Shown here in pieces: positions 1 to 64,000 of a stretch of DNA of 64,000 nt (position 1 is its first letter; every line of letters begins with the position of its first letter). The notes beneath the pieces are model-generated. The model made no database searches. It saw only the letters and a list, made by a program, of their open reading frames with translations, and was not told the origin of the DNA. A program made the position numbers and the translations under genes. Source of the DNA: an uncultured Solirubrobacteraceae bacterium (GTDB taxonomy: Bacteria; Actinomycetota; Thermoleophilia; Solirubrobacterales; Solirubrobacteraceae); the NCBI GenBank assembly GCA_963763945.1, contig CAVXQF010000002.1, positions 23,635 through 87,634 on the forward strand, in the 5' to 3' direction.

Positions 1-137
<137 letters not shown>

Positions 138-391
138 CGACTTCAGCGCTGTCTCAACGAGGAGCTCGGTGAAATTGCAGTCTCGGTGAAGATGCCGAGT
201 ACCCGCGGCTAGACGGAAAGACCCCGTGAACCTTTACTACAACTTGGTATTGGAGTTCGGTGCATTTCGCTCAGGATAGGTGGGAGGCTTTGAAGCGCTG
301 GTTGCGGCTAGCGTGGAGCCATCCTTGAGATACCACCCTTGGTGTATTGGATTTCTAACAGCGCTCCGTGAATCCGGGCGCTGGACAGTTC

Positions 392-424
<33 letters not shown>

Positions 425-579
425 CAAAATGTAACGGAGGCGCACAAAGGTTCCCTCAGCACGGCCGGAAATCGTGCGTAGAGCGTAAAGGTAGTAAGGG
501 AGCTTGACTGCGAGACTGACAAGTCGAGCAGGTGCGAAAGCAGGTCTTAGTGATCCGGCGGTAGCAAGTGGAAGTGCCG

Positions 580-622
<43 letters not shown>

Positions 623-648
623 GGGCCCAAGAGTCCACATCGACGGCC

Positions 649-687
<39 letters not shown>

Positions 688-697
688 GTGGAGTTGC

Positions 698-765
<68 letters not shown>

Positions 766-1495
766 AAGTTAACCGTTGCTGTCTATAAATTCGGCTATAT
801 GCTGGAAAACCCGTGCATCCCACGCTACTCGTCGCGAGCGTTCCGACCGGAACGAGCGTTACAGTAACAATGTGCTGGGTGCGGACAATCAGCAGGAAAG
901 GCTGGATGGCTACATCTCGGGCTTTGTAGATGGAGAGGGCTGTTTTGCAGTCTCCGTCAATCGCAATCCTTCGTGTCGTAGCGGCTATCAGCTGGTTCCT
1001 GAGTTTCATGTCAGCCAGAACGGTGACAGGGCTCAAGTACTAGATGTGATCCGACAACGTTTCGGTGGAAGCGGTTACATCAGGTCCAACGGGCGGAAGG
1101 ATCGTGCCGTGGTCTACGTCGTTCGACGACGCCAGGACCTTGTAGGGCACGTGATTCCGTTCTTCGAGCGATCTCCGCTTCTGTCCTCCAAGCAGGGGGA
1201 CTTCGAGAAGTTCGCGGTGATCGTTAGAGCGATGACATTAGGTCACCATCGAACGTCTGATGGGTTCGCTCACCTCCTAGACAAAGCATTGTCTATGAAT
1301 GGTGGCGGACGCTTTCGGAGCGTGCGCTGGAAGGCGGTCATCAGTAGCGATTCAGAATCCTCAGAGACTATACGCCGAACACAGAGAGTGATGCCTCTGT
1401 GAAGATATAGTCCGAGCTGCATGGCGACATGCAGAGCCAGGCAGAAATGACCTGGCCCACGCGGCTCCGCTGGAGAGTCGGTGGTAACAAATCTG
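766..1495 (+). mobile_element. Group I intron in 23S rRNA (inserted GAGACAGT^TCGGTCCC, about E. coli U2604)
   Basis: Removing 766-1495 restores GAGACAGTTCGGTCCCTATC. P1 is exon AGACAGT with GCTGTCT (778-784), giving a U.G at the splice site. Core elements AATCAGCAGG, CAGAGACTA and AAGATATAGTCC are present, and the intron ends in G1495. Confidence 0.95.
872..1402 (+). CDS. Single-motif LAGLIDADG homing endonuclease
   Basis: Motif [12 protein letters not shown], then FHVSQ and VIPFF..PL.S.K. Lies inside the intron. Start uncertain (GTG 872 chosen; the frame is open from 776). Confidence 0.92.
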
Positions 1496-1626
1496 TCGGT
1501 CCCTATCTGCCGTGGGCGTTGGAGAATTGAGAGGATTTGTCCCTAGTACGAGAGGACCGGGATGAACGCACCTCTGGTGTATCTGTTGTCCTGCCAAGGG
1601 CATTGCAGGCTAGCTACGTGTGGATC

Positions 1627-1659
<33 letters not shown>

Positions 1660-1857
1660 GGCCTCAAGATGAGTTCTCCCATCCCCTAGAGGGAGTAAGA
1701 CCCCTAGTAGACCACTAGGTTGATAGGCCAGATCTGGAAGAACGGCAACGTTCGTAGGAGACTGGTACTAATGGTTCGAGGGCTTGACGGATTTTTGATA
1801 CTCGTTGTGTGGCGCTGTGCAGTTTTGAAGGACCGGGGAGGCTGGTCTCTCGCCTTT

Positions 1858-1974
1858 TCCGGTGGCTTTGGCGAGGGGGAAACACCTCTTCCCATTCCGA
1901 ACAGAGCAGTTAAGCCCCTCAGCGCCGATGGTACTAGGCCCGCAAGGGCCTGGGAGAGTAGGACGCCGCCGGTT
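1858..1974 (+). rRNA. rrf: 5S rRNA
   Basis: CCGGTGGC..CCCATTCCGAAC..AGTTAAGC..GCCGATGGTACT..GGGAGAGTAGGACGCCGCCGG. Confidence 0.97.
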
Positions 1975-1985
1975 TACTTGAACGC

Positions 1986-2018
1986 ACGAGCCGCCCCTGG
2001 GGCGGCTCGTCGTTGTTC
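1986..2018 (+). terminator. Probable rrn operon terminator hairpin
   Basis: Stem ACGAGCCGCCC/GGGCGGCTCGT right after 5S with a weak T-containing tail. Confidence 0.6.
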
Positions 2019-2239
2019 CGTATTCGGAACGATCTCATACACTGTGGGTGATTCGAGCGCGCTGGGCGTGGAGTAGGAGACGCCTGTGGATGGTGGCCCG
2101 TTCGCGCGCGATAGTGATACGGCTGGCGAGCTATGTCAGCCCACCACATGGCGAGAGGGGAAGCATCTTGAGCGAGAGAGGATCTACTGCCGGTAGATCG
2201 GCCGGCTGGCAGGCAACGGCGCGGCATCGAGAGCGGCAG

Positions 2240-2752
2240 ATGCGATCTCGCGGTCGGGCGGCGACCGTGGGTCTCTCGGTAGCGCTGCTCGCAGGCTCGG
2301 GTCTCGGCATCATCGGGGCAGACTCGGCGGCGGGATCCGGTAGCGCCGCAGGACGAACCGTTGCGAGGATCTCCCGCACAGTGTCGCTCAGCGAGAGCGG
2401 GCACCTGCACATCACGGGCAAGAAGCGACCCACCCTGAATGAAGCGCTCAATGAGGCCGGCTTGGTCACGGGGACGATCGCTGGTTCGATCTACATCCAC
2501 CTGCATGTCGTCTCGCCTACCAAGGTCACCGCCGAAGTCAATATCTACCCTCGCGACGGCTCGCTTTCCGGCTCGGGCTCAGCGAGCTATCGCGTCGTCG
2601 GCGGTTACGCCTCCTTCTCCGGCACGCTCTCGATCACTCGGGGCTCCGGCAAGTACGCGCACGCTCGCGCGTCGGGCCTGCGCTTCACGGGCACCATTCA
2701 ACGCAGAGACGACTCCGTGACTGTGAAGCTGAGCGGACCCCTTTCCTATTAG
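2240..2752 (+). CDS. Secreted beta-rich protein, possibly dirigent/allene-oxide-cyclase-like barrel
   Basis: Signal-peptide-like N-terminus. C-terminal SITRGSGKYAHARA resembles the ITGGTGxF/YxxAxG motif of such barrels (inference). Confidence 0.6.
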   Translation: MRSRGRAATVGLSVALLAGSGLGIIGADSAAGSGSAAGRTVARISRTVSLSESGHLHITGKKRPTLNEALNEAGLVTGTIAGSIYIHLHVVSPTKVTAEVNIYPRDGSLSGSGSASYRVVGGYASFSGTLSITRGSGKYAHARASGLRFTGTIQRRDDSVTVKLSGPLSY

Positions 2753-2762
2753 GAGGCAGCGA

Positions 2763-3578
2763 GTGCAAGCGCCCCGGCGACTACTCGGCATCGGCGCGGT
2801 GCTGCTCGCGTGCATCGTCAGTCCCGCGTCGGCCTCTGCTGCGCCAACGGTCGTCCTGCACACCTCCTTCTCGCCAAACCGCCTGGGCGCGAGCACGACG
2901 ATCGGCTTCGGCTTCGACATCGCCGGGCCCAACGGCAGCATCCCGCCGCCGCTTCGCAGCGTCAGCCTCAAGCTGCCGCCTGGGATCAACTACCTGACGA
3001 CGACCCTCGGACTCGCGATCTGCCAACCCGCGGCACTGCTCGAACGTGGGCTGGCCGGCTGCTCGCCGAACTCGAGACTCGGCTTCGGCAGCGCCTATGT
3101 CGAAGTGCCGTTCGGCGAAACCTCGGGCCACGAGATCCCCGACATCCAGGCGCTGATGGGTCCGCCGAACAAAGGGAACATCGTCGTTCTCTTCTATGCC
3201 GACGGACGCGAACCCGTCTATGCCCAGCTCGTGTTCGCCGGCGAACTGATCGCCGGCACGCAGACGCTCGGCGGCAGCTTGAATGCCGCCGTCCCGCTCG
3301 TCCCGAGCGTGCCCGCCGGACCCCCCGTTTCGATCGTCAATGTGCGCACGACGATCGGCCCCGCCCACCTGACCTACTACGAACACGTGCACGGCCGCAC
3401 GATCAGCTTCCACCCCCGAGGCGTGTCCGTGCCGGCGCGCTGTCCACGTGGCGGCTTCGCCTTCTCGGCGGCCTTCTCGTTCGACGACGGCACGAGCGCC
3501 GTCGCGAACAGCATCGTTCCGTGCCCGCCCCCGGTGAAGTCGAAGGCCAAGCGCGGATCGCGGAAGTCCTCGCACTAG
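2763..3578 (+). CDS. Secreted hypothetical protein
   Basis: RBS AGGAGG upstream, signal peptide ending ASA-A, Cys pairs, beta/Pro-rich. Confidence 0.75.
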   Translation: MQAPRRLLGIGAVLLACIVSPASASAAPTVVLHTSFSPNRLGASTTIGFGFDIAGPNGSIPPPLRSVSLKLPPGINYLTTTLGLAICQPAALLERGLAGCSPNSRLGFGSAYVEVPFGETSGHEIPDIQALMGPPNKGNIVVLFYADGREPVYAQLVFAGELIAGTQTLGGSLNAAVPLVPSVPAGPPVSIVNVRTTIGPAHLTYYEHVHGRTISFHPRGVSVPARCPRGGFAFSAAFSFDDGTSAVANSIVPCPPPVKSKAKRGSRKSSH

Positions 3579-3591
3579 CGGGAGCGGATCG

Positions 3592-4794
3592 ATGGAAGAA
3601 CCTCGCGGCCATCGAGTTGGGCGCCTCTCGCTCTTTGGCGCATTCGCGTCAGCGGCCGCGCGCTACTGGCTCACCGTCTTCCCGCGGGTAACGCTGGAGC
3701 TGCGCCACTGGCGCCGGAGCGCAAACCGGATCGCAGATCCGCGCCTGCGGCAGCTCGCCCTGGCCTCGCTCGGCAAGCGCGGGAACATGGAGGGCGCCGC
3801 CGCATTCGCCACGTTCGCGCCTTGGCAGCAGCGCGGCATCGTGATCCGCGCGCTTGTCGCCTTCCAGGCGATCTATAACTACGCCGACATGCTCGCCGAG
3901 CAGCCGACCGACGAGCCCGTGGACAACGCTAGAGATCTCCACCAAGCTCTGCTCGTCGCGCTCGATCGAAGCCGCCAGCCCCTTGTTCAAGACGCGCCAC
4001 CGCCCGCCAAGCGTGGCGATGGTGACTATCTCGCCGAGATGATCGCCGTGTGCGAGGCGGCCCTATGGCGACTGCCCTCCTACGGAGCCGTCGCAGCCAC
4101 CATGTCGGGGGCCGCCGAGCGGATCGTGGCCTTTCAATCGCTCAGCCTCGGCCAAAGGGGGGAGCTCGAGTCTTGGGCGGGAGATCAGGCCGCGACGGGC
4201 GCGGGCAGGCTCAGCGGGGGCGAGTTCAGCTGGTGGGAGGTGGCTGCAGCCGCCGGGTCCTCGCTCTCCGTGCACGCGCTGATCGCGGCGGCAGCGTCGC
4301 CGGAGCTGTCCGTCGCCGACATCGCCGCGATCGACGTCGCCTACTTCCCCTGCATCGGGGCGCTCCACTCGCTGCTCGACAGTCTCGTCGACGAGCAAGA
4401 GGACGCCGCCACCGGGCAGCTGCGCCTGCTCGACTGCTACCCATCGCGGCCGCGGGCTGCCGAGGGAATGGAGCGGCTCGCCACGGACGCAATCGACGCC
4501 GCCCGCAGATTGCCCAACGGGTCAGACCACGCGCTGCTTGTCGTGGCCATGGCCTGCAGCTACTTGGCCGCGCCCGAGGCGTCCGCGAGCGGTGTCGACG
4601 ACGTCTCACGGCGCGTAAGGGCGTCGCTCGGCGAGCTCGCGCGACCCATGTTGCTCGTCTTCAAGTTGCGCCGGCTGGCGGGTGCTCGGGGCCCCCGCTC
4701 GGTTCCATCCGCCTCCGCCTCCACCGCCGACGAGACAACGCCGGCCGCGTCGGTTGGCGCCGAGACCCGGGACGGGAATGCTCGAGCTGCGTGA
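3592..4794 (+). CDS. DUF2600 / tetraprenyl-beta-curcumene synthase (YtpB-like) terpene cyclase family protein
   Basis: YWLTVFPRV..EL..W, LALASL..K, FQAIYNYAD, AAAAGSSL and ALHSLLDSLVDEQED match the YtpB family pattern as recalled. Confidence 0.8.
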   Translation: MEEPRGHRVGRLSLFGAFASAAARYWLTVFPRVTLELRHWRRSANRIADPRLRQLALASLGKRGNMEGAAAFATFAPWQQRGIVIRALVAFQAIYNYADMLAEQPTDEPVDNARDLHQALLVALDRSRQPLVQDAPPPAKRGDGDYLAEMIAVCEAALWRLPSYGAVAATMSGAAERIVAFQSLSLGQRGELESWAGDQAATGAGRLSGGEFSWWEVAAAAGSSLSVHALIAAAASPELSVADIAAIDVAYFPCIGALHSLLDSLVDEQEDAATGQLRLLDCYPSRPRAAEGMERLATDAIDAARRLPNGSDHALLVVAMACSYLAAPEASASGVDDVSRRVRASLGELARPMLLVFKLRRLAGARGPRSVPSASASTADETTPAASVGAETRDGNARAA

Positions 4795-5482
4795 GCTCGT
4801 AAAGCACTACGAGCTCGTAGGCGGCGAGACGGTGCGGGCCGTCGACGGCGTCTCGCTGGAGGTGCCCACAGGGGAGCTGCTCGCGCTCTACGGCCCGTCC
4901 GGATCGGGCAAGACGACGCTGCTGCTGATGGTCGCCGCCCTGCTCGAGCCGACGAGCGGCTTGGTGCTCGTCGATGGCCGCAACATCTCGTCGCTGTCCG
5001 AGCAGGAGGCCTCGCAGTACCGGCTGTCCGAGCTCGGCTTCATCCGCCAGAACTTCGACCTGCTCCCCGGCGTGAGCACGCTCGACAACGCCGTTCTGAA
5101 GCTGCTGAAGAACGTGCCATGGAAGGAAGCGCATGAACGGATGACGCCGCTGCTCGAGCGGCTCGGCTTGGGCAAGCGGCTCAACCAGCACGCCGAGACG
5201 CTCTCGATGGGCGAGCGCCAGCGCGTGATGATCGCCCGGGCGCTCTCCACCGAACCGCGCCTGCTGCTCGCCGACGAGCCGACCGGGAGTCTCGACACGC
5301 AACGGAGCCACGAAGTGCTCGGCCTCTTGCGCGAGATGTGCCGCGAGCGCGACGTGGCCGTCGTGCTCGTCAGCCACGATCCGCTCGCCGCCGGCTATGC
5401 CGACCGCGTGCTCGCCCTGCGCGACGGGCGACTTGACGACTACGAGCCCGGCGTGGCGCCCGTTCCGCGCAGCGCTGGATGA
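4778..5482 (+). CDS. ABC transporter ATP-binding protein (LolD/MacB-like)
   Basis: Walker A GPSGSGKT, signature LSMGERQR, Walker B LLLADEPTGSLD, VSHD. Confidence 0.93.
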   Translation: MLELRELVKHYELVGGETVRAVDGVSLEVPTGELLALYGPSGSGKTTLLLMVAALLEPTSGLVLVDGRNISSLSEQEASQYRLSELGFIRQNFDLLPGVSTLDNAVLKLLKNVPWKEAHERMTPLLERLGLGKRLNQHAETLSMGERQRVMIARALSTEPRLLLADEPTGSLDTQRSHEVLGLLREMCRERDVAVVLVSHDPLAAGYADRVLALRDGRLDDYEPGVAPVPRSAG

Positions 5483-5531
5483 CACCCTCGCCGAGCTCGA
5501 CGCCGGGGCGAACGACCTGCCGAGGCAAGCG

Positions 5532-8050
5532 ATGAGGCTCGCCAACATGCTGCACCTGTACCGCGTGCGCCTGCGCTCGCGCCTGCTGCAGGAGTGCTTT
5601 GCCGTGGTCGGCATCGCCGCCGGCGTCGCGCTGCTGTTCGCATCGCAGATCGCCAGCAACAGCCTCTCGAGCTCCGTCGCCCAGCTGTCCAACGGGATCG
5701 TCGGCAGCGCCAAGCTGCACTGCTCGCCCGCGATCCGCGCGGGTTCGACGAGCGCCTGCTCGGCAGCGTCCGCCGAATCCCCGGCGTGAAGCTCGCAGCG
5801 CCGCTGCTCGAAGCCAACGCCAACGCGGTGGGCCCGCGCGCGAGTAAGTCGGTGGCGCTGATCGGCGCCGACGAGAGCCTCACCCAGCTCGGCGGCACGC
5901 TCGTGCGCCACACGCGGCTGGCTCCGTTCGGCGGGATCGGCGCGATCGTGATGCCCGGCCAGCTCGCCCGCGGCATCGGCGTGACCAAGTTCGGCGCCGA
6001 AGCGACGCTCGAGATCGGCGGGCACGTCAGCCGCGCGCCGCTTTACAAACAGCTCTCGACCCGCGAAATAGGCCCACTCGTCGACACGCCGATCATCGTC
6101 GCCCCGCTCTCCTTCGCCCAGGAAATGGCCGGCCTGCCGGGCCGCGTCACGCGCATCCTCGTCACGCCGAGGCCGGGCCGAGAAGTGGCGGTTCGGGTGG
6201 CGCTGACCCGCTTGGCACACCGACGGCTGAACGTCGCCGCGACGAGCTACGACGAGCAGCTCTTCGCCAAGGCCGCCGCCGCCGCCAACCAGTCGACCGT
6301 GCTGTTCGCCGTGATCAGCGCGCTCGTCGGCTTCCTCTTCGCCTTCAACGCCATGCTCCTGACCGTCTCCCAGCGCCGCCGCCTGATCGCTGATCTGCGC
6401 CGCGACGGCTACACGCCGCGCGCCGTGATCGGCGTGCTGCTGCTCGACGCCGCCGTGCTCGGCACCGTCGGCTGTGCGCTCGGCCTCGTGCTCGGCGACG
6501 AGCTCTCGATCCAGCTGTTTCACTCGAACCCAGGCTTTCTCTCCTCTGCCTTCACCGTCGGTTCGGCGCGCGTGGTAGGCGCGAAAAGCGTCGTAATTGC
6601 GGTCGCAGGGGGGATGCTCGCGGCGTTTGTCGCCGTGCTCAGCCCGCTGCGCGACATCCTCTCGCGCAACCCGCTCGCCGCGATCGCACCGCGCCCGGTG
6701 GGCGTCACGAGGACCGCTTCGCGCTGGCGCACGCTCGCTGGCGCGCTCTTCGTGGCCGTCGCATTGCTCGTGCTGCTCGTGCTGCCGCAAGCGGCCATCG
6801 TCGGCATGGTCGCGCTGACCGGCGCGCTGCTGCTGTGGCTGCCGCTCGGCCTCGACGCCATGCTCGCCTCGGGCACCCGCCTCGCGCGGAAAATGACGAG
6901 CGCCGTGCCGCACATCGCCGTCAGCGAGCTTCGCGCCGGGCGCTCGCGGGCCGTGGCCATCGCTGCCACCGGCGCCATCGCCGTGTTCGGCAGCGTCTCG
7001 ATCCAGGGCGCCCACGGCGATCTGCAGCACGGGCTCGAAAACGCCGCGCACGACATGAACGCCTTCACCGATCTCTGGGTCTCGCCGACGGGCTCGTTCA
7101 ACCTGCTGATGACCCAGCCGTTCCCGGAGAGCACGCTCGCCCGCCTGCGGCACGTGCCCGGCGTCCGCGCCGTAAGCGTCTATCGCGGTGGCCTGCTCGA
7201 CTGGCGCGAGCGGCGCATCTGGGTGATCGCGCCGCCGACGACAGCCAAGCCGCTGATCCCCCCGAGCCAGCTCGTCGAAGGCGATCTGGCCGTGGCAAAC
7301 AGGCGCGTACGCGGCGGCGGCTGGGTGGTCGTGTCGCAGGCGCTCGCCGACGAAGACTATTTGCACATTGGCGACGCCTTCACGTTGCCCGCACCGCGCC
7401 CCACGACATTCCGGCTGGCCGCCGTCTCGACGAACATCGGCTGGGCGCCGGGCGCGATCGTGATGAGCGCCGACGACATTGCTCGCGCGTGGGAAAGCTC
7501 GCAGCCGAGCGCCTTCAACGTGCTGCTCTCGCCCGGCACGACGCCGGCTCAAGGGCGTGCCGCCGTCCAGCGCGCGCTGGGGCCCGGTTCGGGACTCGCC
7601 GTGCAGACGGCCGGGCAGCACGCCGGGAAGCAGCGCAAGCTCACGCGCGAAGGACTCGCGCGGCTCTCGCAGATCGCCACGCTGATCCTCGTCGCCGCCA
7701 TCCTCGCCACGGCTGCCGCCATGGGCGCGATGGTCTGGCAGCGCCGCCCGCGCTTGGCCAAGCTGAAGCTCGAGGGCTTCTCGCCGCGCGAGCTCTGGGG
7801 CACGATCCTGCTCGAGAGCGTCCTCCTGCTCCTCGTCGGCTGCGCCGGAGGGGCGCTGCTCGGACTGCTCGGGCAGCAACTGCTCGATCGCGCGCTGGCG
7901 TCCGTGATCAACTACCCCGTCGTCCGCTCCGTCGCGCTGCCGACCGCGCTCGGCGCGCTTGCGATTGTCACCGCCGCCGCACTCGCCGTGCTGAGCGTGC
8001 CCGGCTACCTCGCCGCACGCGTGTCGGCGAGCCTCGCCCTGCAGGACTGA
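5532..8050 (+). CDS. FtsX/MacB-like ABC permease (apparent frameshift near 5720)
   Basis: N-terminal TM (GIAAGVALLFASQIA) in one frame continues in the 5594-8050 frame. Two FtsX-type TM repeats. Confidence 0.85.
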
Positions 8051-8073
8051 CCGTCAGACCAGCGCGCGGTGCG

Positions 8074-8496
8074 CTACGCCCCGAGCGTGACGCTGCCGTC
8101 CTCGCCCAGCGTCCAATGCGGATTGTGCGCCACCTCCCACGGATGCCCGTCCGGGTCGACGAACACGCCCGAGTAACCACCCCAGAACGTCTCGCCCGGC
8201 TCGCGCGAGATCGTCCCGCCCGCCGCGCCCGCCTGCTCGACGATCTCATCGACCTCAGCCGGTGAGCCGACGTTGTGCGCAAGCGTCACGCCGCCCCAGC
8301 CGCTGCCCGGCTCGACGCCGCTGTCCTCGGCCAGGCGCTCGCGGTCCCACAGCGAGAGCACGCTGCCGCCGAGTTGGAAGAACACGACGTCGTCGTCCTC
8401 GGCTGCGCCGCTGCGCCAGCCGAGGCCTTCATAGAAGGCCCGAGCGCGCCTCAGATCGCTTGTTCCCAGCGTGATGACGCCGAGTCTCTGCTCCAT
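8074..8496 (-). CDS. VOC/glyoxalase family protein
   Basis: ITLG..DL..ARAFY and TFWGGYSGVFVDPDGHPWEVAHNP. Confidence 0.92.
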   Translation of the reverse strand: MEQRLGVITLGTSDLRRARAFYEGLGWRSGAAEDDDVVFFQLGGSVLSLWDRERLAEDSGVEPGSGWGGVTLAHNVGSPAEVDEIVEQAGAAGGTISREPGETFWGGYSGVFVDPDGHPWEVAHNPHWTLGEDGSVTLGA

Positions 8497-8779
8497 CTCC
8501 GACCTCCAGTCGATCGATCGCGGGCTTGCCGATGGGGGAGAGGCAATGATGGCGCGCCGGCTCGATCTGCCCCGCGCGACGCTTGGTGAGCCGCCGCGAG
8601 CGACTCCCTGGCCCGCGCAGCGACGCTCGGTGTGGATGGGTCGTCTGCGTCTGGTGCTCGTCCAGGTCGACCTCCCAGTCGACGTCGTAGTCGTCCTCGA
8701 GCAGAACGAACGAGCGGGTGAGACGCAGGGCGCCGAGCGTGCGCTGCGCGAGCGCGGAGTTCTTTGTCGAAGCGAACAT
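8429..8779 (-). CDS. Small hypothetical protein, possibly SOS-regulated and leaderless
   Basis: ATG at 8779 lies inside a LexA-like box, 8 nt after a TAGCTT -10-like hexamer. Acidic patch LLEDDYDVDWEVD. Overlaps the VOC start by 68 nt. Confidence 0.45.
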   Translation of the reverse strand: MFASTKNSALAQRTLGALRLTRSFVLLEDDYDVDWEVDLDEHQTQTTHPHRASLRGPGSRSRRLTKRRAGQIEPARHHCLSPIGKPAIDRLEVGDGAETRRHHAGNKRSEARSGLL

Positions 8780-8786
8780 CTGTTCG
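8773..8786. promoter_or_regulatory. LexA (SOS) box
   Basis: CGAAC-ATCT-GTTCG matches the Gram-positive/actinobacterial consensus CGAAC-N4-GTTCG. Confidence 0.7.
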
Positions 8787-8830
8787 TAAGCTAGGAAGGC
8801 GATCGGACGGATACCTCCGGAGCGTCCATA

Positions 8831-8844
8831 CGAACGTGTGTACG
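8831..8844. promoter_or_regulatory. Second, imperfect LexA box
   Basis: CGAAC-GTGT-GTACG, one mismatch. Confidence 0.5.
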
Positions 8845-9119
8845 CATAGCGCCAGCCGACGCAAACCCGCATTCCAGAGCCATTCGTGGCGCACAGGCGC
8901 CTGCAACGGGAATTGCAGATCGCCTCGGGCGATCGGGTCGTCGCAGACCCGATCGCCCTCGTCAAATCCTCAGCTGGGCTCGCAATCGGCCGGTTCCGGT
9001 CCATGCGTGCAGGTGAGCGCCCGCGCATCGCGAACTTGACCGTTCAGATGGCTGTTACGCTTGCCAGGCGCGACGCGAAAGCTCCTCCTTGGGGCCGTCG
9101 GCGGCGGCGCACACAGCTC

Positions 9120-10418
9120 ATGGAGAAGTTCGTCATCGAAGGTGGCGTCCCGCTTTCCGGCACGATGGTTCCTGCCGGGAACAAGAACGGCGCGCTACCG
9201 ATCCTCGCCTCCGCGCTCCTCACCGAGGACGAGGTGCTCGTGCGCAACGTCCCGCGCATCCGCGACGTCGAGGCGATGCTCGACATCCTCAAGGCGCTCG
9301 GCGTCTCCGCCCAGTGGCGCGGTCCCAACGAGCTCTTGCTGTGCGCCGCGACCGCGCGCGAGATCGCGATCGAGCGCGAGCTGGCCGAGTCGATCCGCGC
9401 CTCCTTCCTGCTCGCCGGGCCCCTGCTCGCGCGCTTCGGCCGCGCCGTGATGTCGCCGCCCGGTGGCGACGTGATCGGCCGCCGGCGCCTCGATCCGCAC
9501 CTCGACGCCTTCAGGGCGATGGGCGCCGACGTCGAGTGCAACGGCACCATCGCCCTGCACGCCCCGCGCGGCCTGCGCTCGACCGACGTGTTCATGGACG
9601 AGCCGTCCGTGATGGCCACCGAGAACGTGCTGATGGCCGCCGCCCTGACGCCCGGTACGACCGTGATCGGCAACGCCGCCTCCGAGCCCCACGTGCAGGA
9701 CCTCGCGCGCATGCTCGTCAAGATGGGCGCCGACATCCAGGGCATCGGCTCCAACCTGATCACCGTCAACGGCGCCGAGCGCCTGCACGGCTGCGAGCAC
9801 GACGTCGCCCCCGACCACATCGAGATCGGCAGCTTCATGGCTCTGGCCGGCGTGACCGGCGGCGAACTGCGGATCAAGGACACCGTGCCCGGCGACCTGC
9901 GCATGATCCGCCTCGTGTTCGAGCGCCTCGGGCTGCGCTCGACGCTCGACGGCAACGACGTGATCGTGCCCGGTGGGCAGAAGCTCGTCGCCCAGTCCGA
10001 CGTCGGCGAGTTCAAGAGCAAGATCCAGGATGGGCCGTGGCCCGCCTTCCCGGCCGATCTGACGTCCATTGCGGTGGCCCTGGCGACGCAGGCCGAGGGC
10101 TCCATCCTCGTCCATGAGTGGATGTTCGAGAACAGGCTGATCTTCACCGACAAGTTGATCTTGATGGGAGCGGATATCGTCATGTGCGATCCACATCGTG
10201 CGATCGTCACCGGCCCGCGGCGCTTGCGCGGCGAGCGCGTCGAGTCACCCGACATCCGCGCCGGCATGGCCATGCTGCTAGCCGCCCTCTGCGCCGACGG
10301 CCGCTCCGAGATCGGCAACATCCGCCAGATCGACCGCGGCTACGAGCGGATCGACGAGCGGCTGCGCGAGCTTGGTGCGCGCATCGAGCGCGTTGCGACA
10401 GAGCCCGTGCCTGCCTGA
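9120..10418 (+). CDS. murA: UDP-N-acetylglucosamine 1-carboxyvinyltransferase
   Basis: GNKNGALP, RASFLLAGPLLAR, PGGDVIGRR, HEWMFENR, PDIRAG, IDRGYE. Confidence 0.97.
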   Translation: MEKFVIEGGVPLSGTMVPAGNKNGALPILASALLTEDEVLVRNVPRIRDVEAMLDILKALGVSAQWRGPNELLLCAATAREIAIERELAESIRASFLLAGPLLARFGRAVMSPPGGDVIGRRRLDPHLDAFRAMGADVECNGTIALHAPRGLRSTDVFMDEPSVMATENVLMAAALTPGTTVIGNAASEPHVQDLARMLVKMGADIQGIGSNLITVNGAERLHGCEHDVAPDHIEIGSFMALAGVTGGELRIKDTVPGDLRMIRLVFERLGLRSTLDGNDVIVPGGQKLVAQSDVGEFKSKIQDGPWPAFPADLTSIAVALATQAEGSILVHEWMFENRLIFTDKLILMGADIVMCDPHRAIVTGPRRLRGERVESPDIRAGMAMLLAALCADGRSEIGNIRQIDRGYERIDERLRELGARIERVATEPVPA

Positions 10419-10448
10419 GGCGAGTCACACACAGCGGCGCTCGTCGGA

Positions 10449-10658
10449 ATGGCGTGCGTGCCCGCCACGCAGAAGCAGTGGATCAAGCGATTGGAGCTAG
10501 CGGGATGGACGCGAGAGCGCGGGGGCAAGCATCAGGTCAAGATGACGAAGCCGGGCTGCCGGCCGATCACGTTGCCGGAGAACAGGCGCCGCGCCTATTC
10601 AAAGGGATTCGAGGCGGAGCTGCGCCGACAGGCGGGCCTACGGGATCGTGGAGATTGA
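10449..10658 (+). CDS. HicA-like toxin
   Basis: Small basic protein L..AGW..R.GGKH....KPG..PITLP, directly upstream of a HicB-like gene. Confidence 0.75.
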   Translation: MACVPATQKQWIKRLELAGWTRERGGKHQVKMTKPGCRPITLPENRRRAYSKGFEAELRRQAGLRDRGD

Positions 10659-10683
10659 ATCGATTTCTGTGATCATGGAACCG

Positions 10684-10932
10684 ATGTCCGAATCCCCCAA
10701 GCCGCTCCACGTGAGCGTGCGCCTCGAGGATGACGTGTACTGGGCCACGGTCGAGGAGTTCCCAGGTGTCTTCGCCACCGGGGACAACCTCGAGGAGCTG
10801 CGTGAGAGCCTGGCGGAAGGGATCGCGCTGGTGCTGGCGGCGCCGGGTGCCGAGCCGCCGGAGGTGACGCTCGCGCCTCTGCGTCATGGGCCCGTGGCGA
10901 TGGAGGCGCAGTCGGAGCTGGTCTACGCCTGA
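10684..10932 (+). CDS. HicB-like antitoxin (short)
   Basis: EDDVYWATVEEFPGVFATGDNLEELRESLAEGI HicB signature. Start uncertain (10648/10675/10684). Confidence 0.85.
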   Translation: MSESPKPLHVSVRLEDDVYWATVEEFPGVFATGDNLEELRESLAEGIALVLAAPGAEPPEVTLAPLRHGPVAMEAQSELVYA

Positions 10933-10995
10933 TTGCGCCTGGGCGTTCCCGCGGGAGCGTACCGTCCCAAGGGACCGCGTAATCTCGTCTGCGAG

Positions 10996-12009
10996 ATGAT
11001 TCACCCAATCCCCTCCGGCACCCGCGACGTTCTCCCCCAGGAGACCGGCGAGGTGCGCCTGATCACGGACACCCTGCGCCGCGTGTTCGACGAGCACCGC
11101 TACGGCGAGATCTACACGCCCGCGCTCGAGTACGAGTCCGTGCTCGCGCGCGCCGACATGGCCGAAGCGCGTCCCGCCTACCGCGTTTTCGACGAGACCG
11201 GTGCCGTGCTCGTGCTGCGCTCGGACATGACCGCGCCGATCGCGCGCGTCGTCGCTACGCGCTACGCCGACAGCCCCGTGCCGCTGCGCTTCTGCTACTT
11301 CGCCCACACCTACCGCGGCGTGCGCCCGCAGCGCGGGCAGCTGCGCGAGATGCTGCAGGCGGGAATCGAGCTGATCGGCTCGCCGGCGCCCGAGGGCACG
11401 GCCGAGGCGCTCGCCGTGCTTTGCAGCTCGCTCGAAGCCGTTGGGCTGAAGGACTTTCGCATCGGCGTCGGCGATGCCTCGCTGTTCCCGGCGTTGATGG
11501 AGAGCTTGGACGTTCCCAGGGAGCGCCGTGAGGGGCTGCTGGAAGCGCTTGTGCGGCGCAACTTCGTCGAGCTCGAGCACCGCCTGCACGAGGCCGGCGT
11601 GTCGGGCGAGGCGGCCGAGCTGCTGCTCGACGTGCCCCAGCGCCGCGGCGGGCCGGAGCTGCTGACCGACGCCCCCGAGCCCGCCGTCGAGGCCGTCACG
11701 GGCATGCGCCGCGTGTACGAGCTGCTCGACCCGAGCGTGGCGGCGCGTGTGATCTTCGACCTCGGCCTGATCCGCAACATCGGCTACTACACGGGCGCCG
11801 TGTTCGAGGTCTACGACCCCGCGATCGGCGCCCCGATCGGCGGCGGCGGGCGCTACGACGAGCTGCTCGGGCGCTTCGGGCGCAGCCTGCCGGCGGTCGG
11901 CTTCGCGCTGTACGTCGACTCGCTGCACCAGGCGCTGGCGGGCGAGGAACGCGGCACTGGGGCGCTGGCCGAGCTGCGCACGGTCACCGCCGCCGGAGAT
12001 TCGCGATGA
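10996..12009 (+). CDS. hisZ: ATP phosphoribosyltransferase regulatory subunit
   Basis: PSGTRDVLP, LRSDMTAPIAR, QAGIELIG, YYTGAVFE, GGGRYD; precedes short hisG. Confidence 0.95.
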   Translation: MIHPIPSGTRDVLPQETGEVRLITDTLRRVFDEHRYGEIYTPALEYESVLARADMAEARPAYRVFDETGAVLVLRSDMTAPIARVVATRYADSPVPLRFCYFAHTYRGVRPQRGQLREMLQAGIELIGSPAPEGTAEALAVLCSSLEAVGLKDFRIGVGDASLFPALMESLDVPRERREGLLEALVRRNFVELEHRLHEAGVSGEAAELLLDVPQRRGGPELLTDAPEPAVEAVTGMRRVYELLDPSVAARVIFDLGLIRNIGYYTGAVFEVYDPAIGAPIGGGGRYDELLGRFGRSLPAVGFALYVDSLHQALAGEERGTGALAELRTVTAAGDSR

Positions 12010-12680
12010 GCTCGCCGCTCGGCCTGACGATCGCCGTCCCGCGCGGCGCCCTGTTCTCCGGGACCGTCGATCTGCTGGCTTCGCTCGGGATCGAGACGGA
12101 GGAGCTGCGCACGAACGACCGCAAGCTGCTGTTCGAGGACATCGGCGTCGTCACGATGCGTCCCTCGGACGTGCCCACGTATGTGGAGGCGGGCGCGGCG
12201 GACATCGGCGTGACCGGCAAGGACGTGCTGCTCGAGCAGCTCGCACACGCGCCCGGCGAGCGCGGCCGCGACGTGTACGAGCTGATGGACCTCGGCTTCG
12301 GGCGCTGCACGATGATCCTCGCGAGCAAGGCCGGCCCCGATCCGGCGCTCAAGTCGCTGCGCCGCCTGGGCGTGATGCGGGTGGCGACGAAGTACCCGCG
12401 GATCACGGCGCGCTACCTGGAGGAAACGGGGCGCCAGGGCGAGATCGTCGAGGTCAAGGGCTCGGTCGAGCTGGCGCCGCTGACGGGCATGGTCGACGCG
12501 ATCGTCGATCTCACTGCGACGGGCACGACGCTGCGCGAGAACAACCTCGTCGAGCGCGAGAAGATCGTGCTCTGCACGGCGCGCCTGATCGCCAACCCGG
12601 TCTCACACAAGCTGAAGGCGGCACAGATCGACTCCCTGCTGCAGCAGCTGCGCCCGCTCACGGCCGCCGGCGTCGGCTGA
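12006..12680 (+). CDS. hisG: ATP phosphoribosyltransferase (short form)
   Basis: DVPTYVE.GAADIGVTGKD, VATKYP, GSVELAP, DLTATGTTLREN. Confidence 0.96.
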   Translation: MSSPLGLTIAVPRGALFSGTVDLLASLGIETEELRTNDRKLLFEDIGVVTMRPSDVPTYVEAGAADIGVTGKDVLLEQLAHAPGERGRDVYELMDLGFGRCTMILASKAGPDPALKSLRRLGVMRVATKYPRITARYLEETGRQGEIVEVKGSVELAPLTGMVDAIVDLTATGTTLRENNLVEREKIVLCTARLIANPVSHKLKAAQIDSLLQQLRPLTAAGVG

Positions 12681-12683
12681 GCC

Positions 12684-14003
12684 ATGCGGATCGAGCGCGT
12701 CGAGATAGCCGAGCTCGAGCGCCTCGGCGGCCCGCCCGGCGTGGCGGCGCGCCTGCGCGCGCTCGTGCCCGACGGCGACTCTGTCGAGCAGCCGGTGCGC
12801 GAGATCGTCGAGCGCGTGCGCGACGGCGGCGACGCGGCCGTCCTTCACTACACGCGCGAGTTCGACACGAAAGGCGTCGAGCCGAGTCCGTTGCTCGTGG
12901 CGCCAGAGGACCTCGACGAGGCGATCAAGCGCATGCCGCTGGAGCTCGTGGCGGGACTGCAGGTGACGATCGCCAACGTCGCGCAGGTGGCGGACGCGGG
13001 CGTCGGCCGCGACGCGACGGTCGACCTTGCCCAGGGCCAGCGAATCGCGCTGCGCGAGATGCCGGTCGACTCGGCGGCGATCTACGTCCCGAGCGGCCGC
13101 GCGCCGTATCCGAGCACGGTGGCGATGGGCGTCGTCACGGCGCGTGCGGCGGGCGTGTTCGACGTGGCCGTGTGCAGCCCGCCGGGCTTGGACGGCGAGA
13201 TCGACGCGGCGATCCTCGGCGCGTGCCGGCTGTGCGGCGTGGAGCGCGTCTACCGGATGGGCGGCGCCCAGGCGATCGCGGCGCTGGCGTACGGAACGGA
13301 GACGGTCAGGCGCGTCGACGTGATCGTCGGCCCGGGCAACCTCTACGTGCAGGAGGCCAAGGCGCAGCTCTCGGCGAGGGTCGGGATCAACGGCTTCGCG
13401 GGCCCGAGCGACCTGATGGTCGTGCTCGGCACGGAGCTGAACGAGGGCGATGTGGAATTGGCGGCGCTGGACATGCTGGCGCAGGGCGAGCACGGCGAGG
13501 GCAGCCTGGTCGTGGGCGTGTCGGCCGGCCCGGGCGCGATCGAGGCGCTGGGCAACGCTCTGACGCGCCTGGACGCGGAGCTTCCCGGCAGTGGCGCGGC
13601 GGCCGGAACGTTCGCGCTCGTGCAGGCGCTCGACTCCGAGCAGGCGATCCAGATCGCCAACGAGTTCGCGCCTGAGCACCTGCAACTGATCGGCGCGGAT
13701 GTCGAGGCGCAGGCGTCGCGGATCCGCTCGGCGGGCTGCCTGTTCGTGGGCGCGGCGAGCGCGACGGCGTTCGGCGACTACGTGGCCGGCTCGAACCACA
13801 TCCTGCCGACGGTCGGCGCGGCGCGCTTCGCGTCGATGCTCTCGCCGCGCCACTTCCGCCGGCGCATGGCCGAGGTGCGCGTGGCCGGCGGCGGCGCGGG
13901 CAAGCTGGCGAGCGCGGGCGTGCCGATCGCGCGGGCGGAGGGCTTCGAGTGGCACGCGCGCTCGATGGAGGCGCGCATCGGCGACAATGAGCGCGGCGGC
14001 TGA
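12684..14003 (+). CDS. hisD: Histidinol dehydrogenase
   Basis: YVPSGRAPYPST, GGAQAIAALAYGT, IVGPGNLYV, AGPSD, APEHL, GDYVAGSNHILPT. Confidence 0.97.
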   Translation: MRIERVEIAELERLGGPPGVAARLRALVPDGDSVEQPVREIVERVRDGGDAAVLHYTREFDTKGVEPSPLLVAPEDLDEAIKRMPLELVAGLQVTIANVAQVADAGVGRDATVDLAQGQRIALREMPVDSAAIYVPSGRAPYPSTVAMGVVTARAAGVFDVAVCSPPGLDGEIDAAILGACRLCGVERVYRMGGAQAIAALAYGTETVRRVDVIVGPGNLYVQEAKAQLSARVGINGFAGPSDLMVVLGTELNEGDVELAALDMLAQGEHGEGSLVVGVSAGPGAIEALGNALTRLDAELPGSGAAAGTFALVQALDSEQAIQIANEFAPEHLQLIGADVEAQASRIRSAGCLFVGAASATAFGDYVAGSNHILPTVGAARFASMLSPRHFRRRMAEVRVAGGGAGKLASAGVPIARAEGFEWHARSMEARIGDNERGG

Positions 14004-14019
14004 GCCAACGACGATTTTT

Positions 14020-14625
14020 ATGAGTAGAGAGAACGAGAGAACAGCGAGCATCGAGCGCCGTACAGGCGAGACCGACGTGCGCCTGTCGCTGGCATTGGAA
14101 GGCACGGGGGCGGGCGCGCGCGAGACGGGCGTGGGCTTCCTCGACCACATGCTCGACCTGCTCGCGCGCCACGGGCGCCTGGACCTGAAAGTGAAGGTCA
14201 CGGGCGACCTGGAGACGGGCGCGCACCACACGGCGGAGGACACGGCGATCGTGCTCGGCCAGGCGCTCGACGGCGCGCTGGGCGACCGCAGCGGGATCGT
14301 CCGCTACGGCGCGGCGACGGTGCCGATGGACGAGGCGCGGGCGAGCTGCGCGCTGGATATCTCGGGCCGGCCGTTCACGCTGTTCGAAGCCGACCTGCCG
14401 CCGGGCTCGACGGGCGGCTTCGATCACGAGCTGACGGAGGAGTTCTTCCGCGCGCTGGCGAACGCGGCCAAGCTGACGCTGCACCTGCGCGTGGAAGCGG
14501 GCTCAAACGCCCACCACATGATCGAGGCGGCGTTCAAGGCGTTTGCGCGGGCGCTGCGCCAGGCGGTGTCGATCGACCCGAGCGAGAGCGGCGTGCCGAG
14601 CACGAAGGGGACGCTCACGTCGTGA
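14020..14625 (+). CDS. hisB: Imidazoleglycerol-phosphate dehydratase
   Basis: FLDHML, HHTAED, PMDEA, NAHHMIEAAFKA, PSTKG. Confidence 0.97.
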   Translation: MSRENERTASIERRTGETDVRLSLALEGTGAGARETGVGFLDHMLDLLARHGRLDLKVKVTGDLETGAHHTAEDTAIVLGQALDGALGDRSGIVRYGAATVPMDEARASCALDISGRPFTLFEADLPPGSTGGFDHELTEEFFRALANAAKLTLHLRVEAGSNAHHMIEAAFKAFARALRQAVSIDPSESGVPSTKGTLTS

Positions 14626-14653
14626 GCCCGCTCGTGCAAGCAACGGAAGTCGC

Positions 14654-15343
14654 ATGAGCCCGCTCGTCGAGCAGCCGGTGGACATCGCTGTCGTCGATTA
14701 CGGCATGGGCAACCGCCGCTCGGTCGAGAAGGCGCTCGAGCACGTGGGCGCGCGCGCGAGCGTCAGCTCGGACCTCGACCACCTGCGCCAAGTCGACGGT
14801 CTGGTCGTACCCGGCGTGGGCGCGTTCCCGCGGGCGATGGAGAAGCTGCGCGAGCTGGGCCTGGACGAGCTGATCCGCGAGCGCGTTCTCGGCGGTACGC
14901 CGGTGCTCGGCATCTGCCTGGGGCTGCAGCTGGCGTTCGACCACTCGAGCGAGCTCGGCGGCGCGGCCGGCCTGGGGCTGATCGCGGGCGAGGTGCACGG
15001 GCTGCGCGCGGGGACGCTGAAGCTGCCGCACATCGGCTGGAACGAGGTCCGCTTCAGCAAACCGGAGTCGCCGCTGATCGCGGGGCTGCCGCTGGAATGC
15101 GCCTTCTACCACGTGCACTCGCTGGCGGCCGAGCCCGAGCGCGAAGAGGACGTGCTCGGCACGGCTGCCTACGGTGCGCCGTTCGTGACGGCGGTGCAGA
15201 AGGGCTCGTTCTACGGCGTGCAGTTCCACGCGGAGAAGTCCTCGGCGGCGGGCCTGCGGCTGCTGGCGAACTTCGCCGGCATCTGCGTGGCGGCACGCGA
15301 GCCGAGTGCGGCGGACGCGACCGGCGTGCGGGCCGGCATCTGA
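14654..15343 (+). CDS. hisH: IGP synthase glutamine amidotransferase subunit
   Basis: DYGMGN, PGVGAF, GICLGLQ, PHIGWN, QFHAEKS. Confidence 0.96.
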   Translation: MSPLVEQPVDIAVVDYGMGNRRSVEKALEHVGARASVSSDLDHLRQVDGLVVPGVGAFPRAMEKLRELGLDELIRERVLGGTPVLGICLGLQLAFDHSSELGGAAGLGLIAGEVHGLRAGTLKLPHIGWNEVRFSKPESPLIAGLPLECAFYHVHSLAAEPEREEDVLGTAAYGAPFVTAVQKGSFYGVQFHAEKSSAAGLRLLANFAGICVAAREPSAADATGVRAGI

Positions 15344-15356
15344 CGCCTCGGCGCTC

Positions 15357-16105
15357 GTGAACCTCTACCCGGCGATCGACATCCTCGGCGGCAACGCCGT
15401 GCGCCTCGTCAAGGGCGACTTCGAGGAGAAGAAGGTCTACGACCAGGACCCCTCTCGGCGGCGCGGGCGTTCGCCGAAGAAGGGGCGCGCTACCTGCACG
15501 TGGTCGACCTCGACGGGGCCAAGAGCGGCGAGCCGGTCAACATCGAGCACCTGCGCGCGATCGTCGACGAGCTCGGCCTGCCTGTGCAGTTCGGCGGCGG
15601 CCTGCGCTCGGACGTGTCGATCCAGTCGGCATTCGAAGCCGGCGCGAGCCGCGTGATCCTGGGAACGGCGATCTTCACGGACCCCGAGCTTCCGTTCCGG
15701 GCGATGGAAGAGCACGGCCACGAAAAGGTGCTGATCTCGATCGACGCCCGCGGCGGCTTTGTCGCGACGCACGGCTGGCTGGAGGCGACGGAGGTTCCGG
15801 CACGAGAGGCGATCGAACGTTGGAGCGAAGGCAAAGGCGGCGTCAAGCGCTTCGTCTACACGAACATCGACCACGACGGGATGCTCGACGGCATCGACCT
15901 CGAAGACGCGGCGGGCGCTGTCCGTGCGGTCGACGACGGCAGGTTGATCCTCTCGGGCGGCATCGGTGAGCTTCAGCACCTGCAGGCGATCGCGGCGCTG
16001 CGCGCGGAGCAGCAGCTGGACGGCCTCGACGGCGTGATCGTCGGCAAGGCGCTGTACGAGCGCCGCTTCACGGTCGCCGAGGCGCTGGCCGTGCTCGACG
16101 GCTGA
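15357..16105 (+). CDS. hisA: ProFAR isomerase (apparent 1-nt frameshift near 15450)
   Basis: YPAIDILGGNAVRLVKGD in one frame; LHVVDLDGA, GGGLRS, DGMLDG and VIVGKALY in another. Confidence 0.93.
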
Positions 16106-16193
16106 GTCGCGCAGCGGGCGCTGCGGACCGTACCCGCCGCCTGAGTCGGCTCGAATCTTGCATCTTCTGGAAGTAGCGTCTATCCTCAGTTGG

Positions 16194-16481
16194 ATGACGC
16201 CACATCAACCATCGCCGAAGACCGAAGTCGGTGTTCGTGAGCTGCACGATCAGTTGAGCCGATACGTGCACCATGCTGCTCAGGGCGGCGAGGTGGTCGT
16301 GACGATGCGTGGCAGGCGAGTCGCCCGGCTCTCGCCCATGAACGAGGTGGACCCGCTCACCGATCTGCGCGCGCGCGGGCTCGTGCGAGAGCCGACCCAG
16401 CGTAAGCGGGTCAGCACAGAGCACCGGCAGCTCCAGTCGCTCGAGCCGGTATCCGACCTCGTCGCCGAGCAGCGACGCTGA
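16194..16481 (+). CDS. Phd/YefM antitoxin
   Basis: VGVRELHDQLSRY...GGEVVVTMRGRRVARLSP; TATCCT -10 just upstream (leaderless). Confidence 0.9.
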   Translation: MTPHQPSPKTEVGVRELHDQLSRYVHHAAQGGEVVVTMRGRRVARLSPMNEVDPLTDLRARGLVREPTQRKRVSTEHRQLQSLEPVSDLVAEQRR

Positions 16482-16903
16482 TTGCCTACTTCGACACGTC
16501 GGCGCTGATCAAGCTCATCTTCGCCGAGCAGGGATCGGACGTCGCCAAAGAGCTGTGGGACCGGGCCGACTCGATCGCATCCAGTCAGCTCATATATCCG
16601 GAGGCGCGTGCGGCAGCGGCTTCGGCCTTTCGAACGGGCCGGATCGACAAACGCACGCTGCGCGGCGCCGTCCGCGCAATCGACGATCTGTATGCCGAGC
16701 TTCGCGTGATCGGCATCGACGGCGGGCTGGCGCGATTCGCCGGCGAACTCGCCGAGCTTCACGGTTTGCGCGGGTACGACGCCGTTCATCTCGCCTCGGC
16801 GATCGCGATCGAAGACGCTGCCCTCGTCACGGTCACGTGGGATCGCGATCTGGCGGACGCAATGGTCGCGTGCGGCTATGCGGTCGTTCCCGCCGCGCCC
16901 TGA
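16478..16903 (+). CDS. VapC PIN-domain toxin (CTG or ATT start)
   Basis: [35 protein letters not shown]; in frame with the 16706-16903 ORF. Confidence 0.88.
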
Positions 16904-16925
16904 ACAGACGGGCTACCGTAACGGC

Positions 16926-17708
<783 letters not shown>

Positions 17709-17731
17709 GGCCGCACGCCAGGCGGACGCGA

Positions 17732-19105
17732 GTGTCGAGCGTGGACGGATCGAGCGTCGAGGGGTCGAGCGTGGACGGATCGAGCGTCGAGGGGTCGAGC
17801 GCCGGGCGTGCGCCGTCGGATGGCTCCGCGGTGATCGAGCGCCTGCGCGAGCTGCCCGGCGGTCTCGAGCTGCTGGAGCTGGCCGAGAGTCGCGCCGATG
17901 TCGAGCTGATCGGCGGCGCCGTGCGTGACCTGCTGGTCAACGCTGCCGGCACTCCGCGCGAGCTGGATGTCGTCGTGCGGAATGACTCGGTCGGACTCGC
18001 CGGTGCACTCGCCGCGGCGCTCTCGCGCAGCGACGGCTCTGGTCCGGACGTGCCCACGCCGCATGTTCACGATCGCTTCGGCACGGCGACCGTCGAATGG
18101 CCGGAGGGGCGCGTCGACATCGCCGAACGCCGCAGCGAGCGCTACGCCCGTCCGGGGGCCCTGCCAGAGATCGGCCCGGGCACGGTCGAGCAGGATCTCG
18201 CGCGCCGCGATTTCACGGTCAACACGATCTCCGTGCCCCTCGGAGGACCCGAGCGAGCGGAGCTTCACTACGCCGACGGCGCGCTCGACGATCTCGCCAC
18301 GGGACGCCTGCGCGTACTGCACGAGCGAAGCTTCATCGACGACCCCACGCGCCTGATGCGCCTGGCGCGCTATCGCGCCCGCCTGGGCTTCGAGCCCGAC
18401 GAGCAGACGGCGCGCCTGGCGGATGAGGCGATTGCCACGGGCGCGCTCGACACGGTCTCGCCGGCGCGCATCGGCGCCGAGCTGCGCCTGGCGCTCGCAG
18501 AGCCCGATCCGGTGGCTGCGCTCGAGGCGATGCAGCAGCTTGGCGTGCTCTCGGCGCTGCACGAGGCGATCGAGCTCGATGCGCCGCTCGCCCGGGCAGC
18601 GCTCGGTGAGCTGCCGGCATCGCCCGATGTCTGGCCCGACGTGCTGCTGCTCGCCTCGCTGCTGCGCCCGGGGCACTCCTACGATACGACCGACTACGAG
18701 ACCCGCCTGCGCGCGCTGCTCGACGGCTGGGAGTTCCCGGCGGCAGAGCGCGAGCGCGCGGTGCACAGTGCAACCCTCGCGCCGCGCATCGCCCAGCGCC
18801 TGCAAAGCGCGCACGGGCCCTCTGAGATCTACGAGGTGGCACACCGCGAGCCGCTCGAGGCGGTCGCGCTGGCTGCGGCCATGGCCGATGCCGCCGGGCA
18901 GGATGAAGCCGCCGCCGCGGCCCGGCGTTGGCTCTCGCGGTTGCGTCACGTCGAGCTGCAGATCGGTGGGGAGGACCTGATCGCGGCCGGCGTTGCGCGA
19001 GGTCCCGAGATCGGCCGGCGCCTGCAGCGGGCGCTGATGCGCAAGCTCGACGGCGGGCTGGACGGAACGCGCGAGGCCGAGCTTCGCGCGGCGTTCGAGC
19101 CGTAG
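17732..19105 (+). CDS. tRNA nucleotidyltransferase / poly(A) polymerase family protein
   Basis: GGAVRDLL, RFGTA, ERYARPGALP, DLARRDFTVN, SFIDDPTR, GPEIG. Start uncertain. Confidence 0.88.
   Translation: MSSVDGSSVEGSSVDGSSVEGSSAGRAPSDGSAVIERLRELPGGLELLELAESRADVELIGGAVRDLLVNAAGTPRELDVVVRNDSVGLAGALAAALSRSDGSGPDVPTPHVHDRFGTATVEWPEGRVDIAERRSERYARPGALPEIGPGTVEQDLARRDFTVNTISVPLGGPERAELHYADGALDDLATGRLRVLHERSFIDDPTRLMRLARYRARLGFEPDEQTARLADEAIATGALDTVSPARIGAELRLALAEPDPVAALEAMQQLGVLSALHEAIELDAPLARAALGELPASPDVWPDVLLLASLLRPGHSYDTTDYETRLRALLDGWEFPAAERERAVHSATLAPRIAQRLQSAHGPSEIYEVAHREPLEAVALAAAMADAAGQDEAAAAARRWLSRLRHVELQIGGEDLIAAGVARGPEIGRRLQRALMRKLDGGLDGTREAELRAAFEP
17734..17801 (+). repeat. 30-bp tandem repeat (about 2.3 copies) encoding SSVDGSSVEG
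   Basis: GTCGAGCGTGGACGGATCGAGCGTCGAGGG at 17734 and 17764, plus a partial copy. Confidence 0.9.
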
Positions 19106-19143
19106 GATTGGAATGGCGCCAAAATGGCGCTAGACTGGCCTTC

Positions 19144-19380
19144 ATGCCCAGCGTGCAGATAAAGAACGTGCCGCCGGACGTCCACAAGACGTTGCGGCGC
19201 CGGGCCGACGAGGCAGGCCAGTCGTTGCAGGCGTACCTCCTCTCAACCCTGGAAGAGCAGGCAAGCCGGCCGACGGTCAAAGAACTGTTCGACCGAGCCG
19301 GCAGGCGGACCGGGGGAAAGCTGCCCCTCGACTTTGCGACGAGAGTGATTCGTGAAGAACGCGACGCGCGTGCGTCGTGA
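19144..19380 (+). CDS. FitA-like ribbon-helix-helix antitoxin
   Basis: MPSVQIKNVPPDVHKTLRRRA..AGQSLQAYL; TAGACT -10 ends 7 nt before the ATG. Confidence 0.88.
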   Translation: MPSVQIKNVPPDVHKTLRRRADEAGQSLQAYLLSTLEEQASRPTVKELFDRAGRRTGGKLPLDFATRVIREERDARAS

Positions 19381-19772
19381 TCGTCGTTGACGCGTCGGTC
19401 TTGGCGACAGCGCTCGGCGACGATGGCTCAGACGGCCGGCGCATGCGCAGTCGCCTCGACATGGAGCGGGTGTTGTGCGCCCCCGAGATCGTCGATCTGG
19501 AGGTCGCCATGGCTTGGCGCCGCCAACTCGACGCAGGATGGCTGGAGCCAGACGGTGCGCAGCAGGCGCTGGGTGACATGGCTGAGCTGAACCTCGTGAG
19601 GGCTCCGCATCTGCCGCTCATGCCCCGCATCTGGGAACTTCGCGACAACCTCACGCCGTACGACGCCGCATACGTTGCACTGGCGGAGACGCTCGATGTG
19701 ACGCTGTTGACGGCGGACGGCAGATCGACGCGCGCTCCCTCGCTTCGGTGCAAGGTCGAGCTGCTGCGATGA
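19377..19772 (+). CDS. VapC PIN-domain toxin
   Basis: MIVVDASVL, APEIVDLEV, NLTPYDAAYVALAE, LLTAD; GTGA overlap with the antitoxin. Confidence 0.92.
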   Translation: MIVVDASVLATALGDDGSDGRRMRSRLDMERVLCAPEIVDLEVAMAWRRQLDAGWLEPDGAQQALGDMAELNLVRAPHLPLMPRIWELRDNLTPYDAAYVALAETLDVTLLTADGRSTRAPSLRCKVELLR

Positions 19773-20494
19773 GTGGCAGGGTTACCACAGGCATGACCAC
19801 TCCCCTGCGGCACGAGCTGCCCGGCGGCGCCCAGGTCCTGTTCACCTCTCGCGCTCACGGCAACCTCTCGACGCAGGCCGGCGACGAGCACGAGCATGGC
19901 CGAGCAACTCGCGACCGGCTATGCGAGGAGCTCGACCTGGACTGGCTCTGCGCCAGCCGCCAGGTCCACGGCTCGAGCGTGCAGCGCGTGTACGAGATCG
20001 CCGGTAGCGGCGGAGAGGCGGTCGCGATCGACGCCGACGGGCACGCCACGGGCCTTCCCGGAGTCGGCGCCATGGTGCTCACCGCCGACTGCCTGCCCGT
20101 CGCGCTCGGCGCCGAGACGCACGGGGGAGGGGCCGTCGTGGCGATGGCCCACGCCGGCTGGCGCGGACTCGCTGCCGGCGTGCTCGAGGAGGCCGTACAC
20201 GCGCTGCACGAGCTGGGCGCGATCGGCCCGATCGACGCTGTCGTCGGGCCCGGCGCCGGCGTCTGCTGCTACGAGGTCGGCGAGGAGGTGCACGCTGTGT
20301 TCGGCACGTCCGGTGAGCAACGCCGCGGCCGGAACGTCAACCTGCGCGCGATCGCCGAGGACAGGCTGCTCGCCGCCGGCGTCGTTCGCGTCTCGCACGC
20401 CGATGCCTGCACGATCTGCGACGAGCGCTTCTTCTCCTACCGGCGCCAGGGCAAGGCCGCCGGTAGACAGGCCGGGATCGCATGGGTCCGATGA
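19769..20494 (+). CDS. pgeF: Polyphenol oxidase-like / peptidoglycan editing factor (YfiH/PgeF)
   Basis: QVHG, LTADCLPV, HAGWRG, CCYEVG, FFSYRR. Confidence 0.92.
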   Translation: MSGRVTTGMTTPLRHELPGGAQVLFTSRAHGNLSTQAGDEHEHGRATRDRLCEELDLDWLCASRQVHGSSVQRVYEIAGSGGEAVAIDADGHATGLPGVGAMVLTADCLPVALGAETHGGGAVVAMAHAGWRGLAAGVLEEAVHALHELGAIGPIDAVVGPGAGVCCYEVGEEVHAVFGTSGEQRRGRNVNLRAIAEDRLLAAGVVRVSHADACTICDERFFSYRRQGKAAGRQAGIAWVR

Positions 20495-20513
20495 CCGGAG
20501 GCTTGGGCATCGC

Positions 20514-21200
20514 ATGGCGCGGCTGATCGAGAACCTCGACGCCGAGCGGATCCGCGCCAACGTCGCCCGCGTGCGAGCCGAGCTCGACGCTGCCGCGCGG
20601 CGCGCGGCGCAAGCGCGCCCCGGCGGGGAGCCGCGCGAGGTCGAGCTGCTGGCGGCGATCAAGTACATCCGCAACGAGGATTTGCCGCTGCTCGCCGAGG
20701 CCGGCATCGAGCTCGTCGGCGAGAACCGCGCGCAGGAGCTGCAGGCCAAGCACGCCGCGCACGGCGAGCTGTTCGAGTGGGACTTCATCGGCCAGATGCA
20801 GAGCCGCCGCGTGCGCGAAATCGTCCAGTGCGTGCGGCTGATCCATTCTGTCGCATCCGAGTCCGCCCTGCGCGCGCTCGAGCGCTCTCTGCCGCTTGCC
20901 CGCCCGGGACTGCGCATCCTGATCGAGGTCAACATCGCCGGTGAGCAGGAGAAGGCCGGCGTCGCGCCCGAGCATCTCGGTCAGTTCATCGAGCGCTCGC
21001 CCGTTCCCGTCGCCGGCCTGATGACGATGCCGCCGCTTGCCGACGATCCCGAGCAGAGCAGGCCGTGGTTCGCAGGGCTGCGCGAACTCGCACACGAGCA
21101 CGGGCTCGAGCAGCTCTCGATGGGCACCTCGCAGGACTACGTCGTCGCAGTCGAGGAGGGCGCGAGCATTGTGAGAATCGGCACGAGGCTGTACGATTGA
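20514..21200 (+). CDS. yggS: PLP homeostasis protein YggS
   Basis: GENRAQEL, FIGQMQS, LIEVN..GE..KAG, GLMTMPP, LSMGTSQDY, IVRIGT. Confidence 0.94.
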   Translation: MARLIENLDAERIRANVARVRAELDAAARRAAQARPGGEPREVELLAAIKYIRNEDLPLLAEAGIELVGENRAQELQAKHAAHGELFEWDFIGQMQSRRVREIVQCVRLIHSVASESALRALERSLPLARPGLRILIEVNIAGEQEKAGVAPEHLGQFIERSPVPVAGLMTMPPLADDPEQSRPWFAGLRELAHEHGLEQLSMGTSQDYVVAVEEGASIVRIGTRLYD

Positions 21201-21398
21201 GGCTCGCGTTGGCGGCGGACGATCGCGTTCGCCGCCGAGGCGGCCTTCGCGGTTCGATCTTCCCGCCGCGTACCGCTCGTGTCCCCGGATAGCGGTGAGG
21301 CCGTACCGCAGCCGCACGCCCTCCTTAAAGCCGTGTGCGGGGCCGGCGTCGACCCCGCACACCGTGGCCTTCGTCGCCTCGGAGGCGACTTGGAGGAC

Positions 21399-22175
21399 CT
21401 AGTAGGCGCCTACGGCTTTCGGGCCCTGTTCGTCGGTCATTTCGACGGTCGCTTCTTTTTTGCCCGGTTCGGTGAAGAGGTGGAACGGGATCGTTTCGCC
21501 GAAGCCCGTCTGTTCTTCTCCTTCTTCCCACTCGGCGCGGTGTTCTTGTTTGCCACCGCTCGTTTTGAACGTGAGCGTCATGCCCTTCTTGGTGTTCGTC
21601 ACCGCGCCCACGAGCACGCTGCGCAGTTCGAATGCTTCTTCGCCGCAGCTGAATTTCGCGAACGTGTTTGGACTACCCGCCTTGAACAGCAGAATGCCGA
21701 TTTCGGTTTCAGCCGGGTCGATCCAGTGCAGCGAGCCCACGAGGCTGCTGCTTTTGATCGTGCCGGTGGCTTCGCCCGCGGTCGTGCACGGCGCTTTCGT
21801 GCTGCCGTTCACCCCGCATTTCTCGAAGCTGATCGTGACGATCTCGGCTTCGCCGCTGAGGATTTCACCCGCGTCGACACCCTTCTTGCAGATGACGTTT
21901 TTGCCGGCGACCACGATCGTGACCGCTTTCGACTTGCTCGTGAAGGGCAGAGATTCGGCTTCGACCCTTTCGTATTTGCCGCCGGTTTCCACTTCGCTGG
22001 CGGTCGTGCATTCTTTGCTCGTGTATTTGCCGATGTAGGTTTTGCCGACTTTTTCGGCCTTTATGCATTTCTTGAATTGTGGCGGCCCTTCTGCCGCGGA
22101 AGCGCCGGCCGCGCCGAGCGCGGCGATCGCAAGCGCGGCGACGAGGCAGAGCCCGAGCGTCCTTATGAGTTTCAC
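21399..22175 (-). CDS. Secreted Lys/Glu/Thr-rich hypothetical protein
   Basis: GTG start after AAGGAG RBS, signal peptide (LGLCLVAALAIAALGAAGASA), several Cys, lower-GC codon usage. Confidence 0.8.
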   Translation of the reverse strand: MKLIRTLGLCLVAALAIAALGAAGASAAEGPPQFKKCIKAEKVGKTYIGKYTSKECTTASEVETGGKYERVEAESLPFTSKSKAVTIVVAGKNVICKKGVDAGEILSGEAEIVTISFEKCGVNGSTKAPCTTAGEATGTIKSSSLVGSLHWIDPAETEIGILLFKAGSPNTFAKFSCGEEAFELRSVLVGAVTNTKKGMTLTFKTSGGKQEHRAEWEEGEEQTGFGETIPFHLFTEPGKKEATVEMTDEQGPKAVGAY

Positions 22176-22188
22176 TGTGCTGCACTCC

Positions 22189-22211
22189 TTTGGTTTTGGT
22201 TTTGGTTTTGG
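22189..22211. repeat. (TTTTGG)n microsatellite, about 4 copies, abutting an RBS
   Basis: On the minus strand it reads CCAAAA x~4 running directly into AAGGAG. Confidence 0.8.
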
Positions 22212-23242
22212 ATGGAGGGCGACTGAGCTCTCCCCCGAGATCCCCCCGCAGTTGCACGCGCGCGCAACGGCGAGCGGAGACAGACGAGACGAGCGCGCTC
22301 GTGCGCGCTGAGGACGAAACCGGGACAGGAGGCAGCCTCGCTCGGAGCAGTCGCGATCGGGGGGTAAGCGGCGGAGAGGCAAAGATCCGGTGCAAGCACC
22401 GCGCCTCGTACCAAGAACGATCGAGCAATCCCCATCGCCGTCTCCATTCCCCGCATCCCCTCACCACGCTTGCCCTGCTTGGCTTGGATCGAAAGGATGC
22501 AGGCACCCAATCAGTGCGGTGACGCAGCCCCTCTCTCCAATCATCCCTTCTCCGATAAACGTCGGCGGCGAGGCTACTGGACGGCTCGCGGGAAAGTCAA
22601 GAAGGAGACATCGTTCACCCTCTTGGCAGATGACTCCGAGTAGACACGGCGCGTCGCGGGGGCGGAGGTGCGCGAAAGAGTCAGAAACACAGAATCGTCA
22701 ATAGAAATCGGGTATTACGTGGTGCGCGAGGCGAGGCCGCGGTCAGTTGGAGACACGCTCGTAGCGAGCGTCGGAAACAAACTGCGGGGAGTCAGAAACA
22801 CGAACCCGGTAAATGGACCCTGGAGGCCCGCGCTGTCAAGTGGTGAGCCGGCTCCTCCGCGAGCCTGAGCGAAGGAGGGCGAGCACCCGGACGGGCGCTG
22901 AGAGCCAGAGCTCGTCTTCGGCCCCCGGGAGAGTTGCTCGGTCGGGGCGCCGCGGCTTCGCCTCCGGTCAGGGAGGACTCCCCGCTGCTGACGCGGCGAG
23001 CCAGCCGTGAGCTTGGGGCCGGGCTCGTCCGGTGGCTCGCGTCGAGGCGGCGCCAGCGCCGGGCCGCGAAACGATCCGCCCGCGCCGGCCCACTTGGGCG
23101 GGAGGTTCGTCCGAGCTGGATCTTCGCCAGCCGCATCGCGCCGTGGCCAACCGCTCGCTGCCCGACCGCAAGCTGCTCGGCCGCGCCGACGGGTAGCATT
23201 TGCAGGGAATCAGGCGCGTCGGGCGAAGACGCACCTACACCA

Positions 23243-23767
23243 ATGGCCTTCCGCGACTCCTGGCACAGCGCTCTCGTCTACTTCGGCCTCGCCGAGGAGT
23301 ATCACGACGACTTCGACGACGCTCCGCCCGAGGCGGAGATCGAGGACCGCTACCGCGAGCGTCCCAACGTGCGCCGCCTGCGACGCCGTCGCGACGAGTT
23401 CGACGACATCTTCGCCGAGGAGGAAACCGGCTCGCGCCGCGGCGGCGGGCGTCCGACGACCGTGCTCAAGTCGGTCGGCGCCAACGGCGACGTGCGCGTG
23501 CACCTCGTGATCCCCAAGTCCTTCAACGACGCCCAGCAGATCGCCGACAAGTTCAAGGACGGGATCCCCGTGATCCTCAACCTGCAGTCCTCCGACACCG
23601 ATCTTTCCAAGCGCCTGATCGACTTCGCCTCCGGGCTCACCTACGCGCTCGACGGCGGCATGCAGCGGATCGCCGACAAGGTCTTCATGCTGACCCCGCG
23701 CAACGTCGAGATCTCCGCCGAGGAGCGTGCACGACTCATCGAGAAGGGCTTCTTCAACCAATCCTGA
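23243..23767 (+). CDS. sepF: Cell division protein SepF
   Basis: LVYFGL, PKSFNDAQQIADKF, RLIDFASGLTYALDG, FMLTP. Confidence 0.95.
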   Translation: MAFRDSWHSALVYFGLAEEYHDDFDDAPPEAEIEDRYRERPNVRRLRRRRDEFDDIFAEEETGSRRGGGRPTTVLKSVGANGDVRVHLVIPKSFNDAQQIADKFKDGIPVILNLQSSDTDLSKRLIDFASGLTYALDGGMQRIADKVFMLTPRNVEISAEERARLIEKGFFNQS

Positions 23768-23906
23768 GCACCGATAGCCTGCGCCTCGCGGCGTCCTCGC
23801 TCGCTCGCGTGCTCATCCGCACGCCACGCTCACTGCGTCCTTGCGAGGCTTGACTCTCGGCACTCAGGAGCGCACCGGCACGCGCCCGGGATACGCTGAG
23901 CCAGCT

Positions 23907-24665
23907 ATGCAGATAGGTCTAATCGGAGCAGGCAACATGGCGCGGGCGCTCGCGCGTGGATGGGGACGGCCCGTGCTGTGCGCCGATCCCGTGGCCGCGC
24001 GCGCCGAGACGCTCGCCGCCGAGCTCGGCGGTGAGACGCCGGCGAGCAATGCCGAGGTCGCCGAGCGCGCCGATCTCGTCGTGCTCTGCCACAAGCCCGC
24101 GCAGCTCGCCGATGTCGCCGCCGAAGTCGCACCGCATGCCAAGGCTGTCGCCTCGATCCTCGCCGCCACGCCGCTGCAGGCGCTGAAGGATGCCTACCCC
24201 GGAACACCTGTCTACCGTTTCATCCCCTCGCTGCCCGTCGAGGTGCGCCAGGGCGCCGTCGTGCAGGCCGCCGGCCCCGAGCAGGACGCGCGCCTCGATC
24301 GTGCCGTCGCCGAGCTGTTCGCCGAGCTCGGCACGCTCGTCGTGCTCGACGACGCGCTCGTCGACGTCGCCATGGGGCTGATGTCGTGCGCGCCCGCCTA
24401 CGTCGCGCTCGTCGCCGAGGCGCAGATCGACGCCGGCGTGCGCAAGGGCATACCCGCCTCCCAAGGCGCCGAGCTCGTCGTGCAGACGCTCGCCGGCACC
24501 GCCGAGCTGTTGCGCGCGCGCGACTACGACACCGTCGCCGTGCGCCGCGAGGTCACCTCGCCCGGCGGCATCACCGCGCGCGGGCTCGACGCGCTCGAGC
24601 GCGGCGGCCTGCGCGCCGCCTTCAGCGACGCACTCGACGCCGTGCTTCAGCCGAAGGGGAGCTGA
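23907..24665 (+). CDS. proC: Pyrroline-5-carboxylate reductase
   Basis: IGLIGAGNMA, KPAQ, SCAPAY, VTSPGGIT. Confidence 0.9.
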   Translation: MQIGLIGAGNMARALARGWGRPVLCADPVAARAETLAAELGGETPASNAEVAERADLVVLCHKPAQLADVAAEVAPHAKAVASILAATPLQALKDAYPGTPVYRFIPSLPVEVRQGAVVQAAGPEQDARLDRAVAELFAELGTLVVLDDALVDVAMGLMSCAPAYVALVAEAQIDAGVRKGIPASQGAELVVQTLAGTAELLRARDYDTVAVRREVTSPGGITARGLDALERGGLRAAFSDALDAVLQPKGS

Positions 24666-24667
24666 CC

Positions 24668-24970
24668 GTGCCGATCGCCAGCGCCCGCACGCAGATCGCC
24701 GACTACCTCTCGACGCTGATCTACGTCTACACGCTGCTGATCATCCTCTACATCGTGATCCAGCTGCTGTTCTCCGTCGGCATCCGCCCGCCGTACTCGC
24801 GCACGCTCGACGCCGTGCTCGGCTTCCTGCGCGACATCTGCGAGCCCTTCCTGCGCATCTTCCGGCGCGTGATCCCGTCCTTCGGCGGGCTCGACTTCAG
24901 CCCGATCCTCGCGATCTTCACCTTGCAGATCGTCAACTCCATCGTCGTCAACAACCTGATTCACGGCTGA
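24668..24970 (+). CDS. yggT: YggT family membrane protein
   Basis: EPFLRIFRRVIP.FGGLDFSPILA. Confidence 0.93.
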   Translation: MPIASARTQIADYLSTLIYVYTLLIILYIVIQLLFSVGIRPPYSRTLDAVLGFLRDICEPFLRIFRRVIPSFGGLDFSPILAIFTLQIVNSIVVNNLIHG

Positions 24971-24976
24971 GTCCCG

Positions 24977-25468
24977 ATGCGCGCCGCTGGCCCATGGCTG
25001 CGCGCCGCGCTCGTGCTCGTGCTCGTCGTAGCCGCCGATCATCTCTCCAAGCACGCCGTCAACGCCGACATCGCGCAGGGCGAAGAACGCAAAGTGCTGC
25101 CCGGGATCGAGCTGGTCAACACGCGCAACCACGGCGTCGCCTTCGGCTTCCTGCCCGGCAGCCACATCGCCATCACCATCCTGATCGGCGTCGCCCTGCT
25201 CGGGCTGCTCGTCTACTTCGCCCTGCACACGCGCGAGCGCCTGATCTGGCTGCCCACCGGGATGCTGATCGGCGGCGCCATCGGCAACGTGATCGATCGC
25301 GTGCGCGTCGGCTCCGTGACCGACTTCATCAAGCTGCCGCTCGGATGGCCGCCGTTCAACCTCGCCGACATGTCGATCACCTTCGGCGTGCTGATCCTGT
25401 TCCTCGTGATCGACCACGCCCGCCACGCCGCGAAGCGGGCCGAGCCCTCGCCGGGCGCCGAGGCATGA
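24977..25468 (+). CDS. lspA: Lipoprotein signal peptidase II
   Basis: NHGVAFG, GGAIGNVIDR, VTDFI, FNLAD. Confidence 0.96.
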   Translation: MRAAGPWLRAALVLVLVVAADHLSKHAVNADIAQGEERKVLPGIELVNTRNHGVAFGFLPGSHIAITILIGVALLGLLVYFALHTRERLIWLPTGMLIGGAIGNVIDRVRVGSVTDFIKLPLGWPPFNLADMSITFGVLILFLVIDHARHAAKRAEPSPGAEA

Positions 25469-26220
25469 GCGAGCCGCAGCGCCCCACGGAAGCGCCGGCG
25501 CCGGCTGCCGCGCACGCCGCCGAGCCCTTCGAGATCGCCTACGACGACGAGCACCTGCTCGTCGTCGACAAGGCCGCCGGCGTCGTCGTGCACCCCGCCA
25601 AGGGCCACCGCGAGGACACGCTCTCCCAGCTGCTCATCCAGAGTGTCGCCGAGGACCCCGGAGCCGCCGCCCCCGCCGGCGGCGACCCCGAGCGCGCCGG
25701 CATCGTGCACCGCCTCGACCGCGACACCTCCGGGCTGCTCGTCGTCGCGCGCTCCGAGCAGGCCCACGCAAAGCTCCAGCGCGCGCTGCAGGATCGCGAG
25801 ATCGAACGCGAGTACCTGGCGCTCGTGATCGGCCGACCGCCCGCGCGCAGCGGCACGATCGAGGCGCCGATCGGGCGCGACCCGCACGTACGCACGCGCA
25901 TGGCCGTCGGCGGCGCCCGCGCGCGCGAGGCGCGCACGCACTTCGAGCTCGACCGCGCCCTGGCCGAGCACTCGTTGCTCAGGCTCAAATTGGAGACGGG
26001 GCGCACGCATCAGATCCGCGTGCACCTGCAGGCCATCGGGCACCCCGTCGCCGGCGACCCCGAGTACGGCGGCCGCGGCGCTCTCGGCCTGCAAAGGCAG
26101 TTCCTGCACGCCGCGCGCCTCGCCTTCGCGCACCCGATCACAGGTGTCCCGATCGACGTCAGCTCGCCGCTGCCCGACGATCTGCGCGAGGCGCTTGCCC
26201 GCGCAGAGCGGCTATCCTGA
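25465..26220 (+). CDS. RluA/RluD family pseudouridine synthase (no S4 domain)
   Basis: GIVHRLDRDTSG, LETGRTHQIRVH, GDPEYG, LHA. Confidence 0.95.
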   Translation: MSEPQRPTEAPAPAAAHAAEPFEIAYDDEHLLVVDKAAGVVVHPAKGHREDTLSQLLIQSVAEDPGAAAPAGGDPERAGIVHRLDRDTSGLLVVARSEQAHAKLQRALQDREIEREYLALVIGRPPARSGTIEAPIGRDPHVRTRMAVGGARAREARTHFELDRALAEHSLLRLKLETGRTHQIRVHLQAIGHPVAGDPEYGGRGALGLQRQFLHAARLAFAHPITGVPIDVSSPLPDDLREALARAERLS

Positions 26221-26351
26221 GCCGTTCACAGACCTTCTATCCGACCGACGTCGGAAGCGGCCCTGCCCGGTACTGCGAGCAACGCCATGCAGCCCCGGGT
26301 CCGCCTTTCGTGTCGGTCGTCTTCAAATCAAAAAAATAAAGGGAGAATCAC

Positions 26352-27518
26352 GTGGCTCAGGTAGGCATCGCGGAGCTGCTGGAGGCCGGCGTTCATTTCG
26401 GCCATCAGACGCGCCGCTGGAACCCCAAGATGCGCCGCTTCATCTTCGGTGAGCGTGGCGGCAACTACATCATCGACCTCGTCAAGACGCAGGTCCTGCT
26501 GCAGCAGGCGCAGGCCTTCGCCTCCGAGGTATCGCACCGCGGCGGCACAGTGCTGTTCGTCGGCACCAAGAAGCAGGCCCGCGACACGATCAAGGACGTC
26601 GCCGAAGCCGCCGACATGCCCTTCGTCAACCACCGCTGGCTCGGTGGCCTGTTGACCAACTTCGAAACGATCAGCCAGCGCATCCGCCGGCTGCACGACC
26701 TCGAACGCTACGAGACCGAGGGCCAGCTCGCGCTGCTGCCCACGCGCGAGCGGATGGCCGCCCAGGCCGACCTCGCCAAGCTGCGCGCCAACCTCGGCGG
26801 CGTCAAGAACATGCAGCGCGTCCCCGACGCCATGTTCGTGATCGATCTGAAGACCGAGGAGATCGCCGTCAAAGAGGCCCGCCGCCTGCGCATCCCGATT
26901 ATCGGCCTCGTCGACACCAACTGCGACCCCGACGGGATCGACTACGTCGTCCCCGGCAACGACGACGCCATCCGCTCCTGCGCGCTGATCACGCAGGCCA
27001 TCGGCCAGGTCGTGCAGGAGGGTCACTCCGTGTTCCGCGCCGAGGAGGAGAAGGCGCGCAAGGAAGCCGAGGAAAAAGCCCGCGTCGAGGCCGAAGCCCG
27101 CGCCAAGCGCGAGGCCGAGGAGCAGGCCAAGCGCGAGGCCGAGGAACTGGCCAAGAAAGAGGCCGACGAAAAAGCTGCAGCCGAGCGGGCCTTCCACGAG
27201 AAAGCCGCCGCCGAAAAGGCCGCAGCCGAGGCCGCCGCGCAGCAGCCCGTGCCCGAGACCACGCCCGTGCCCGCCGCGCCCGCCGACCCTGCCACGCTCG
27301 AGCCGCAGGCCGAGTCGGTCACGCCCATGAACGCCAGTCCCGACGAGAAGCAGCCCGCCAAGGCGCAGTCCGCGCCGCCCGAGACCGCCGCCGAGAGCGA
27401 GGCCGAGGCGCCCGAGGCGCCCGCCGCAGAGCCCGCGCCCGCGCCCGTGGCGGTCGCCGAGACAACAGACGACAGCAGGCCGGCCGAGGAGCCCGCGAAG
27501 GAGGCAGAGCAGCAATGA
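26352..27518 (+). CDS. rpsB: 30S ribosomal protein S2 with long C-terminal extension
   Basis: LLEAGVHFGHQTRRWNPKM, RWLGGLLTN, DTNCDP, PGNDDAIR. Confidence 0.98.
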   Translation: MAQVGIAELLEAGVHFGHQTRRWNPKMRRFIFGERGGNYIIDLVKTQVLLQQAQAFASEVSHRGGTVLFVGTKKQARDTIKDVAEAADMPFVNHRWLGGLLTNFETISQRIRRLHDLERYETEGQLALLPTRERMAAQADLAKLRANLGGVKNMQRVPDAMFVIDLKTEEIAVKEARRLRIPIIGLVDTNCDPDGIDYVVPGNDDAIRSCALITQAIGQVVQEGHSVFRAEEEKARKEAEEKARVEAEARAKREAEEQAKREAEELAKKEADEKAAAERAFHEKAAAEKAAAEAAAQQPVPETTPVPAAPADPATLEPQAESVTPMNASPDEKQPAKAQSAPPETAAESEAEAPEAPAAEPAPAPVAVAETTDDSRPAEEPAKEAEQQ

Positions 27519-28120
27519 GCACCACCGAGATCTCCGCCAAGGACGTCAAGGCCCTGCGCGAGCGCACCAGCGCCGGCATGATGGACTGCAAGAAGGCCCT
27601 CACCGAGGCCGGCGGCGACATGGACAAGGCCGTCGAGATCCTGCGCCTGAAGCAGGGCAAGAAGATCCAGGACCTCGGCGAGCGCGTCGCCACCGAGGGC
27701 ACCGTGCAGTCCTACATCCACGCCGGCGCGCGGGTCGGCGTGCTGATCGAGGTCGACTGCAACACCGACTTCGTCGCCAGCAACGACGACTTCACGCAGT
27801 TCGCGCGTGACGTCGCCCTGCAGATCGCCGCCACGCCGACCGTCTCCTACGTCAGCCGCGACGACGTGCCCGAGCAGGCGCGCGACGCCGAGGCGCGCAT
27901 CTACGAGCAGGAAGCCGCCGACAAGCCCGAGAACGTGCGCGAGAAAATCGTCACCGGCAAGCTCGACTCCTGGTATCAGACGATCGTGCTGCTCGAGCAG
28001 GAGATGCACAACCCCAAGTTCGACGGCAAGACCGTGCAGCAGCTGCGCGACGAGCTCACCGCCACGACAGGCGAGAACGTCGTGATCAGGCGATTTGCCC
28101 GGTTCGCCGTGGGGCAGTAG
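27515..28120 (+). CDS. tsf: Elongation factor Ts (short type)
   Basis: VKALRERTSAGMMDCKKAL, EVDCNTDFVA, GENVVIRRFARF. Confidence 0.96.
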   Translation: MSTTEISAKDVKALRERTSAGMMDCKKALTEAGGDMDKAVEILRLKQGKKIQDLGERVATEGTVQSYIHAGARVGVLIEVDCNTDFVASNDDFTQFARDVALQIAATPTVSYVSRDDVPEQARDAEARIYEQEAADKPENVREKIVTGKLDSWYQTIVLLEQEMHNPKFDGKTVQQLRDELTATTGENVVIRRFARFAVGQ

Positions 28121-28212
28121 GCCGGTCGGCTCGCGCAATTGGGCGGTCGCTACCAATCGCCGAATTTTCATATAGCCCCGCCCGCACCCTCGGGCGCATG
28201 GCGACTGAGTAG

Positions 28213-29538
<1,326 letters not shown>

Positions 29539-29539
<1 letters not shown>

Positions 29540-30249
29540 TGGCGGCCGCCGAGCAAGCGACGGCGGCGACGGACGATCCGTCGCCCCCGTCGGCGCGCTA
29601 CGTCGCGATCATCACCGACGGCAACGGGCGCTGGGCGCGCGAGCACGGCCTGCCCGTCAACGACGGCCACGACGCCGGTGCCGACACGGTCAAGGCGCGC
29701 CTGCGCGACGCAGCCGAGTTCGGCGTCAAAGAGCTGACGGTCTATTCGTTCTCGACCGAGAACTGGTCGCGCCCGGCCGAGGAGGTGGCCGGGCTGATGG
29801 CGATGTTCTCGGCGCGGATCGCCGGCGAGACGCCGGAGCTGCACGAGGAGGGCGTGCGCATGCGCTTCATCGGCCGGCGCGAGGGCATTTCAGAGGAGCT
29901 GGTCGAGCGGATGGACTGGTCCGAGGAGCTGACCGCCGAGAACGAGCGGATCACGCTGTACGTCGCCTTCAACTACGGCGGGCGCGCCAAGATCCTCGAC
30001 GCCGCGCGGCGCTTCGCGGGGGGCAGCGAGGAGGACTTCCGCGCCTGCCTGTATGCGCCCGAGATGCACGACCCCGACCTGATCATCCGCACGAGCGGCG
30101 AGCAGCGGCTGTCGAACTACCTCTTGTGGCAGTCGGCCTACTCAGAGCTCGTGTTCCGCGAGGAGATGTGGCCCGAGTTCTCGCGCGAGGCGCTCGCCGA
30201 GTCGCTGGCCGAGTTCTCCCGGCGCCGCAGGCGCTTCGGTGCGCGCTGA
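29539..30249 (+). CDS. uppS: cis-prenyl (undecaprenyl) diphosphate synthase
   Basis: IITDGNGRWA, FSTENWSRP, NYGGR, IRTSGEQRLSNYLLWQ. Confidence 0.96.
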
Positions 30250-31190
30250 TGGCCGGCGGCGAGGCGCGCACGCCGGCCGGGCGCAGCGGGCGCCATCGCC
30301 CGTCGCGCGGGCGCCCGCAGCGCGTGCGGCGCTCCAGCCGGCCGCTCGTGCGCAGCCGCGCGCCGCGTGGCGGCGGCGCGGGCGGCGACGACGGGGAGGA
30401 CCGGCAGCGCTCTGACCTGCGCGCCCGCCTGCTCGCCGCGATCCCGGCGATCGCCGTGGCGCTGTTCCTCGTGATCGAGGGCGGCGCGATCTTCACGTTC
30501 GGCCTGTTCGTGCTCGGCTGCATCTGCCTGCACGAGCTCTACGGCATGTACGCGCGCGCCCACCCGGTGCGCCTGGCCGGCTTCGTCGCGCTCGCCGGGC
30601 TGCTCGTGGCGGCCAACTACGGCAGCCAGTTCCAGGTGCTGCTCGTGCTCGTGGCCGCGCTGCCGCTGCTGTTCGGCCTGACCGTGCTGCAGCCGCGCCC
30701 GAGCGTCGGCGGGCTGTCGGTGACGCTGCTCGGGATCTACTGGATCGGCCTGGCGCTGGCGCATGCGGTGATGCTGCGCGGCCTGCCGCACGGCCTTGGC
30801 ATCGTGATCAACGTGCTCGTGGGCACGTTCCTCGGCGACACCGGCGCCTACTTCGGCGGGCGCCTGTTCGGCCGCCGGCCGCTGGCGCCCGTGATCTCGC
30901 CCAACAAGACCGTCGAGGGCCTCTTGATCGGGATGGTCTGCACCGTGCTCGCAGTGTGGATCGCCGGGCGCTACCAGGAATGGCTGCCCGGGACGCACGC
31001 GCTCGTGCTCGGCCTCGGCGTCGCGCTCGTCGCGCCCGTCGGCGACCTGTTCGAGTCCTTCGTCAAGCGCGAGGCGCATACCAAGGACTCAGGCGGGCTG
31101 TTCGGCGCGCACGGCGGGGCGCTCAACCGGCTCGATGCGGTGTTGTTTGCCGCGGTGGTTGGGTATTACATCTGGGCGGCTTATTCGTAG
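30249..31190 (+). CDS. cdsA: Phosphatidate cytidylyltransferase
   Basis: DTGAYFGG, ISPNKTVEG, GDLFESFVKR, KDSG...HGG. Confidence 0.95.
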   Translation: MAGGEARTPAGRSGRHRPSRGRPQRVRRSSRPLVRSRAPRGGGAGGDDGEDRQRSDLRARLLAAIPAIAVALFLVIEGGAIFTFGLFVLGCICLHELYGMYARAHPVRLAGFVALAGLLVAANYGSQFQVLLVLVAALPLLFGLTVLQPRPSVGGLSVTLLGIYWIGLALAHAVMLRGLPHGLGIVINVLVGTFLGDTGAYFGGRLFGRRPLAPVISPNKTVEGLLIGMVCTVLAVWIAGRYQEWLPGTHALVLGLGVALVAPVGDLFESFVKREAHTKDSGGLFGAHGGALNRLDAVLFAAVVGYYIWAAYS

Positions 31191-31215
31191 CTCACAGAGA
31201 GAGGCCCGGCTACGA

Positions 31216-31238
31216 TACAATGTCTAACAAACGTTAGA
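31216..31238 (+). promoter_or_regulatory. -10 box plus palindromic operator upstream of the Phd-fusion gene
   Basis: TACAAT (31216-21) followed by the perfect inverted repeat TCTAAC-AAAC-GTTAGA. Confidence 0.6.
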
Positions 31239-31257
31239 TCTTGGAGTCGAGACTGTC

Positions 31258-32112
31258 ATGGCCATAATCGGAATAAGAGACCTCGTCCACACGAGCAAGG
31301 ACGTATTGGCACGTGTCGAGGACGATAAGGAGCCCTTTCTCATCACCCGACGGGGGCAGCCGGTCGCTGCGCTGGTCCCAGTTGACGCCGCGGAAGCTGA
31401 GCGTTATGTCCTTGCGAGCGCTCCGGCGCTCGTCGAGAGCCGCAGGAGCGCGGAGGAGAGACCCCGTCGGGCTCGCCCGATCGGCGAGGTCGCTGAGCAT
31501 TACGGCATCGAGCCGAGTGAGCCCGGGAGCAGCATCGAAGCACTCTCCGGGGGGATGGAGATCGTGGCCTCGCTACGGCCTTTCGTCGGCAGGCACGTCG
31601 CGGAACAGTACGCCGAGAAGGCTGATCAGCAACTTGGGTCGATCACCGACAAGGTGCTCAAGACAGCCGAGGGCTGGGGGCTGTTCGAGTCCGACTCAGC
31701 GAGCGACCGTGCAGTGGTCAGCGCGCGTGTGCATGCCCTAAATCAACGCCTGCTCGGATTGGAGGTACGAACGCTGCTCAAGGAGGCTGTGGGACAGCGT
31801 CTGGAGGGCCTCGGCTGGAGTACCGAGGTGGAGGAGACGAGCGACGACGCAAGCGAGGGCGTGTTTGGCAGCTCTTTGGCAGACGAGGCGGTAGATGAGG
31901 CCGTCCAACGCGTAGACGTCGTCAACCAGCGAATCTTTACGCTGGTCGAGCAGGACCCAAGCGCGTTTTCGCTCGCTGCGTATGAGCTCTCGGTGCGTAC
32001 AGGGATCGAGATGCTTGGCAGCAGGATGCCGGCGTATGGCGCCATCGCTTGGGGAGAGGTTCGCAGCGACTACCTCTCGGCCGAGGGTGGCGCGCCACAG
32101 GCTGCTGGTTGA
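31258..32112 (+). CDS. Phd/YefM antitoxin-domain protein with ~200-aa C-terminal extension
   Basis: N-terminal IIGIRDL...VLARVE...EPFLITRRGQPVAALVPVD; remainder unrecognised, acidic and probably helical. Confidence 0.8.
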   Translation: MAIIGIRDLVHTSKDVLARVEDDKEPFLITRRGQPVAALVPVDAAEAERYVLASAPALVESRRSAEERPRRARPIGEVAEHYGIEPSEPGSSIEALSGGMEIVASLRPFVGRHVAEQYAEKADQQLGSITDKVLKTAEGWGLFESDSASDRAVVSARVHALNQRLLGLEVRTLLKEAVGQRLEGLGWSTEVEETSDDASEGVFGSSLADEAVDEAVQRVDVVNQRIFTLVEQDPSAFSLAAYELSVRTGIEMLGSRMPAYGAIAWGEVRSDYLSAEGGAPQAAG

Positions 32113-32636
32113 TCGAGCGCCGCGGCTGCGGCGGATATCTCCTCGTCGTGCTGCGCGCCGATGTTTGATCCTCCAACCAGCAGGACGGTCAGTAGCCCGG
32201 CACCGCCAAGCCCGACGCTGAGGCCAAACAGCCAGCGATAGAGCCAGGCCTCGACGGCTGCGGTCGACCCGATCACGCTGGCGACAGTCGCCGTCCCCAG
32301 GTAGACGAAGGTGGACCGGCGGAGCCAGCGGCGCGCGCGGTAGGCAACCCGGCTGTCAAGCGCGCCCTGAAACAAGGCCACGGCGACAAGTAGCGTCACC
32401 GCAATCTGCGCCGTTGAGGAGAAGAATGAGGATAGGTTTGAGGCGGGATGCTTTTGATCGACGGTTGGCGCGCAGATCACGGCGATCACGGTCACCCCAA
32501 GCGCAACGAGATGGAGCAGCGCGGATCGGTCCGGCGATCGGTGTGAGGTGTCTCGGACCTTGGTCGTCTTCTCGGCGGCTGCGGCGGACGCCCGCTTCTT
32601 CTTCGTTTTCGATTTGACCCTCGGCTTAATCGCCAT
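32070..32636 (-). CDS. Hypothetical membrane protein (about 4 TM, basic N-terminus)
   Basis: ATG overlaps the end of the upstream ORF; Lys-rich N-terminus then hydrophobic segments. Confidence 0.7.
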   Translation of the reverse strand: MAIKPRVKSKTKKKRASAAAAEKTTKVRDTSHRSPDRSALLHLVALGVTVIAVICAPTVDQKHPASNLSSFFSSTAQIAVTLLVAVALFQGALDSRVAYRARRWLRRSTFVYLGTATVASVIGSTAAVEAWLYRWLFGLSVGLGGAGLLTVLLVGGSNIGAQHDEEISAAAAALDQPAACGAPPSAER

Positions 32637-32976
32637 TGATTCGCCCCTCGGCCTCGGCCAAGACCGTTTGTGCGTAGTCCTTGTGAACAACGCGAGCGAC
32701 GGTCAGCATGCCCCGGCCCAGGCCGAGTCGCCAGAGATTGGGCATGCCGGCGCTCCACTGGCAGATGTACCGCCAGTCGCGCAATGAAACGAGGATCCAG
32801 GCGCCGAGCGGACCACGGTTCCATGCCAGCGGCTCAAATCTGATGATGTCTTGGTCGCGGAGTTGTTCAAGTTGTTCGATCGCCTCGGCACGCTGCTCTT
32901 GGCTCATCGCATCGAGATCGGCCCGCGCGCCGTCCGGCTCATCCCAATCGAATTCGATGTCGAACGAGCGTGCCAT
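32626..32976 (-). CDS. RelE/ParE-like small protein
   Basis: 116 aa: A.ADLDAMS...., DWRYIC, LTVARVVHK pattern resembles the RelE fold (by eye). It is the 3' part of the 32626-34221 ORF. Confidence 0.6.
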   Translation of the reverse strand: MARSFDIEFDWDEPDGARADLDAMSQEQRAEAIEQLEQLRDQDIIRFEPLAWNRGPLGAWILVSLRDWRYICQWSAGMPNLWRLGLGRGMLTVARVVHKDYAQTVLAEAEGRINGD

Positions 32977-33111
32977 CCTTGAACAATCCCATAAATCCGA
33001 CTGGGGTAGGGCGAGTGCAGATGTTCGATGCGGCGCTTGGCGGGTGTAGCGCGCGACGCTCGCTGCGTGTACGGTTCCTGAAGAGCCGAAGCGACCGCGA
33101 CGGGAGGGACG

Positions 33112-34641
33112 ATGAAGAGGGCATTGGCGGCGGCGATCGCATCGCTGTCGGCTGCATCGCTGCTGGCACTGGGCGCGTCGAGCGCGTCGGCGCTGATCGT
33201 GCAGCTGGAAAACGGCAAGACGGTCAGCTACCAGCCACTGAAGCCGGCGGCGGGCCTGTCGGCGCTGAGCCTGGCGCCGCTGGCGTCGGGCAACCTGACC
33301 TACCACGGCGGCCCGGTGATGACGTCGAACACGAACTACACGTTCTACTGGTCGCCGAGCGGCTCCTCGGCGTACCCGGCGGGCTACCAAACGGGCGTGA
33401 ACTCCTACCTGGAAGACCTGGCGCACGACAGCGGCGGCAACCAGAACGTGGACTCGGTGGCGACGCAGTACTCGAACGGCGGCGGGGAAGCGGTGGCGTA
33501 CGACTCGCACTTCGCGGGCGCGATCCTCGACACCGACCCGTACCCGAAAAACGGCTGCAAAAAGGCGCCGATCTGCCTCACGGACGCGCAGCTGCAGGCG
33601 GAGCTGAGCAGCTGGATCACAGCGCACGGCCTGCCGAAGGACCTGGCGCACGAGTACTTCCTGCTGACGCCGCCGGGCGTGGAGAACTGCTTCGAAGCGG
33701 CGGGCACGGAATGCTCGGCGGCGAGCAACAACCCGACGTACTGCGCCTACCACGGCAGCTTCGCCTCGGGCGGCGGGAAAATCGTCTACTCGAGCGACGC
33801 TTACGTGACGGGCGTGGAAGGCTGCGACGACGGCGAACACCCGAACGAAAGCCCGTCGGACGGGGCGCTGGAGGGCGGGCTCAGCCACGAGCACAACGAG
33901 TCGACGACGGACCCGGAACTGAACGCATGGTTCGCGCCGAGCGGCGACGAGAACGGCGACAAGTGCCGCACGTTCGTGGCATCGAGCGAATTCGGCACGC
34001 CGCTGGGCAAAGCGCCGGACGGCTCGCGCTACAACCAGCTGATCGATAGCCGCGAGTACTGGTACCAGCAGGAGTGGAGCAACGAAGGCGGCACGTGCAA
34101 GCAGCGCCTGGCGGTGGGCACGCCGAGCGTGAGCAAACTGAAACCGAGGACGGGCCCGGCGGTGGGGGGCACGTCGGTGACGATCACGGGGACGTCGTTC
34201 ACGGGCGCGAGCGCGGTCCACTTCGGCTCAGCGGCGGCGAGCTTCGTGGTCAACTCGGGCACGTCGATCACGGCGACGGCGCCGCCGGGCACGGCGGGCG
34301 GCGCGGACGTGACGGTCACGGGCCCGGGCGGGACGAGCGCGACGAGCAGCGCGGACATGTTCAAATACAAGCCGCCGACGGTCACCGCCGTGAGCCCGAG
34401 CACGGGCTCGACGGCGGGTGGGACGAAAGTGACGATCACGGGCAGCGGCTTCGCGCTCGGAGCGGGCACGGAAATCAAGTTCGGCAAAGTCCCGGCGACG
34501 GGCGTGAGCTGCGCCTCGACGACGTCATGCACGGCGACCGCGCCGGCCGCGGCGAAAGCGGGAGCGGTCGACGTGATTGCGCTCGTGGGCAAAGCGAAAA
34601 GCAAGAAAGTGCCGCCGGGCGACCGCTTCACGTACAGCTAG
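33112..34641 (+). CDS. Secreted protein with N-terminal LTYHGGPV/SHExxExxTDP domain and two IPT/TIG domains
   Basis: Signal peptide, GGGAGG RBS, two P.V....P..G...GGT.VTITG..F repeats. Confidence 0.88.
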   Translation: MKRALAAAIASLSAASLLALGASSASALIVQLENGKTVSYQPLKPAAGLSALSLAPLASGNLTYHGGPVMTSNTNYTFYWSPSGSSAYPAGYQTGVNSYLEDLAHDSGGNQNVDSVATQYSNGGGEAVAYDSHFAGAILDTDPYPKNGCKKAPICLTDAQLQAELSSWITAHGLPKDLAHEYFLLTPPGVENCFEAAGTECSAASNNPTYCAYHGSFASGGGKIVYSSDAYVTGVEGCDDGEHPNESPSDGALEGGLSHEHNESTTDPELNAWFAPSGDENGDKCRTFVASSEFGTPLGKAPDGSRYNQLIDSREYWYQQEWSNEGGTCKQRLAVGTPSVSKLKPRTGPAVGGTSVTITGTSFTGASAVHFGSAAASFVVNSGTSITATAPPGTAGGADVTVTGPGGTSATSSADMFKYKPPTVTAVSPSTGSTAGGTKVTITGSGFALGAGTEIKFGKVPATGVSCASTTSCTATAPAAAKAGAVDVIALVGKAKSKKVPPGDRFTYS

Positions 34642-35829
34642 TGGGTCTCCCGTAAACGTTTGACCGGAAACTCGCCTTCGCTGGCGAACCAGGACGCATG
34701 TCCCCGATGTAGGAGGTGGTGATGCGTCCCCCGGATGTGTTCGTGCGCGAGCTCTCGCTCGAGGAGGGCCTGCGGCTGCGCGACATCTCGCGCAAGGCGA
34801 AGTACCAATCCAAGCGTCAGCGGGCGATGATCCTGCTGGCCTCAGCGACCGGGATGTCAGCGCCGCAGATCGCTGGTCTGGTGCGCAGTGACGAGTCGCA
34901 CGTGCGCAAGGTGATTCACGCGTTCAACGAGGAGGGGTTCGGTTCGCTTGACCCTGACTACCGGGGCGGGCGCCCAAGGAAGACGACGCCCGAGCAGCGC
35001 GAGCGCATAGTCGCGGTCGCACGCACCCGCCCCGACCACCAGGGCGTCCCGTTGACGCGCTGGTCGCTGCCCAAGCTGGCCGCGCACCTGGCCGATATGG
35101 GCGTCGAGCTCTCCGAGGAGGCGCTGCGCCAGACGCTGATCAGCGCCGGGCTCTCCCACCAGCGCACGCGCTCGTGGAAGTGGAGCCCGGACCCGGACTT
35201 CCAATCGAAGGCCGAGCGTGTTCTGGCGCTCTACAGAGCCAAGCCCGAGGACGGCGTGGTCGTCTGCTTCGACGAGATGGGCCCGATCGGGCTGATCCCC
35301 CACCAAGGCTCGGGCTGGGCGCCGGCGAAGCGGCCCGAGCGGCTGCGCGCGACCTACAACAAGAACAACGGGGTGCGCTACCTGTTCGGCTCCTACGACG
35401 TGCACACCGACCGCTTTCACGGACGACTGCGGACACACAAGAACGCCGAGGAGGTGCTCGGCTTCTACCGGCAGATCCGGATGCGCTATGACCCGCGCCT
35501 GCGGATCTACCTCGTCGCAGACAACCTCTCCACCCACAAGACGCTGGCGATCCGCGAGTGGGCTGAGACGAGCAACGTCGAGCTCGTGTTCACGCCCACC
35601 TACGCCAGCTTCCTGAACCGCGTCGAGTGCCACTTCTGGGCGATCGGCGAGTTCGTCGTCAAGAACGCCGACTACCCCGACTGGGACACCCTCGCCCGGG
35701 CGATGGCCGCGCACATCACCTACCGCAACGGACCCCACCGCGACCAGCGCCTGATCAAAGCCGAGCGCCGGCTGCTCATCGCCGCCTGAACAATGGGAGT
35801 TCCGGGTGCAACGTTCCTGGGAGACCCAC
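34641..35829 (+). mobile_element. IS630-family insertion sequence
   Basis: Imperfect ~33-bp terminal IRs (GTGGGTCTCCCGTAAACGTTTGACCGGAAACTC / GAGTTCCGGGTGCAACGTTCCTGGGAGACCCAC) with TA duplicated in a CTAG context at both ends. Confidence 0.93.
34716..35789 (+). CDS. IS630 transposase
   Basis: N-terminal HTH, GGRP, RWS; DDE motifs CFDEMGP, VADNLSTH, PTYASFLNRVE. Confidence 0.95.
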   Translation: MVMRPPDVFVRELSLEEGLRLRDISRKAKYQSKRQRAMILLASATGMSAPQIAGLVRSDESHVRKVIHAFNEEGFGSLDPDYRGGRPRKTTPEQRERIVAVARTRPDHQGVPLTRWSLPKLAAHLADMGVELSEEALRQTLISAGLSHQRTRSWKWSPDPDFQSKAERVLALYRAKPEDGVVVCFDEMGPIGLIPHQGSGWAPAKRPERLRATYNKNNGVRYLFGSYDVHTDRFHGRLRTHKNAEEVLGFYRQIRMRYDPRLRIYLVADNLSTHKTLAIREWAETSNVELVFTPTYASFLNRVECHFWAIGEFVVKNADYPDWDTLARAMAAHITYRNGPHRDQRLIKAERRLLIAA

Positions 35830-35886
35830 TAGCGTCCCGCGGCCGGCGCGGCCCGAGCGCGGCGCTTGCGCTAGCGTCGCCGGGCG

Positions 35887-37044
35887 ATGGCTGAGGTCAA
35901 GCGGATACTGATCCTGGGCTCGACGGGCTCGATCGGCGGGCAGGCGCTGGACGTGTGCGCGCGCGAGCCGGAGCTGGAAGTGGTGGGGCTGTCGGCGGAG
36001 CGCTCGTGGCAGGAGCTGGTCGTGCAGGCGCGCGAGCACGGCGTCAGCAGGGTGGCGCTGGCGGACGAGGACGCGGCGGCGCGGGCGGCGGAGGCGTGGA
36101 CGGACGGCAGGGTGCTGGGCGGGGCGGAGGGCCTGGTCGAGCTGGTCGTGGAATCGGGCGCGGACCTTGTGCTCAACTCGCTGGTGGGCTCGGCGGGCCT
36201 GGGGCCGACGGTGGCGACGCTGGGCGAGGGCATCGACCTGGCGCTGGCGAACAAGGAGTCGCTGGTCGTGGGCGGCGAGCTGGTGACGGCGCTGGCGGAG
36301 GCGACGGGCGCTCGGATCGTGCCGGTGGACTCGGAGCACACGGCGCTGCATCAGCTGATCTCGGGCCAGCCGCCGGGGGCGGTGCAGCGGATGACGATCA
36401 CGGCGAGCGGGGGACCGTTCCGCGGGCGCACGCGGGCGGAGCTGGCGGATGTGACGGTGGAGCAGGCGCTGGCGCACCCGACGTGGGCGATGGGCGGCAA
36501 GATCACGATCGACTCGGCGACGCTGATGAACAAGGGCCTGGAGCTGATGGAGGCGCATCACCTGTTCGGCACGCCGTATGAGCGGATCGACGTGGTGGTG
36601 CACCGGCAGTCGCTCGTGCACGGCCTGATCCAGCTGGCGGACGGGGCGATGCTGGCGCACCTGGGCCCGCCGGACATGCGCATCGCGATCTCCTATGCGC
36701 TGCACGGCGGTGAGAGCGCGCCGCTGCCGATCGTCCCGCTGGACCTGGCGGAGGTCGGCGAGCTGAGCTTCGAGCGGGTCGACTACGAGGCGTTCCCATG
36801 CCTGCGCCTGGCGGGCGAAGCAGCGCGCGCGGGCGGCACTGCGCCGTGCGTGCTGAACGCGGCGAACGAGATCGCGGTGCACGCGTTCCTCGAGGGGCGC
36901 CTGCGCTTCGTGGAGATCGCGGAGGTGATCGAGCGCACGCTCTCAGAGCTCGGCTCGGAGCCGGTGCTGGCGTTCGAGTCGCTGTATGAGGCGGACCGCC
37001 GGGCGCGCGAGCTGGCGAGCGGGCTCGTGCTCGCCCTCGGCTGA
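35887..37044 (+). CDS. dxr: 1-deoxy-D-xylulose-5-phosphate reductoisomerase
   Basis: LGSTGSIG, LANKESLV, PVDSEH, HPTWAMGGKITIDSATLMNKGLE. Confidence 0.97.
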   Translation: MAEVKRILILGSTGSIGGQALDVCAREPELEVVGLSAERSWQELVVQAREHGVSRVALADEDAAARAAEAWTDGRVLGGAEGLVELVVESGADLVLNSLVGSAGLGPTVATLGEGIDLALANKESLVVGGELVTALAEATGARIVPVDSEHTALHQLISGQPPGAVQRMTITASGGPFRGRTRAELADVTVEQALAHPTWAMGGKITIDSATLMNKGLELMEAHHLFGTPYERIDVVVHRQSLVHGLIQLADGAMLAHLGPPDMRIAISYALHGGESAPLPIVPLDLAEVGELSFERVDYEAFPCLRLAGEAARAGGTAPCVLNAANEIAVHAFLEGRLRFVEIAEVIERTLSELGSEPVLAFESLYEADRRARELASGLVLALG

Positions 37045-37065
37045 GCGGCTCGGCCCGCTTTTTTT
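37044..37065 (+). terminator. Possible intrinsic terminator after dxr
   Basis: AGCGG/CCGCT hairpin followed by a T-run. Confidence 0.45.
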
Positions 37066-37148
37066 GATGCTCCGCAAATATGGCGGCGGGGCGGCGCGGG
37101 CACATGCAACCGCCGGATTCGGCGCGGGTGCCTGCGAAGATGGCCTGC

Positions 37149-38258
37149 ATGAGCTGGCTCTTGACGATCCTGGGGATCGTGCTGCTGATCGTGCTGCACG
37201 AGCTCGGCCACTTCACGGTGGCGAAGCTCGTGGGCATGCGCGTGGAGCGCTTCTCGCTGTTCTTCCCGCCGACGATCGCGCGCTTCAAACGCGGCGAGAC
37301 GGAGTACGCGCTGGGGTCGATCCCGGCGGGCGGCTACGTGAAGATCACGGGGATGAACCCGGAAGAGCTGGAGGACCTCGATCCGGAGGCGACGCGCCGG
37401 GCCTACTACAGCCAGCCGCCGTGGAAGCGGATCGCGGTGATCGTGGCGGGCCCGGGCGTGAACATCGTGATCGCGTTCGTGCTGTTCTGGGCGGTGCTGC
37501 TCTCGGGCAGTCTCACGGGGGCGACGGTGCTCTACAACCTGGACCCGGCGACGGAAGCGGTCAGCGCGACGTCGCGCGTACAGGCCGTGCAGGGCGGCGC
37601 GCCGGCGGCCAGGGTTCTGCGCCCGGGTGACCGGATCGTCGCGGTCGACGGGGCGGCGGTCTCCGAAGCGGGGGCACGCAGCCGGATCGACGCGCATCGC
37701 TGCGTGGGCGTGGCCGTCGAAGGCTGCCGCGCGAGCACGCCGGCGGTGCTGACGATACGCCGTGGCGCAAAGACGATGCACGTCTCGATCAAGCCGCGCT
37801 ACAGCAATGCGGCCAAGCGCATGCTGATCGGCGTCGAATTCGGCGTGGCGGCGAAGTCGTTCGGAGCGCTTGGCGCGGCGGGTGCGTCGGTAGGTGCGAT
37901 GTGGCACGCGACGACGAGCACGCTGACAGGCTTCTTCAAAGCGCTGACGAGCTCGAAGACGCGCAAAGAAGTGAGCAGCATCGTCGGCATCACGAGGGCG
38001 GCGCACGAAACGGTCGTGGCGGGGCCGGGCAAGGCGCTGGTGTTCCTCGGCTACATCTCGCTTGTGCTGGCGGTCATCAACCTGTTCCCGTTCCTGCCGC
38101 TCGACGGCGGGCACGTGCTGTGGTCGGTGGCGGAGAAGGTCCGCGGCAAGCGCATCTCGCTGATGGCGATGTACCGCTACAGCTCGGTCGGGATCATCCT
38201 GCTGCTGTTCCTGGTGATCAACGGCGTGGGGAACGACATCGGCCGGCTCGGCGGTTAG
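37149..38258 (+). CDS. rseP: RIP metalloprotease RseP (M50)
   Basis: HELGH, IPAGGYVKI, AGPGVN, PDZ-like LRPGDRIVAVDG, NLFPFLPLDGGH. Confidence 0.95.
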   Translation: MSWLLTILGIVLLIVLHELGHFTVAKLVGMRVERFSLFFPPTIARFKRGETEYALGSIPAGGYVKITGMNPEELEDLDPEATRRAYYSQPPWKRIAVIVAGPGVNIVIAFVLFWAVLLSGSLTGATVLYNLDPATEAVSATSRVQAVQGGAPAARVLRPGDRIVAVDGAAVSEAGARSRIDAHRCVGVAVEGCRASTPAVLTIRRGAKTMHVSIKPRYSNAAKRMLIGVEFGVAAKSFGALGAAGASVGAMWHATTSTLTGFFKALTSSKTRKEVSSIVGITRAAHETVVAGPGKALVFLGYISLVLAVINLFPFLPLDGGHVLWSVAEKVRGKRISLMAMYRYSSVGIILLLFLVINGVGNDIGRLGG

Positions 38259-38369
38259 CCGGATCTTGTGCAAGACCCTCGCCAGACGCCGGCTGGCCTT
38301 CTCAGACCGTCGCGCAGTTGCGGATGCGGCATCTCAGACATCTGTACCCATCGCTAGACTGAGCAGCAC

Positions 38370-38457
38370 GGAAGGTGAATTGGCGAGGTGCCATGAACGG
38401 CTGATAACCGGGAGTCCGGCGTAGCCGTCGGATGGGGTTCGAGTCCTCCTCCTTCCG
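38370..38457 (+). tRNA. Non-canonical 8/4 allo-tRNA-like gene, anticodon GAT, long variable arm, discriminator G, no encoded CCA
   Basis: Acceptor GGAAGGTG/CTCCTTCC (8 positions, one mismatch); D stem TGGC/GCCA; anticodon loop CT-GAT-AA closed by CGG/CCG; V-arm GTCCGGCG-TAGC-CGTCGGAT; T arm GGGG-TTCGAGT-CCTC (4 bp); TAGACT -10 at 38355. Confidence 0.8.
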
Positions 38458-38714
38458 CGAGCGACTTGGGCGGCCAAGCGGCCACGGATAGGCGCCAATC
38501 ATCACGCGCTCGGCGGGTAGCAACCGCCATTGCAGAGATCCGGCCGTTTGGCCGTCGAGCCGCAAGGCGTGGTACCGTGGGTCTTGGTTATCAGCCGTTG
38601 CGGGGTAGCTCCTCGCCTTCCGACCCGCCGTACGGCGGGTCGGAACGTTCTAGGCCTAGAGCCGGCGGATCTCGTTGGACAGCGACGGGCTCCCGGGCCC
38701 TTGTCAAGGCCCGG
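38458..38714 (+). ncRNA. Candidate structured RNA (tRNA 3' trailer or separate anti-tRNA RNA)
   Basis: Nested stems CGAGCG/CGCTCG, GAGATCCG/CGGATCTC and AAGGCG/CGCCTT; perfect 28-bp palindrome 38618-38645; 14-nt complement to the tRNA anticodon arm; terminal hairpin 38693-38714. Confidence 0.55.
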
Positions 38715-38720
38715 ATTTGG

Positions 38721-39362
38721 CTAACTATTCACCGGAACCTCGTTGGCCGGCCGCACGCAGACCCAGCTCTTGACGAGCGGGCCGATGCGCTCGGGCAGCG
38801 CGGGCACTCCGAACAGCGCCTCCATCTGCCGGCGGCGCAGCAGTGCGATCTGCTCCCACTCGCCGGCAGCGCCCAGGCGCCAGTAGGACCTGCGCAGGCC
38901 GACGGGCAGCCAGTGCGCGAAGGGCAGCAGCGCATGCGGCTCGATCGGGAAGGAGTAGGCGGGCGTCTGCACGTAGAAGCCGCGCCCGACGCGGCGCAGC
39001 TCGGCGGCGAAGGCGGCACGCCTGGGCGGCGGCACGTGCTCGATCACGCTGGAGCAGTAGACGAGGTCGAACTCATCGTCGGCGAAGGGCAGGCCGTCGG
39101 CGGCGTCGGCCTGCACGAACGGGCCGGGGTAGTCGGGGCGCGGCTGCAGGTCGACGCCGGTGATGTCGAGCCGGGGCTCGAGCGCGCGCAGGCCGATCTG
39201 ACCGCAGCCGAGGTCGAGCACACGGGCGCCCGGTCGCAGGCCGGTCAGCGCGAAGAACCGGGCGTGGCGGCGGGCGCGAGCGCGGGTGGCGAGGGGAGAG
39301 GCGAGGCGCGCGAGCGGGCCGCGCGCGGTTCCATACACGTCCTGAGCGTGCGATTCGGCCAT
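38721..39362 (-). CDS. Class I SAM-dependent methyltransferase
   Basis: VLDLGCG, LPFADDEFDLVYCSSVIEHV, QTPAYSFPIEPH. Confidence 0.92.
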   Translation of the reverse strand: MAESHAQDVYGTARGPLARLASPLATRARARRHARFFALTGLRPGARVLDLGCGQIGLRALEPRLDITGVDLQPRPDYPGPFVQADAADGLPFADDEFDLVYCSSVIEHVPPPRRAAFAAELRRVGRGFYVQTPAYSFPIEPHALLPFAHWLPVGLRRSYWRLGAAGEWEQIALLRRRQMEALFGVPALPERIGPLVKSWVCVRPANEVPVNS

Positions 39363-39412
39363 GGCGGGCAGGCTATCCGGGGCCTCGCCCGGACCCCACG
39401 TAGAATGGGCGC

Positions 39413-40726
39413 ATGCCTTCAGAGCGCCAGATACACGTCGGCCCGGTGCCGATCGGCGGCGGCGCGCCGGTCGCGGTGCAGACGATGACGAAGACGGAGA
39501 CGGCGAACCTGCCGGCGACGATGGAGCAGATCCGCACGGTCGCGGAGGCGGGCGCGGACATCGTGCGCGTGGCGGTGCCGCGCGAGCAGGACGCGGAGGC
39601 GCTGAAGACGATCGTCGCCGAGTCGCCGATCCCGATCATCGCGGACATCCACTTCAACCACACGCTGGCGCTGAAGGCGATCGAAGCGGGGGCGCACTGC
39701 GTGCGCCTGAACCCGGGCAACATCGGCGGGCCGGAGAAGGTGGCCGAGGTGATCGCGCTGGCCAGGCAGCACGGCACGCCGCTGCGCGTGGGCGTCAACT
39801 CGGGCTCGCTGCCCAAGCACCTGCGTGAGCTGGAGTACGAGAACCCGATCGAGGCGCTGGTGACTGCGGCGACGGAGACGGTCGAGCTGATGGAGCGCTT
39901 GGAGTTCGAGAACTTCAAGGTGTCGATGAAGTCGACGTCGGTGCCGAACACGATCGCCTCCAACAGGCTGCTCTCCGAGCGGATCCCGTACCCGCTGCAC
40001 CTCGGCGTGACGGAGGCGGGCACGAAGTGGTCGGGCTCGCTGAAGTCGGCGGTCGGCCTGGGCACGCTGCTGGCTGACGGGATCGGCGACACGATCCGCA
40101 TCTCGCTCTCGACGTTCCACGCGGAGGAAGAGGTGAAGGTCGCGTGGGAGATCCTCAAGGCACTGAAGCTGCGCCAGCGCGGCCCGGACCTGATCGCGTG
40201 CCCGACGTGCGGGCGGCTGCAGTTCGACATGGACCGCGTCGTGATCGAAGTCGAGCAGCGCCTGGAAGCCTACGAGGACCCGATCGAGGTCTCGGTGCTC
40301 GGCTGCGCGGTCAATGGCATCGGCGAGGCGCGCCACGCGGACTTCGGCATCACGGGCGCCAAAGACATGGGCATGATCTACTCCAAGGGCGAGCCGCTGA
40401 AGAAGGTGCCGACGGAGCAACTCGTGGACGAGCTGTTCAAGGAGATCGACCGCTACTACGCGGCGGGCAAGACGGTCCAGCGCGACGAGACGGCGGCGGC
40501 GGAGGCGCGCCGCTGGCTGGAGGAGAACGAGGACGCGACGGCGATGACGCCGGAGCGGATCGCGGCGTTGGAAGCGGCGGCGGCGGAGAACGACGCGAGC
40601 GCCGCGGAGGTGCTCGAGTCGATGCTCGTCGGCGACGGCCCGGTCGAGCCGGCGGCGACCGCTCCGGCGACGGAGATGGACGAGGCCGTCTCGCCGGTCG
40701 CCGGCCGCCGCTTCAGCCGCAGCTGA
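39413..40726 (+). CDS. ispG: HMBPP synthase
   Basis: IADIHF, RLNPGNIG, GVNSGSL, LHLGVTEAG, ACPTCGR, GCAVNG.GEA. Confidence 0.97.
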   Translation: MPSERQIHVGPVPIGGGAPVAVQTMTKTETANLPATMEQIRTVAEAGADIVRVAVPREQDAEALKTIVAESPIPIIADIHFNHTLALKAIEAGAHCVRLNPGNIGGPEKVAEVIALARQHGTPLRVGVNSGSLPKHLRELEYENPIEALVTAATETVELMERLEFENFKVSMKSTSVPNTIASNRLLSERIPYPLHLGVTEAGTKWSGSLKSAVGLGTLLADGIGDTIRISLSTFHAEEEVKVAWEILKALKLRQRGPDLIACPTCGRLQFDMDRVVIEVEQRLEAYEDPIEVSVLGCAVNGIGEARHADFGITGAKDMGMIYSKGEPLKKVPTEQLVDELFKEIDRYYAAGKTVQRDETAAAEARRWLEENEDATAMTPERIAALEAAAAENDASAAEVLESMLVGDGPVEPAATAPATEMDEAVSPVAGRRFSRS

Positions 40727-40776
40727 GCGAGCGCGGGCCGGTCGCGCCGACCCGCGCCTGATGAAGTGGGTGTCGC

Positions 40777-41379
<603 letters not shown>

Positions 41380-41461
41380 GTCGGGGACTCCTTGTCGGGT
41401 TTCCGTCTGGTTCGGTCGGTGATCGCTGTTGTATCAGAGGCCTGGCGGATAACCTCGAACG

Positions 41462-42047
41462 ATGACGCGTGTGGCAACGGGGCGGCCGGGACGGCCGGCG
41501 GCGGCGACACGGGAGGCGGCGCTGGCGCTGGCGACCAATCGCTTCCTGCGCTGCGAACGCGTCGATGTGCAGGCGATCGCGCGCGAGCTGGGGCTGGCGC
41601 GGGCGACGCTGCATCGCTGGTTTCTCACGCGCGAGGCGCTGCTCGGCGAGATGCTGGCGGATATGGGGGAACGGAGCCTGATGCAGGCACGCGCCGAAAC
41701 CGCGGGCAGCGGCGCGGAGGCGCTGCTCGAAGACGTTCGACCGCTTCAACTGCGAGCTGGCGGCGCTCGATGGGATGCGCGCGTTCCTGGCACAGGAGCA
41801 GGAGCGCGCGCTGCGCATCCTCACCTCCAGCGGCGGCATCGCACAGCCACGCGCGGTCGCCACGGTGCAGCGGATCATCGAGGCCGAGGTGCAGGCGGGG
41901 AGCTATGCGCCGAAGATCGACCCGGGCGTGCTCGCCTACGCCGTCGTGCGCCTGGGCGAGGCGTTTCTCTACAACGACGCGATCGTGGGCATCCGCGGCG
42001 ACACCGATCGCCTGCGTGAGATCGAGCGGGCGCTGCTCGGCATCTGA
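41462..42047 (+). CDS. TetR-family (QsdR-like) regulator, apparent frameshift near 41735
   Basis: HTH IARELGLARATLHRWF in one frame; ALRILTS...LAYAVVRLGEAFLYND in the next. Confidence 0.8.
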
Positions 42048-42135
42048 GCGGCTGCCGTTGCGAGGCGTTGCGAGGCGCGCGGCAGCGGCGCTGTCGACCC
42101 AGCCGGCGGGCCAGGTCGAAGGTGGTAAACGCCCT

Positions 42136-42165
42136 TTGAGACTCGCTGGGGTGCGTGTCTAATAT
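42136..42165 (+). promoter_or_regulatory. Housekeeping-sigma-type promoter
   Basis: TTGAGA-N18-TAATAT in an otherwise very GC-rich context. Confidence 0.6.
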
Positions 42166-42170
42166 CTAAA

Positions 42171-42282
42171 GCTGCGTGGTGGCGCCTTGGGCGTAAGGCT
42201 TCGCCGGCTCGCTATCGATCCCCCTCGTTGAGCCGACATGGCGTAGCCGACTCCCGGTTCGACCGGCAGGCCGGACCGGGAG
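42171..42282 (+). ncRNA. Candidate small structured RNA
   Basis: Starts 5 nt after the -10. Closing stem 42171-77/42241-47, two internal hairpins (one with a C5 loop) and a 3' hairpin 42251-82. Confidence 0.45.
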
Positions 42283-42439
42283 CCCGCGCCGTGGCGATGC
42301 CGCCGGCGCGCGATCGACGACCGTCGGGGCGCGGCACGCTGGCCGCTGCTCTCGGCAGCGGTGGCAGCCGCGCCAGGCGCGGGGCGGCGCGGGCGTATAC
42401 GCTCGACGCTCCGCGGCGCGAGCGCGTCGCGTTCGAGCG

Positions 42440-43726
42440 ATGACGCGCCTCTCCGAATACCTCCTGCCCACCGAGAAGCAGCCGCCGGCCGATGCGGAGG
42501 CGCTCTCGCACAAGCTGATGGTGCGCGCGGGGCTGGTGCGCCAGATGGGCGCGGGCATGTGGAGCTGGCTGCCGGCCGGCTGGCGCGTGCACGAGCGGGT
42601 GGTGGCGATCGTGCGCGAGGAGATGGACGCGATCGGCGGGCAGGAGATGCTGATGCCGGTGCTGCAGCCGGCCGAGCTGTGGCGCAAGACCGGGCGCCTG
42701 GAGATCGAGGAGCTGTTCAAGCTCTCCGACCGCAAGGGCTCGGAGCTCGTGCTGGCGCTGACGCACGAGGAGGCGGTCACGTTCCACGTCTCGCAGATCG
42801 TGCGCTCCTACCGCGATCTGCCGCTGATCCTCTACCACTTCCAGATCAAGGAGCGAGACGAGGCACGTCCACGCGCCGGCGTGCTGCGCACGCGCGAGTT
42901 CATCATGAAGGACGCCTACACGTTCGACCGCGACCAGGCGGGGATGGAGGAGCGCTACGCGCTGCACGTGGGCGCGTATGACCGGATCATGGATCGCACG
43001 GGGCTGCGCTGGTACCGCGTCGAGGGCGACGTCGGCGTGATGGGCGGGCTCGGCGCGCACGAGTACATGGCTCCGTGCGCGGCGGGCGAGGACGAGGTCG
43101 TGCTCGGCGACGGCTACGCGGCGAACGTCGAGGTCGCGCTGCGCACGCCGGGCGTGGAGCGGGTGGGGGACGGCTATACCCGCGACGGCGTCGCGCTGAC
43201 GGTCGAGCCGGCGATCGAGATCGGCAACATCTTCAAGCTCGGCACGCGCTACTCGGAGCCGCTCGGCGCCCGCTATCTCGACGAGCAGGGCAACGAGAAC
43301 GCGATCTGGATGGCCTCTTACGGGATCGGCCCGGCGCGGATCGTGGCCGCCGCGGTCGAGCAGTTCGCCGACGAGCACGGCATCTCCTGGCCGCGCGCGC
43401 TGGCGCCGTTCGCGGTGCAGCTGGTCGCGCTGGGCAAGCCGGGGACCCCCGAGCGTGACGCCGCCGACGCGCTGTACGCGACCCTGCGCGAGGGCGGCGT
43501 GGAGGTGCTCTACGACGACCGCGACGCCGGGCCGGGCGAGAAGTTCGCCGACGCCGAGCTGCTCGGCTGCCCGCTGCGGCTGACCGTCGGGCGGCGCTCG
43601 CTGGAGTCGGGCGAGATCGAGGTGCAGCTGCGCCGCGGGCGCAAAGAGGCGCCGCCTCTGGCGCTCGCGGCCGAGCCGGCAGAGCTGCTGCGCGCGGTGG
43701 ACGAGCTGTGGCAGAGCCTCCCCTAG
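42440..43726 (+). CDS. proS: Proline-tRNA ligase (bacterial type, short)
   Basis: SHKLMVRAG, LTHEE, SYRDLP, RTREFIMKDAYTF, IGNIFKLGTRYS, SYGIG, GEKFADAELLG. Confidence 0.96.
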   Translation: MTRLSEYLLPTEKQPPADAEALSHKLMVRAGLVRQMGAGMWSWLPAGWRVHERVVAIVREEMDAIGGQEMLMPVLQPAELWRKTGRLEIEELFKLSDRKGSELVLALTHEEAVTFHVSQIVRSYRDLPLILYHFQIKERDEARPRAGVLRTREFIMKDAYTFDRDQAGMEERYALHVGAYDRIMDRTGLRWYRVEGDVGVMGGLGAHEYMAPCAAGEDEVVLGDGYAANVEVALRTPGVERVGDGYTRDGVALTVEPAIEIGNIFKLGTRYSEPLGARYLDEQGNENAIWMASYGIGPARIVAAAVEQFADEHGISWPRALAPFAVQLVALGKPGTPERDAADALYATLREGGVEVLYDDRDAGPGEKFADAELLGCPLRLTVGRRSLESGEIEVQLRRGRKEAPPLALAAEPAELLRAVDELWQSLP

Positions 43727-44403
43727 GGGGCCGCGAGCGCCGTCCGCTGACGGTCGCACGGCTGTTCGGCCTCGACCGCTCGGGCCCACCGCCGGCGGCG
43801 ACGCAGAGCGGCAGCCCACTGCGCCCGTGGACGATCCCCAACGCGATCGGCTTTGCGCGCCTGGCGCTGATCCCGGTGTTCCTGGCGGTGGCGCTGTCGA
43901 GCGAGGACGGTGTGGACGCGCTCGCGGCGACGCTGTTCGCGGTGATCGGCTGGGGCGACTACGCGGACGGGATCGCGGCGCGCGTGACGCGCCAGTACAG
44001 CCGGCTCGGCGCGCTGATGGACCCGGTCACCGATCGGCTGCTGATCGTCTCCGGTGCGGTCGTCTGCTGGCGCTTCGAGCTGCTGCCACGCTGGGCGCTG
44101 GCGGTGCTGGCCGTGCGCGAGCTGGCGATGCTCGCGCTCGGGCGCTACGGCCTGCGCCACGGCGTCGAGCTGCGGATCAACTGGCCCGGCCGCCTGGCGG
44201 TGGCGCCCGTGATGGGCTCGTTCTTCTTCGCGATGGTCGGGCTCGGCAAAGCGGGCGAGGTGATGCTCTACGTGGGGCTCGCGCTGGCGCTCTGCGCGAC
44301 GGCGCTCTACCTGCGCACGGGACTGCGTGAAAGCCGCGCCGCGAGTGGCTCCACGGGCGGCTCCACGGGCGGCTCCACCGGCAGCGCTGCAGGGTCCTCC
44401 TAG
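43708..44403 (+). CDS. CDP-alcohol phosphatidyltransferase
   Basis: WTIPNAI, DYADGIAAR...SRLGALMDPVTDR. Confidence 0.93.
   Translation: MAEPPLGGRERRPLTVARLFGLDRSGPPPAATQSGSPLRPWTIPNAIGFARLALIPVFLAVALSSEDGVDALAATLFAVIGWGDYADGIAARVTRQYSRLGALMDPVTDRLLIVSGAVVCWRFELLPRWALAVLAVRELAMLALGRYGLRHGVELRINWPGRLAVAPVMGSFFFAMVGLGKAGEVMLYVGLALALCATALYLRTGLRESRAASGSTGGSTGGSTGSAAGSS
44347..44382 (+). repeat. 12-bp tandem repeat x3 (GSTG)
   Basis: GGCTCCACGGGC x2 plus GGCTCCACCGGC. Confidence 0.8.
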
Positions 44404-44508
44404 CCTCAAGCTCAGCCTGACCTTTTGGTCTATACTCGGCGCTCCTGCCGGACGCACGGACGCTCTCGTGCGGGACCGGCCCAAGCCCGCACGAGGAGAG
44501 AGCCCCAG

Positions 44509-44763
44509 ATGGACGAGACGTTTCCCGATCTTGGCTCGCTCACGGATGTCGAACTGAAAGACGTCATCCGTCAGCTGACCGAGGAAGAGACCGAGGTCTC
44601 CTACAAGCGGCGCATCTTGCACGGCAAGATCGACATCCTGCGCGCCGAGCTGGTCAACCGCCTGCGCAAGAAGCACGACGGCGGCGAGGTGCTGATCACG
44701 GGCGATGACGTGCAGCAGCTGACCGACATCCTTGCTCACCGCCAGTCCGACCCCGACGCCTGA
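44509..44763 (+). CDS. rsiG: Single-motif RsiG/AmfC-like c-di-GMP-binding anti-sigma factor
   Basis: E-x3-S-x2-R-x3-H-x3-D (ETEVSYKRRILHGKID), then ILRAEL; 84 aa. Confidence 0.75.
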   Translation: MDETFPDLGSLTDVELKDVIRQLTEEETEVSYKRRILHGKIDILRAELVNRLRKKHDGGEVLITGDDVQQLTDILAHRQSDPDA

Positions 44764-44778
44764 GCGCGGAGCGGCCAG

Positions 44779-45246
44779 ATGGCCCTGCATTGCACAGAGT
44801 GCGGCTTCGTCAACGCCGAGGGCGCCAACTACTGCCAGCGCTGCGGCGCGCTGCTCGAGCGCGCCCAGGAGGCCGGCGAGCCGGTCACGGCGACGTATCG
44901 CATCGACGAGGACGGCGAGCTCGTCCCGGTCGAGATCGAGCAGGTCACGGCGCGCGGCCCCGCGCTCGTGATCCGCGCCGGCGGCGGGCGCGTGGGCGAG
45001 AGCTTCGCGGTCGACCGCGAGCGCACGAGCATCGGGCGCCGCCCGGATGCAGAGGTGTTCCTCGACGACGTGACCGTCTCGCGCGATCACGCGCTGTTGA
45101 TCCGCCGCGGCGATCAGTGGCACCTCGATGACATGGGCTCGCTCAACGGGACCTATGTGAACCGCTCGCGGATCGAGTCTCAGCGCCTGGAGGAGGGCGA
45201 TGAGGTGCAGATCGGCAAGTACAAGCTGACCTTCCACGTGCGTTGA
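44779..45246 (+). CDS. Zinc-ribbon FHA domain protein (GarA-like)
   Basis: CTECG..N...NYCQRCG, IGR, LDDVTVSRDHA, GSLNGTYVN, QIGKYKL. Confidence 0.93.
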   Translation: MALHCTECGFVNAEGANYCQRCGALLERAQEAGEPVTATYRIDEDGELVPVEIEQVTARGPALVIRAGGGRVGESFAVDRERTSIGRRPDAEVFLDDVTVSRDHALLIRRGDQWHLDDMGSLNGTYVNRSRIESQRLEEGDEVQIGKYKLTFHVR

Positions 45247-46073
45247 TGGCAAGCACGCGCGCGCCACAGGTGGATGTCGAGGAGCTCGAGCGCGAGACTG
45301 CCGGTGCGGCGGGCTCGCGCGCCCGATCCGGGCGGCAGGGCGAGGGCGAGGGTGAGGGCGCGGCGCGGCAGAAGTCGCTGACGATCGGCGCCGTCTGCAA
45401 GGCGCTCGCGCAGGAGTTCCCCGACATCTCGATCTCGAAGATCCGCTATCTGGAGGACCAGAAGCTGCTGACGCCACGGCGCACGCCGGGCGGCTATCGC
45501 CTCTACGGCCAGGGCGACGTCGCGCGCCTGCGCACGATCCTGCGGATGCAGCGCGACGAGTTCCTGCCGCTGCGCGTGATCCGCCAGGAGCTCGCGGCGG
45601 GCCGCTCGGAGGGCGAGCCGACGCCCGCGCCGGGGCGCGTGGCGCGCGAGGGCATGCGCGCGCTGCGGCCGAGCGTGAGCGTGCGCGAGGCGACGGGTGC
45701 GCTGTACTCGCTGGAGGACGTGCTCGAAGACACCCACGCCGAGGAGAAGCTCGTGCGCGAGCTGGAAGAGTACGGCGTGGTCAAGGGCGAGCTGCGCGGC
45801 GGCGTGCGCTACTTCGACGAGACCGAGCGCGAGATCGTCGCGGCTGTCGCCGAGCTCGCGCGCTATGGCGTCGGCGGGCGCAACCTGCGCGTGTTCCGCT
45901 CCTCGGCCGACCGCGAGGCCAACCTGCTGCAGCAGATCCTCGCGCCGGCGCTGCGCTCGCGCAATCCGGAGCGGCGCAAGGAGGCGGTCGAGGCGCTCGA
46001 GAACCTGGCGGCCGTGGCGACGCACCTGAAGCACCTGCTGCTCGTGCGCGACCTGCGCAAGATCGTGCGCTGA
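45246..46073 (+). CDS. MerR-family transcriptional regulator (FtsR-like)
   Basis: TIGAV...EFPDISISKIRYLE, RTPGGYRLY, QRDEFLPLRVI. Confidence 0.92.
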   Translation: MASTRAPQVDVEELERETAGAAGSRARSGRQGEGEGEGAARQKSLTIGAVCKALAQEFPDISISKIRYLEDQKLLTPRRTPGGYRLYGQGDVARLRTILRMQRDEFLPLRVIRQELAAGRSEGEPTPAPGRVAREGMRALRPSVSVREATGALYSLEDVLEDTHAEEKLVRELEEYGVVKGELRGGVRYFDETEREIVAAVAELARYGVGGRNLRVFRSSADREANLLQQILAPALRSRNPERRKEAVEALENLAAVATHLKHLLLVRDLRKIVR

Positions 46074-46636
46074 TGGCCGGCGAGCGCGCAAGCGCCGCGG
46101 CAGGCGCAGAGCTCGAGCAGGGCATGCGGGGCCTGATCCGCGAGATCCCCGACTTCCCGCGCGGCGGGATCAACTTCAAGGACATCACGCCGCTGCTGGC
46201 CGACCCGGGCGCGCTCTCGGCGGCCGTGCGCGCGCTCGCCGAGCTGGCGCGCCCGCTGCAGGTCGACTGCGTGATCGCGGCCGAGGCGCGCGGCTTTTTG
46301 CTCGGCCCGGCGCTGGCGCTCGAGCTGGGGGCGGGCTTCGTGCTGGCGCGCAAGCCGGGCAAGCTGCCCTACGAGACGATCTCAGCCGAATACGAACTGG
46401 AGTACGGCACGAACCAGCTCGAGCTGCACACCGACGCGGTGCAGGACGGCCGGCGCGTGCTCGTGCACGACGACCTGCTCGCGACGGGCGGCACGGCGCT
46501 GGCTCTGTGTGAGCTGGTCGAAGCGCTCGGCGGCGAGGTCGTCGGCTGCGGCTTTCTCGTCGAGCTGGCGTTCCTCGAGGGCCGCGAGCGGCTGGCGCCG
46601 CGCCCGACGCACGCGCTGCTGAGCTACGACGCCTAG
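46073..46636 (+). CDS. apt: Adenine phosphoribosyltransferase
   Basis: IPDFP..GINFKDITP, EARGF, RKPGKLP, DDLLATGGT. Confidence 0.96.
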   Translation: MAGERASAAAGAELEQGMRGLIREIPDFPRGGINFKDITPLLADPGALSAAVRALAELARPLQVDCVIAAEARGFLLGPALALELGAGFVLARKPGKLPYETISAEYELEYGTNQLELHTDAVQDGRRVLVHDDLLATGGTALALCELVEALGGEVVGCGFLVELAFLEGRERLAPRPTHALLSYDA

Positions 46637-46668
46637 GCCGCGGGCGGCGCAGGGGGTCAGGAAAGCTC

Positions 46669-47131
46669 GTGCCGACCGCCAGTCGCAGCCGCACCGATCG
46701 CGATGCCGATTGCGGAGCTTTGGGCGTTGATCGGCGATCCCCACCATCTCCCACGCTGGTGGCCGCGCGTCGACCGCGTCGAGGATGTCGACGGCGGTGC
46801 CTTCACGGAGGTGATGCGCACGTCGAAGGGCAAACTGGTGCGCGCCGACTTCCGCGTGCTGCAGAGCGACGGGGCGGCGCACTCGCTGACGTGGGAGCAG
46901 CAGCTCGAGGGCACCCCGTTCGCGCGCCTGATGAGCGAGGCGCGCACGCGCGTCACGCTCGAGCCGGCCGAGCCCGAGCCGGGCTCCGGCGCGCCGGGCA
47001 CGCGTGTGACGATCGAGCTGCATCAGCGGCTGACGGGCTTCTTCCCGCGCTTCGGCGGCTTGATGGTCAGCCGCGCGGCGGCGAAGACGCTCGACGAGGC
47101 GCTCGACGGGCTGGAGCGGATCGGTGGCTGA
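46669..47131 (+). CDS. SRPBCC family protein (possible frameshift near start)
   Basis: LWALIGDPHHLPRWWP; C-terminal helix LDEALDGL. Confidence 0.75.
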
Positions 47132-48780
47132 GCGCGAGATCCGCCACGCATGCGCTGGTGGGGCTGGGGCGATCCCGAGCACCGCGGCGGCTTGCCGGCC
47201 GAGGCGGGCTCGTTCCTCGCCGAGACGCTCGGCGAGCTGCCGCCGCCGCGCCCGCCGGTGGCGCTCTCGCACGTGCGGCTCGCGCCGACGGCGCTCGGCG
47301 AGGGGACGCTCGACCGGCTTGCGCGCGATCGTCGGCTCGGAGCAGGTGCGCGACGATCACGCCGAACGCGTGCTGCACGCCGCGGGCAAGGGCTATCCGG
47401 ATCTGGTGCGGATGCGCGCGGGCGAGCCCGACGGCGCGCCGGACGCCGTCGTGCTGCCGAGCGGCGCCGAGCAGGCTGACGGCGCTGCTCGAGCTGTGCG
47501 CGCAGAGCTCGCTGGCGGTCGTGCCGTTCGGCGGCGGCACGAGCGTCGTCGGCGGCGTGTCGCCGCTGCGTGGCGAGCACGCGCGGCGTGATCGCGCTCG
47601 ACACCGGGCGGATGGGCGAGCCGCTCGCGCTCGACGCGCGAGTCGCGCACGGTGACGGTGCAGGCGGGCATGCGCGCGCCAGCGCTCGAGCGCCATCTGG
47701 CCAGCGAGCGGGCTGACGCTGGGGCACTACCCGCAATCGTTCGAGTACGTCTCGCTGGGCGGTTGCGCGGCGACGCGCTCGGCGGGTCAGGCCTCGACCG
47801 GCTACGGCCGGATCGAGCAGATGATCAAGGGGCTGCGGATGAGCGCGCCGACGGGCGAGATCGCGCTGCCGGCGCTGCCGGCGAGCGCGGCCGGGCCGTC
47901 GTTGCGCCAGCTCTTGATCGGCTCGGAGGGGACGCTCGGCGTGATCTCCGAGCTGTCGCTGCGCGTACGCCCGGCGCCGCGCGAGCGGATCTACGAGGGC
48001 GTCTTCTTCGAGGACTTCTCAGCCGGCGCGCAAGCGTTGCGCGAGCTTGATCCAGCAAGCGGGCTGCGCCCGAGGTGGCGCGGCTCTCCGACGAGGCCGA
48101 GACGCGCATGTCGCTCGCGCTGGCCGGCTCGGGCGGCGTCAAGGGTCGGCTGGGGCGCGTGTATCTGCGCGCCCGCGGCTACGCCTCGGGCTGCATCGCG
48201 ATCTTCGGCTTCGAGGGCGAGCATGCCGCGGAGCGGCGCGAGCGCGGGCCTGCGGATCGCGCGCGAGAGCGGCGGGCTGGCGGTCGGGCGCTCGCCGGGC
48301 GAGGCGTGGCTGAAGGGGCGCTTCGCGGCGCCGTACCTGCGCGACGAGCTGTTGACGCTCGGCGTGATGGTCGAGACGCTCGAGACGGCCACGCAGTGGT
48401 CGAACGTGAGCGCGCTGCACTCGCGCCGTGGGCAAGGCGATCGAGCGGCGCTTGCGCAAGCGGCGGAACGCCGGGCCTCGTGATGTGCCACGTCTCGCAT
48501 CTGTATGAGACGGGCGCGTCGCTGTACTTCACGTTCCTCGCGCGCCAGCGCGCAGGCGAGGAGCGTCGCGCAGTGGCGCGAGGCCAAGGAAGCGGCCAGC
48601 CGGGCGATCGTCGCAGGGCGGCGGCACGATCACCCACCACCACGCCGTCGGCGTCGACCACGCGCCGTGGCTCGCCGCCGAGGTGGGGGAGGGCGGCGTG
48701 CGCGCGCTGCGCGCGCGTGAAGGACGAGCTCGACCCGGCGGGGATCATGAACCCCGGCAAGCTGCTCGGCCGGGTAGCGC
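47124..48780 (+). CDS. FAD-linked oxidoreductase (alkylglycerone-phosphate synthase-like), multiple frameshifts
   Basis: Fragments WWGWG, PFGGGTSVVGG, GSEGTLGVI, ETLETATQW, CHVSHLYETGASLYFTF and DPAGIMNPGKL spread over three frames. Ends approximate. Confidence 0.8.
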
Positions 48781-48818
48781 CGCTGGCAGCGCCGGCCCGG
48801 CGGCCAGGGCGCCTCGCG

Positions 48819-49831
48819 CTAATGCAGCGCGAACGCCCCGCGCAGCACGATCGGCCCGGGTTTGCCGGGTTTCGGCGGCGGTCTCGCGGCGTGAGCAGCA
48901 TCGTGTGGTACTTGCCGGCGTCTTTCGGCAGCAGCGCGCCGCCCTGGACGTTGCCGCTGGAGCCGACGTCGGGCGCGCGGCTGAGCGCCTCGTAGCTGGT
49001 CGGCGAGTTGTACAGCCAGACGGCGTAGAAGAAGCCCTTGCCTTTGGACGGCGGCAGGTGCTGCGGCGGCCAGGTAGAAGGCGTACTGGCTGCCTTCGGA
49101 GAGCACCTCGGCGACGCCCACGGCGTTGCTGGAGGCGTCGGCGAGGTCAGCGTGATGCGCTTGTCTTCTTTGGCCTGCGATTTCTGCGTGCCCGTGGTTT
49201 GCTGTGCGCCGACGATTTGTCTGACGAGCTCGTTTCGCTCGCCGCGCTGCCGTTCGAGCCGGCAGAGTTGCTCGAGGAGCCGCCGCCGCCGGCGAGCAGC
49301 ACGACCGCCACGACGACCACGGCGACGATCGCGGCCAGCAGCAGTGCGCCGCGGATGCGCGCCGTCGAAGCCGGCGAGCGAGGCTGCGCTACGCGCTCGG
49401 GGCGGGCTGTCGCCGGAAGCGACGCGCTCGCCGCTGCAGGCGCCGCAGGTGACACGGCTCGCGGCGGGGCTCGCGCCGCCCGGGATCTCGGGCAGCGCCG
49501 CGCCGGCCAGCGGCTCGAGCTGCTCGGCGAGCGCCGTGGCCCACGCCTGCGCCTGCGGCGAGCCGTCGAGGTAGGTGCGCGTCGGCCAGACGCTCGGCAA
49601 CGCCCGAGCGCTGGCCGAGCAGGTAGTCGCCGACCTGCTCGCGCTGCGCCGCCGTCAGCCCGCGCGCCTGCTTCGGCGGCGAGCACGGCGAGCGCTGCGT
49701 GCGCGCGATCGTGCACGGCGCGCTCGTCGATCTCGAGCATGCGCGGCGACCTCGGCGTAGCTCTTGCCCCGGCGAAGGAGCAGCGAGAGCGTCGCGCGCT
49801 GGTCGGGGGGGAGGTCATCCAGTCGGCTCAT
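48819..49831 (-). CDS. Membrane-anchored anti-sigma-like hypothetical protein, multiple frameshifts
   Basis: Starts MSRLDDLPPDQRATLSLL; single TM GALLLAAIVAVVVVAVV; C-terminal FYAVWLYNS. Frames broken. Confidence 0.55.
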
Positions 49832-49905
49832 CGATTTGGGCTGGCCCTCCCGCGCGGCTCGCTCGCGGCGGCGGAGGGGGATTCGTAGGCTATCGTGGCG
49901 CCGCG

Positions 49906-50538
49906 ATGGCCAAGCCGAGTGCCGAGGAGCTAGCCGCGTCGGTGCAGGGATTCGACCGGCTCTACGGCCTCGAACTGCTCGCCTACGACGATCGGCAGGT
50001 CACCGCGCAGGTGGTCGTGCGCGAGGAGCTCAAGCAGCCGGCGGGGCTCGTGCACGGCGGCGTGTATGCGTCGATCGCCGAGTCGATGGCCTCGATGGCG
50101 ACGGCGCTTGCGGTGATCCCGGAAGGCAGCATGGCGATGGGTCTGTCCAACAGCACGAGCTTCCTGCGGCCGGTGACCGAGGGCACCGTGCACGCGCAGG
50201 CCACGCGCTTGCACCGGGGGCGCACGACGTGGGTGTGGGACGTGCGCTTCACCGACGATGCCGGGCGCGCGTGCGCGATCACGCGGATGACGATCGCCGT
50301 GCGGCCGCTGCCGCGAGGGCGTGGCCGCGCCCACCGCGCTGAGGCCCCAGGCCCGCCCCCGAGGGCTCTCCTCAGCGCAGCGCGCGCAGCGGCGAGGGCA
50401 CCTGCGAGGGTAGCGGCGTCGAGCCGAAGCCGGTGTCGGGCAGCCGCGTGGGCAGCGGCGCGCCGGGTTCGCCGAGCGTCGTTGATCGGCACGATCGTCT
50501 GCGCGGCCGCCGCGGCCAGGCGCGCGCTGTCGGCGTAG
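49906..50538 (+). CDS. PaaI-family thioesterase
   Basis: QPAGLVHGGVYASIAE, TSFLRP, HRGRTTWVW. The true stop may be earlier (~50342) if the tail is frameshifted. Confidence 0.88.
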   Translation: MAKPSAEELAASVQGFDRLYGLELLAYDDRQVTAQVVVREELKQPAGLVHGGVYASIAESMASMATALAVIPEGSMAMGLSNSTSFLRPVTEGTVHAQATRLHRGRTTWVWDVRFTDDAGRACAITRMTIAVRPLPRGRGRAHRAEAPGPPPRALLSAARAAARAPARVAASSRSRCRAAAWAAARRVRRASLIGTIVCAAAAARRALSA

Positions 50539-50996
50539 ACGTCGACGACGACGCCGCCGGTGGCGATCGCGACGGTGCGCCCGCGCTCGGCGAGCACGGC
50601 CTGCACGCCGCGCAGCACGGCGGTGCTCCGCGAGCGTGCTGCCGCCGGGGACGAAGCTGTTGTCGGGCGAGGTGACGACGCTGCAGCGGGCGTGACGCAC
50701 GTGCTCTGCCCGCCGACAACGCAGTCGCCGTACTGCACGGAGAAGGCGCCGCCGGGGTCGTGCGAGGCGTCGGTGATCTGCAGGCCCTGGAAGGAGCGCC
50801 CGAGCCAGTAGACGGGGTAGGGCGCGACGATCAGGCTCTCGAGCGTGTTGTGCGCTATCGGGCGGTCCTGCAGCGTGTCGCCGCAGCGCGCCGAGCGCGA
50901 GCGCGCAGGCGGCGAGCAGCCCGGCGAGCGCGGCCGAGCCGCGTGCGCGTTGTGCGCGCGCGCGATCGTGTGCGGCGTGTTGCGCGGAGCGAGCAT
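50372..50996 (-). CDS. Putative lipoprotein, frameshifted
   Basis: Fragments CGDTLQDRPI, PYPVYWLG, VQYGDC and C-terminal LPDTGFGSTPLP in different frames. Confidence 0.5.
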
Positions 50997-51005
50997 CTGC
51001 GGCGC

Positions 51006-52778
51006 TCAGCCGCGGTAGCGGTTGGTGATCGGCATGCGCCGGTCGCGCCCGAAGGCGCAGCGGCGTGACCTTGATGCCGGGCGGCGCCTGGCGGCGCTTG
51101 TACTCGGCGAGGTCGACGAGCCGCGATCGCGCGCTCGACCTCCTCCGCGGGCAGGCCCTCGGCGACGAGCTGCTCGCGGCTGCGGTGCAGCTCGACGTAG
51201 CCGCGCAGGATGCGGTCGAGCAGTCGTAGGGGGGCAAGCGAGTCCTCGTCGCGCTGGTCGGCGCGCAGCTCGGCCGACGGCGCGCGCTCGATGATCGAGC
51301 TGGGGATCGGAGATGGCGACGCCGCCTGAGGCGGCGGCGTCTGGCGAGTTGCGCCAGGCGCAGAGGCGGTAGACGAGCGTCTTGGGCACGTCCTTGATCA
51401 CGGCGAAGCCGCCGGCGAGGTCGCCGTACAGGGTCGTGTAGCCGACCGACATCTCGGACTTGTTGCCGGTCGTCAGCACGAGCCAGCCGAACTTGTTCGA
51501 GAGCGCCATCAGCAGGTTGCCGCGGATCCGCGCCTGCAGGTTCTCCTCGGTGAGGTCGCGCTCGTGGCCCTCGAAGGTCGGCGCCGAGCGTCTCGGCGTA
51601 GGTGTCGTACGACGGGCTCGATCGGCAGCTCGTGCGACCTGCGACGCCGAGCGCCGCCGCGAGCGCGCGGGCGTCGCCCTGCGTGGCCGAGGAGGAGAAC
51701 TGCGAGGGCATGATCGCCACGCTCACGCGCTCGGCGCCGAGCGCGTCGACGGCCAGGCAGGCGACGAGCGCCGAGTCGATCCCGCCGGAGAGGCCGAGCA
51801 CGACGTGGCCGAAGCCGTTCTTCTGCACGTAGTCGTGCAGCCCGAGCGCGAGCGCCGCGTAGATCTCGGCCTCGATCGGCTGCAGCGGCTCTGCCAGCGG
51901 GCCGCCGGCCGGGCGCGCGCCGGTGCCCGCCTCGGCGCTCGCCGGCAGCCCGGGCAGCACGGCGACGCGGGCCGAACCGCCGCCGGCGCCGATCGGCGAG
52001 CGCGTGCTCGCGCGGTGGCCCGACTCGCGCAGGCGCGCCGCGGCGGCGGCCTCGAGGTCGACGTCGCAGATCAACAGCTCCTCGCTGGAACTGCGCGGCG
52101 CGCGCGATCGTCTGCGCCGGTGTGGTCGACGACGAAGGAGTGCCCGTCGAAGATCGAGCTCGTCCTGGCCGCCGACGAGCGCGCAGAAGGCCACGCAGGC
52201 GAGGTTGTCGCGTGCGCGCTGGGCGAACATCCGCTCGCGCTCGGCGCCCTTGCCGGCGTGGTAGGGCGAGGCGGAGATGTTGACGATCAGCGTCGCGCCC
52301 GCCAGCGCCTCGTCGCTGGCCGGGGGCCCGGGCTCCCAGATGTCCTCGCAGACGGTCAGCCCGACGGCGCTGCCTGGCCGATGTCGATCACGGCGCCGGC
52401 GCCACCCGCCTGGAAGTAGCGCTCCTCGTCGAACACGCCGTAGTTGGGCAGGTGGACCTTGCGGTAGACCGCGTGCACAGCGCCGTCGGCGAGCACGGCG
52501 GCCGAGTTGTAGACGTCCTCGGCGCGCTCGGGGTAGCCGACGACCGCGACCAGCCCATGCGTGTCGGCGGCCAGCTCGCGCAGCGCCGCCGCCGCGTCGG
52601 CGAGGAAGTGCTCGCGCAGCAGCAGGTCCTCCGGCGGATAGCCCGTCAGCGCGAGCTCCGGAAAGAGCACGATGTCGGCGCCCGCCTCGAGCGCCGTCGC
52701 CCGGCCCGCGCGGATCCGCTCGGCGTTGCCCGCGATGTCGCCGACGGTCGCGTTCATCTGGCAGAGGGCCAGGCGCAC
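51006..52778 (-). CDS. nadE: Glutamine-dependent NAD+ synthetase, multiple frameshifts
   Basis: [50 protein letters not shown] and YKRRQAPPG across frames. Confidence 0.93.
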
Positions 52779-52813
52779 GCTATCGCTCCCTGCCCGCAGT
52801 CACGGGTGGACGG

Positions 52814-52921
52814 TCAGCGATCCGGTTTGATCGAGCGAATCTCGATTGCGATGACGTTCTTCGGCGGCATCGCAGGCATTGGACTCGGAGCTGCTGGCTT
52901 GGGCGAAGGCGTGGCGGCCAT
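52814..52921 (-). CDS. Possible 35-aa Pro-rich peptide
   Basis: MAATPSPKPAAPSPMPAMPPKNVIAIEIRSIKPDR; its ATG begins 1 nt after the stop of the upstream ORF. Confidence 0.4.
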   Translation of the reverse strand: MAATPSPKPAAPSPMPAMPPKNVIAIEIRSIKPDR

Positions 52922-52922
52922 T

Positions 52923-53762
52923 TCAGCTGATCAGTGTAACGACCAGTGCCGCCGTAGCTGCGCCGATCTCGACCATCAGGCGGACGATCGCATCCTGGAC
53001 GTGTGCGGCCGTCCGCTCGAGCGTGGTTTGGTTTTGAGCGTGCATCTGGTCGAGGTATTGAGCGGCGCTGGCTTCCATCTGCCTCACGTCCGCGCCGGTC
53101 TCGCGTGCAGTCTCAAGAAAGGCTCCGCCAATGATCCCGATGGCAAAATCGCGGGGGAACAGGGCAGCGCAGCACTTGAGCGCACAGAGGATGTAGGCCA
53201 TGGCTGCCGCCCCGAGCGGAGCAGCGGCGACAGCAGGCCCATTTCGTATCGCTACAGATGCAACCGGCACGACCACCGATGCGGCCGAGAGGACGGTGGT
53301 CGCCCGTTCACGGAGTTTGGTCTCGGTTAGCTGCTGAGCCGCGAACTTGGCGCCGAGGCCCTTGCCGGCGCTGTTGCGATGCGTGCCCCACAGGCTCAGG
53401 TAGTAGTGCGGCGCCCGTCTCGGATGGGAGTGCTCGAAGCGATCGAACAGCTCCGTCAGCTCGCCGGCACGGGGGCCGAGCGCGCGCTCTACGAAGGCCT
53501 CGAACGCCGCCTGCTTGTCCGGCGAGAGCTCCGCGGCGCCGGGCGGAAGCCGAACCGCGACCGCCTCGGCGTTCTCTGACATCCGCACCCAGCCGTGGGG
53601 CAGCGCGCCCTGCACCCAGAAGCGCATCAGCTCGGCCAGCCGCGCGGACCGCTCGGCCTCGCGCGGGAACGCCCACCCGCCCCACAGCGGGTCCTCGTGG
53701 AAGGCGCTTGCCAGGCAGGCTGAAGCCGCGCCCACGTCGGCCGGCGTGGCGGCGCGGGACAT
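52923..53762 (-). CDS. Chimeric ORF: truncated GNAT acetyltransferase fused to a membrane domain
   Basis: GNAT N-half (LASAFHEDP..HYYLSLWGT...AGKGLG), then an abrupt switch near 53335 to lower-GC sequence encoding hydrophobic helices. Confidence 0.6.
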   Translation of the reverse strand: MSRAATPADVGAASACLASAFHEDPLWGGWAFPREAERSARLAELMRFWVQGALPHGWVRMSENAEAVAVRLPPGAAELSPDKQAAFEAFVERALGPRAGELTELFDRFEHSHPRRAPHYYLSLWGTHRNSAGKGLGAKFAAQQLTETKLRERATTVLSAASVVVPVASVAIRNGPAVAAAPLGAAAMAYILCALKCCAALFPRDFAIGIIGGAFLETARETGADVRQMEASAAQYLDQMHAQNQTTLERTAAHVQDAIVRLMVEIGAATAALVVTLIS

Positions 53763-53765
53763 CGC

Positions 53766-55286
53766 TCAGCGCGCGGCGGACTTGCGCGCGCCTGCGCGGG
53801 CGCCGTTGCTGCTCGTTGCCGCTTTGGCCGTGGCTTTCTTGCCCGAGGCCGGGGAAGTGCGTTTGGCCGCACGCCGTTTCGGCGCCGGCGCGACCCCGGC
53901 CGCGCGCGCCAATGAGGCGATCGCCCACTTGATGTCGCCCGCGATCGCCTCGAGCTCGGGCAGCGCGTCGAAGTCGCCGAGCAGGCCGAAGCCGAGGTGC
54001 CCGTCGTAGCTCATCACGGCGATGCCGAGCGCCTGGCGCCGGGCCAGCGGCACGACCGGGTAGAGCACGCGTAGGCGTCGCCCGAGCACGTACAGCGGGA
54101 ACTGCGGGCCCGGCACGTTCGTCACGACCAGGTTGAAGAAGCGCTGGCGCGCCTGCAGCCGCGCCGCCTGGCTGAGGATCGTCGGCGGCGCGAAGCCCGC
54201 CAGGTTGGTCAGCACCTGCGCGCCGACCGCCTGCCCCGAATGCTTCAGGTCCTCCATCGCACGGGCGATCTGCGCCAGCGACTCGGCCGGGTTCTGCACG
54301 CCGACGGGCAGCGGCGCCCACATCGCCGCGACCTGATTGCCGAGCGCGCCGCGGTCGGAGTCGGCGCGCACCGAGACCGGCACCATCGCCTTCAGCTCGA
54401 GTCCCTCCGTGTCGAAGCCTTCGCGGCGCAGGTAGCGGCCGAGGCCGAGGCTGACCGTCGCCAGCACCACGTCGTTGAGCGTGCCCCCGAGCGAGTTCTT
54501 GATCGCTTTGAACTGGTCCAGGTCGGCGTCGATGAACGTGTAGCGGCGGTGCGGGCCGATCTCGACGTTGAACGGGCTGTCCGGCGCCGGCGCTTTGACC
54601 CCCGCGATCGTCGTCGCGCCGACGCTCTGCAGGCCGCCGACGAGCTGCGAGGCGGCGCGCCGCGGCGCGCGCAGCAGCCGGCGGGCGCCGCGTACCATCT
54701 CCGCCGGCACCGTCGTGCGTTCGCGCAGCGCCTCGCCCAGCAGCTTGGCCTGGCCGGGCAGCGGTTTCGCCGTCCACGGCATCGGTGGGCGCGAGGTCGG
54801 CACCGGGTCCGGCGCCGTGTCGAACAGCACCGTCGTGATGTCAACGCCCGAGATCCCGTCGACCAGCGCGTGGTGGGTCTTGGCGATCAGCGCGAAGCGT
54901 TCGCCCGCCATCTTCTCGACCAGCCAGATCTCCCACAGCGGCTTGGAGCGGTCCAGGCGCTGTGAGAAGAGGCGCCCCGCGAGCTGCTTCAGCGCTTTGT
55001 CGTCGGCCGGCTTCGGCAGCGCCGTGTGGCGGATGTGGTAGCGCGGGTTGAAGTGCGGGTCGTCCGCCCACACCGGCCGGCCCTGGCCGTAGGGGACGTA
55101 GGCGAGGCGCTGGCGGTAGCGCGGGACCAGGTGCAGGCGGCTGACGATGTGGTCGACCAGCTCCTGCGGGCTCGGCGCCGTGCCTTCGAAGACCATCACC
55201 GAGGCCACGTGCATGTGCGCCGTGGAGTTGTCCTCCAGGTGCAGGAAGGTCGAGTCGAGCGCCGTCAGGCGGTCCGGGTTGGCCAC
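53766..55286 (-). CDS. Wax ester synthase / diacylglycerol acyltransferase
   Basis: RLTALD..FL, HHALVDG, TLNDVVLA, NLVVTNVPGP. Confidence 0.96.
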   Translation of the reverse strand: MANPDRLTALDSTFLHLEDNSTAHMHVASVMVFEGTAPSPQELVDHIVSRLHLVPRYRQRLAYVPYGQGRPVWADDPHFNPRYHIRHTALPKPADDKALKQLAGRLFSQRLDRSKPLWEIWLVEKMAGERFALIAKTHHALVDGISGVDITTVLFDTAPDPVPTSRPPMPWTAKPLPGQAKLLGEALRERTTVPAEMVRGARRLLRAPRRAASQLVGGLQSVGATTIAGVKAPAPDSPFNVEIGPHRRYTFIDADLDQFKAIKNSLGGTLNDVVLATVSLGLGRYLRREGFDTEGLELKAMVPVSVRADSDRGALGNQVAAMWAPLPVGVQNPAESLAQIARAMEDLKHSGQAVGAQVLTNLAGFAPPTILSQAARLQARQRFFNLVVTNVPGPQFPLYVLGRRLRVLYPVVPLARRQALGIAVMSYDGHLGFGLLGDFDALPELEAIAGDIKWAIASLARAAGVAPAPKRRAAKRTSPASGKKATAKAATSSNGARAGARKSAAR

Positions 55287-55425
55287 GGGCTCGATTGTCG
55301 CTGTTTGTCAAGCCGCCGTCAACGACCTCGCCGCCGACCGCCGATCTGCAATCGTTCGCCCGGTACTTCGGCCGAGCGCACGTACGCGATTCAAGGCCGC
55401 GCGGCCCGCGGCCGAGAGGGGAGAC

Positions 55426-56562
55426 ATGGCCAGTCCGAACCTCCGGGTCGGCGCGCTGTTCGCATCCGCCGAGCCGCAAGAGGACACCTCAGCCGACCCC
55501 CGCGCGGCCGAGCACCTGATGCGCTGGGTCGGCGTCGCCATGTTCCTGCTCGGCTCGGCCACGCTGCTCGCCACGCTGCCGCTGCCCGACCCCAACACGA
55601 GCGATCACCCCGCGATCAGGGTCATCGCCGCGCTGCTCGCGCTCGGCGCCGTGATCGTCGCCGTGCTGCGGCCCGGCCGGCGCTGGGTCTCGCGCGCGAC
55701 GATCGTCTACGGGATCCTGCTCGTCAGCGCCCTGATGGCCGTCACGCGGCCGATCGAGGCCACGCCGTTCTTCTACCTCTGGCCGCTCGTCTTCTCGGCC
55801 TACTTCTGCTCGCGCCGCGAGGTCGCCGCCGATCTGCTGCTGATGTGGGTCACGCTCGGCCTCGCCCTGTTCATCTTCTCCCACGACCCGATGAAGCTCG
55901 CCCTGTTCATCGGCGTCGGCGTCTCCGTCACGCTGACCACGCTCGTCGTCGAGCTGCTCGCCGAGCACGTCACCGCCGTGATCCGCCAGCTCGAGCGCGC
56001 CGCCGACACCGACTACCTGACCGGCCTGTACAACCGGCGCGCCTTCGACCTGGAGTTCCGCGAGCAGTGCGACCGCGCGCTGCGCAGCGCGCTGCCGCTC
56101 GCGCTGGCCACGTTCGACCTCGACCACTTCAAGCAGGTCAACGACCGCTACGGCCACGCCGAGGGCGACCGCGCGCTGCGCGAGTTCGCCGCGCTGCTGC
56201 AGCGCGAGCTGCGCGGCGGCGACACGCTCGCCCGCGTCGGCGGCGAGGAGTTCGCCGTCGTGCTGTTCGGCGTCGGCCTCGCCGAGGCCGTCGCCTTCGC
56301 CGCGCGCATCGGAGGAGAGCTGACGAGCCGTCCCGCCGGCGCCGGACCGGCGCTCAGCACGAGCGCAGGCGTCGCCGCGCTCTCCTCGCGCGTGCCCGAT
56401 CCGGCCGCGCTGATGCTCGCCGCAGACCGTGCGCTCTATGCCGCCAAGACGGCCGGGCGCCGGCGCGTGGCCGTGTGGGAGGACGGCGCCACGCGTGTGG
56501 CCGCGCAGATCCCGGGCGGGCGCGGGCAGGACGAGCCCGAGCTCGCCGCCCACGCCCTCTGA
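55426..56562 (+). CDS. Membrane-bound diguanylate cyclase
   Basis: N-terminal TMs, DYLTGLYNRR, DLDHFKQVND, I-site RGGD, GGEEF. Confidence 0.95.
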   Translation: MASPNLRVGALFASAEPQEDTSADPRAAEHLMRWVGVAMFLLGSATLLATLPLPDPNTSDHPAIRVIAALLALGAVIVAVLRPGRRWVSRATIVYGILLVSALMAVTRPIEATPFFYLWPLVFSAYFCSRREVAADLLLMWVTLGLALFIFSHDPMKLALFIGVGVSVTLTTLVVELLAEHVTAVIRQLERAADTDYLTGLYNRRAFDLEFREQCDRALRSALPLALATFDLDHFKQVNDRYGHAEGDRALREFAALLQRELRGGDTLARVGGEEFAVVLFGVGLAEAVAFAARIGGELTSRPAGAGPALSTSAGVAALSSRVPDPAALMLAADRALYAAKTAGRRRVAVWEDGATRVAAQIPGGRGQDEPELAAHAL

Positions 56563-56566
56563 CCGT

Positions 56567-56941
56567 TCAGCCGCCCTTACCGGCGAACTGGATCTTCTTG
56601 CCCGGCTTCGTGCACTGCATCGGCACCGTGTACTTGGGCACCTTGAATTTGCCGTTCGTGCATTTGAAGCCTTCTGTCTTGCCCGACGACGTGTAGAGAG
56701 CGGTGATGACTTTGTAGGCCGCCGTGCAGCTCACTCCCTGCGTGACGATCTGCTTGATCGGAAGTTTGAATTTGTTCTTCGGCTTGCCCGGTTCGCTTTC
56801 GGTTTCGATCACGATCGTGTGGTTTCCGCAAGCGTGCGTGCTCGCGACCGCGGCCCCCGGTATCAGCGCGAGCGCCCCGAGCGCGAGCGCCAGGACACTT
56901 CCGATCGTGGCAACTCCCTGCCATCTGCGTACAGCTTTCAT
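56567..56941 (-). CDS. Small secreted Lys/Cys-rich protein
   Basis: Signal peptide, four Cys in the mature part, lower-GC codon usage. Confidence 0.7.
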   Translation of the reverse strand: MKAVRRWQGVATIGSVLALALGALALIPGAAVASTHACGNHTIVIETESEPGKPKNKFKLPIKQIVTQGVSCTAAYKVITALYTSSGKTEGFKCTNGKFKVPKYTVPMQCTKPGKKIQFAGKGG

Positions 56942-57213
56942 CCAGCCTTCTTTCGGTCCGGCCGGCGCCCCCAATGACACCGAGTTCGGCGCAGCATACT
57001 TGCGCCAACACGGGGCCCATACGTACGAATACGCGTATCGGCGCGCCTGCCTGCGAGCGCCGACGCGCGATCCGTTGAGACGCCGCGTGCGGTGCTTGGG
57101 GTGGCCCGGATGTCTCCAGCCTCGGCCGGTTATGTCATCTTCTCATAAATCGTCAAATCGTCAGTAACGACGGGCGAGATCGGCAAATAGGCCGTGTGTG
57201 CGGGGCGTTCATG

Positions 57214-57229
57214 TGTGTCCGTGATCACA
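57214..57229. promoter_or_regulatory. CRP/GlxR-like site
   Basis: TGTGT-CCGTGA-TCACA, one mismatch to TGTGA-N6-TCACA. Confidence 0.45.
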
Positions 57230-57258
57230 GAACGCCTTCCTCGGGACCTTCTAGCCTG

Positions 57259-57272
57259 CGAACAATTGTTCG
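57259..57272. promoter_or_regulatory. LexA-box-like palindrome just downstream of a -10 hexamer
   Basis: CGAAC-AATT-GTTCG following TAGCCT (57252-57). Confidence 0.55.
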
Positions 57273-57274
57273 AC

Positions 57275-57444
57275 TCTGCCGAGTCGCGGCCGTCCATGGC
57301 CGCGAACGGGGGAACCACCGCCGGGCCACCGACCGGGGCCCGGATGGGGCGAATCGCCCACTGATGTGGACGTAACGCCCGGCTGACGCGCGGCCTGTCC
57401 GCGCCGACGCCGGCCGTGAGCCCGACAGCTAACCCCGTAGGCGG
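57275..57444 (+). promoter_or_regulatory. c-di-AMP (ydaO/yuaA) riboswitch
   Basis: Conserved blocks GCCGAGTC, GAACGGGGGAACCA, GGGGCGAATC and CCCGACAGCTAACCCCGTAGGC, upstream of a cell-wall enzyme gene. Confidence 0.9.
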
Positions 57445-57468
57445 AAACCGCAAGGAGGTCTGGATTCC

Positions 57469-58116
57469 ATGTACGCACTCGCGCCCCCGGCGCAGCCTAC
57501 CCCCGCGCTCGCGCCCGTCGCGATCGCCTCGACCACGCCGTCTACCGGCGCAGCCCCGCTCGGGCGGGCCGCACCGAGTGCCCTGCACGTGCGCAGGGCG
57601 CGCCTGAACGTGCTCGACGGACGCCAGGTGAGCGTCGCCGGCACACTCAGCCCGGGAGTCTCCGGGCGCTCGATCGACCTGCAGGCGATGGGCCCGCATG
57701 GATGGCGCGAGCTCGCCCACACGCGCACCGGCGCCGCCGGGCGCTTCCGCCTGCGCTACACCCCGCACGCCACCGGCAGCCGGCGCGTGCGCCTGCGCTT
57801 CGCCGGCGACAGCTATGAGCTGCCCGCGCACCGCGTGCTCGGGCGGCTGAACGTCTACCGCCTCGCCGGCGCCTCCTGGTATGGCGGCGGCGGCTCGCTC
57901 GCCTGCGGCGGCTCGCTGAGCAGCTCCACGCTCGGCGTCGCCAACAAGACGCTGCCCTGCGGCACGCTCGTCACGCTTCGCTACGGCTCACGCTCCGTGC
58001 GCGTGCCCGTCGTCGACCGCGGCCCCTACGTCGCCGGTCGCGAATTCGACCTCACCGAAGCCACCAAGCAGGCACTCGGCTTCGGCGACACCGGCGACGT
58101 TTGGACCACGCGCTAG
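57469..58116 (+). CDS. RlpA-family (DPBB) lytic transglycosylase-like protein
   Basis: ASWYG, VANKTLPCGTLV, VPVVDRGPY, FDLT; AAGGAGG RBS. Confidence 0.92.
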   Translation: MYALAPPAQPTPALAPVAIASTTPSTGAAPLGRAAPSALHVRRARLNVLDGRQVSVAGTLSPGVSGRSIDLQAMGPHGWRELAHTRTGAAGRFRLRYTPHATGSRRVRLRFAGDSYELPAHRVLGRLNVYRLAGASWYGGGGSLACGGSLSSSTLGVANKTLPCGTLVTLRYGSRSVRVPVVDRGPYVAGREFDLTEATKQALGFGDTGDVWTTR

Positions 58117-58263
58117 ACCCCCGCTCACCAGCCCGAACACTCTCCGCCCGGGCTCGAAACCCGCTGCAAAAGCGCCGTTTCGGCCCCCGGGGAGGGTTGG
58201 TCGTGTTTGGGCACCTTCATGCAGAGCTTGGGTTTCTGCGCGAGCGTTCGTTGAATCTCCTGG

Positions 58264-59496
58264 ATGTCAGCTGCAGTCAAGCAATCGCGCGCGCAGGTGT
58301 GGATGGACGTCCCCGGCGAGTGGAGCTGGCCCGGGCGTGCCGCCGAAGCCGTCGAAGCGCTGCCTTCGCCGCCCTCCTGGGTGCCCGCCTTCCCGCCGCG
58401 CCTGGAGCCGCTCGTCTCCGGCGCCTCCACCGGCGCCGGTCGTTCCGGTGGCTCTTCCGGTCGCCGGCAGCGCGCCAACCCGCGCCTCGTCGCGCTCGCC
58501 ACGCTGATCAGCGGGCTGATCGCCGCCTGCTGCGCATTGCTCCTGCTGCACGGCCCCGGCGGCTTCGAGCGCGTCTTCACCGGACAGCGATCCGCGCCTG
58601 CCGCCCGCGTCGCGAGCGGGCCGCAGGCTGCCACCGCGCCGGCGCCGCTGCCGACGCTCGTGCTCGGCAGTCGCGACGCCGCCGGCAGCTCGATCGACAC
58701 CGCCGGCTACGCCTCGGCCGCGCTCGGCGGCGAAGGCTCCTTCCACGTCTACCTGCCGCCCGGCTTCGCCTCGAGCGGCGCCCGCTACCCCGTGCTCTAC
58801 CTGCTGCACGGCAACGAACAGCCCGCCACCGCCTTCCTGCAGCTCGGCCTGCAGGGCGAACTCGATCGGCTGATCGCCGCGCACGAAGTGCCGCCGCTGA
58901 TCGCCGTGATGATCCAGGGTGGCAAGGGCGCCAACAACTGGCGCGACCACGGCAGCCGCGGCTATGAGAGCTACGTGATCGAAGTGCAGCAGCTGATCGA
59001 TCGCATGCTGCCCACGCAGGCCACGCGCTCCGCTCGTGCCATCGCCGGCGACTCGATGGGCGGCTACGGCGCCATGAACGTCGCCCTCGGCAACCCGCGC
59101 CGCTTCTCGATCGTCGAGAGCTGGCTCGGCTTCTTCAACGGGCTCGAAGACGAGCTGCACGCCGCCCGGGGAGTGATCGCGCGCGAAGGGCTGCACGCCT
59201 ACCTCTACGGCGGCGCCTCCGACTCGATCGCCGACCCCTCCGAGAACGCGCCGTTCGCCGCCCAGCTGCGCGACGCCGGCGCCAACGCCCACAGCGCCGT
59301 GTACGCCGGCGGGCACACCATGGAAACGCTCCAAGCCCACCTGCGCCACATGCTGCTCTACGTCGGGCGCTCGCTGTATGAGAACCAGCGCAAGGCCGCC
59401 CCCGCGACCGTCGCCTCGCCCGCCCGAGCCGTGAGCGTGCACTCGACCCGTCCGGCCGGAAGCGTCGCTCCCGCGACGATCGCTGCAAGGCCATGA
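58264..59496 (+). CDS. Membrane-anchored putative esterase (alpha/beta hydrolase)
   Basis: VYLPPGF..RYPVLYLLHG, GDSMGGYGA nucleophile elbow, GGHT. Confidence 0.88.
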   Translation: MSAAVKQSRAQVWMDVPGEWSWPGRAAEAVEALPSPPSWVPAFPPRLEPLVSGASTGAGRSGGSSGRRQRANPRLVALATLISGLIAACCALLLLHGPGGFERVFTGQRSAPAARVASGPQAATAPAPLPTLVLGSRDAAGSSIDTAGYASAALGGEGSFHVYLPPGFASSGARYPVLYLLHGNEQPATAFLQLGLQGELDRLIAAHEVPPLIAVMIQGGKGANNWRDHGSRGYESYVIEVQQLIDRMLPTQATRSARAIAGDSMGGYGAMNVALGNPRRFSIVESWLGFFNGLEDELHAARGVIAREGLHAYLYGGASDSIADPSENAPFAAQLRDAGANAHSAVYAGGHTMETLQAHLRHMLLYVGRSLYENQRKAAPATVASPARAVSVHSTRPAGSVAPATIAARP

Positions 59497-59828
59497 GCCC
59501 GGGCCGCCGACCGCACATGAAGCGTCATCGCATGAAGGGCCGCGGCAAGATTCGCCCCGAGCTGTTCGGCGTGCGCGTCGCCGGCGCGCTCGGCAGCGGG
59601 TCCGTCGGTGCCATCGCCGTCGGCGCGTTCGCCGGAGGCGCCGTCGCGATCGGCGCGCTTGCCATCGGCAGGCTCGCCGTCGGCAGGCTCGCGATCGGGC
59701 GCGCACGGATCGGCTCACTCAAGGTCGGTGAGCTCGAGGTCGGGCGGCTGACCGTCGGCGAGCTGATCGTCGAGCGCGAGCAGCGGGCCGCGCATGCCGG
59801 GGCCGGCCCCGCGCCATCCCAGGGCTGA
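59493..59828 (+). CDS. Small Gly/Ala-rich protein with LAIGR/LEVG-type pentapeptide repeats
   Basis: Regular 5-residue periodicity AIGAL-AIGRL-AVGRL-AIGR..LKVGE-LEVGR-LTVGE; ATGA overlap with the upstream gene. Confidence 0.7.
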   Translation: MSPGRRPHMKRHRMKGRGKIRPELFGVRVAGALGSGSVGAIAVGAFAGGAVAIGALAIGRLAVGRLAIGRARIGSLKVGELEVGRLTVGELIVEREQRAAHAGAGPAPSQG

Positions 59829-59834
59829 GACGCG

Positions 59835-60260
59835 ATGCTCGCCCTGACGATCGCCTGCGCGCTAGGCGGCTTCGCGCTCGGCTCCTACCTCACCTACCGC
59901 TACGCCCCGCCGCTCGTTCGCGCTCGTGGCTCGACGGCCGTCGGGATCGTGATCTGCGTGCTCATCGGCGCCGCCGTCGGGCTCGCCTGCATGTACGTCT
60001 ACCTCGGGATCTACGCACTGATCCACGACGGGCCGCTGACAGCCGCGATCGGCGGCGAAAACGGGGGCGGCCCGATGGCCTCGCCCGACGCCAACATCTT
60101 CACCAACGTCGTCTACTCGATCACGAGCCAGTCCGGCGTGCTGCTTGCACTCGCAGCTGGCGTGCACCTGCTCGGCTCCGCCGGCTCCACCCGCGCAAGC
60201 GGCGTGGCCGGAGCAAGCGGCGCAGCGAAAGCCAGCGGCGCGGGAATCGAGGCGGACTGA
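59835..60260 (+). CDS. Hypothetical membrane protein
   Basis: Three hydrophobic segments; operonic spacing. Confidence 0.6.
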   Translation: MLALTIACALGGFALGSYLTYRYAPPLVRARGSTAVGIVICVLIGAAVGLACMYVYLGIYALIHDGPLTAAIGGENGGGPMASPDANIFTNVVYSITSQSGVLLALAAGVHLLGSAGSTRASGVAGASGAAKASGAGIEAD

Positions 60261-60261
60261 C

Positions 60262-60633
60262 GTGGGTGCGCTCGTCGTGGCCGCCGTCGTCGCGCTGCTC
60301 GGCGCGGGCGTCGGCTGGGTCGCGGCCAAGCGGCTGGCTCTCCTGCCGGGCGCGACGACGGGACAGCGGCTCGCGCGCACGAGCGTGTCGCTGCTCGGCG
60401 CGATCGCCGGCGGGGAGATCGCCTCGCAGCTCTACGACCTCGTGCACAGGCTCCAGCTCAACGCCAAACTCGACAAAGGCTTCGAAGGACGCTTCTTGCG
60501 CGAGGCCGACGTGATCGACGTCGTCCACGCTGTGCGCGCGGTCCTCTTCCACGGCGCCCTGCTGATCGGCCTCGCGACGGCCCTCGCGCTGCTCGCCCGG
60601 CGCGGAGCAGGCCGAGCGGGCGCCGGCGCCTGA
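60262..60633 (+). CDS. Hypothetical membrane protein
   Basis: GTG right after the upstream stop; hydrophobic segments. Confidence 0.55.
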   Translation: MGALVVAAVVALLGAGVGWVAAKRLALLPGATTGQRLARTSVSLLGAIAGGEIASQLYDLVHRLQLNAKLDKGFEGRFLREADVIDVVHAVRAVLFHGALLIGLATALALLARRGAGRAGAGA

Positions 60634-60664
60634 GCGCGGCTTGTTGGGGCGCAATACTGCGCCG

Positions 60665-61099
60665 ATGGCCTTCCCGCCGCCCGAGCGCCACCTGCTGCGC
60701 GCCCGTGACCTCGTCGACGTGCGCTACTTCGAGCCGATCGGCGTCGAGCAGATGGCGCACGCGGCAGGGCTCTCGCGCGCCCACTTCAGCCGCGAGTTCC
60801 GCCGCGTCTTCGGCGAGTCCCCGCACGCCTACCTGCTGACCCGCCGGCTCGAGCGAGCGGCTGCGCTGTTGCGCAACACCGACCGCTCGGTCGCCGAGGT
60901 CTGCTTCTCGGTCGGGCTGCGCAGCGTCGGCTCGTTCACGACCAGCTTCAAGCACACGTACGGCGTCACGCCGAGCACCTACCGGGCGAGCTTCCCGCCG
61001 GCCGCCGAGCAGGTGCCGATCCCGGCCTGCGTCGTGCGCATGTACGCGCGGCCCCAACACAGCACGTTTCGAGAAGACAGCGCGGCGCTCGCAAACTAG
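60665..61099 (+). CDS. AraC-family transcriptional regulator
   Basis: AGLSRAHFSREF, YLLTRRLERAAALL, VCFSVG..SVGSFTTSF. Confidence 0.95.
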   Translation: MAFPPPERHLLRARDLVDVRYFEPIGVEQMAHAAGLSRAHFSREFRRVFGESPHAYLLTRRLERAAALLRNTDRSVAEVCFSVGLRSVGSFTTSFKHTYGVTPSTYRASFPPAAEQVPIPACVVRMYARPQHSTFREDSAALAN

Positions 61100-61160
61100 C
61101 CTCGGCGAACGGTCGCACGACGCGGCCATGAGACCGCGAACAGCGAGGAGACCGACAGAG

Positions 61161-61577
61161 ATGCTCAGAGTCAACGCCCTGCAGGTGCTCGTCAACGACC
61201 AGGACGAGGCGCTCGCCTTCTACACGGAGAAGCTCGGCATGGAGACGCGCGTCGACGCCGCCATGCCCGGCGGCGAAGGGATGCGCTGGCTGACGGTCGG
61301 CCCCGTCGGCCAGCCCGAGATCGAGATCGCGCTGATGGCCGTTCCGCAGCCTCCGTTCGTCGCTGCCGAGACGGCCGACGATGTACGCGCGCTGATGGCC
61401 AAGGGCGTCGGCACGACCGTGTTCCTCGAAAGCGACGACTGCCAGGCGACCTACGACGAACTGACGGCGCGCGGCGTCGAATACGCCCAGCCGCCTGAAG
61501 AGCGCCCGTACGGCTGGGAATCGGGGCTGCGCGATCCGTCGGGCAACTACATCCGGATCACGCAGAACCGCTCCTAG
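61161..61577 (+). CDS. VOC family protein
   Basis: VNDQDEALAFYTEKLG, RWLTV, RPYG...LRDPSGN. Confidence 0.93.
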   Translation: MLRVNALQVLVNDQDEALAFYTEKLGMETRVDAAMPGGEGMRWLTVGPVGQPEIEIALMAVPQPPFVAAETADDVRALMAKGVGTTVFLESDDCQATYDELTARGVEYAQPPEERPYGWESGLRDPSGNYIRITQNRS

Positions 61578-61598
61578 CGCGGTTCAGGCCCCGCGTGC

Positions 61599-62594
61599 TC
61601 AGCGCTCGCTGTCAAGCGTGGCCATCCCGTGCTCGGGGTAGCGCTCGCCGCGTGCCGCGTCCGGCGGGATCGCGTCCTGGAGCGCGGCGACGTGGGCGTC
61701 GTCCAGCTCGACCTCGAGCGCGCCGAGCGCCTCGCGCAGGCGCTCGCGCGTGCGCGCGCCGATCAGCGGCACGATCTGCTCACCGCGCGCCAGCGCCCAC
61801 GCGATCGCGAGCTGCGCGACACTCACGCCCTTCGCGTCGGCCACCTCGCGCAGCGTCTCGACGAGCGCGAGGTTGTGCCGGCGGTTCTCGCCGCTGAAGC
61901 GAGGCGCGTGTGCGCGGAAGTCGCCCGGCGCGAGCTCGCGCTGGGCGTCGAAGTGCCCGCTGATCAGGCCGCGGCTGAGCACGCCGTAGGCGGTGATCGC
62001 GATGCCGAGCTCGCGGCAGGCCGGCAGGATCTCGCGCTCGATCCCACGCGAGATCAGCGAGTACTCGAGCTGCACGTCGCAGATCGGGTGCGTCGTCTGT
62101 GCGCGCCGGATCGTCTCGGCGCCGACCTCGGAGAGGCCGACGTGGCGCACGTAGCCGGCGTCAACCATCTCGGCGATCGCGCCGACGGTCTCCTCGATCG
62201 GCACGTTCGGGTCGAGTCGCGCCGGGCGGTAGACGTCTACGTACTCGACGCCGAGGCGCGTGAGCGAGTAGGCGAGCGCCGTCTTCGTCGCAGCCGGGCT
62301 CGCATCGCAGCCGAGGATCGCTCCTTCGGGACCGCGCTGACCGCCGAACTTGACGCTCAGCTGCAAGCTCTCGCGCCGGCGGCCGCGAATGGCTTCGCCG
62401 ATCAGCATCTCGTTGTGTCCCATGCCGTAGAAGTCGCCGGTGTCGATCAGGTCGATGCCGGCGTCGAGCGCGGCGTGGATCGTCGCGATGCTCTCGGCAC
62501 GATCCGAAGGGCCGTAGCTGCCGGACATGCCCATGCAGCCGAGACCGAGCGTGGAGACCTCGGGCCCGCTCGAGCCGAGGCGACGTCTGTTCAC
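61599..62594 (-). CDS. Aldo/keto reductase
   Basis: LGLGCMGMS, IDTGDFYG, VGLSE, QLEYSL, PLIGAR. Confidence 0.95.
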   Translation of the reverse strand: MNRRRLGSSGPEVSTLGLGCMGMSGSYGPSDRAESIATIHAALDAGIDLIDTGDFYGMGHNEMLIGEAIRGRRRESLQLSVKFGGQRGPEGAILGCDASPAATKTALAYSLTRLGVEYVDVYRPARLDPNVPIEETVGAIAEMVDAGYVRHVGLSEVGAETIRRAQTTHPICDVQLEYSLISRGIEREILPACRELGIAITAYGVLSRGLISGHFDAQRELAPGDFRAHAPRFSGENRRHNLALVETLREVADAKGVSVAQLAIAWALARGEQIVPLIGARTRERLREALGALEVELDDAHVAALQDAIPPDAARGERYPEHGMATLDSER

Positions 62595-62668
62595 GAGGGC
62601 AGCACCGCGCTCAATATAGGAAGGGCAGGACCGCCGGGCTGTCCAACGGGGCTCGCTACGGTTGGCCG

Positions 62669-63313
62669 ATGTCCACGCCGGAGCAGCGAACGTCGGAGTA
62701 CGAGCGCCTCGGCGTCACGCCGACGCCGGACGACGGAACGCGCCTGAGCGAGCAGGCGGCGTGGGACGAAGCGACGCGCCCGCACCGCGCGCCGTCGGGC
62801 GAGGACGTCGTGTACAGCGAGCGCGGCCGCCACACGGGGCAGCACCTGATCGACGTGCACGACATGCTGCGGCGGGAGCTCGATGAGCTGCGCAAGCTGC
62901 TCGAGCAGGTGCGGGAAGGCGCGATCAGCGCGGGCGAGGCGCGCTCGGCGCTGAACGAGATGGCGATGCGCCAGAACGACTGGACGCTCGGCGCGTTCTG
63001 CGCGCGCTACTGCCGCGCGGTGGCCCAGCACCACGGGCTCGAGGACGACGCCGTGTTCCCGCACCTCGCCCAGAGCGATCCGAGCCTCGCGCCGGTGATC
63101 GATCGCCTCGGCGAGGAGCACCTCGTGATCGGAGATGCGATCGAGCGGATCGACGGGGCGCTCGTGCAGCACATCAACGATCGCGAGGACTTCGAGCCGC
63201 TGCAGCGCGCGCTCGACTTCCTCACGGACGCGCTCCTCTCGCATCTCTCATACGAGGAGCACGAGCTCGTTCAGCCGCTCGCGCGGCTCGGCTTCTACGC
63301 GGATCAGCTGTAG
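62669..63313 (+). CDS. Hemerythrin HHE-domain protein
   Basis: VHDMLR, HHGLED, EEHLVI, HLSYEE. Confidence 0.88.
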   Translation: MSTPEQRTSEYERLGVTPTPDDGTRLSEQAAWDEATRPHRAPSGEDVVYSERGRHTGQHLIDVHDMLRRELDELRKLLEQVREGAISAGEARSALNEMAMRQNDWTLGAFCARYCRAVAQHHGLEDDAVFPHLAQSDPSLAPVIDRLGEEHLVIGDAIERIDGALVQHINDREDFEPLQRALDFLTDALLSHLSYEEHELVQPLARLGFYADQL

Positions 63314-63433
63314 ATCGAGTCGGGCGATTCCGCAGCGCAGCGAGATCGCCTGCGGAGCGGAGCAAAGCCGCACACCCTGGCCAATCGGCCAGTATGATCG
63401 CGGCAGCTATCGGCAACGAGGAGGGGAGACCAG

Positions 63434-64000
63434 ATGGCGTCGGTTGGCAGCGATCTCGAGCACACGCTGATGGCGGAGCGCGCGCTGTGGAAGGACGGCC
63501 CGCCATACGAGGTCTTCAAGCAGATGCGCGGCGAGTGCCCGGTGCACTGGACGGCGGGGGTCACGGAGTACCCGGAGGAGCGCGGCTTCTGGTCGGTGAC
63601 GACGGCGGAGGACATCCACACGGTCTCGCGCGATTGGCAGACGTACTCCTCGGGCACGGGCGTGACGGCGGTCTCGGACGTGTTCCCGCTGGAGCTGACG
63701 CAGGCGATGTTCATCGGCATGGACCCGCCCAAGCACGACCGCCTGAAGGCCCTGTTCCAGGCGGGCTTCACGCCGAAGCGGATCGCGGCGCACGAGCAGG
63801 AGATCCGCGAGATCGTCAACGAGGTGCTCGATCGCCTGGAGGGGCGGGAGACGTGCGACCTCGTGTGCGACGTGGCGCAGCCGGCCGTCTCGCGCGTGAT
63901 CGGCAGCTTCATGGGTATCCCGCCCGAGGACGACGCGGCGTGGGCGCGGCTGATGAACTCGGCGCTGGCGGGCGATGACAAAGACCTCAACCCGGAGGGC
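63434..64000 (+). CDS. Cytochrome P450, 5' part (runs off window)
   Basis: PVHW, GFWSVT..EDI..VSRD...YSS, MDPPKHDRLK..FTPKRI; GAGG RBS. Confidence 0.9.
   Translation, partial: MASVGSDLEHTLMAERALWKDGPPYEVFKQMRGECPVHWTAGVTEYPEERGFWSVTTAEDIHTVSRDWQTYSSGTGVTAVSDVFPLELTQAMFIGMDPPKHDRLKALFQAGFTPKRIAAHEQEIREIVNEVLDRLEGRETCDLVCDVAQPAVSRVIGSFMGIPPEDDAAWARLMNSALAGDDKDLNPEG

Follow-up and report, generated by a model that had tools for sequence, protein, structure and literature searches.

Based on a comparison of related loci, we propose that a cassette of ~320 bases in an uncultured Solirubrobacteraceae bacterium is probably an RNA-only toxin–antitoxin module, in which a mistranslating tRNA would act as the toxin and an antisense RNA as the antidote. 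The cassette comprises an allo-tRNA-like gene, then a trailer, then an antisense unit. In the sequences compared below, this architecture and a three-way co-variation between anticodon arm, antisense segment and trailer are established. The window, by which we mean the whole stretch of DNA analysed, is 64,000 nt of contig CAVXQF010000002.1 (assembly GCA_963763945.1). There the cassette lies in a dxr-rseP-ispG neighbourhood, between an RseP-like M50 peptidase gene (37080-38258, plus strand; Pfam Peptidase_M50, 1e-53) and a convergent SAM methyltransferase gene (38721-39362, minus strand; Pfam Methyltransf_11) that is present at the relatives' empty site; both genes serve as context only. A terminal hairpin noted in the first-pass annotation can be located at 38693-38714, 7 nt from the end of the methyltransferase ORF at 38721, but the two closest relatives, L119 and L210, lack it; it probably lies outside the cassette and is possibly the terminator of the convergent methyltransferase gene. 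A coding role of the region was rejected, since a 1-nt deletion in a close relative disrupts its 64-aa ORF (38530-38724). Elsewhere, the window holds an IS630-like transposase gene (DDE_3, HTH; 34716-35789, plus strand) inserted upstream of dxr, and a 284-aa ORF (31258-32112, plus strand) with an N-terminal Phd/YefM antitoxin domain and a long remainder devoid of annotation; the ORF convergent to it (32070-32690) has no Pfam match. ARAGORN calls a tRNA-Pro(CGG) at 15921-16010 (plus strand), besides another Pro(CGG) elsewhere in the genome; its length (90 nt) is unusual, and it is possibly a false call.

The allo-tRNA-like gene

The tRNA gene occupies 38370-38460 on the plus strand. It carries the anticodon GAU at 38404-38406, the discriminator G73 at G38457, a long variable arm with an 8-bp variable stem and one U.U mismatch in the acceptor stem, and does not encode CCA. 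ARAGORN missed it. Its Rfam match, tRNA-Sec (RF01852), was rejected as an identity: the score is 28.3 bits against a gathering threshold of 47, and the anticodon is GAU, not UCA. A predicted -10 box, TAGACT (38355-38360, plus strand), stands where relatives have a TANNNT motif 5' of the tRNA, which falls 5-16 nt (mostly 8-12) upstream in 82 of 104 family loci; a sigma-70 consensus scan gave no full promoter at this box.

Relatives were collected in two sets. A degenerate pattern, run over 62 of the 64 parts of a genome collection, found 119 loci, most of them on records titled Solirubrobacterales, Conexibacter, Gaiellaceae or Actinomycetes. Together with two viral loci and the window, and after removal of 11 loci without an 8-bp acceptor stem, one duplicate and six serine-anticodon tRNAs that were kept as controls, these yielded 104 unique genes. 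One of the 11 loci excluded for the acceptor, L112, looks like a true member with a deletion. A covariance model, not bound by the pattern, provided a second set: 72 loci that score more than 50 bits, one of them overlapping the first set. U33, A37, the D-loop GG and the T loop were prescribed by the pattern and are therefore not findings; G73 was left free. As kindred loci lack independence and the score cut-offs were set once the data had been seen, the antisense and co-variation counts that follow are descriptive.

Across 71 aligned relatives the 8/4 cloverleaf is paired to 99.5% in the acceptor stem, 99.6% in the T stem and 95% in the D stem, and double changes number 337, compared with 108 in shuffles. 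Pairing in the anticodon stem of the same relatives is weak (62%), and at the top of this stem the pairs 26:44 and 27:43 are mostly unpaired in the family. The D stem has 6 bp and AGGU in some members, and ~5 bp with a 5-nt loop in the window. G73 is found in 103 of the 104 family genes, and the acceptor start resembles that of the host tRNA-Ser genes, which likewise do not encode CCA. Ten anticodons occur among the 104 genes (GAU 34, GAC 31, GCC 15, GAG 9, GUC 5, CAG 4 and four rarer ones). They read abundant Ile, Val, Asp, Leu and Gly codons; in the pooled set the codons read rank 2-14 in the host, with one 25th, and none is for Ser or Ala. The window tRNA is a new lineage of a known kind, the (8/4) allo-tRNAs, which likewise combine an 8-bp acceptor and a 4-bp T stem with a long variable arm, G73 and non-serine anticodons (PMC5389517; review PMC7609411). 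Its shape, G73, long variable arm, tRNA-Ser-like acceptor start and non-serine anticodon suggest that it would be charged with serine and would misread AUC codons, likely placing serine at isoleucine positions.

The antisense segment and the trailer

A 14-nt segment at 38586-38599 (plus strand) is the exact reverse complement of the anticodon arm at 38396-38409, as the first-pass annotation had observed, and would pair with tRNA positions 27-40. No other copy exists in the window when one mismatch is allowed (0 in 100 shuffles), or, at the same tolerance, in the main contig of the genome. Co-variation of the segment with the anticodon arm, which had been named as the decisive test, was found across related loci. 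When at least 13 of 17 Watson-Crick pairs with the anticodon arm of the same locus are required and the distance is limited to 290 nt, 92 of 104 loci have an antisense segment on the tRNA's strand and 6 of 104 have one on the opposite strand; control segments from the D, V, T and acceptor regions reach this threshold in 4-8 of 104. In foreign flanks the match is seen in 20% with the same anticodon and in 3.9% with a different one. With a wobble-tolerant score the unit is recognised in 102 of the 104 pattern-found loci, and it occurs in 64 of the 72 model-found loci, a total left unchanged by inspection by eye (L179 in, L222 out). The eight model-found loci without it are four tRNAs with a UAG anticodon, two contig ends, L250, whose tRNA is damaged, and L222. 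Over 163 pooled loci the triplet opposite the anticodon is exact in 150, wobble-paired in 9 and mismatched in 4. Among 33 disjoint pairs of close tRNAs that differ in their anticodon, the triplet follows the switch in 25 and does not follow it exactly in the other eight. Many relatives have a further stretch that tracks tRNA nt 5-10, with runs of at least 6 nt in 74 of 150 (8.9% when swapped); in the window this pairing site is weak and falls partly within the closing hairpin. Host tRNA-Ile was rejected as the target, with only the 7-nt loop in common. The six 8/4 tRNAs with serine anticodons have no antisense unit. These control genes (L036, L046, L093, L130, L021 and L022) sit mostly in tRNA clusters and derive from three Armatimonadota-type MAGs, one Actinomycetota MAG and two viral contigs.

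Because it co-varies with the anticodon arm, the segment is not a decayed inversion, and since G:U mismatches far exceed A:C ones in the pattern set (150 against 30), the evidence points to pairing between transcribed strands rather than to a DNA repeat. The unit does resemble a reversed copy of the tRNA 5' half, and in some sub-families the match extends through the D-arm; an origin as such a copy is plausible. That it should still be an inert remnant, a decayed inverted duplication or inverted repeats homogenised at the DNA level with no RNA function, is barely credible. The match is confined to the anticodon arm, the promoter and closing hairpin are conserved, a third site in the trailer loop also tracks the anticodon, and the strand-specific wobble bias, which recurs in the acidobacterial type described below (42 G:U against 10 A:C), already largely refutes such inertness.

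The antisense unit is predicted to be an independent RNA of ~65 nt, equipped with a -10 box and a closing hairpin of its own. Its predicted extended -10 promoter, TG-n-TACCGT (38570-38578, plus strand), holds the position of a TANNNT motif that lies 5-11 nt 5' of the antisense segment in 89 of 102 units (background 0.3%); 44 of 102 also have the TGn extension. Downstream of the segment comes a first hairpin, GCGGGG-UAGCU-CCUCGC (38600-38616, plus strand), defined by folding, which to the eye resembles the trailer's second hairpin and many variable-arm tips. Its 3' arm is made of the first six bases of CCTCGCC at 38611; this motif, earlier taken as a complement of the D-arm/5' region, is present, but with 27 copies in the window the match is no more than chance would give. 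Apart from the 14-nt segment, the matches named in the first-pass annotation are 7-8 nt long. The 28-nt palindrome reported at 38618-38645 is confirmed and can be reread as the closing hairpin of the unit, a GC-rich motif conserved in 99 of 102 units. In the window this hairpin, with a short U-poor tail, spans 38618-38652 (plus strand) and is the predicted terminator. A U-tract terminator scan did not call it, and a consensus scan of the window's cassette region returned neither promoter nor terminator. The antisense/tRNA pair of the window has a predicted binding energy of -17 kcal/mol, and the codon within the antisense segment is predicted open in 69 of 101 units. Three soil metatranscriptomes contained no contig over 38313-38716 and only short partial pieces of an acidobacterial-type locus, which is not evidence either way on expression, and in a search of expression runs no run matched half of the cassette's words.

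The unit lies downstream of the tRNA on the same strand in 100 of 102 loci and on the same strand overall in 101 of 102; the best unit is upstream in L139 and on the opposite strand, with no overlap with the tRNA, in L134. Two antisense-type units are found at each of L139, L083 and L231; in L139 it is the upstream unit that fits the tRNA now in place, and the downstream unit has the look of a remnant matched to an earlier anticodon arm. The first-pass annotation had envisaged a single nested transcript, whose distal 14 nt folds back and clamps the tRNA in cis until processed. The predominantly downstream, same-strand arrangement, the lack of a clear terminator between tRNA and unit and the in silico fold of the whole region all agree with such a clamp, and read-through could make it a minor route. 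As the principal mechanism it is very improbable, given the dedicated -10 box immediately 5' of the segment in most units, the upstream and inverted units of L139 and L134, and the near-consensus -35/-10 pair that precedes the segment in 57 of 100 acidobacterial units. The helix said to close the nested fold, GAGATCCG (38535) with CGGATCTC (38666), has its sequences in place, but the 8-bp closure is conserved in only 3 of 104 long-trailer loci, the window among them. Instead of one fold there are two elements, a cis trailer (38458-38560) and the separate antisense unit. The earlier idea of an all-RNA toxin and antidote is retained as the best reading, but the anti-anticodon segment is placed outside the cis trailer, because it has its own TANNNT box, is upstream in L139 and is on the opposite strand in L134.

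The trailer is a real cis element of a different kind from the one first described. In the fold of the window piece, and in single folds of relatives, a long stem (38466-38559, plus strand) closes a three-way junction with two hairpins, at 38491-38510 and 38512-38528 in the window. RNAalifold on the gappy trailer alignment gave no consensus structure, so the junction is drawn from single-sequence folds. The spacer is 95-180 nt long in 49 loci of the first set, most of which fold as a long stem with two apical hairpins. In the window one loop displays AUC-A (38501-38504, plus strand), complementary to U33-G34-A35-U36 of the tRNA. Among the 49 aligned loci 44 show the codon for their own anticodon followed by A, against a mean of 21.3 and a maximum of 31 in 10,000 label shuffles; in 104 pooled loci the codon loop is exact in 84 and fits in 94 allowing one wobble (4.2% when swapped). 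The codon sits 37-49 nt 3' of the discriminator. The GCC sub-family has a single hairpin displaying GGCA (13 of 14), in two sister loci with C33 a G replaces the A of the loop, and no codon loop is present in 14 short-spacer loci and most other mid-spacer loci. It is through this 4-nt loop that the trailer tracks the anticodon, not through the D-arm: the proposed D-arm/5' complement CGCCAAT (38493) is there, but trailers match tRNA nt 7-26 in 18 of 104 loci, against 14.2% when swapped. By analogy, the loop may work like the specifier of a T-box with a short stem I, and we infer that its contact with the anticodon forms in cis.

Distribution and the published acidobacterial type

At the window's site the cassette is absent from 29 of 29 fetched same-genus loci (56 relatives had a match). 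A near-identical cassette lies in another context in L119 and in a soil contig, which delimits a mobile core of ~38329-38650. Between one and four copies above 50 bits occur in 42 of 151 genomes of the genus, a tally that includes the window's genome and the unpublished G340; in a sample of the class 9 of 151 genomes carry the cassette above 50 bits. The neighbours of 63 loci (122 ORFs) are mostly housekeeping genes at recurring sites: a CobQ-like gene in 22, amtB in 9, an epimerase in 7 and groEL in 3. At the commonest of these, the CobQ-like site, four anticodons occur, each with a matched antisense. No common partner protein or integrase was found among the 122 ORFs. In viral contigs the cassette pattern had no match and the tRNA pattern two, both serine-anticodon tRNAs without a unit. 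Decay is also visible. In L058 and L250 the antisense unit is lost and the acceptor stem damaged; in L222 the tRNA is apparently intact, there is no unit within 500 nt, and the trailer is interrupted by foreign-looking, IS-like sequence. L264 has a T-arm duplication and a decayed antisense segment. An antisense unit is missing from four related 8/4 tRNAs whose anticodon is UAG (Leu), L215, L228, L260 and L265; two of them, L228 and L260, have altered T loops and resemble each other in the sequence downstream, possibly the mark of an insertion site. Cassettes of the Thermoleophilia type also occur on contigs titled Gemmatimonadaceae (L026), Alphaproteobacteria (L069) and Rhizobiaceae (L114), either through transfer or through mis-binning or mislabelling.

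Are the published allo-tRNAs accompanied by the same element? The D-arm motif in the table of Mukai retrieves loci with antisense units of the same kind. It identified 122 metagenome stretches (7 of 64 parts scanned; ~1200 estimated) with 124 matches; less nine that were duplicate or cut, these are 115 unique tRNAs, and less two that were mis-parsed, 113. In this acidobacterial ‘major’ type 100 of 113 have an antisense segment downstream of the tRNA (0 in the reverse-strand control), and the 100 units have a -10 box in 91 and a U-rich terminator in 77. The short trailer pairs with the variable arm over at least 7 bp in 100 of 113 (7 in the control), an arrangement absent from the Thermoleophilia type (5 of 175 loci, 7 in the control). 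Because the arm is conserved, compensation between trailer and variable arm is visible in a few loci only, by eye. Within the family of the L077 genome, titled Acidobacteriales, 27 of 151 genomes match, a tally that includes the unpublished G615. Of 25 listed loci, two are at contig ends and one is from the unpublished genome, leaving 22; by eye, 17 of these are allo-tRNAs of the same or a close type, all with the unit, and the remaining four UAU-type tRNAs and one ordinary tRNA-Ser have none. One metagenome contig (L273-L274) bears several tandem cassettes with different anticodons and a repeated element between them. This layout recalls repeated type I toxin–antitoxin loci.

In the available part of the original account, allo-tRNAs come from Clostridia, Proteobacteria and Acidobacteria and lie near protein toxin–antitoxin genes, and two from Silvibacterium put Ser at Leu codons and killed E. 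coli (PMC5389517). The same part reports that six UAU-type allo-tRNAs had no suppressor activity and that two UAU-type tRNAs without such activity caused cell death (Mukai, PMC5389517). The lethality of these two would suit a non-decoding decoy, that is, an uncharged tRNA-like RNA directed at a synthetase, the stringent response, T-boxes or anticodon nucleases, whose activity the antisense RNA and the trailer would gate through the anticodon. The weak anticodon stem, the C33 variants (7 of 72 model-found relatives, with A33 in one) and the minimum-energy fold of the window tRNA, which is not a cloverleaf, point the same way. We nevertheless regard a decoy as unlikely, since the acceptor and T stems are more than 99% paired with compensatory changes, G73 is almost invariant, the acceptor start is like that of host tRNA-Ser, and the UAU type is precisely the one without the antisense unit.

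The patchy, multi-copy and many-site distribution, in the absence of a partner protein, counts in favour of a toxin–antitoxin module, as do the damaged acceptor stems of the two loci that have lost the unit (L058 and L250). Yet the same loci might serve their host as a tunable mistranslation switch, one in which serine misincorporation under stress is dosed by the small RNA, with neither addiction nor lethality. In line with this reading are the long persistence at fixed housekeeping sites (CobQ-like and amtB), neighbours free of mobile-element genes except for one IS481 piece, and carriage by 42 of the 151 genomes of the genus; given that 22 of 63 loci share one conserved site and that integrases and mobile elements are not linked, a host function fits as well as selfish persistence. 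The occurrence of four anticodons at one site, each with its matched antisense, copy numbers from 0 to 4, the tandem cassettes with different anticodons and the lack of a linked protein regulator argue the other way, and we rate a switch as improbable, if somewhat less so than a decoy. Anticodon variety, copy-number variation and tandem cassettes are as expected of specificity divergence between addiction modules.

Proposed mechanism and comparison with known systems

How would such a module work? Based on the published properties of allo-tRNAs (Mukai 2017, PMC5389517, as far as its available text goes), serylation of the tRNA and toxic mistranslation would constitute the poison. The ~65-nt antisense RNA, the 5' end of which is complementary to the anticodon arm, would silence the tRNA; co-variation shows that complementarity between segment and arm is maintained, with a G:U bias typical of RNA. 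As a transcript of its own, it might start from a codon–anticodon loop contact and invade the weak anticodon stem, rescuing the cell. The trailer loop that matches the anticodon may meanwhile hold the 3'-extended precursor inactive in cis, creating a slowly maturing reservoir. The hok mRNA is such a slowly maturing, inert precursor. Upon loss of the cassette or shut-off of transcription, mature tRNA would outlast the antidote. Counted against a toxin–antitoxin module are the U.U mismatch, the non-cloverleaf fold, the mostly unpaired top of the family's anticodon stem, the C33 and A33 variants, L222 and the UAG tRNAs without a unit, the eight of 33 close pairs that do not follow the switch exactly, and the consensus scan that gave neither promoter nor terminator. 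More broadly, the chances are about even that a widespread class of protein-free toxin–antitoxin systems has missense allo-tRNAs as its toxins and is built of three RNA parts that co-evolve. If so, the parts would be a serine-charged tRNA that corrupts the proteome, an anti-anticodon RNA that acts in trans as antidote, and a cis trailer that locks the precursor, either as a T-box-like codon loop in Thermoleophilia or as a strand masking the variable arm in the acidobacterial type; specificity would be re-coded by joint change at three sites.

When allo-tRNAs were published in 2017 their function was left open in the text available, although some of them cause mistranslation and are lethal to E. 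coli; an antisense RNA encoded next to them and matched to their anticodon would account for their being tolerated by the cell. Most of the main text of PMC5389517 describes neither an antisense RNA nor a trailer. In the text of its supplement ‘antisense’, ‘complementary’, ‘Conexibacter’ and ‘Solirubrobacter’ have no occurrence, and GAU as a whole word occurs 12 times, always as a codon and never as an anticodon; ‘antisense’ has no occurrence in the text of PMC7609411 or PMC7590224. We found no description of tRNA–antisense pairing in the literature searched, which was text rather than figures and largely outside subscription journals. If confirmed, the cassette would bring together a toxin–antitoxin system with a tRNA toxin, a naturally occurring antisense RNA directed at an anticodon arm, and an anticodon reader similar to a T-box that acts in cis on a precursor, none of which we found described in that literature. 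A compact, programmable means of switching off allo-tRNAs would then also be at hand; these tRNAs are already in use as engineering scaffolds (PMC7590224).

Several known systems share single traits with the cassette. In the T-box with a short stem I, as described in the available part of PMC7583486, a codon plus purine is likewise displayed in an apical loop beside a neighbouring stem, and the cassette has this specifier codon and 3' purine in a loop that matches the anticodon; the trailer, in contrast, is joined 3' to its own tRNA. A T-box riboswitch was rejected: Rfam gave no T-box hit, no conserved bulge, S-turn, antiterminator or downstream amino-acid gene was found, and the genes beside the cassettes are unrelated housekeeping genes. 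The T-box look-alike TGGTACCG at 38570 corresponds to the -10 box and shows no conservation as a bulge. CreTA (PMC8501985, PMC10097628, available parts) is likewise an addiction module of two small RNAs tied to tRNA biology, but CreT sequesters a host tRNA or other RNAs and CreA represses transcription via CRISPR effectors, whereas the pairing predicted here is directly between RNAs. It was rejected, with no Cas family among the 122 neighbouring ORFs of 63 loci and no Rfam CRISPR repeat in the window. The type I system hok/Sok likewise has a small antisense antidote, but its toxin is a peptide made from an mRNA (PMC8610362, available part). The nearest known class, as far as the available part of PMC8610362 describes it, is type VIII toxin–antitoxin, in which an RNA toxin is likewise masked by an antisense RNA antitoxin and which contains neither a tRNA toxin nor this layout. 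In its representative SdsR/RyeA, SdsR is an mRNA-targeting sRNA and RyeA overlaps it on the opposite strand. At the sequence level the cassette shares the complementarity of antitoxin RNA to toxin RNA but not the overlapping, opposite-strand layout (101 of 102 units are tandem on the same strand); its proposed toxin is a tRNA, and its antidote is a tandem, same-strand, partially complementary RNA aimed at the anticodon arm.
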